A DNA stretch of 22,822 nucleotides from Nitrospirota bacterium (GTDB lineage Bacteria > Nitrospirota > UBA9217), in NCBI GenBank assembly GCA_963741205.1, contig CAVUHW010000025.1, positions 1-22,822 of the forward strand, in the 5' to 3' direction. Each line of letters opens with the position of its first letter. Positions within the stretch are counted from its first letter, which is position 1. The position numbers were made by a program, and so were the translations under genes. Under the pieces are notes generated by a model that made no database searches, was not told the DNA's origin, and saw only the letters and a list, made by a program, of their open reading frames with translations. Positions 1 to 22,822 of this stretch are shown here, in pieces.

Positions 1-299
1 CAACGATCAACTTCATCAACCCGTAACAAGCGGTGTCCTTCGAAAACGGTCAATATTTCCAGGCTATTTTTATTTATTCTGTAGACAATTCGATATTTTT
101 TAAAAATCAATTCCCGTATATCAGGATTGGAGATTTCCGGTACCGTTCTTCCGATACGAGGTTCGCCGGGCAGTACAGACTCTGCATGGGCCACGATCTC
201 ATCGACGAATTTTGCAGCCCGTTCCGCATTGTCTTTTGCAATGAAATCCTCGATTCCCGTCAATTGCCGGAGGGCTTCACGTGTCCAGAGTATTTTCAT
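1..299 (-). CDS. RelE/ParE-family type II toxin (runs to window edge; not in ORF track)
   Basis: Hand translation from ATG at 299: MKILWTREALRQLTGIEDFIAKDNAERAAKFVDEIVAHAESVLPGEPRIGRTVPEISNPDIRELIFKKYRIVYRINKNSLEILTVFEGHRLLRVDEVDR, then TG at the edge. It has the typical RelE/ParE pattern (W..A...L..I..FIA.DN, GR.VPE, RELI...YRIVY) and lies just downstream of the antitoxin. Confidence 0.88.
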   Translation of the reverse strand, partial: MKILWTREALRQLTGIEDFIAKDNAERAAKFVDEIVAHAESVLPGEPRIGRTVPEISNPDIRELIFKKYRIVYRINKNSLEILTVFEGHRLLRVDEVDR

Positions 300-305
300 G
301 CGGGT

Positions 306-595
306 TTATTCCCTGGCTCTTCTGGAAGATAATGCCGCCCTGAGCTCTTTCGCAGAGTATGTTTTCCCGCTATCGGCATCCGCTATCCCCCTGCCGACGG
401 AATCAAGAAATGTTTTCTGTATACCAATTCGTCGTAGTCTTCCGGCGACAGGAGAACCCCGGCTGGTTTGCCGTTCTGGGTAATGATCACGGGATGCCCC
501 GTACTCTGGAGGCTTTTGAACCACTTGGACAGGCTTGTCTTGAATTCGGCAATGGGGACGATATCGTTTTTGATGGAAATTGTTTTCAGTGGCAT
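306..595 (-). CDS. Phd/YefM-family antitoxin (one frameshift near 410)
   Basis: AGGAG SD precedes ATG 595. MPLKTISIKNDIVPIAEFKTSLSKW...PVIITQNGKPAGVLLSPEDYDEL joins the other frame FLDSVGRGIADADSGKTYSAKEL...RARE*. Confidence 0.88.
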
Positions 596-619
596 GGCTC
601 CTAATTCAGGCATATTTGC

Positions 620-655
620 TGATCTAAATATAGACCAATTCAAAAGGTAAAGCAA
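620..655 (-). promoter_or_regulatory. Sigma70-like promoter of the TA operon with an overlapping operator palindrome
   Basis: Minus strand TTGCTT-17-TATATT. The inverted repeat TGATCTA-AATA-TAGACCA (620-637) covers the -10, as expected for antitoxin autorepression. Confidence 0.55.
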
Positions 656-823
656 GCAGTTAAAACGATGCCCGAGGTGTTTGTCAATTCGGAGGGTAAA
701 CCGCTATAAATGCAGAGATGGACAAAGCACGCGCCCTCCCCGAGAAGGTCAGCTCGGGAGCCTGAAGAAGAGTCTCTCAGGGCCTCTCTTTCCGGATAAT
801 TGTCTTATTGCATCGCGGTAAGT

Positions 824-859
824 CCCCCCTCACCCAACCCTCTCCCCTCCGGGGAGAGG
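824..859. repeat. REP-like palindromic repeat, family A copy 1
   Basis: CCCCCCTCACCCAACCCTCTCCCCTCCGGGGAGAGG. A related copy lies in the opposite orientation at 8254-8286. Confidence 0.65.
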
Positions 860-883
860 ATAAAGAAGATGGGAAGGCAGCAA

Positions 884-1621
884 TCATTCAATTGATTTGT
901 GTAGCTTCACAGGGCGGGCTTTCCTCCGGACCTTCATATTCAGCAGTTCGACAGCGACGGAAAAGGCCATGGCAAAGTAAATGTAACCCTTCGGCACATG
1001 AAAGCCAAAGCCGTCAGCGATCAGGGTCACGCCGATGAGGACGAGAAAGCTGAGGGCGAGCATCTTGATGGTGGGATGTTTGTCCACGAAGGCGCCGATG
1101 GACCGGGCTGAGAACATCATCACGATGACGGCGAGGACGATAGCGATGATCATCACGGCCACCTCGTTCGCCAGTCCGACGGCGGTGATCACCGAATCGA
1201 GCGAAAAAATGATGTCGAGGATCGCGAAGTGTACCAGGACGGAGACGAACCCCGCAACAGCCTTGCTGCCCCCTTCTTCCTCGGACGCCCCCTCGAGACT
1301 GTCATGGATCTCGATCGTGCTTTTCCAGATCAGGAACAGGCCCCCGATGATGAGGATGAGGTCCCTGCCGGAGACCGCCCGTGAAGAAACGGCGAAGAGC
1401 GGGGCCGTCAGCCTCATGACCCACACGATGGACAGCAGGAGGGCGATGCGGGTGAACATGGCGAGTCCAAGCCCCAGGACCCGGGCCTTGTCCCTTTGCC
1501 GGTCCGGGAGCCTGCCCACGAGGACCGTGATGAAGATGATATTATCGACGCCGAGTATAATCTCGAGCGCCGTCAGTGTCAGGAGCGCTATCCACGCCTG
1601 GGGGTCAGTCAGCCATTCCAC
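884..1621 (-). CDS. TerC-family integral membrane protein
   Basis: Motifs LEIILGVDNIIFI, GRDLILIIGGLFL, DIIFSLDSVITAVG, HPTIKMLALSFL and PKGYIYFAMAFS; GAGGAG SD before GTG. Confidence 0.93.
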   Translation of the reverse strand: MEWLTDPQAWIALLTLTALEIILGVDNIIFITVLVGRLPDRQRDKARVLGLGLAMFTRIALLLSIVWVMRLTAPLFAVSSRAVSGRDLILIIGGLFLIWKSTIEIHDSLEGASEEEGGSKAVAGFVSVLVHFAILDIIFSLDSVITAVGLANEVAVMIIAIVLAVIVMMFSARSIGAFVDKHPTIKMLALSFLVLIGVTLIADGFGFHVPKGYIYFAMAFSVAVELLNMKVRRKARPVKLHKSIE

Positions 1622-1737
1622 AGTAACTCCTCGCTTATTTCTTCATGAAGCAGGGCAGCAAGCCGGCTGCCAACGGGTTGGGCGTGAATGCCCTGTCGTC
1701 GAGGGCCCGAAGTCATTCGCACAATGCGCAAACCAGA

Positions 1738-2274
1738 TCACATCTTCTCGATCTCGTCCTTAAAATACCCGTACGCCTCCTGATCGAAGATGCAGAACTC
1801 GACGAGTTCGAGCGAGGAAGCAGCGTTGTTTTTCAGGAATGCAGCCGTCTCGCCTACCAGGATCTTCGCGCACCGGTCCTTGGGAAAGCCGAAAATCCCC
1901 GCGCTGATGGCCGGGACTGAGATGCTTTTCAGCTTTTCCCCGGCAGCAAGCGTGAGAACGCAGTTAATCGCGCTCTTCAGTTTATTGTCCTCATCTCCCT
2001 CCCCCATCCGGGGGCCCACGGCGTGAATGATATAGCGGGCTTTTAGTTTCCCGGCCGTCGTGATCACAGCGCTGCCCACGGGCACAAACCCGATCTTGTC
2101 GCTCTCGTCCTGGATCACCCGGCCGCCTTTTCTGACGATCGCGCCTGCGACTCCTCCGCCATGCTGAAGCCGGCTGTTCGCTGCGTTCACGATGGCATCG
2201 ACATCCCGTTCCGTGAGGTCGGCCGATACAAGCCGGAGGGTTTTATTGCCGATCTTCTTTTCGAGAGCATCCAT
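1738..2274 (-). CDS. Macro-domain protein (YmdB-like ADP-ribose binding/hydrolase)
   Basis: Motifs DAIVNAANSRLQHGGGVAGAI, IIHAVGP and PAISAGIFGFP; GGAGG SD. Confidence 0.93.
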   Translation of the reverse strand: MDALEKKIGNKTLRLVSADLTERDVDAIVNAANSRLQHGGGVAGAIVRKGGRVIQDESDKIGFVPVGSAVITTAGKLKARYIIHAVGPRMGEGDEDNKLKSAINCVLTLAAGEKLKSISVPAISAGIFGFPKDRCAKILVGETAAFLKNNAASSLELVEFCIFDQEAYGYFKDEIEKM

Positions 2275-2345
2275 AAGGCACCTCCCTCAGATGTTAGCAA
2301 GAATATCTCAGTTTCCATGAAAAAACAAGCGCGCCTCTTGTTGCA

Positions 2346-2374
2346 TTGTACTGATACCATACCTATGCTATAAT
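2346..2374 (+). promoter_or_regulatory. Sigma70 promoter with extended -10; near-leaderless start of the 2384 gene
   Basis: TTGTAC-17-TATAAT with TGn extension. The ATG lies 9 nt after the -10 and has no SD. Confidence 0.6.
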
Positions 2375-2383
2375 AGCGCCACT

Positions 2384-3130
2384 ATGAACAATCTCGACTT
2401 CACCGGACTCAATCCGGCCGTTTCGGAAAAGCTTTCACCCATGGTCGAGGACCTCCTCGGCGGGCACGCCTCGAACATCCACTCCTTCCACGTCGTGGGC
2501 AGCGCCGTGATCCCGGATTATAGCGAAAAGCTGTCGGACATCAATTCCGTTGTCGTCCTTCATTCCATGGATTTACGGTTCCTCTCCTTCCTGGCGCCGC
2601 TCGGAAAGAAGTACGGAAAGAAACGGATCGCCGCGCCTCTCGTCATGACGCCCGAGTACATCGCGAGTTCTCTCGACGCCTTTCCGATCGAATTCCTCGA
2701 CTTCAAGCTCATCCATAAAACCGTGTTCGGCGAAGACATCCTGCGGGGCCTTGAGATCGACGGAAAGAACCTCAGGCTGCAGTGCGAGCGCGAGGTAAAG
2801 ATCAAACTGATCAATGTGAGGCAGGGATATATCTCTTCCCTCGGGAAGAAGACGCCTCTCGAAGAGGCCCTCGTCAGGTCCATAACCGGTTCCATGGCCC
2901 TCTTCCGGGCGATCATTGTTCTTCTGGGCAAGGAGCCGCCTGTTCCCAGGACTGAAGTTATAACAAGGCTCGGTGCGGCAACAGGCCTTGACACCGACAT
3001 ATTCCAAAAGCTCCTCATGCTCAAGACCGGCCTGATCAAGCCGAAAGAGCATGAACTGCACACGCTCTTCGAACGCTACTACCTGGCCCTCGAATCCACA
3101 GGAAAGATCATCGATGCACTCCATAATTAA
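2384..3130 (+). CDS. Nucleotidyltransferase-fold protein associated with LemA/TPM clusters
   Basis: VVGSAV...SDINSVVVL (GS/DxD-like), DAFPIEFLD and LRLQCERE motifs; overlaps the TPM gene start. Confidence 0.7.
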   Translation: MNNLDFTGLNPAVSEKLSPMVEDLLGGHASNIHSFHVVGSAVIPDYSEKLSDINSVVVLHSMDLRFLSFLAPLGKKYGKKRIAAPLVMTPEYIASSLDAFPIEFLDFKLIHKTVFGEDILRGLEIDGKNLRLQCEREVKIKLINVRQGYISSLGKKTPLEEALVRSITGSMALFRAIIVLLGKEPPVPRTEVITRLGAATGLDTDIFQKLLMLKTGLIKPKEHELHTLFERYYLALESTGKIIDALHN

Positions 3131-3902
3131 ACGGGCCTTCATTGCGGCGCTCCTTCTCGTGGCCGTCTGCGCCTCCCTTGCCGCGGCCTCGACGCCGCAG
3201 CCGCCGGCAATGCCGCGCGACTACGTTGTCGATCTTGCTGGCGTGGTCCCGGATGAGGTGCAGGCCCGGCTGAATGCGTACCTCAGGGAGCTTGAGCAGA
3301 AGACCACGGCCCAGGTGCTCGTCCTTACGGTCCAGAGCCTCGACGGACAGGCAATCGAGGAATTCACGTTCAATACCAAGGAAAAATGGAAGCTCGGCCA
3401 AAAGGGCAAAGACAACGGAGTACTCATCGTCGTCGCCGTGCAGGACCGGAAGTACCGTCTTGAGATCGGCTATGGACTCGAAGGCATACTGCCCGACAGC
3501 CTCGTTGGTACGATCGGGCGGGAATATCTGGTCCCCTACTTCAGAAAAGGCGACTACGGCGCCGGGATCTACGCCGCCACGCTCGCCGTGGCTAATACGA
3601 TTGCTTCGCAGGAAGGCGTAAGCATCACCGGGATGCCCGCGATGCAGCAGCCCCGGGGCGCGCAAACCCGAAAACCCATCGGGATGTTTCAGGCTGTTGT
3701 GTTCGGCATTCTCATTCTCGTGGCCCTCGTTCTGTTCATTACGCACCCCCAGCAGTGCCTTTTGCTTCTTTTGGCTTCCCAAATGGGAGGGGGGCGGGGC
3801 GGCTGGTCCGGCGGGGGCGGAGGAGGCTTCGGTGGAGGAGGCGGCTTCGGCGGAGGGGGAGGCGGAAGCGGCGGTGGCGGCGGAGCATCGGGAGGGTGGT
3901 AG
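3114..3902 (+). CDS. TPM-domain (YgcG-like) membrane protein
   Basis: Signal peptide, YVVDLAGV, WKLGQKGKDNGVLIVVA, RLEIGYGLEGILPD, a TM helix and the Gly-rich tail GGGGASGGW. Start moved to ATG 3114. Confidence 0.92.
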   Translation: MHSIIKRAFIAALLLVAVCASLAAASTPQPPAMPRDYVVDLAGVVPDEVQARLNAYLRELEQKTTAQVLVLTVQSLDGQAIEEFTFNTKEKWKLGQKGKDNGVLIVVAVQDRKYRLEIGYGLEGILPDSLVGTIGREYLVPYFRKGDYGAGIYAATLAVANTIASQEGVSITGMPAMQQPRGAQTRKPIGMFQAVVFGILILVALVLFITHPQQCLLLLLASQMGGGRGGWSGGGGGGFGGGGGFGGGGGGSGGGGGASGGW

Positions 3903-3919
3903 AGGGAGAACACCGTTCG

Positions 3920-3978
3920 GGATGCGGGTGTGCGGGTTTACAGGTTTAACTCGCAACCGGCAACTCGCAACTCGTAAC
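3920..3978. repeat. Short heptamer-like tandem repeats in inverted arrangement
   Basis: TGCGGGT-like units followed by AACTCGC AACCGGC AACTCGC AACTCGT. Confidence 0.6.
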
Positions 3979-4066
3979 AAACCCGAACAGTCGCGCAAAT
4001 GTGCTAAGTTTTGCGAAAAAATATCATTAGCTTAAAACCAAAGATAGGGTAAATCAGGAGGTCATC

Positions 4067-4642
4067 ATGAACAACGGAGCAAAGACAGGGTTGATCACTC
4101 TCGCGGTTATCGCGTTGATCGCGATCATGGCCGTTATGTACGGCATGGGCCAGTACAACCAGGTAGTGGCCATGGACGAGCAGGTGAAATCGCAGTGGGC
4201 CCAGGTTGAAAACCAGTTGAAGCGGCGGTACGACCTGATCCCGAACCTCGTGGAGACGGTCAAGGGATACACAAAACATGAGCAGGAGATTTTCGAACAC
4301 TTGGCCGATGCCAGGACGAAATATTTCCAGGCGAACACGGTGAAGGAGAAGATCCAGGCGTCCCAGCAGCTCGAGGGATTTCTCTCCCGGCTTCTGGTGC
4401 TCCAGGAGACCTATCCGCAACTCAAGGCAAACGAAAACTTTCTGAAGCTGCAAGACACGCTCGAAGGCACTGAAAACAGGATCGCCGTCGAACGCAAACG
4501 ATATAATGACGATGTGAAAGCGCTCAATACCTACCGGAGGACGGTGTTCGGAAAGTTCTTTGCTTCCCTGGCAGGCGTGAATGAAGCGCAGTATTACGAG
4601 ATTCCTCAGGCGGAAAAAGAGGCGCCGAAAGTGAAGTTCTGA
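4067..4642 (+). CDS. lemA: LemA family protein
   Basis: WAQVENQLKRRYDLIPNLVETVKGY and YPQLKANENFLKLQDTLEGTENRIAVER; AGGAGG SD. Confidence 0.95.
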   Translation: MNNGAKTGLITLAVIALIAIMAVMYGMGQYNQVVAMDEQVKSQWAQVENQLKRRYDLIPNLVETVKGYTKHEQEIFEHLADARTKYFQANTVKEKIQASQQLEGFLSRLLVLQETYPQLKANENFLKLQDTLEGTENRIAVERKRYNDDVKALNTYRRTVFGKFFASLAGVNEAQYYEIPQAEKEAPKVKF

Positions 4643-4651
4643 TGAAAATTT

Positions 4652-4735
4652 ACCGCGAAGGCGCGAAGGACGCAGAAAATGAATCAGGTTTAAACTCGCG
4701 AATTAGTCTCCTCGCGTCCTTGGCGCCTTCGCGTT
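4652..4735. repeat. Inverted arms built from ~9-nt repeat units, between convergent genes
   Basis: ACCGCGAAGGCGCGAAGGACGCAG ... CTCGCGTCCTTGGCGCCTTCGCGTT. Confidence 0.6.
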
Positions 4736-4864
4736 TTCAAGATTTTGGTTCCAGCTTGTCCGGGTTAGATGAGAAGTTTTGAATCAGTTTTCTTCCGTCT
4801 CGATCAGATTTTCATCCGATTTTTCCGCGTCCGAACTGCAATTTAGAGGATCATGACCGCAGTT

Positions 4865-6509
4865 TCACGAACTCTTCAGCACGGCTTCCGTCTTCACTCC
4901 TTCGGGGGCCGTAAGGTCCTCGAAGGCCGTCATCGCGGCGATGGAGCCGTGCGACACGGCGACGGCGATCTGCTTCGGCGCGCCGGTGATATCGCCCGCG
5001 GCATAGACGCCGGGCATGGATGTCCGCATGGTCATCAGGTCCGTCTTGATGTAGCCCTGATCGTCGAGTTCGAGTCCGAGCTGTTTTGCGAGGTCATTGT
5101 TCGGGACATAGCCAATGGCGACGAATACGCCGTCAATCGGCAGTTCCTGACATCTTGCCGGATTTCTTGTCCTCGATCTTCACGGCCTTCACGATCTTGT
5201 CGCCGGAGATCTCCCGCACCTCGCTGTCCCACAGCGCGGGAATACCCGACTGCTTTAAACTCTCCTGGAGCCGCCGCTCGGCCCGGAGCGCATCCCGCCA
5301 GTGTACCAGGGTTACCTTCGCGCCGATATTATGGAGATAGAGCGCGTCCGTGACCGCTGTATTGCCGCCGCCCACCACGATCACCGGTTTCCCGTCCTTG
5401 AAGTAGTACCCGTCGCAGGTCGCGCAGTAGCTTACGCCCCTCCCGTAGAACCTCTGGGCGCCCTTTGCTTCCAGCGCCCGGTTGGCGACTCCCGTTGCGA
5501 TGATCAGACCTTTCGTGTTGTAGATGGCGTGGTTCGTCTTGAGCGAGAGCCTTCCGTTTTCGCGGTCCTTCGCCACCTCCGTCACGTATTCTCCGATATG
5601 GACCTCGCAGTACTGCGCGGCCTGCTGTGCGATCAAGTCCACGAGACTTTTCCCGCCGATACGCATGAAACCCGGATAGTTCTCCACGACCGGCGTGATG
5701 GCAACCTGGCCGCCCAGGTTGCTTTTCTCGATCACGATGCTGTTGAGTCCCGCGCGCACGGCATAGATCGCCGCGGTGAGCCCGGCGGGGCCGCCTCCGA
5801 TGATGACGAGGTCTTTTTCCACCGGCTCGCCCGAAATCTGCGTTGACGCGACCTGCGGTTCCTTGAGCGAGAGCAGGGACTCCACGAACCAGGGCTCCGG
5901 CTGGAGGCCGGCGCCGGTGAACGTGTTGTTGATGAACGTCTGCGGCACGGCGAGCGAGCCGAGGCTCTCCGCAAGGTCCTGGTTCTCGTAAATCTCGACG
6001 ATCTCGGCCGAGATCAAGTCGGGCTTCACGATTGCGGCGGAAAACGCGGACATGACCTGCTGCGGGCAATAAGGGCACGTGGGGCTCACGAAGACCTGGA
6101 TGTCCCGTTTCTCCCGGAGCTGGTCGTTGATCTTTGCCAGCGCTTCTTCGGTCAGAACGGTCTTCCCGGTGGACGCCATCAGGATGGCCACCAGGAAGGA
6201 GCGGCCCTCTTCGCCGACCGGAGCGCCGGTGTAACGGAGGCGATACTTGTCGGGGGCTATGAGGACCGTAGGCGACCGGGTGACGTTCCGTTTCACGGAC
6301 TGTTCGTCACCGATGGTATGGAACGACGCCTTCAGCTTGTCGGATAGTTCCGCAATCGCCTTGACCAGGGAAACGGCCGCATCATTAAACTGGTCGTTCT
6401 GCCCCGCTTTGGTATAGACCTCAAGGTGTACCTCTTCCTTGAGCCCGTCCAGAAGAGTTTCCTTGATGGCCTGCTTTACGTCGTCGGGAATGATTTCCTG
6501 TTGTGCCAT
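4865..6509 (-). CDS. Thioredoxin reductase with N-terminal thioredoxin-fold domains (AhpF-like architecture); frameshift near 5150
   Basis: CPYC, GGGPAG, CATCDG and GGGNTA motifs. After the shift it continues ELPIDGVFVAIGYVPN...TSMPGVYAAGDITGAPKQIAVAVSHGSIAA...KSS* to TGA at 4865-4867. Confidence 0.9.
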
Positions 6510-6522
6510 TGTTTACCTCAAT

Positions 6523-6608
6523 TTAGAAGTAGAAAAGTAAGAAGTAGGAAGTAAGAATTAGAAGTAAGATTTCTAATTCATACTTCTTAATTCATACTTC
6601 TTACATTT
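6523..6608. repeat. Heptamer tandem repeats in inverted arrangement
   Basis: AGAAGTA-type units (6523-6570), then complementary-type AATTCAT/ACTTCTT units (6575-6608). Confidence 0.65.
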
Positions 6609-7176
6609 ATCTTTATCCTCTGCGATATCTTCTTGAACTCCTCCGTGCCCGCGACCTTGAGGAGTTGGAACAATACCGTCTCGGTGCAGGTAATAACCGC
6701 CCCGGCGCTGCGCATGAACTCGATGCCCGTTCTCCAATTTTCCTCGGTGCGGGAACACACGGCGTCCTCCACCACGTGAACGTTCACTCCCGCCTTGAGC
6801 AGCCCCAAGCAGGTCTGGAGCACGCAGATATGGGTCTCCATTCCGGTCACGATGACGGTTTTTTTGTTGTGCTCCTTCAGTTCCTGCAGGAAGGCCGGTT
6901 GCCCGCAGCAATCAAAGGATAATTTTCTCGACCGGCTTGTACTCCGGCAGGACCGACTGAAGCTCAGGCACGGTCCTACCCAGGCCCTTGGGATACTGTT
7001 CGGTCACCACGACCGGGATCTTGATCATCTTCGCGAGCTCGATCAAGTGCTGGCAGTTCCTGACGACCTTGTCTTTCTCCTTCATCACGACCGCCAAGCC
7101 GCTCCTGAATGTCGACGACGAGGAGTACCGCGTCTTCTTTGTTCAGAATAAAATTATCAAGCGCCATTCTTTTCAT
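6587..7176 (-). CDS. Isochorismatase-family hydrolase (frameshifts near 7095 and 6917)
   Basis: Three frames join: LLVVDIQERL / VTEQYPKGLGRTVPEL / SFDCCG...GMETHICVLQT...DAVCSR. The start may be 7167. Confidence 0.9.
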
Positions 7177-7265
7177 TACTCCCTCGATGTCAATATTCTT
7201 AGACCCCGCCCATACTTTATTCCCACTCCGCTTTTACCTGCATCCAGTGCGGTGAAAAAGACTTA

Positions 7266-7282
7266 ACCGGCCCCCTGCCGGT
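7266..7282 (-). promoter_or_regulatory. SECIS-like hairpin for the second UGA
   Basis: Minus strand ACCGGC-AGGGG-GCCGGT; the loop begins at +18 after the UGA at 7296-7294. Confidence 0.7.
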
Positions 7283-7284
7283 CG

Positions 7285-7500
7285 TCACACTCCTCAGGAC
7301 CCGCCGTAACCTACGGCAATCTTCCCGTCCTCGACGATAACCGGGACCTTCCGCTCGCCCTTCGTGAATTTCAGCATTTCATCCAGCTTCGCGCTGTCCG
7401 CCTTCACATCGTAATAGACCGCTTTAGCTCCATAGGCCGACCTGGCCTTGTCCGTATGCGGTCAGCCCGCCTTCCCGAAAATCATCACCTTGTCCGTCAT
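7285..7500 (-). CDS. Uxx-star-type glutaredoxin-like selenoprotein with two Sec codons (71 aa; absent from ORF track)
   Basis: GAGGAGG SD, then MTDKVMIFGKAG(U)PHTDKARSAYGAKAVYYDVKADSAKLDEMLKFTKGERKVPVIVEDGKIAVGYGGS(U)GV*. TGA occurs at codons 13 and 69. The glutaredoxin VPVI motif is in frame, and each TGA is followed by a SECIS-like hairpin. Confidence 0.88.
7430..7461 (-). promoter_or_regulatory. SECIS-like hairpin for the first UGA
   Basis: After the UGA: CCGCAUACGGACA AGGCC-AGGUC-GGCCU AUGG. The AGGUC loop begins at +19, similar in loop sequence and spacing to the E. coli fdhF SECIS. Confidence 0.72.
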
Positions 7501-7650
7501 AATTCGCCTCCTCGTAAGGGATATTCAAGTCTCTATAATAATATCATTTTGCGGGTGCAAAAGTAAACTCGTTAGGATAGAATCTGTATCGTGAAGACAA
7601 ACGGAACAAATCCTTTGGCAGGCTTGTCTTATGGAGTAGAAGGAGACAGC

Positions 7651-8244
7651 GTGCCTGCACAGGACGACGATGCGGTCCTCGTCTCGGCCTCGCAACAGGG
7701 AGACCTGAACGCCTTCGAAAAGCTCGTCGCCAGGCACCAGAAGAGGATGCTCAATGTCGCCTTCAGGCTGATCGGAGATTATGACGACGCCTGCGAGGTG
7801 GTGCAGGATGCCTTTGTTTCCGCTTACAAAAGCATCAAGTCCTTCCGCGGTGAGGCGAAGTTCACGACCTGGCTCACAACCATTACCGTGAACCTGTCGA
7901 AGAACCGGTTGAAACAGATGAGAGCGCGGAGGGGACATGAGGCCTTCTCGCTGGATGAACAAGTTCAGACAGAGGACGGGCACATGACCATCGACCCGCC
8001 GTCAAAGGAACCATCGGTGCTGGACCGCATGGAATCTCGGGATGTCCAGGCGAGGGTCCAGGATTGCGTCAAGGCGCTTGAGCCGGATTTCCGGGAGGTG
8101 CTGGTGCTTCGTGACCTGCAGGAATTTTCCTATGAAGAAATCGGCAGCATGCTCAAGGTCCGGGAGGGCACGGTGAAGTCCCGGCTTTTCAGGGCGCGCG
8201 AAATGGTCAAGGACTGCCTCAAACGTTTCATGGGGGAGTTGTAA
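7651..8244 (+). CDS. ECF (sigma-70 family) RNA polymerase sigma factor
   Basis: GDLNAFEKLV, EVVQDAFV, FRGEAKFTTWL, FSYEEI and GTVKSRLFRAR motifs. AAGGAG SD precedes GTG 7651 (the ORF extends upstream to 7591). Confidence 0.93.
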   Translation: MPAQDDDAVLVSASQQGDLNAFEKLVARHQKRMLNVAFRLIGDYDDACEVVQDAFVSAYKSIKSFRGEAKFTTWLTTITVNLSKNRLKQMRARRGHEAFSLDEQVQTEDGHMTIDPPSKEPSVLDRMESRDVQARVQDCVKALEPDFREVLVLRDLQEFSYEEIGSMLKVREGTVKSRLFRAREMVKDCLKRFMGEL

Positions 8245-8253
8245 TAACGCCTA

Positions 8254-8286
8254 CTCTCCCTCCGGGGAGAGGTCAGGTCGAGGGGA
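8254..8286. repeat. REP-like palindromic repeat, family A copy 2
   Basis: CTCTCCCTCCGGGGAGAGGTCAGGTCGAGGGGA, a reverse-orientation relative of 824-859. Confidence 0.6.
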
Positions 8287-8293
8287 GTTCCGA

Positions 8294-9325
8294 ATGGACC
8301 ACAACGACATTCGCCATAAACTGTCTGAATATCTTGATGGCTCGGTTACCGCCGAAGAGAAGTCGTCCATAGAAGAACATCTAAAGACCTGCTCTGCCTG
8401 CAGCGACGCGCTCCATGAACTGCAAAAGACCGTCGAACATATCAAGTCCGTCGAAGAGGTTGAGCCTCCGGCCTGGATGACGCAGAAGATCATGGCGAAC
8501 GTGCGCGCCGCTGAAGAAGAGAGGAAGGGCCTGTTCCGGAGACTCTTTCACCCTCTCTCCGTCAAACTGCCGATACAAGCTGTAGCCGTTTTGTTTCTTG
8601 CCGTTACCGCCTTCTATATCTATCAAAACATGTCACCCGACGGCGAAATATACGGAAGCGCCGCCTGAAAAGTTCGAGGCAGCAAAACCGGCCTCACCAT
8701 CGACTCTTGCTCCGGCACCCGAGCCAAAGATACGCCGTGAGCCTGCTGCCCGAGCCGAAAAGCCGCCCCAGACGCCGGAATATAAGGCCCTCGACATGAA
8801 GCAGGAATATGAAAAGCCTGCGCCCCCTGTGGCGCTGCGTAACGCTGCGGAATCTGCGCCGGCTGCAGCAAAACCTTTCGAGCCGGTTGAGAAAAAAAAG
8901 AGGGCCAAGGCGGTGGAATGCAGCAGGAATCTCGTCCCTCCGCTGATAAACGAGAGACGCCGGCTCCGGCGATGGGGTTAACATCGGGAGGAGAACCGCG
9001 GTCGGAAGGTACGGCGCCTGTTGCCAAAAGGAAGGCAGCCCTGGCAGAGGGAGGCGCGGAGAACGCGGTTGATTTGATAATGACGGTCAAGGAATTCGAC
9101 ACTGCTCAACGTGAAATTGAGAAGGCGGTCACAATGTTTGGCGGCAAAATCATCGGGAGTGTGCCGTCTGTTGACAAGGGTGCGATTATTGTATCGATCA
9201 ACAGGGACAAGTTCGCTGAACTCCTGTCAAAGTTGAAAACGATCGGCGAGGTGAAAGAAAAAATGCCGGTTCCGCTCGGTCGCGAAGGATATCTGACCAT
9301 CCGGATCACCATGACAAAAAATTAG
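8294..9325 (+). CDS. Zinc-binding (ZAS) transmembrane anti-sigma factor; two frameshifts (~8640, ~8895)
   Basis: LSEYLDG...HLKTCSAC (HxxxCxxC), a TM helix, a Pro/Ala-rich linker and a small C-terminal domain in 8918-9325; directly follows the ECF sigma gene. Confidence 0.82.
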
Positions 9326-9331
9326 GGTCTA

Positions 9332-9815
9332 TCACTTGACCCTGGTCATGGTCACCTCATATCCCCCCTCTTGGCCACTCCCACTTACTTATAAGGGTAT
9401 TTCGATCTCCGCTGAATTTGCCCTGTAATGGATCAGAGAACCCACGGCACCAAACCAGTTCCTGAATGTGTCTTCATTGCCTCCCCCGTGTATTCGAGGG
9501 GGTTAAGACCCAGATTGCCGAAGACGTGAGTTTTCAGATACCCGCTCTTTTCGTCGTAGCCGATGCACTCAACGCTAGTGATCTTCCGTCCGTCGTAGTC
9601 GGAGTTAAATCGGTGAAAACGTGAAAAGCCGCCCTCCAGCCACTCGAAGGCGGACCGCCCGCGGAGTTCTTCATTCATTGTGATATCACTCCCCTCCAAC
9701 TCCCATACGCCCGCCATCACTTCCAGAACTTTAAGCGCGGGATTCGGTTTTGATGGTTGTTTTGAATTCTCTATTGTTTTCTCCGGTTGTGTTTCCGTTG
9801 TCGTCTTGTCCGCCA
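9332..9815 (-). pseudogene. DUF1579-like protein, multiply disrupted
   Basis: PNPALKVLEVMAGVWELEG...FEWLEGGF...IGYDE, continuing after shifts as TFRNWFG and KFSGDRNTLISKWEWPRGGYEVTMTRVK*. No clear start; the 5' boundary is approximate. Confidence 0.55.
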
Positions 9816-9948
9816 GTCTCCGTGCGGTAGTATAATGCGGCCGAACTCCTGGTTCTTCCAGCGCGTGGGAACGATTCATTTCCCGTGTTTGCAGCGGAAT
9901 AGAGTTACGGATTAACTGCCGCATTCTCCCGGCGATTGCGAAACAACG

Positions 9949-10035
9949 GGAAAACGCCGGTCTTCAGGCGCCGCCAATAGCCGGAGCGAGGCACGAGCGG
10001 AGGTTATTGGCGGTCGCCTGCAGGCCACAATGCCC
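9949..10035 (-). mobile_element. Degenerate attC-like palindrome
   Basis: Minus strand CAGGCG[A]CCGCCAATA ... TATTGGCGGCGCCTG with one unpaired base, ending GGCGTT; the left AAC core is missing. Confidence 0.45.
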
Positions 10036-10162
10036 GTCCCGGCACCGAGGGCTTGGGAAACGATTCCTGACACCTTGGTTTCTAGGCACAGACGCAGCCA
10101 GCCTGACCCAGTGAAGGCATGCATGCGCGTCTGACCCCAGCCATACGCTTCCGCGAGCCGCA

Positions 10163-10639
10163 CTACCCCACGGCCGCCAAGATCTTGCCATCGACCTCGA
10201 CGGGTTTGGCGTCGATAAGCACGACAGCGATCACACACGGTTCGGTGCCGCGATTGACCCAATTGTGGATCGTGCCGCGTTGCACGAGCACGTCGCCAGT
10301 CTTGAGATGGACGACCGCGTCCTCGATCTCCATGTCGATCTCGCCCGACACGACAATGAGGTAATCGATGGAATCCGTCCGGTGACTTCGAGGCACGACA
10401 CCAGGCGCGAACTCGAGGACACGAAAAATCGTGCCGTTCGGCAAAGTCGTGCCGACCGGCCGTCGTCCCGCGTCGGCGTCGCCAGTGTTGTCCACGGGGA
10501 ATGCCTTTGTGGTCCAGACGTTACACACTGTCGCTCCCGGTCGGATCGCAACGAGGTCGGTGGAGGCGTCGTCGATCTGCACAATCGCCCGTCCGTGTGC
10601 ATCATGTCCGGTGATGACCCTTCGCACTTGCAGTGTCAT
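10163..10639 (-). CDS. Cupin-domain protein
   Basis: VRRVITGHDAHGRA, HRTDSIDY and GDVLVQRGTIHNWVN motifs; GGAGGGAG SD. Confidence 0.9.
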   Translation of the reverse strand: MTLQVRRVITGHDAHGRAIVQIDDASTDLVAIRPGATVCNVWTTKAFPVDNTGDADAGRRPVGTTLPNGTIFRVLEFAPGVVPRSHRTDSIDYLIVVSGEIDMEIEDAVVHLKTGDVLVQRGTIHNWVNRGTEPCVIAVVLIDAKPVEVDGKILAAVG

Positions 10640-11110
10640 GGTCTGTCTCCCTCCTTGATATGAGTTTCCATAAGTTCTGTAGGAACTATGTTTGCAATCC
10701 CGATGTCATGATACGTCCGTATCATCGACTTCCCTGCCTAGCGAGTCTGCAGAAAAGCCATTATTCGTATTAAAATAAGCCTCAAATCCGATAGTTACAG
10801 GCGGCAAATTTGCCCGAAATGGCCACTCCCTTCCCTATAGGCTCAACCAGTGATTGTAGGGACGCATTACAGTAGCATAAAATTATAAGCATGGTCAAGA
10901 AAATGCAATAAATAGACTTAAGTAAACCGCGGAAATCATTACAGTTGGCATCAATGCCTGTTCCGCATAATCGAAGTAGTAATTTATCCTGACCACCATT
11001 CGTTTGGACTCTCATCTAAGATTCCTTTTCAATTGGAAGGGAACTTTTCCCCTCTCTCCTTTGTCTAATGGTCTAAAAGAAGTCCAATCCATTGGCAGAG
11101 GAGGCCCTTC

Positions 11111-12568
11111 ATGAAGTTCAAATATCTTATTACTGTCCTGGCAGTGCTGTTCCTAACAATTATCGGCTTTTGTCCTGTTTCAGAAGCAGAAAAGAAGGGA
11201 ACAAATCTCACTACAGCAACAAGCACGCTGGACGACCAGACCGGCGTTGCCCTCACGATCTACAACGTCAACCTTGGCCTGGTCAAGGACCAGCGGCAGA
11301 TCAAACTCGGGAAAGGCATCAGCGATCTTCGGTTCATGGACGTGGCAGCATCAATCATGCCGACGAGCGTTCATATCAAGTCCCTCGTCGATCCTGAAAC
11401 CCTGCGCGTTCTCGAACAGAACTACGAGTACGACCTCCTGAATCCCCAGAAACTCCTCGACAAATACGTCGGCAAGGAGGTAAAACTCTTGACCAAAAAT
11501 CCTTATACAGAGCGCGAAGAGCTCGTGACCGCGACACTGCTTTCGAACAACGGCCAGCCCATCTTTAAGATCGGGGACGAGATCACCTTCGGGCATCCGG
11601 GACGGATCATCTTCCCCGGCGTGCCGGAGGACCTGAATGCGAAGCCGACACTGGTCTGGATGGTCGAGAACGGACTGCCCTCAACACAAAAAATAGAAGC
11701 GTCCTACCTGACGAACGGCATTAACTGGCGTTCGGATTACGTGGTGACGCTGAACGACAGGGACGATAAGGCGGACCTCTCCGGCTGGGTCACCATCGAC
11801 AATCACAGCGGCGCGACGTATAAAAACGCGAAGCTCAAGCTCGTGGCCGGCGACGTGAACCGGGTTAAGGATAAAATGGAGTATGAAGGCAAGATGCTGC
11901 GCGCGGCAAAAGCTGCGGCGGAAGCGCCGGCCCCCCAGTTCAGGGAAGATTCGTTCTTCGAATACCATATCTACACCCTCGAACGGCCTGCTACGGTTAA
12001 AGACAACCAGACCAAGCAGATAAGCCTGGTGGCCGCCGACAACATTCCGGTCAAAAAAGAGCTGCTCTATTACGGCGCAAATTACTACTACTACAACCGC
12101 TATGGAGACGCCATGTCGAACCAGAAAGTCGGCGTGTTCGTCGAGATCCAGAATAAAAAGGAAAATAATCTCGGCATCCCTTTACCCAAGGGTACGATAA
12201 GGGTTTATAAGGCTGACAAAGAAGGAAGCCTGCAGTTCGTGGGAGAGGATTCCATCGACCACACGCCCAAAGATGAGAAGGTCAGGATCAAGCTCGGCGA
12301 CGCCTTTGACGTGGTCGGAAGCAGGAAACAGACGGACTGGAAGAAGACAGCTTACGATACCTACGAAGCGGCTTTCGAGATCTCGCTCAGGAACCACAAG
12401 AAGGAGGACGTGGTCGTCAAGGTCGTTGAACCCATTCCGGGAGACTGGACCATGCTGACCTCGTCGCACGCGTATAAGAAGTCAGAGGCCTTCACCGCCG
12501 AGTTCAATATTCCGGTGCCGAAGGACCAGGAAGTGAAGCTCTCGTATCGGGTGAGAATGAGGTATTAG
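11111..12568 (+). CDS. Secreted DUF4139-domain protein
   Basis: Signal peptide, VALTIYNVNLGLVKD, VLEQNYEYDLL, FFEYHIYTLERP and LGIPLPKGTIRVY; GAGGAGG SD. Confidence 0.82.
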   Translation: MKFKYLITVLAVLFLTIIGFCPVSEAEKKGTNLTTATSTLDDQTGVALTIYNVNLGLVKDQRQIKLGKGISDLRFMDVAASIMPTSVHIKSLVDPETLRVLEQNYEYDLLNPQKLLDKYVGKEVKLLTKNPYTEREELVTATLLSNNGQPIFKIGDEITFGHPGRIIFPGVPEDLNAKPTLVWMVENGLPSTQKIEASYLTNGINWRSDYVVTLNDRDDKADLSGWVTIDNHSGATYKNAKLKLVAGDVNRVKDKMEYEGKMLRAAKAAAEAPAPQFREDSFFEYHIYTLERPATVKDNQTKQISLVAADNIPVKKELLYYGANYYYYNRYGDAMSNQKVGVFVEIQNKKENNLGIPLPKGTIRVYKADKEGSLQFVGEDSIDHTPKDEKVRIKLGDAFDVVGSRKQTDWKKTAYDTYEAAFEISLRNHKKEDVVVKVVEPIPGDWTMLTSSHAYKKSEAFTAEFNIPVPKDQEVKLSYRVRMRY

Positions 12569-12576
12569 AAGAAGAC

Positions 12577-12614
12577 AGGGTGAAGGGTGAAGGATGATAG
12601 TACTTCATCCTTCA
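12577..12614. repeat. Inverted heptamer repeats between convergent genes (possible terminator)
   Basis: AGGGTGA AGGGTGA AGGATGA-tagtact-TCATCCT TCAT. Confidence 0.6.
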
Positions 12615-12630
12615 TACACTTATCTTTTGC

Positions 12631-13695
12631 TCACAGCCACTTCTTGCGCTTGAAATAGACAACCATCAGGCCACCGATCGCAAGCATTACGAGAAGCGAT
12701 GCCGGATAACCATAGCGCCACTCGAGCTCGGGCATGTTCTTGAAGTTCATTCCGTAAACACCGGCGATGAAGGTGATCGGCATGAAGATCAGGGAAATCA
12801 CCGTCAGGACCTTCATCACCTCGTTCAGCCGGTTGCTCACGCTCGACAGATACATGTCGAGCATGCTGGAGATCATCTCCCGGTAGATGTCGACGCTGTC
12901 GATGACGTGGATCACGTGGTCGTACACGTCCCGCAGATAGGGCGACGTCGACTCCCGGATGAGGGGCGACTCGTGCTTGGTCATGCCGTTCACCACCTCG
13001 CGCAGGGGCCAGACGGCGTTATGGAGGAAGATCAGTTCCCGCTTGAGCTGGTAGATCCTCTGCACCGTCTTCTGCGAGGGATTCTCGATCAGCTCCGTTT
13101 CAAGCAGCTCGATCTTCTCGCCGAACTTTTCAAGGATCACGAAGTAATTGTCCACCACGGCGTCTACGAGCGCATAGGCGAGATAGTCGGCGCCCATCTT
13201 GCGGATGCGTCCTTTGCCGCTTCTCATGCGATCCCGGATCATATTGAAGACGTCCCCTTCGATCCCCTCCTGGAACGAGAGGAGGAAGTTCGCTCCTACG
13301 ATGATGCTGAGCTGCTCGGTCACGATGTCTCCGCTCTTCCCGATCGACAGCATCTTGAGTACGAGGAAGAGGTAGTCCCCAAAATCCTCCATCTTCGGAC
13401 GCTGGTCGGTGTTCACGATGTCTTCCATGACGAGCCGGTGCAGGCCGAAGCAGTTTCCGAACTTTTCGAGCACCGGCACGTTATGAACTCCGTCGAAATT
13501 GACCCAGGTGACTGTGGGCTTGTCCTTGTAAGGAATGCACGCTTCGACGCCGGTCAGCTCCTGCTCGCTGAAATTTGCCTCGTCGTAATCGATTACGTGG
13601 ATCTCGATCTTCTCGTCTTTTTTCTCGCCCGTATAAAGCAGAGTCTCTGAGGGAAGACCGGATTTTTTTGATCGTTTTTTGGAGAGTCTCGGCAT
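12631..13695 (-). CDS. corA: Magnesium/cobalt transporter CorA
   Basis: QRPKME, YLRDVYDH, NEVMKVLT and the signature YGMNF..MPEL.W; ends KRKKWL. Confidence 0.95.
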   Translation of the reverse strand: MPRLSKKRSKKSGLPSETLLYTGEKKDEKIEIHVIDYDEANFSEQELTGVEACIPYKDKPTVTWVNFDGVHNVPVLEKFGNCFGLHRLVMEDIVNTDQRPKMEDFGDYLFLVLKMLSIGKSGDIVTEQLSIIVGANFLLSFQEGIEGDVFNMIRDRMRSGKGRIRKMGADYLAYALVDAVVDNYFVILEKFGEKIELLETELIENPSQKTVQRIYQLKRELIFLHNAVWPLREVVNGMTKHESPLIRESTSPYLRDVYDHVIHVIDSVDIYREMISSMLDMYLSSVSNRLNEVMKVLTVISLIFMPITFIAGVYGMNFKNMPELEWRYGYPASLLVMLAIGGLMVVYFKRKKWL

Positions 13696-13788
13696 AATGA
13701 GAGATTTATGATGAACTCGGAAAAACAGTTTTCCGCCGCGGAGGAGGCGGACTGAAACAGCAACGATAATCTTGAATCCAGGCCGATG

Positions 13789-14121
13789 CTACGTGATATC
13801 CTCAATCGTGACCACGGTGGCGGCGAGAAGGCCGGAGATGAGTTCGAACCCGCCGCACGGACGCGCTTTCCGGTCCTGGGCGAAGTCGCAGTCTTGCTCA
13901 CGGAACTCGCAGTCGCCGCAGACCCGCTTTATGATCAATTCCCGGACTTCGCGAGCGAGGCCCTGACTGCGCTTCTCTTCGAGTGACAGGTTCCGGCCCG
14001 AGTCGATCAGCCGTTGGATGACAACAGCGCCGCGGCACAGGAGTTCTTCATTCCTGTCCGGTTTATAATAATGGCAGTACGGCAGGCAAAGCGTTTGGAC
14101 AAGAGCGGCATTTTTTTTCAT
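13789..14121 (-). CDS. Cys-rich hypothetical protein (7 Cys), possibly metal/Fe-S binding
   Basis: CLPYCHYYKP...LLCRG...CGDCEF...DCDF...PCGG; fills the gap and has an extended -10 just upstream. Confidence 0.72.
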   Translation of the reverse strand: MKKNAALVQTLCLPYCHYYKPDRNEELLCRGAVVIQRLIDSGRNLSLEEKRSQGLAREVRELIIKRVCGDCEFREQDCDFAQDRKARPCGGFELISGLLAATVVTIEDIT

Positions 14122-14170
14122 CGCTCTCTGATTATAACAAAATCGAATTCGTGGTGCTATAATAAACGCT
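14122..14170. promoter_or_regulatory. Back-to-back extended -10 promoters driving two leaderless genes
   Basis: Minus strand TGTTATAAT (14139-14131) lies 9 nt before ATG 14121. Plus strand TGCTATAAT (14155-14163) lies 7 nt before ATG 14171. CGAATTCG sits between them. Confidence 0.65.
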
Positions 14171-15301
14171 ATGAGTTATTATTTATCCCGTCGGGCCGTC
14201 CTCAAATGGCTCGAAATCCCCTCCATTTATCAAATTGCAAAGGACGAGCTCTATGAGCTCGACGGCGACTCTTTCCGCTTTTTGCAGAATTGTGCGGCAA
14301 AGGACGGCTGCTCGTCAAAGGACGGGGCGTTCATCGATTATTGCATGGATGAGGGGTTGCTTACCACGGAGAAGGTGGTCGTCCAGCGGCCCCCTCTTAA
14401 GGAGGCCCCTGAACCGTCTCTCAGGTACCTTGAACTGCAAATAACAGACACCTGCAACCTTAGATGTAAACATTGCTATCTCGTCGAGGAATCACATAAG
14501 GAACTCTCGCCAGGGGAGGTGAACAAGGCCCTGAAGGAATTCGAGGCAATGCAGGGTCTGAGGGTGCTCATCACCGGCGGGGAGCCGCTCATGCACGGCA
14601 AGTTTAATGAAATCAATGAAATGCTCCCTGATTTTTTTATCAGGAAGGTCCTGTTCTCGAACGGCTTGCTTTTGAAGAAGGACATCCTCAGTACGCTGAA
14701 AGTGGATGAGATCCAGATCAGCATCGACGGGATGGAGCAGGCCCATGACCTGGTCCGCGGGGCCGGAACGTTCAAACGCGCCATGGAAGCGGCGCATGAT
14801 GCGCTCGATGCGGGATTCGATGTTTCTATCTCGACCATGGTGCACCGCGGTAACCTCGCCGACTTCGACGCCATGGAGCGGCTCTTCAAGGGAATGGGCG
14901 TAAAGGATTGGACCGTGGATGTGCCCTGCGTGACCGGCCGCCTGAAGGAGAACGACGAGTTGTGCGTCAGTCCCGAGGAGGGAGGCAAATACCTGGGGTA
15001 CGGCTACGGGGGGGGCCTCCTTTCGTCCGGCCAGGGATATGGCTGCGGGCTCCACCTCATGTCGGTGATGGCCGATGGGAAGATTGCAAAATGCTCCTTT
15101 TTCCGTGACAACGCCGTAGGTTATATTGCGGACGGCCTTAGGGAGGCATGGAAAAAAATCCGGCCCGTGCGGCTCAGCGATCTATCCTGCGATTGCGAAT
15201 ATCTCGAGGTTTGTCGAGGGGGTTGCAGGTACCGGGCCGAACTTCTATCGGGGAAAAACGGCAAGGACCTTTACCGCTGCACGCTCTATGGTATAATATA
15301 A
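14171..15301 (+). CDS. Radical SAM/SPASM-domain protein with an N-terminal extension (putative peptide maturase)
   Basis: CNLRCKHC, ITGGEP and QISIDG motifs; SPASM-type C..V.ADG.I.KC and CDCx5Cx3C...C; about 80 aa before the rSAM core. Confidence 0.92.
   Translation: MSYYLSRRAVLKWLEIPSIYQIAKDELYELDGDSFRFLQNCAAKDGCSSKDGAFIDYCMDEGLLTTEKVVVQRPPLKEAPEPSLRYLELQITDTCNLRCKHCYLVEESHKELSPGEVNKALKEFEAMQGLRVLITGGEPLMHGKFNEINEMLPDFFIRKVLFSNGLLLKKDILSTLKVDEIQISIDGMEQAHDLVRGAGTFKRAMEAAHDALDAGFDVSISTMVHRGNLADFDAMERLFKGMGVKDWTVDVPCVTGRLKENDELCVSPEEGGKYLGYGYGGGLLSSGQGYGCGLHLMSVMADGKIAKCSFFRDNAVGYIADGLREAWKKIRPVRLSDLSCDCEYLEVCRGGCRYRAELLSGKNGKDLYRCTLYGII
15270..15297 (+). promoter_or_regulatory. Putative promoter for the peptide gene, inside the last rSAM codons
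   Basis: TTTACC-16-TATAAT with TG extension (TGGTATAAT 15289-15297). Confidence 0.5.
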
Positions 15302-15392
15302 AGGTATTTATTAAACTTCATCCGGGCTTGGGCTTGTGTTCTTTTTGAGAGCCATCCTTCATGCTTGACCATTTCGGAAAGGAGGCAGTGCA

Positions 15393-15455
15393 ATGACGAT
15401 CAAAAAAGTGACGAAAAAAATGGCCGTTACCTGCAAGTGCAAGAGCTCCTGCTGA
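15393..15455 (+). CDS. 20-aa Lys/Cys-rich peptide, putative RiPP precursor
   Basis: AAAGGAGG (15378-15385), a 7-nt spacer, then MTIKKVTKKMAVTCKCKSSC*; lies between the rSAM gene and a terminator. Confidence 0.75.
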   Translation: MTIKKVTKKMAVTCKCKSSC

Positions 15456-15485
15456 TTTTCAGCTTCCGATTCAGTACTGGACCGC

Positions 15486-15524
15486 AAAAGAGCCCGGCAA
15501 ATTCATGCCGGGCTCTTTTATTTT
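15486..15524. terminator. Bidirectional intrinsic terminator
   Basis: AAAAGAGCCCGGCA-AATTCA-TGCCGGGCTCTTTT-ATTTT between convergent genes. Confidence 0.88.
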
Positions 15525-15593
15525 CTACTCTCTCACGGATGCCGCGATCCTGGGTCAGATCTGCGGATCCCCTCTGCGGCAAAGCAACGTCCG

Positions 15594-15869
15594 CTATGCG
15601 GCTTTCCTGCTGAATACTTCCCGTTCCTCGAAGTTTTTGATGAACTGAGCAACCTGGAAACCCAGATACACGCACTTGATCCCGTTCATACATTCGTCGG
15701 CGTCCTGTTTATCAAGGTGGGTGGTCAGTACTTCCGTTCCGCGCTTGAACGTCAGGATGTAGGCGTTTTTCCTCTCATCGAAATCGAGGCCGACCGAAAA
15801 ATTATGTTCCCTGATTTCAGGATACATTTCAAAGACCTTATCTTTCAATGCAACGTTGGTGTATGTCAT
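15594..15869 (-). CDS. Hypothetical protein (91 aa)
   Basis: AGGAGG SD, protein-like composition and a C-x5-C pair (ECMNGIKCVYLG); follows the ferritin-like gene. Confidence 0.78.
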   Translation of the reverse strand: MTYTNVALKDKVFEMYPEIREHNFSVGLDFDERKNAYILTFKRGTEVLTTHLDKQDADECMNGIKCVYLGFQVAQFIKNFEEREVFSRKAA

Positions 15870-15884
15870 GGCAACCTCCTATTC

Positions 15885-15965
15885 TGATTGCGGAATGCGG
15901 ATTGAATGCACACTCAGGATTCACATTTATACTTCTTTTGCATATTATTCCGCAATCAGCATTCC
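15885..15965. repeat. Inverted heptamer repeats
   Basis: TGATTGCGGAATGCGGATT ... ATTCCGCAATCAGCATTCC. Confidence 0.6.
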
Positions 15966-15975
15966 TTAATTTATA

Positions 15976-16464
15976 TCAACCGCCTTCCACGATGCCCCGT
16001 TCCTCCCACATGAACCAGTTTCCTGTGTCGGAAAGGAACTCATAGGTGTTTGCAAAAATATCGTAATGCTGCTCTTCCTCCTTGATCAACCGTTCCAGCA
16101 GCGCTTTTTCTTTGTCCGTCTTCGCGTGGGCCAGCGTCTTTTCGTAGAACTCTTTTCCTTCCTTTTCCATCTGCATGGCGATCTTGAACGCCTCAAGTTC
16201 GTCGGCCGTAGCCTCAACTTTTTTCATCATCTCGTTTTTCATGGTCTCAAAGACCGTCTTGACGTTATGCAAGGGGCTTACGTCCTTGTGCGTTATGTTG
16301 AGACCTTTGATCAGCCGGGAGATCAGCTCAAGATGCCTTTTTTCGTCTTCCGTGATCGTCTGAAACATCTTTTTCCCGGCAGGGTACTTCGTTTTCTGCG
16401 CAGCCTCGGTATAGAAAGATATTGCGTCGGTTTCCATCTTCATTGCGATTTCCAGGGCATCCAT
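15976..16464 (-). CDS. Ferritin-like / rubrerythrin-family protein
   Basis: Duplicated AMxME...FY and EDEKRH / EEEQH di-iron motifs; GAGGAGG SD. Confidence 0.9.
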   Translation of the reverse strand: MDALEIAMKMETDAISFYTEAAQKTKYPAGKKMFQTITEDEKRHLELISRLIKGLNITHKDVSPLHNVKTVFETMKNEMMKKVEATADELEAFKIAMQMEKEGKEFYEKTLAHAKTDKEKALLERLIKEEEQHYDIFANTYEFLSDTGNWFMWEERGIVEGG

Positions 16465-16548
16465 GAAATCCTCCTCGTAAGTTTTCTCTCATGCAGAAGT
16501 ATTATAAACAATTTCACAATAGAAACGATGGCTGCCTTCTCATAATCT

Positions 16549-16579
16549 GCCATCCCCGAATGTTTTATCGAGGGTATGG
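16549..16579. repeat. REP-like repeat, family B, degenerate copy
   Basis: GCCATCCCCGAATGTTTTATCGAGGG, similar to 17906-17937. Confidence 0.5.
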
Positions 16580-16731
16580 TTTCCCAAGCAATGAAAAGCT
16601 ATTAAGTAGCTGGATATTTCAAAAGAAATATCTTAGAACTATTATATCACAATGAACATGATGGCGGAAGAGCCGGTCAGACGAGGGGCTTTTGCATCCC
16701 GGCCGAGGGGAAGCATCAGAAGCGGGTTCAA

Positions 16732-17855
16732 TTACTTTTTCGTTTTGTCTCCGAACAGTTCCTTTACCTTATCGAAAAAGCCCTTCGTCAGGGGCGTCGA
16801 CTCTTCCGAGTTCAGACGTTCGAATTCCTGGAGCAGTTCCTTCTGTTTCGCTGTCAGTTTGGTCGGGACTTCGACGTTGATCCTGCAGATCTGGTCTCCG
16901 GACCCGCCCCCGCGAAGGTTGGGAAAACCCTTTCCCCGGAACCTGAACGTTTGGCCCGGCTGGGTGCCGGCGGGTATTTTCAGTTTCGCATTGCCGCTGA
17001 GCGTCGGCGCATCGATCTCCGTGCCGAGCGCCGCCTGGATAAAGCTGACCGGCACCTCGCAGATGATGTCCTGACCCTCGCGCTTGAAGAGTGGATGGTC
17101 CTCGACCGTAAGGAACACGTACAGATCGCCGGGGGGGCCGCCATAGGAGCCGATCTCACCCTCTCCGGAGAGGCGGATCGTGTTGCCGGTTTCTACTCCG
17201 GCCGGGATCTTCACCGACAGCGTCCGTTCACGCTCTATGCGTTTCCGTCCGCCACAGGTGCTACAGGGATCGGTGATGACCCTGCCTTCTCCCCCGCAGC
17301 GCGAGCAGGTCCGGCTGATGCTGAAAAATCCCTGCTGCGTCCGGATCTGCCCCGCTCCCTGGCAACCCGGGCAAACCTTAATGCCGTCCTTGGTTTTTGC
17401 ACCGCTGCCGTCGCAGTCAGGGCAGCGCTCCCAGCGGGGAACACGGATCTTCGTCGCCGTGCCGAACGCCGCTTCTTCGAAGGTTATCTTGAGATTGTAA
17501 CGCAGGTCGTCACCGGCCGTGGCGCGGGCCCGCCCCTGCCCGCCTCCGAAGAACTCGCCGAAGATGTCGCCGAAGATGTCGCCCATGCCGCCCATCCCGG
17601 CCCCGAATCCGCCGAACCCGGGCCCCGCGCCCTGCGCGCCCGGCGCTACGCCGAACTGGTCGTAATAGCCCTTTTCTGAGCGTCGGACAGGACTTCGTAG
17701 GCCTCGTTGATTTCCTTGAACTTCTCTTCGGCGGCCTTGTTGCCGGGATTTTTATCGGGATGATATTCGTGCGCAAGTTTCCGGTAAGCGCGCTTGAGTT
17801 CGGCCTCGGTCGCATTCCTGTGCACGCCGAGCAGTGCGTAATAATCTTTCGCCAT
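16732..17855 (-). CDS. dnaJ: Chaperone DnaJ (frameshift near 17668)
   Basis: J domain with HPD, G/F region, four CxxCxGxG-type repeats and the C-terminal domain. Confidence 0.96.
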
Positions 17856-17905
17856 AACGTCCTTCTTCAATCAATTTAAAGGAACTGCTCAGGTATCAAT
17901 AGTTC

Positions 17906-18027
17906 GTCGTCCCCGAATGCCTTCATCGGGGACCCAGCCTGCGCCCAGCGTTTACAAGTGGGGTAGCGCGAGTGCAGGGGTGTCTTTTAGAATCTCTGGA
18001 TTCCCGATTAAAGCTTTCGGGAATGAC
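17906..18027. repeat. REP-like inverted pair, family B
   Basis: GTCGTCCCCGAATGCCTTCATCGGGGACCCAG ... CTGGATTCCCGATTAAAGCTTTCGGGAATGAC; each arm is palindromic and the arms are inverted relative to each other. Confidence 0.65.
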
Positions 18028-18057
18028 GGCCTGAAAGAAGACCATGAGAAGTTGTCA

Positions 18058-18111
18058 TAAAAAAGAGGATAGCAGGCGCTCCTCATGCGGATCCGTCCCT
18101 GCTATCCTCTT
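18058..18111 (-). terminator. Terminator/attenuator hairpin after dnaK
   Basis: 14-bp inverted repeat AAGAGGATAGCAGG/CCTGCTATCCTCTT, followed by a T-run on the minus strand. Confidence 0.7.
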
Positions 18112-18124
18112 CAATCGTACACGG

Positions 18125-20051
18125 TTACTTCTTGTCCTTGTCCACTTCCTCGAACTCGGCATCCACGACCTTCTCGCCTGGCTTGGCGCCGTCGCCTTCG
18201 GCCGCACCGGATGAAGCATCCGGGCCCGGCTGTCCCTGCCCCTTGTTCATCTTGGAGTAGACCTCTTCGGCGAGCTTATGGGACGCCTTCGAGAGCTCGG
18301 CGACCGCCTTCTTGATGGCGTCGACATCCTGGCCGTCCTTGACCGCCTTTGCCTGTTCGAGCGCCTTTTGGATGTCCGCGCGCTCGGACTCGGTCAGCTT
18401 GGAGCCGTAATCGGCCACGGACTTCTCGACGGAGTAAATGAGCGTGTCCACTTCGTTCCGCGCCTCGGCAATTTCCTTCTTCTTCTTGTCTTCGGCCGCA
18501 TGCGCCTCAGCCTCTTTTATGGCCTTGTCGATCTCGTCCTTGCTCATGCCGGATTGACGCCGTGATCTTGATGGACTGTTCCCTGCCCGTTCCGAGGTCC
18601 TTGGCCATGACGTGCACGATGCCGTTCGCGTCGATGTCAAAGGTCACCTCGACCTGCGGGATGCCGCGCGGCGCCGGCGGGATGCCCACGAGTTCGAACC
18701 GCCCCAGTGTTTTGTTGTCCGCGGCCATTTCGCGCTCGCCCTGGAGCACATGGATGGAGACCGCGGTCTGGTTGTCCGAGGCCGTGGAGAAGACCTGGCT
18801 CTTTTTGGTCGGGATCGTGGTGTTCCGCTCGATGAGGCGCGTGGTCACGCCTCCCAGGGTCTCGATGCCGAGCGACAGCGGGGTCACGTCCAAAAGCAGG
18901 ACGTCCTTCACCTGGCCGGTCAGGACCGCGCCCTGGATGGCCGCGCCGATCGCCACCACTTCGTCGGGGTTCACACCGCGGTGAGGCTCTTTCTTGAAGA
19001 AATCCTTCACCGTGGAGATCACCTTCGGCATGCGCGTCATGCCGCCCACGAGGACCGCCTCGTTGATCTGATCAACGGTCTTGCCCGCGTCGTTGAGCGC
19101 CTTCCTCACCGGGTCGATGCTCTTTGCGACCAGGTCATCAACGAGCTGCTCGTATTTGGCCCGCGAAAGCTTGTACAGAAGGTGCTTCGGTCCGCTTGCG
19201 TCCGCGGTGATGAAGGGGAGGTTGATCTCCGTCTCCATGACCGTGGAAAGTTCTATCTTGGCCTTTTCCGCCGCTTCCTTGAGCCGCTGGAGCGCCATCT
19301 TGTCCTTCTTCAGGTCGATGCCCGAATCCTTGAGGAACGATTCGGCGAGCCACTTGATGATGCGGTCGTCGAAATCGTCGCCGCCCAGGAAGGTGTCGCC
19401 GTTGGTGGACTTCACCTCGAACACCCCCTCGCCCAGTTCCAGGATGGAGATATCGAAGGTGCCGCCGCCCAGGTCGTAAACCGCGATGGTCTCGTCCTTC
19501 TTCTTGTCGAGACCGTAGGCCAGCGACGCGGCCGTGGGCTCGTTGATGATGCGCAGCACGTTCAGGCCCGATATCCTTCCGGCATCCTTGGTCGCCTGGC
19601 GCTGGCTGTCGTTAAAGTAGGCAGGCACGGTGATGACGGCGTCCGTCACCTTTTCTCCGAGATAATCTTCGGCCGTCTGCCTCATCTTCTGCAGGATCAT
19701 GGCCGAGATCTCCGCCGGGCTGAAGACCTTGCCCCGTATCTCGACGTGGGCGTCGCCGTTGTCCGCCTTCACGATTTTGTACGGCAGGTGCTTTCTCGCC
19801 TCCTGCACCTCGGCCGTGTCATACTTACGCCCGATGAGGCGCTTGATCGAGAAGATGGTATTGTCCGGGTTGGTGATGGACTGCCGCTTGGCGATCTGTC
19901 CCACGAGCCGCTCGCCGCTGTCGGTGATGGCCACGACCGACGGCGTGGTCCTGCTCCCCTCGGAGTTCGCGATCACGACCGGTTCTCCGCCTTCCATCAC
20001 GGCGACACATGAGTTTGTCGTACCTAGATCGATTCCTATAACTTTTGCCAT
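18125..20051 (-). CDS. dnaK: Chaperone DnaK (frameshift near 18553)
   Basis: [24 protein letters not shown] and PAPRGIPQ motifs; the C-terminus VVDAEFEEV is in the second frame. Confidence 0.97.
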
Positions 20052-20125
20052 AAAAGCCTCCTTCAAGATGTTGATCGACCGCGGACAACAGCCACGTAAG
20101 CCGTTATCCGCAAGCCGGTGACTTC

Positions 20126-20761
20126 CTATAAATCCGTCTGATCACACGCCGCGCTTTCTTCTTCCGATGCAGCCTGCGCTCCCGCCGGCCTCTTTGCGAC
20201 GCCGACCTTCGCGTGGCGCAGGACCTTGTCGTGATACCAGTACCCGTCCTGGAGCACCTGCACCACCGTGTTCTCCGGCGCCTCCGTCGTGGCCACCTGC
20301 ATTACGGCGTCGTGCTTCGACGGGTCAAAGCATTCGCCTTCCGCCGTGAACGGCTTGACGCCGAACTTTTCAAGGATGTCCCGAAACTGCTTGTAGACCA
20401 TGTTCCACGCCCTGCTGGAGTCCGCCATTGGCTTCACCCGTCTCTCGGGCATGCTTGAGCGCAAGCCCCAGATGGTCGACGACGGGGAGCAGTTCAAGGG
20501 CAAGTTGTTCGTTCGCGTACTTGCGGAAGTCGGCGAGGTCGCGCTGCATGCGCTTGCGGTAATTTTCAAAATCGGCATAGGTCCGCAGATACTTCTCGTT
20601 CGCCTCCGCCGCCTCCTTCTTCTGCTGCTCCAGCTCATGAGAGAACTTCTCGATCAGCGCCGCCGTCTCATTCCCCGCCGTCTCATTCCCGCGTCTCCGT
20701 CGGCTTCAGCGGCGGCCGCAACGACATTTTCTTCGCTTGAATCGCTGTGATGTTTCTTCAT
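20126..20761 (-). CDS. grpE: Nucleotide exchange factor GrpE (at least two indels)
   Basis: ATG overlaps the hrcA stop. [14 protein letters not shown] is in one frame and FDPSKHDAV...[16 protein letters not shown] in another; contains a 15-nt tandem duplication near 20660-20691. Confidence 0.93.
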
Positions 20762-21804
20762 CTCTCTAAACCCCTTTGAAACCGTTCACCCAAAAGCTTC
20801 GTCAACAGCTTTGACGTATAATCCACGACTTGAATAACCTGTCTGTACTGCATCCTTGTTGGCCCGATCACCCCAAGGGTACCCACGACATTCGCGCCAG
20901 CCTGGTAGCTGCCCACCACCATGCTGCACCCCTGCATCTCGAAATAGGGGTTTTCCGACCCGATGAAGACCTTGATGCCCTGCGCCGCCACGCTCCGGTC
21001 GAGGAGCTTCAGCAGCTTGTATTTGTCCTCAAAGGCCTTGAACAGCGACCGCATCTGTTCGACCGTCGCGAACTCCGGTGTTTCGAGCATCTGCGAGGCG
21101 CCGCCGATGTACACTTTCTCGTTTTCCCGTTCCTGGACCTCCAGGCTGGCGCGGTAGGTCTCGTCCATGAGCTGGGTGAAAACGCGCTTCTCTTCCCGCA
21201 TTTTTTCGACCAACCGCTGCCGGACCTCGTTCAGGGTCCAATGCGCCAGCTCGTCGTCCAGATAGGCGCTGAACCGGTTCAGGTCCTGCTGCCGGATGCT
21301 CTCGTCAAGCTCGATGAGCTTGTTCTGCACAATGCCGCTCTCGGTCACAAAGATGATCAACACCTGCTGGCCTCGCAGGCGGACAAACTCAACATGCCGG
21401 TACTTGGTCTCTGATTCGGTCGGCGCGACCACCACCCCGCGCAATGCGACAGCGTTGCCAGGAACCTGCTCGCTTCCTCCATCAATGTCGTCGAGGTCTT
21501 CCCCATGCAAAGCGGGCGCCTGCCGAAACTGGTCTCCGAGATCCTCGGGTTCGTTCTCGATGCTGATCAGGCTGTCGATATAGTAGCGGTAACCCAGATC
21601 CGTCGGTATTCTGCCGGCTGAGGTATGAGGATGGGTCAGGAACCCCATTTCCTCGAGTTCTGCCATGATGTTCCGGAGGGTAGCGGAACTCACGCCGAAA
21701 TCATATCGCTTGACCAGCACATTCGAACCGATCGGCATGCCGCTGGCAATATAGCTGTCTATGACAGCTTGCAGTACTTTCCTATTTCTTTCATCCAGCT
21801 CCAT
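20758..21804 (-). CDS. hrcA: Heat-inducible transcription repressor HrcA
   Basis: SSATLRNIMAELE, PHTSAGRIPTD.GYRYY and GVIGPTRM.Y motifs; compensating indels around 21443-21487. Confidence 0.96.
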   Translation of the reverse strand: MELDERNRKVLQAVIDSYIASGMPIGSNVLVKRYDFGVSSATLRNIMAELEEMGFLTHPHTSAGRIPTDLGYRYYIDSLISIENEPEDLGDQFRQAPALHGEDLDDIDGGSEQVPGNAVALRGVVVAPTESETKYRHVEFVRLRGQQVLIIFVTESGIVQNKLIELDESIRQQDLNRFSAYLDDELAHWTLNEVRQRLVEKMREEKRVFTQLMDETYRASLEVQERENEKVYIGGASQMLETPEFATVEQMRSLFKAFEDKYKLLKLLDRSVAAQGIKVFIGSENPYFEMQGCSMVVGSYQAGANVVGTLGVIGPTRMQYRQVIQVVDYTSKLLTKLLGERFQRGLER

Positions 21805-21867
21805 ACAAATCACTATCCTACGTAGAGGAAAAATCGCGATCTCGCCGGAAACCACTTTCCGCACGCC

Positions 21868-21894
21868 TTAGCACTCACTATGATAGAGTGCTAA
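21868..21894. promoter_or_regulatory. CIRCE operator
   Basis: Perfect TTAGCACTC-N9-GAGTGCTAA. Confidence 0.97.
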
Positions 21895-21895
21895 T

Positions 21896-21924
21896 AATTT
21901 AACATAGAGGCTATAGAGTGTCAA
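21896..21924 (-). promoter_or_regulatory. Sigma70 promoter of the hrcA operon
   Basis: TTGACA-17-TAAATT with TG extension, directly upstream of CIRCE. Confidence 0.85.
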
Positions 21925-22027
21925 GCAGTTATTTTATTAACGTATTTTCCCTCTACATTTCGTAGGTTCAGGGTTATTCGAAAGGCAATTTTTCGACTTG
22001 CCTATTATAGGGAATCCCTCTATCAAC

Positions 22028-22061
22028 AAAAAAGCCATCCCGAAAGTTGTCGCGGGATGGC
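22028..22061 (-). terminator. Intrinsic terminator of hsp20
   Basis: GCCATCCCG/CGGGATGGC stem followed by TTTTTT on the minus strand. Confidence 0.75.
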
Positions 22062-22122
22062 GATTACCGTTACTCCTTAACCTGACAACGAAGTCTGAGC
22101 AGGTTGCTCGGGAAATCTAACC

Positions 22123-22639
22123 CTAGGCAGCTTTCTTGGCCTCCCCTTCAATCATCTTTTTATCCTCTTTCGAGGTCTCGATCACGATCTTTCCGCGCCT
22201 TGGAGATCGCGGGTGCCGGGACCGTTACCTCGAGAACCCCATTCGCAAATTTCGCCTTCAACTCGTCGGTCTTTACGCCTTCAGGCAGCGCAAAGTGCCG
22301 CTCAAAAGTGCCATAGCTGATTTCCCTGTAAACATAATTTTCTTCCTTTGTATCTTTCTCATGCTTCCGTTCACCTTTAATGATCAGTTCCCTATCGGTG
22401 ATGCTCACATCAAGGTCCTTCTCGTCAACTCCGGGAAGTTCAGCCCGGAATACAAGTTTTCCGTCTTTCGTGTAGGATTCAACCGAAGGCGCCCACACAC
22501 CTTTATATTCGGTCGGAAGTTCTCCTCCCAGGAACCGGTCAAACAATCTGTCCATTTCGCGCTGCATCGATCGCATTTCCTCAAAAGGATCCCATCTTTT
22601 CGTGATTCCGAAGGGATCCCACCTCATCAGGCTTTTCAT
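22123..22639 (-). CDS. Hsp20/alpha-crystallin small heat-shock protein (frameshift near 22190)
   Basis: AELPGV, REISYGTFERHFALP and AKFANGVLEV motifs; AAGGAGG SD. The corrected tail is RKIVIETSKEDKKMIEGEAKKAA*. Confidence 0.93.
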
Positions 22640-22822
22640 AGACATCCCTCCTTTTCTGAGTAAGATTGCGATCTCCACTTCGGGCATCCTGTCGGCCGGT
22701 CTCACCTCGCTTCGTGGCCATTGGCTGGTTAAGCCCCTGATGCCCGATGTTTAGGCGTGGAGATCATTTTACCCTTCTCCGTGTCCCTAAAATGTTTTAA
22801 GGAACCGGCTTTCACCTCCTGA

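Follow-up and report, generated by a model that had tools for sequence, protein, structure and literature searches.

A cytoplasmic selenoprotein of 71 residues, with a glutaredoxin fold and two selenocysteines (Sec), is almost certainly encoded on the minus strand at positions 7266-7500 of the window, i.e., the whole 22,822-nucleotide stretch of the Nitrospirota contig analyzed here, with both of its in-frame UGA codons predicted, from sequence comparisons, to be decoded through SECIS hairpins. The broader explanation, which joins the membership of UXX-star family 1 to this mode of decoding and to a redox chemistry of the two Sec residues, is likely to be correct when taken as a whole. For annotation purposes, this is a real gene of a type that standard callers drop or fragment, and the genome from which the window comes should be marked as selenocysteine-using.

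The direct reading of the window gives 71 sense codons on the minus strand, starting from the ATG at 7500-7498, with the translation MTDKVMIFGKAG-U-PHT...GYGGS-U-GV (Table 1). The initial annotation had described a 71-codon frame with a strong Shine-Dalgarno sequence and two in-frame TGAs, the second of which is followed by just two residues and the stop, together with hairpins spaced at +19 and +18, and all these elements were recovered in the present reading, including both offsets. Given that the stop after G-V is also a TGA, the frame contains three TGAs in total, and the next in-frame stop past the third one is a TAA, six codons on. The sigma-70-like promoter candidate found upstream agrees with the consensus at 9 of 12 positions, being a consensus match only, and a scan of 6900-7700 returned two such sites, against 0.5 expected.

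Table 1. Positions of the UXX-star gene, its decoding signals, and its neighbors in the window.
Feature	Position	Strand	Description
UXX-star family 1 selenoprotein gene	7285..7500	-	translation, profile matches, 80 loci with the same frame
Sense part of the UXX-star gene	7500-7288	-	followed by the TGA stop, 7287-7285
Shine-Dalgarno GAGGAGG	7507..7513	-	6-nt spacer to the ATG; direct reading
Sigma-70-like promoter candidate TTTACT-18 nt-TATTAT	7538..7567	-	TG before the -10; upstream; consensus scan
UGA codon 13 (Sec13)	7462..7464	-	glutaredoxin active-site position, U-P-H-T
SECIS 1 AGGCC-AGGUC-GGCCU	7434..7448	-	5-bp stem, loop AGGUC; codons 18-23, K-A-R-S-A
UGA codon 69 (Sec69)	7294..7296	-	third residue from the C-terminus, GGS-U-GV
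True stop UGA	7285..7287	-	6 nt past the Sec69 UGA
SECIS 2 GACCGGC-AGGGG-GCCGGUU	7265..7283	-	7-bp stem, loop AGGGG; wholly in the 3' UTR
Isochorismatase-family hydrolase gene	6576..7176	-	downstream; three frames
NAD(P)H flavoprotein disulfide reductase	4865..6509	-	second downstream neighbor; frameshift near 5177-5123
ECF sigma factor gene	7591..8244	+	divergently transcribed
zf-HC2/DUF2275 anti-sigma gene	from 8294		after the ECF sigma gene; broken in the window

The assignment to the Uxx-star family, which the initial annotation had proposed, proved correct when the protein was compared with curated profiles. With the NCBIfam model NF041114, “UXX-star selenoprotein family 1”, the protein reaches 107.9 bits (cutoff 72), and its residues 5-71 align to profile positions 1-70 of 70, i.e., to the full length of the model. 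It also exceeds the thresholds of NF041212 (Uxx-star glutaredoxin-like (seleno)protein), with 76.7 bits (cutoff 66), and of the Pfam Glutaredoxin profile PF00462, with 32.8 bits (gathering threshold 22.9). The matches to NF041211, NF047338, and NF045501 are weak, at 39.3, 50.3, and 43.6 bits, below the respective cutoffs of 100, 97, and 325.

In a 2026 AEM review, the family is listed as 'Distant Grx-like protein 1', with the motif UxxT and two predicted Sec residues, and is credited to Zhang and Gladyshev 2008 (PMC13188914); in passages of the 2008 paper, only a 'Grx-like' family with the motif UxxC was found. Given the curated NF041114 model and the two-Sec family of the review, this kind of protein is already known, the family being both curated and in print. 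A selenoprotein specialist would find nothing surprising in the present results. The window protein shares with family 1 the UxxT motif, a second Sec as its third-last residue, and a length of approximately 70 amino acids, and nothing of substance sets it apart. The family is found in anaerobes, among them members of Nitrospirota, Desulfobacterota, and Pelotomaculum, and no experiment on any member of family 1 was found in the literature. According to the summary given in the same review, the other UXX-star families were described by Haft and Tolstoy 2025 (mSystems), and family 2 has one Sec and the motif GxGU (PMC13188914). Families 2 and 3 and the HUGP/GUXX-star fusion share the glutaredoxin-like domain and the C-terminal U-x-x-stop, and the fusion, unlike the window protein, has an extra N-terminal domain.

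The comparison set consisted of the window and 80 of the 378 confirmed related loci. The best of the loci listed is at most 79% identical to the window protein by tblastn, and 83% identical, for the same sequence, in the MAFFT alignment, while the exact window sequence is absent among the database matches. The database homologues are mostly fragments of 42-49 amino acids bounded by both TGAs, or have W entered where the TGAs lie, in line with the earlier expectation that gene callers would miss the gene.

The same frame is kept in all 80 of the loci listed, as is the U-x-x-stop layout, one of these loci ending before the stop. Once the window is included, codon 13 is TGA in 70 of 81 sequences and TGC or TGT in the other 11, while codon 69 is TGA in every one of the 81, so that the homologues passed the test of aligning Cys with UGA that had been suggested for them. 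The invariant Sec is thus the one in the tail, rather than the one in the active site, and the fact that Sec69 is never replaced while Sec13 is replaced in 11 sequences fits the role of the tail Sec as the indispensable group. Upstream of U13, residues M1, I7, and G9 are invariant in the alignment, and C13, P14, and T16 are invariant in a 72-sequence alignment in which U was written as C. The two codons that follow Sec69 (GGN GUN) differ among the sequences at the third position alone, as is characteristic of coding sequence.

These counts also bear on the possibility that no selenoprotein is produced, the TGAs having arisen through faulty sequencing or through mutation of a glutaredoxin gene that is decaying. 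In the window, at least five frameshifts interrupt conserved genes, two of them in the isochorismatase-like gene and the others in dnaK, dnaJ, and the flavoprotein gene, so the base-level accuracy of the window is imperfect, which would favor such an explanation. The visible errors are indels, however, and the UXX-star frame has none over the entire length of its profile, whereas TGA is found at the same positions in 70/81 and 81/81 independent genomes, and both hairpins are conserved with covariation, which makes an origin through error scarcely credible.

Each of the two Sec codons is followed by one of these hairpins. Counting the U of the UGA as nucleotide 1, the apical loop starts at nucleotide 22 in SECIS 1 (+19 after the A) and at nucleotide 21 in SECIS 2 (+18), which leaves 18 and 17 nt, respectively, between the UGA and the loop. 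The bSECISearch consensus, as given in the review, has a loop of 3-9 nt, an upper stem of 4-16 bp, G among the first two nucleotides of the loop, and a distance of 16-37 nt between the UGA and the loop, while the published model of the bacterial SECIS has an energy limit of -7.5 kcal/mol (PMC13188914). The minimum free energy is -7.4 kcal/mol for SECIS 1 folded as a bare hairpin of 15 nt, -8.4 kcal/mol when 19 nt are folded, and -11.1 kcal/mol for SECIS 2, and the value of the 15-nt hairpin is the only one to fall outside the published limits. The claim that a SECIS element lies 3' of each UGA was therefore upheld, given that both hairpins respect the published constraints on the loop, stem, and spacing, and also covary. 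As in the E. coli fdhF-type SECIS, these are small stem-loops placed right after the UGA, in this case with 5-nt loops and stems of 5 and 7 bp, the difference being that SECIS 2 lies entirely 3' of the stop codon. An Rfam scan of the window at the gathering thresholds returned no match.

The folding of the single sequence was rejected as evidence for the hairpins, given that the z scores against dinucleotide shuffles are only -0.49 for hairpin 1, whose stability is equaled or exceeded by 53 of 200 shuffles, and -1.78 for hairpin 2 (11 of 200). The window alone, then, does not show more than chance, and it is the comparison of the 80 loci listed that provides strong evidence, at the level of the sequences, for both structures, as well as for the TGAs and the coding signal that flanks them on either side. 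In SECIS 1, 96.5% of the cells are paired over 69 sequences, in comparison with at most 61% in slid controls, and compensation is seen at two of the five pairs, where AU replaces GC in 17 rows and UA replaces CG in four. In SECIS 2, the paired cells reach 83.8% over 79 sequences, with slid controls at no more than 49.8%, and all seven pairs present compensatory changes, with a covariation score of 0.631 versus 0.284 in the shuffles. The observed score was reached by none of the 500 shuffles in either hairpin. The loop starts at nucleotide 21-22 in 48 of 69 sequences for SECIS 1 and in 60 of 79 for SECIS 2, and a G occurs within its first three nucleotides in 54 of 69 and 77 of 79, respectively. 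At the Cys13 loci, hairpin 1 decays, with a mean of 3.9 of the five pairs formed, versus 4.8, and the G-rich loop is lost in 7 of 11.

Hairpin 2 could also be read simply as an intrinsic terminator, in which case the protein would end at codon 68 and contain one Sec or none. A terminator scan does flag 7283-7265 followed by AAGTCTTTTT, and the modest advantage of this hairpin over the shuffles in the window agrees with such a reading, which is nevertheless very improbable, given that a T-rich tail follows the hairpin in only 9 of 79 relatives, whereas its distance from the UGA is fixed, its loop contains a G in nearly all of them, the two codons past the UGA are conserved in the manner of coding sequence with a stop always next, and a co-oriented gene begins 109 nt downstream. 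The scarcity of the T-rich tail led to the rejection of hairpin 2 as a conserved terminator.

The mechanism that the comparison supports instead is the reading of the two UGAs as Sec, each one by means of its own small SelB-type stem-loop, in which the apical loop begins 18-19 nt after the UGA and presents a G at its second position. SECIS 1 is contained in the coding region. As only Gly-Val and the stop come after Sec69, SECIS 2 lies wholly within the 3' UTR and would act from there. The third UGA would terminate translation, presumably because it is 9 nt too close to the hairpin: with this codon in the A site, the hairpin would already be entering the ribosome or be unwound by it, and SelB would then be unable to present the Sec-tRNA. 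The stop UGA at 7287-7285 precedes the outer G-U pair of hairpin 2 by 1 nt and the conserved stem by 2 nt.

Partial reading of this third UGA as Sec would yield a longer isoform, ending in …U-G-V-U-RPAGGR, given the six further sense codons available before the TAA in the window. After U-x-x, the loci listed, taken together with the window, have TGA in 45 cases, TAA in 28, and TAG in seven, with one contig ending earlier, and the share of TGA (45/80) exceeds the 37.5% (221/589) seen in neighboring ORFs of at least 150 amino acids, which would speak for the isoform. This excess was not trusted as a signal, however, since the loci are related, and their kinship is ignored, and the ORF set is partly uncurated. 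The alternation of TGA, TAA, and TAG marks the codon after U-x-x as the true stop, with 35 of 80 relatives having TAA or TAG there, and the apparent conservation beyond it (PAGCR, LIGDE) is the hairpin read as protein, which changes by compensatory pairs. As the third UGA stands 1-2 nt before the stem, against a published spacing of 16-37 nt, a third Sec is extremely unlikely. On the other hand, termination at this codon means that, in 45 of 80 cases, or over half of them, the Sec codon is separated from its SECIS by a UGA that serves as a stop, which provides a natural test of the SelB spacing rule.

The rest of the window gives no reason to read TGA as an ordinary sense codon. If TGA were the standard codon for Trp or Gly (genetic codes 4 or 25), there would be no Sec in the protein, and several database homologues do have W at all three TGA positions. 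This is explained, however, by callers that apply code 4 to short contigs, and a general reassignment is excluded by the 7 of 16 complete window genes that end in TGA, none of the 16 having an in-frame TGA, while the frames of LemA and CorA stop at the ends of their Pfam profiles. Neither the alternation of Cys and TGA at codon 13 nor the SECIS hairpins would be expected under such a code, which leaves this explanation with practically no probability. In regard to the machinery for Sec insertion, ARAGORN found no tRNA in the window and no tRNA-Sec in the 80 fetched loci, and selA, selB, selC, and selD were not found within the 22.8 kb of the window. A second selenoprotein gene was sought among 37 of the 227 single-TGA read-through frames, chosen by eye in stretches without an annotated gene, and none of the 37 matched NCBIfam.

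The full-length AlphaFold2 model has a pLDDT of 85.8 and the order beta-alpha-beta-alpha-beta-beta, and its best Foldseek matches are all glutaredoxins or NrdH, with TM scores of 0.63-0.74. Sequence similarity is low, the best PDB E-value being 4.9e-06. In the alignment with solved glutaredoxins, U13 stands opposite the first Cys of CPYC and T16 opposite the second, as expected from the earlier placement of the first TGA at the glutaredoxin active site. The classical glutaredoxins, including Clostridium oremlandii cGrx1/cGrx2 (PDB 7c10, 7c12, 4tr0), have the same fold (TM 0.67-0.74), with the active-site residue likewise starting helix 1 and a cis-Pro loop (V-P) also in place, but differ in that the window protein has a Thr for the second Cys, lacks the last helix, and bears a second Sec on its tail. 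Given its U-P-H-T motif, in place of C-x-x-C or C-x-x-S, a chain that ends four residues past G-G, and the absence of a third helix, by which canonical glutaredoxins complete their glutathione site beyond G-G, the protein has a glutaredoxin-like fold, but is not a canonical glutaredoxin. Sec-containing glutaredoxins with the motif U/CxxC/S are recorded in the review (PMC13188914).

Two isolated beta bridges of two residues each, at 51-52 and 69-70, are present in the full-length model; when only residues 1-67 are modeled, the one at 51-52 is lost and the rest is unchanged. This suggests that the Sec69-Gly70 tail packs on the Lys51-Val52 loop, beside Sec13, as read from the DSSP strings of models in which Sec is represented by Cys and the tail has a pLDDT of approximately 74; the docking in turn suggests an intramolecular diselenide. 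The Lys51-Val52-cisPro53 loop corresponds to the site of the glutathione Cys-Gly in glutaredoxin-glutathione complexes.

On this basis, Sec13 would occupy the start of helix 1 as part of a U-P-x-T motif, where Thr takes the place of the resolving Cys, and Sec69 would sit on a short C-terminal tail, G-G-[S/T/A]-U-G-V-COOH, which would fold back onto the Lys51-Val52-cisPro53 loop. The two selenols would then close a diselenide, or a selenenylsulfide in the 11 Cys13 relatives, and the protein would work as a low-potential two-electron redox shuttle, in which the exposed tail Sec attacks and residue 13 resolves. Such a Sec13-Sec69 shuttle is plausible, at somewhat less than even chances. A more elaborate version, offered tentatively, makes the Sec-Gly-Val tail a built-in stand-in for glutathione in the glutaredoxin groove, with the Sec13-Sec69 diselenide driven by the neighboring fusion flavoprotein. 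Such anaerobes are generally not known to have glutathione, and, if this version is true, they would possess a self-contained shuttle of very low potential, with the tail Sec as its reactive end; a bacterial protein with a natural catalytic diselenide would also be unusual.

The same two-Sec protein might otherwise hold a soft metal or metalloid, such as Hg, As, Cu, or Cd, between its selenolates, and serve in chaperoning, sensing, or detoxification instead of shuttling electrons. Two selenolates held close together, as the models suggest, would be a strong chelator, and the window contains genes for a CorA-type transporter and for TerC, neither of them adjacent. On the other hand, thiol-disulfide oxidoreductases have this same fold, active-site position, and cis-Pro loop, the neighbor in the closest clade is a disulfide reductase, and the 24 commonest neighbor clusters of the 80 loci listed include no gene for metal resistance or transport, all of which renders a role in metal binding unlikely.

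The redox shuttle has partial parallels in known systems. Animal thioredoxin reductase has a Gly-Cys-Sec-Gly tail, which moves electrons from a buried redox center to substrates, and it resembles the window protein in having a flexible tail with a Sec close to the C-terminus, at a distance of two to three residues, and a SECIS that is necessarily in the 3' UTR. It differs in its eukaryotic SECIS and SBP2, in the adjacent Cys partner, with which a selenenylsulfide is formed, and in being a large flavoenzyme, rather than a protein of 71 amino acids. The monothiol glutaredoxin Grx5 has a semi-conserved Cys just after G-G that can bond to the active-site nucleophile, and thus also combines a single nucleophile with a second redox residue after G-G, but it uses Cys and keeps the C-terminal helix. 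SelL, a UxxU protein, has been proposed to form a diselenide, with the difference that both of its Sec residues belong to one UxxU motif of a thioredoxin-like protein.

The genes that surround the UXX-star gene in the window are shared with few of the relatives. The co-oriented gene that starts 109 nt downstream encodes the isochorismatase-family hydrolase, which is broken by two frameshifts, near 7119-7062 and 6941-6896, and has an intact orthologue (L015:3177-3749) that scores 117.9 bits with Pfam Isochorismatase; it stands between the UXX-star and flavoprotein genes in 6 of the 80 loci listed, in addition to the window. Besides the window, the divergent sigma factor occurs in 8 of the 80 loci listed and the anti-sigma gene at the matching position in 9. 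A neighborhood conserved across the family was rejected for the 80 loci listed, given that it is kept only in the closest clade, with unrelated neighbors in the other clades, and a flavoprotein partner is, for the same reason, not family-wide.

The flavoprotein combines its reductase portion with a fused N-terminal module of the protein-disulfide-oxidoreductase (PDO) type, in an AhpF architecture with CPYC and CATC motifs, and its orthologue L008:4319-5965 scores 327 bits with TIGR01292 (cutoff 343), 149.7 with TIGR02187 (cutoff 185), and 292.6 with AhpF (cutoff 502.9), all three below their cutoffs. For the Nitrospirota clade of the window, this PDO-thioredoxin-reductase fusion, two genes downstream, would be the likeliest recycling enzyme, and one clade thereby ties the UXX-star gene to a specific flavoprotein reductase; its identification as the recycling partner is, even so, doubtful. 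The largest neighbor cluster, with 24 loci, is represented by an ORF antisense to the UXX-star gene, which has no Pfam match, and the commonest real one is the flavoprotein cluster, which lies downstream on the same strand in the window and in 12 of the 80 loci listed, and in any orientation in 17 of the 80.

The frame of 71 sense codons with a strong Shine-Dalgarno sequence and two in-frame TGAs, as proposed in the initial annotation, was found in full on the minus strand (7500-7285), where it encodes MTDKVMIFGKAG-U-PHTDKARSAYGAKAVYYDVKADSAKLDEMLKFTKGERKVPVIVEDGKIAVGYGGS-U-GV and ends in a further TGA, a detail absent from that annotation. In profile searches with U entered as C, the proposed placement in the Uxx-star (seleno)protein family was borne out by NCBIfam NF041114, "UXX-star selenoprotein family 1" (107.9 bits vs. 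a curated cutoff of 72; profile positions 1-70 of 70), and by the broader NF041212, "Uxx-star family glutaredoxin-like (seleno)protein" (76.7 bits, cutoff 66), together with a Pfam Glutaredoxin match (32.8 bits, cutoff 22.9). The gene belongs, as an ordinary member, to a selenoprotein family that is already known, curated and catalogued, and both the original observation and its interpretation were correct; the name UXX-star is used in a 2026 review (PMC13188914).

Positions of the UXX-star gene elements, the putative SECIS hairpins and the frame-change sites
Feature	Position	Strand	Remark
Shine-Dalgarno GAGGAGG	7513-7507	minus	6-nt spacer to ATG
ATG start, UXX-star gene	7500	minus	opens 71-sense-codon frame
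TGA codon 13 (Sec13)	7464-7462	minus	
Hairpin 1 (5-bp stem, loop AGGUC)	7448-7434	minus	after first TGA, coding
TGA codon 69 (Sec69)	7296-7294	minus	
Stop after Gly-Val (TGA)	7287-7285	minus	then six sense codons, then TAA
Hairpin 2 (7-bp stem, loop AGGGG)	7283-7265	minus	after second TGA, non-coding
Frame-change sites, conserved genes (in order: dnaK, dnaJ, flavoprotein gene, isochorismatase-like gene at two sites)	18518-18575, 17641-17690, 5123-5177, 7062-7119, 6896-6941	minus	

A general reassignment of TGA was ruled out, given that TGA ends 7 of the 16 complete window genes and occurs in frame in none, i.e., it is an ordinary stop in the source organism. The gene was expected to escape standard gene callers, and many of the 41 protein homologues returned by a database search are indeed fragments of 42-49 residues confined to the stretch between the first and second TGAs, while several have W at all three TGA positions, which is the mark of gene callers applying code 4. 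One database fragment, homologue P0036, reads GGS-C-GV-W followed by 22 more residues. It represents either a Cys69 variant lacking a stop codon or a call that mixes genetic codes or is wrong, and no other sequence hints at Cys in the tail.

Scanning one genome per species yielded 397 pattern matches; tblastn confirmed 378, and the best 80 of these 378 loci, mostly from Nitrospirota/Thermodesulfovibrionia, Desulfobacterota and Pelotomaculum MAGs, were analyzed (top relative, 79% identity to the window protein by tblastn). The frame is kept in 80/80. In the window plus these best 80 loci (n = 81), the anticipated alignment of Cys with a TGA was found at codon 13 in 11 sequences (TGA 70, TGC 10, TGT 1), and codon 69 is TGA in 81/81. 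After U-x-x comes TGA in 45, TAA in 28 and TAG in 7, with one contig ending first, which indicates that the "star" is a true stop and that translation of the window gene ends at its third TGA. Given that M1, I7 and G9 are invariant upstream of U13 in a 72-sequence alignment, and that variation in the two codons 3' of U69 is confined to third positions in the related loci (G4 G5 n G7 T8 n), both TGAs are, on this comparative evidence, read through.

Reading dnaK, dnaJ, the flavoprotein gene and the isochorismatase-like gene (twice) in the window requires a change of frame. All are indels, and no indel interrupts the UXX-star frame. Genuine loss of dnaK and dnaJ as pseudogenes is unlikely, and the pattern resembles indel error in a long-read assembly, a style to which the contigs of several close relatives also belong. 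The anti-sigma gene (zf-HC2 plus DUF2275; 8294-9325, plus strand) is probably broken by another frameshift, having 124 aa in the window vs. 342-380 aa in most orthologues, and a second ORF (8918-9325, plus strand) may carry the remainder.

The loops of the two hairpins start 19 and 18 nt after their respective TGAs, as initially described. Singly, neither window hairpin folds more stably than shuffles do (z = -0.49 for hairpin 1 and -1.78 for hairpin 2), so that a single sequence proves little. Across 79 sequences, hairpin 2 is paired in 83.8% of cells vs. at most 49.8% with slid partners, with both-sided changes at 7/7 pairs and a covariation score of 0.631 vs. 0.284 in shuffles (0/500 reach the observed value). 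Its stems are rewritten wholesale among clades (CCGGC/GCCGG, CCGAT/ATCGG, CTCAT/ATGAG, TTCGATC/GATCGAA), yet the position and a G-containing loop are retained. Hairpin 2 was flagged as terminator-like in the window, but a T-rich tail is present in just 9/79 relatives, and a conserved terminator was rejected. Hairpin 1, which is coding, is paired in 96.5% of cells vs. at most 61% in the control (69 sequences), with compensatory changes at 2/5 pairs, including paired synonymous changes at third positions (GCC...UCG to GCU...UCA). A simple hairpin finder placed the loop start at nt 21-22 in 60/79 (hairpin 2) and 48/69 (hairpin 1), and gave no contiguous hairpin 1 stem in 10/69. The pairing patterns across relatives identify both hairpins as selected structures, and in their loop and stem, the loop G and the spacing both conform to the bacterial SECIS model in the literature. 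Folded as its bare 15 nt, hairpin 1 has an energy of -7.4 kcal/mol, just short of the -7.5 set by that model; two flanking nt bring it to -8.4.

Hairpin 1 is weakened in the 11 loci with Cys at codon 13 (mean of 3.9 vs. 4.8 of 5 pairs) and its G-rich loop is gone from 7/11, as expected if the hairpin serves UGA decoding. No hairpin 1 survives in the Pelotomaculum-type Cys13 genes. Three other Cys13 loci (L002, L004 and L018) keep it intact or nearly so, with an AGGUC or AGGGC loop, which suggests recent Sec-to-Cys replacements.

Bacterial Sec insertion relies on SelB and Sec-tRNA, and each of the two UGA codons has a conserved stem-loop at a SelB-type distance, on which SelB with its Sec-tRNA would sit, delivering Sec once the UGA reaches the A site. 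Because just two codons follow Sec69, the second element lies wholly in the 3' UTR, whereas the 2026 review (PMC13188914) places bacterial SECIS elements in coding regions. The UGA stop is 9 nt closer to hairpin 2 than the Sec69 UGA, and 1-2 nt ahead of the stem; at this stop, hairpin 2 would already be within the ribosome or melted, and the release factor would win.

AlphaFold2, run with the 72-sequence alignment, predicts a glutaredoxin core minus the last helix (pLDDT 85.8), for which the best Foldseek matches are glutaredoxins and NrdH only (TM 0.63-0.74). Two isolated two-residue bridges, 51-52 and 69-70, are present in the full-length model; when modelled without the tail as a control (residues 1-67, pLDDT 87.4), the protein lacks the 51-52 bridge and is otherwise unchanged, which implies that, in the predicted structure, the tail Sec69-Gly70 pairs with Lys51-Val52, the loop ahead of the invariant Pro53. 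This position corresponds to the T-V-P loop of glutaredoxins, whose Val pairs with the cysteine of glutathione in glutaredoxin-glutathione complexes, beside the active-site residue. An intramolecular Sec13-Sec69 diselenide may form, or a selenenylsulfide in the Cys13 relatives, and the protein could act as a redox shuttle. Given that Sec69 is replaced in 0/81 and Sec13 in 11/81 (window plus best 80 of 378 loci), codon conservation suggests the tail Sec as the reactive end.

The window is syntenic with Nitrospirota MAG loci at ~70-80% nucleotide identity, and the gene order of its clade comprises divergent ECF sigma and anti-sigma genes, UXX-star, often an isochorismatase-family hydrolase, and a flavoprotein of ~550 residues. 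In the latter, a thioredoxin reductase (TIGR01292, 327 bits) is preceded by a fused N-terminal module that resembles protein disulfide oxidoreductases (TIGR02187, 149.7 bits); each score, obtained on an orthologue (L008:4319-5965), falls just short of its cutoff. Among the best 80 of 378 loci, 12 carry the flavoprotein gene downstream of UXX-star in the same orientation, as does the window, and its cluster occurs in any orientation in 17/80. The neighbours in other clades are unrelated (among them PAS histidine kinases, a beta-CASP nuclease and NlpC/P60); the association with the reductase is a hint confined to one clade and no rule for the family.

A strong sigma-70-like match (TTGACA-16-AAGAAT, 10/12; 7166-7193, minus strand) overlaps the start annotated for the isochorismatase-like gene (7176), so that the genes downstream may be transcribed from a promoter of their own, or this gene may truly begin further down. 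A radical SAM/SPASM-type gene (14171-15298, plus strand) is most similar in NCBIfam to peptide or cofactor maturases, all far under cutoffs, and orthologues lie near the UXX-star gene in the close clade (neighbour-gene cluster 20; 5 of the best 80 of 378 loci). A 466-aa ORF antisense to dnaK (18612-20009, plus strand) matches Pfam PF10712, 'NAD-specific glutamate dehydrogenase', at 506 bits and should not be annotated as a gene, this family being a known artefact of translating the opposite strand of dnaK. Finally, an ORF for a ParE-type toxin of a type II toxin-antitoxin system (3-299, minus strand) extends past the window start.

Follow-up and report, generated by a model that had tools for sequence, protein, structure and literature searches.

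Among described systems, the SkfB/SkfA and StsB/StsA pairs are among the closest to the locus reported here; they share its combination of an RRE (probable in our enzyme), a radical SAM domain and an auxiliary cluster domain. Catalytic-site positions 1-4 are alike in SkfB, StsB and the enzyme of this locus, and the CxCxC core described for StsA (PMC10288494) is akin to the core of the peptide found here. Unlike our enzyme, which has a full SPASM domain, SkfB carries a Twitch domain, and its precursor is given as 55 aa long (PMC6231123), against 20 aa ending in Cys in our case. The rings of StsA are nested and run from Cys to Gly downstream of the Cys, whereas our peptide ends in Cys. Unlike the SkfB and StsB systems, the present one also includes a partner protein, hereafter X, and an exporter is not recurrent. 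The enzyme scores 65.4 against the StsB model (cut-off 625) and 55.7 against the SkfB model (cut-off 300).

The SCIFF/ranthipeptide systems (CteA-CteB, Tte1186) likewise have a fused RRE, which is probable in our enzyme, and a SPASM domain of seven Cys whose Aux I site may be open. With these systems the locus also has in common a small Cys-rich peptide, a basic leader and anaerobic hosts. SCIFF peptides display six Cys in about 45 residues, against three Cys in 20 aa here, and the SCIFF HMM TIGR03973 does not match the peptide. The catalytic-site profile of CteB (F/F/T/S/H/Q) differs from that of our enzyme, and X is an extra part compared with CteA-CteB. A third group, NxxcB, GggB and QmpB, makes short unnested thioether rings that, as presented in PMC9389541, are compatible with Cys donors at the C-terminus. 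Unlike the system studied here, these are streptococcal and have secreted products; against the related WgkB model our enzyme scores 93 (cut-off 650).

The window, that is, the whole stretch of 22,822 nucleotides that was analysed, comes from a Nitrospirota contig and contains the following features:

13789-14121, minus strand: partner X, 110 aa, homologous to the N-terminal domain of fused enzymes
14122-14170, no strand assigned: putative bidirectional promoter between X and the enzyme, placed by motif
14139-14131, minus strand: candidate extended -10 box of X, TG-T-TATAAT, 9 nt before the X ATG
14155-14163, plus strand: candidate extended -10 box of the enzyme, TG-C-TATAAT, 7 nt before the enzyme ATG
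14171-15301, plus strand: radical SAM/SPASM enzyme, 376 aa, with C95/C99/C102 and a seven-Cys SPASM domain
14171-14390, plus strand: RRE-like N-terminal domain, residues ~1-73, probable from the model and weak family matches
15270-15297, plus strand: promoter-like site of the peptide gene, TTTACC-16-TATAAT, inside the last enzyme codons
15378-15385, plus strand: Shine-Dalgarno sequence AAAGGAGG, with a 7-nt spacer to the peptide ATG
15393-15455, plus strand: precursor peptide gene, 20 aa, ATG at 15393, MTIKKVTKKMAVTCKCKSSC, TGA at 15453-15455
15486-15519, plus strand: intrinsic terminator of 14 pairs with T-runs on both sides

The three genes, their conservation, their layouts and their co-inheritance are established. 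We propose that they form a three-part peptide-maturation system of anaerobes, an explanation which, taken whole, has about an even chance of being right. Within it, the peptide is very likely the substrate of the enzyme, while Cys thioether chemistry, suggested by sequence features, could equally well hold or fail. The initial reading of the locus as a radical SAM/SPASM maturase with its peptide precursor is supported overall, its thioether chemistry being plausible.

The enzyme belongs to the radical SAM/SPASM superfamily, since it displays the CxxxCxxC motif, a partial TIM barrel and the seven-Cys motif. PF04055 matches it with 72.6 bits (threshold 29.5), and C95/C99/C102 are invariant in the enzyme alignment. 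The SPASM Cys are arranged as C292-x10-G-x4-C308, C340-x-C342-x5-C348-x3-C352 and C370, the motif being given in PMC6231123 as CX9-15GX4C-gap-CX2CX5CX3C-gap-C. The third and fourth Cys are spaced as CxC in our enzyme and as Cx2C in many relatives; Pfam PF13186 gave no score on the window's enzyme. No eighth SPASM Cys is invariant, C253 being present in 123 of 185 aligned rows. CteB also has the seven-Cys motif, with an open Aux I site that binds a substrate Cys (PMC6231123).

A His residue stands out next to this site. His284, eight residues before C292, is kept in 172 of the 185 aligned rows and in 111/113 rows of a second alignment, and could be a ligand or a base. As a fourth Aux I ligand it could close the open site; the window's lineage has Leu instead (codon 15020-15022). 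We considered an assembly error, which is unlikely, as Leu284 also occurs in the 97.6% identical protein P0344, with nine other differences. Judging by these two sequences, H284L is real for the window's lineage, and enzyme activity there is not to be assumed.

The six-residue catalytic-site scheme was taken from the text of PMC10288494, and positions were placed from that text and a profile alignment to SkfB. On this basis the residues of the family are Y, T/S, F/L, S, G/T/A/S and F. In the profile alignment Y103, T135, F162 and S184 are the four residues of SkfB, and they resemble the Y/T/I/S reported for StsB (PMC10288494). Positions 5-6 (S/G/T/A309 and F310) are unlike those of SkfB (Q, L), StsB (K, L) and CteB (H, Q). 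In our judgement, many SPASM enzymes probably have these four residues.

Close relatives are from Nitrospirota. For the best 25 of the 81 NCBIfam families hit by the enzyme, with cut-offs from 225 to 725, no cut-off was reached, the best score being 106 bits against a cut-off of 400. This includes ScmE, AhbD, NirJ, WgkB, MftC, StsB, SbtM, SkfB, GeoRSP and ACGX. AhbD (93.6 bits) and NirJ (83-85 bits) are among the top NCBIfam matches, which would suit an ordinary cofactor enzyme of the Ahb/NirJ type, with the 20-codon ORF as an unrelated attenuator leader or a chance neighbour. We regard this as extremely unlikely: both scores lie far under the cut-offs of 500-650, and the source genome encodes its true AhbD on contig C8 (515.8, above the cut-off of 500). 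Since that gene lies elsewhere in the genome, a haem-pathway role for our enzyme is excluded in practice; no AhbC over cut-off was found in this genome, which is 84% complete. The initial annotation had named assignment to a cofactor pathway such as Ahb/NirJ as a point against its reading, and these scores give no such assignment.

Searched against the PDB, the family profile ranks SkfB (E 7e-29), PqqE (E 2e-25) and CteB first. The predicted structure of the enzyme (pLDDT 94) aligns with SkfB over residues 7..364 (Z 26.2, rmsd 5.1, 326 aligned) and with SuiB over residues 3..376 (Z 26.1, rmsd 4.1, 347 aligned). By profile and by fold alike, SkfB comes out as the top PDB match, which supports peptide maturation by the trio.

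An RRE consists of three strands and three helices. The N-terminal domain of the model (pLDDT 78-96) displays strands at residues 3-5, 9-13, 17-21 and 26-29, and helices at 32-41 and 52-60. ESM Atlas returned PqqD-bearing clusters at 0.90 for this domain. Its sequence matches were all sub-cut-off: act_def_assoc_B in 14/63, TIGR03859 PqqD in 3/63 and PF05402 in 2/63. No PDB chain was found by sequence with the N-terminal profile. The N-terminus of the enzyme is probably a compact RRE, probable rather than proven because the matches to PqqD/RRE families are weak. The initial proposal that the N-terminal extension is an RRE is thus probable: the model has strands followed by helices, this region is included in whole-chain alignments with SkfB and SuiB, and the sequence matches are all below threshold.

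The 20-codon ORF at 15393-15455 is confirmed as a real, conserved gene. Led by AAAGGAGG, it follows the enzyme ORF after a gap of 91 nt, as read from the sequence. The peptide has a basic, beta-strand-like leader with I3, K5, V6 and K8, and its core C14-K-C16-K-x-S-C20 lies at the C-terminus. The terminator behind it folds with -25.7 kcal/mol (z -7.6), and an equally good folding was seen in 0/200 shuffles; it is probably bidirectional, because T-runs flank both sides. The next gene downstream in the window is convergent. The gene is single copy in the source genome (38.6 bits by HMM; next match 11.8), and no sister peptide in a copper-export operon was found there. None of 34 peptide variants matched an NCBIfam family; TIGR03973 had no match at the locus, and its best score in the genome was 14.5 bits against an HMM cut-off of 50. 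Among the differences listed for four thin sets of DNA contigs from sequencing runs, four lie inside the peptide gene, all synonymous, and five are indels, all intergenic, each from 1-2 low-depth contigs. The near-perfect ribosome-binding site with its 7-nt spacer, the 20-aa ORF 91 nt past the radical SAM gene, the strong terminator and the lack of a named precursor family (SCIFF or other) had all been put forward from the sequence by the initial annotation, and all were borne out.

A conserved short Cys-rich ORF had been expected beside homologous radical SAM genes, and it was found. The peptide follows the enzyme in 5/5 of the first loci inspected and in 72/95 loci of a first scan (some of them duplicates), and inspection of the remaining loci added three peptides and one truncated copy. 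In a test independent of the peptide motif, an ORF of 15-30 aa with a Shine-Dalgarno sequence and at least three Cys lies within 400 nt downstream at 69 of the 87 distinct homologous loci. By the same ORF definition the opposite strand yielded none, and a more distant control window a single case, that window being scored only at loci extending that far. Among 57 metagenome loci (L146-L202), the peptide is absent from 21 within the DNA at hand, which counts against the trio. A selenocysteine variant was considered as its replacement and rejected, as an ordinary peptide gene lay elsewhere in the genome; none was seen in the peptide-less loci, and the peptides listed contain no in-frame TGA.

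We collected 128 distinct peptide genes, encoding 100 distinct peptides. Across them I3, K5, V6, K8, C14, K15, C16, K17, S19 and C20 are conserved, with synonymous change free at conserved positions; in the core, codon entropy averages 1.08 at third positions against 0.22 and 0.17 at the other two. Both observations are to be read with the search pattern in mind, which partly fixed the core and far less the leader. The third Cys is the final residue in all but one variant, L189, which adds Thr. A motif resembling a Shine-Dalgarno sequence precedes 128/128 of the genes. The enzyme is thus accompanied by a conserved, ribosomally made precursor of its own, divided into leader and core.

The expression signals of the three genes differ. 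Of 67 distinct regions upstream of the enzyme, 52 display a -10 box at 4-9 nt from the ATG, and one has a Shine-Dalgarno sequence; for X, a -10 box precedes the ATG by 6-10 nt in 27/29 divergent loci. Enzyme and X look leaderless, since Shine-Dalgarno sequences are lacking and the -10 boxes lie close to the start codons. Meanwhile, an extended -10-like box is found within 150 nt upstream of 92/125 peptide genes, against 9/125 control windows, which are mostly coding DNA. In linked loci this box is written into the last enzyme codons, and it also occurs at unlinked peptide genes. Downstream, 89 of the 125 have a terminator-like hairpin with a T-run. We infer from these motifs that enzyme and X may be low-level catalysts and the peptide an abundant substrate.

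Could the short ORF be an attenuator leader instead? Rfam Thr_leader weakly matches it (25 bits against a gathering threshold of 55, E 0.097). The gene following it in the window is convergent, and crude frame calling placed 38 families of frames downstream of the peptide in 115 loci. No conserved, regulated operon running in the same direction was found past the terminator, and this candidate was rejected.

Outside the window's family, the 5′ UTR of the peptide gene contains a hairpin with an AUGAA-type loop in 42/128 genes (shuffled mean 1.1). The stem of this hairpin covaries at 5/6 pairs in 14 hand-picked positives. A second hairpin uses the Shine-Dalgarno sequence as its 3′ stem; alone it is found 38 times against 16 in the control, and both hairpins occur in 30/128 peptide genes. 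No Rfam family matched the hairpins in five loci. The AUGAA hairpin is absent from the window and shows no enrichment as a regulon in the source genome. By match count, a further AUGAA pattern search exceeded its reversed control.

The divergent ORF at 13789-14121 belongs to the system. The initial annotation had described a pair of radical SAM enzyme and peptide, which stands, and had overlooked this Cys-rich ORF. X has seven Cys that are invariant and fall into two units of related pattern, C12-x3-C16...C29-x-G and C68-x2-C71...C78...C89-GG, and it is homologous to the N-terminal Cys-rich domain of several fused enzymes of ~500 aa (BLASTP E 9e-12 and 1e-15). Other lineages have a short, one-unit X with three invariant Cys, matching unit 2 (hhalign 98%). 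X has no Pfam or NCBIfam family, no match in the PDB by sequence and hypothetical clusters only in ESM Atlas. Its model (pLDDT 81) gave no Foldseek match at E<=0.001, and the best VIA-align result was Z 3.7 (rmsd 3.2, 75 aligned); the lack of a clear fold match does not imply a new fold. A predicted enzyme-X complex scored 0.00 with a mark of 0.32, which is evidence neither way.

The seven invariant Cys of X, and its presence in 121/129 enzyme-positive genomes, raise the idea that the enzyme acts on X as its protein substrate, in the manner of CrpA or QhpC with their enzymes, or crosslinks the peptide with X; the peptide would then serve as a chaperone or second subunit. There is precedent in CrpC, described as introducing ranthionine links into a Cys-rich protein (PMC13692751). 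X as protein substrate is less likely because X-enzyme fusions exist in several lineages, which suit a catalytic helper, as does the leaderless promoter common to X and enzyme; the strongest expression signals belong to the peptide gene. We consider X as substrate very unlikely.

Four gene layouts were observed. In the window's family, X is divergent to the enzyme, which is followed by the peptide. L183, L190 and L193 display a peptide-X-enzyme operon, L185-L188 a peptide upstream of a fused X-enzyme, and L175, L177 and L179 the order short X, enzyme, peptide. L200 and L202 have a short X, and the peptide is absent in the DNA at hand.

We followed co-occurrence in 301 Nitrospirota genomes, the same set for all three genes. 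The enzyme is found in 129, nearly always as a single match, the peptide pattern in 126 and X in 124; all three are present in 118 and none in 168. The peptide accompanies the enzyme in 124/129 genomes, and in three of the five enzyme-positive, peptide-less genomes the enzyme gene lies at a contig end. Two genomes, G191 and G200, encode the enzyme without peptide and without X. Their enzymes have Arg in place of Gln182, a position that is Gln in 182/185 aligned rows, and a quick FastTree phylogeny puts them on different branches (supports 0.83 and 0.93). We take them as a natural control favouring the trio. Against it count G154, which is 99% complete and has peptide and X without an orthologous enzyme, and six genomes with enzyme and peptide in which X was undetected. 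X alone occurs in two genomes; a peptide-only match in G126 was dismissed as chance.

The association does not depend on linkage. In family f16, probably Thermodesulfovibrio from its likeness to the named protein P0002, all three genes occur in 11/11 genomes though unlinked, and in the single-contig genomes G062, G102 and G289 they lie more than 50 kb apart. Co-occurrence without linkage speaks against the peptide being a chance neighbour. The co-occurrence is partly due to shared ancestry, but retention without linkage together with paired loss is hard to obtain from ancestry alone.

Beyond Nitrospirota, named records place the enzyme family in Methanosarcinales, Archaeoglobi and Promethearchaeota, and X in Desulfobacterales; L189, which has the peptide, groups with a Methanosarcinales protein. 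No full-length family member was found in the 80 viral loci kept, nor in plasmids at E<=1e-40. Of the 301 genomes, 80 were chosen for a comparison with dsrA and cdhC, 35 system-positive and 45 negative. All 35 positives have dsrA or cdhC, and the system is present in 0/18 of the genomes lacking both. The system appears confined to anaerobes, since the positives all carry one of these markers. Among the 45 negatives, dsrA is present in 25 and cdhC likewise in 25, therefore the system is dispensable for both pathways; Dsr or Wood-Ljungdahl as its obligate client was rejected on these counts.

The neighbourhood of the genes offers few clues. Unlinked peptide genes have varied neighbours, and among the neighbours surveyed no transporter or protease is recurrent, in agreement with the earlier remark that neither a protease nor an exporter lies beside the locus. 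An ATP-grasp gene follows the peptide in one lineage, and in two the enzyme has nifS/nifU as neighbours.

An alternative keeps the same parts and the same substrate and changes the chemistry. The enzyme would oxidise the Cys C-beta, as SbtM does, to groups of the thiooxazole or thioamide type, giving an intracellular chelator of copper or soft metals that would parallel methanobactin or bufferin chemistry without oxygen, with X loading the metal or acting like MbnC. SbtM is, like our enzyme, of SPASM type, acts on Cys and makes thiooxazole (PMC9204691); it occurs in anaerobic Deltaproteobacteria. MbnA precursors, given as 23-35 aa (PMC3621798), are similar in outline to our peptide, being short with Lys/Arg-rich leaders and a Cys cluster in the last residues, and restriction to genomes with dsrA or cdhC would also suit such a role. 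At L139 an unlinked peptide gene is divergent to a copper-type P-ATPase, and at L189 one lies near DUF302/Usp genes; however, a copper-export (CopA-type) neighbour occurs at 1/22 of the unlinked peptide loci listed, and an exporter or TonB receptor is never recurrent among neighbours. The SbtM family model scores 56.5 (cut-off 350). The peptide also lacks the Gly-Cys on which SbtM acts and the C(G/A/S)(S/T) motif of MbnA cores: Lys comes after both C14 and C16, and C20 is the last residue. On balance we find this chemistry unlikely. Identity with methanobactin itself was checked at the locus and set aside, as C(G/A/S)(S/T) is absent and the adjacent enzyme is a radical SAM protein, whereas MbnBC are described as unrelated oxygen-dependent enzymes (PMC9060507).

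The peptide might also be a cofactor precursor like MftA or PqqA. The enzyme would then work on the terminal residues, for example by oxidative decarboxylation of Cys20 and ring closure, general proteases would excise the small molecule, and X would be a second biosynthetic or electron-transfer subunit. The system resembles MftC/MftA and PqqE/PqqA/PqqD in its invariant C-terminal core, its probable RRE dependence and its intracellular, housekeeping-like distribution. The core has a free carboxy end in all but L189 (n=128, partly pattern-selected), most genomes have one peptide gene, kept when unlinked, the enzyme extends to archaeal records, PqqE is second by profile, and MftC is reported to decarboxylate its C-terminal residue (PMC10288494). 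The peptide is unlike MftA in lacking the Val-Tyr end and unlike PqqA in lacking the Glu/Tyr pair described in PMC9389541. Unlike in the Mft and Pqq systems, no dedicated peptidase or client enzyme family is recurrent among the neighbours, and scores stay under cut-offs (77 against 265 for the mycofactocin maturase). The system-negative genomes with dsrA or cdhC argue that it is neither pathway's obligate servant. A cofactor precursor is, in our judgement, distinctly unlikely.

Returning to maturation of the peptide by thioether formation, we infer leader binding by the RRE, hydrogen abstraction in the core and formation of thioether rings. The 20-aa gene, with its own promoter, Shine-Dalgarno sequence and terminator, would be a dedicated substrate made in excess. 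Its basic leader may bind the RRE of the enzyme as an added beta-strand, like CteA on CteB. The enzyme would cleave SAM and abstract hydrogen within the C-K-C-K-x-S-C tail, while a substrate Cys is bound at an Aux I cluster to which the protein contributes no more than three Cys ligands. As many as three thioether rings, from Cys-S to carbon, would form, each with a loss of 2 Da. Nested hairpin rings are impossible because the last Cys is the C-terminal residue; the donors do not lie upstream of acceptors as in type 1 (nested hairpin) sactipeptides. Short rings like those of NxxC or type-2 sactipeptides would fit better, for example with acceptors at i-3, that is, residues 11, 13 and 17. X, produced at a low level and either fused to the enzyme or under common regulation with it, may be a metal- or Fe-S-binding accessory, as its Cys pattern and the fusions suggest, passing electrons or handling metal bound by the product. 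The product would be kept in the cell and would help to handle metals or redox, a housekeeping task that is not essential.

A more far-reaching version is doubtful. In it the peptide would give rise to a new cofactor for metals or redox, kept inside the cell and common to bacteria and archaea that reduce sulfate or use the Wood-Ljungdahl pathway. The enzyme would convert the tail by a reaction other than thioether formation (oxidation at the Cys C-beta, decarboxylation of the C-terminus or links between Cys and Lys) into an oxygen-independent methanobactin equivalent, which X, as an undescribed three-Cys metal or Fe-S module, would load or reduce. In part of the phylum an RNA-binding protein, possibly X, would control peptide translation through the tandem AUGAA hairpins.

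The trio is real, is of the RRE/radical SAM RiPP type and is undescribed within the literature searched. No published description was found in open-licence literature, and subscription papers and supplements could list the family. Neither did we find a relevant report of the core motif CKCKSSC and its variants in that literature; the precursor supplement of PMC10288494 contains CKCK in two unrelated rows only, and the RRE-Finder supplements readable as text have no CKCK entry.

Based on these findings, the trio points to an enzyme-modified peptide with a cellular job and not an antibiotic. It is a compact and testable radical SAM RiPP system, with a very short precursor and an unnamed obligate partner. 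The peptide is passed over by gene callers, and mining that starts from transporters would not find the system. Its distribution is housekeeping-like: single copy, kept when unlinked, in anaerobes only and with archaeal relatives of the enzyme. The enzyme family appears to be present in Thermodesulfovibrio that can be cultured, therefore both chemistry and phenotype are testable. If the chemistry is other than a plain thioether, it would be a new radical SAM reaction and possibly yield a new cofactor or metal ligand of anaerobes.

Downstream of the peptide gene and its terminator hairpin (15486-15519), the window carries the following two features:

15594-15869, minus strand: 91-aa ORF, convergent on the peptide terminator
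15976-16464: rubrerythrin-domain gene, behind which the 91-aa ORF sits

The 91-aa ORF matched no Pfam or NCBIfam family. Further along, at 16732-22136, three chaperone-like frames, presumably dnaJ-, dnaK- and grpE-like, appear split across ORFs. Elsewhere in the same genome, dsrA is split over two frames and a cdhC match contains two TGA (contig C8, 197604-198750; contig C22, 114751-115554). Together, these split frames and TGA indicate that the assembly looks error-prone.

The rSAM/SPASM enzyme displayed residue variants in distinct lineages. The codon at 15020-15022 encodes Leu in the window's lineage, in place of the family's His284. This Leu is common to the window enzyme and the protein record P0344 (97.6% identical), and position 284 is His in relatives at ≤90% identity. 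The Gln182Arg variant was found in the enzymes of loci L142 (genome G191) and L143 (G200) and in the record P0400. Both genomes lack the peptide and the partner, apparently as two separate events.

Two peptide copies per genome were detected in G020 and G029, one adjoining the enzyme and the other located elsewhere. Because contamination of these genomes is 3-4%, the second copy may be a binning artefact.

Tandem RNA hairpins with AUGAA-type loops were observed in the peptide 5′ UTR, 80 nt upstream of the ATG, at loci L042, L044, L070, L135, L144, L160 and others; they are missing at 15300-15392 of the window. The stem of the first hairpin shows free covariation, and the second is predicted to sequester the peptide SD. 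Five loci scanned gave no Rfam match. The arrangement is reminiscent of CsrA- or ANTAR-type dual-hairpin control, with a different loop.

The gene neighborhood also varied among loci. The nifS/nifU Fe-S assembly genes adjoin the enzyme in two lineages (L173-L175 and L089), and a second rSAM/SPASM gene with an unnamed partner of ~115 aa adjoins the system at two loci (L183:2014-3349 and L186:2587-4125). Single genomes displayed a copper-type P-ATPase gene divergent to the peptide gene (L139, genome G175) or DUF302/Usp genes near it (L189). In one lineage (L170, L172, L173, L174, L177 and L191), a circularly arranged ATP-grasp-like gene lies immediately 3′ of the peptide, possibly encoding an extra tailoring enzyme.
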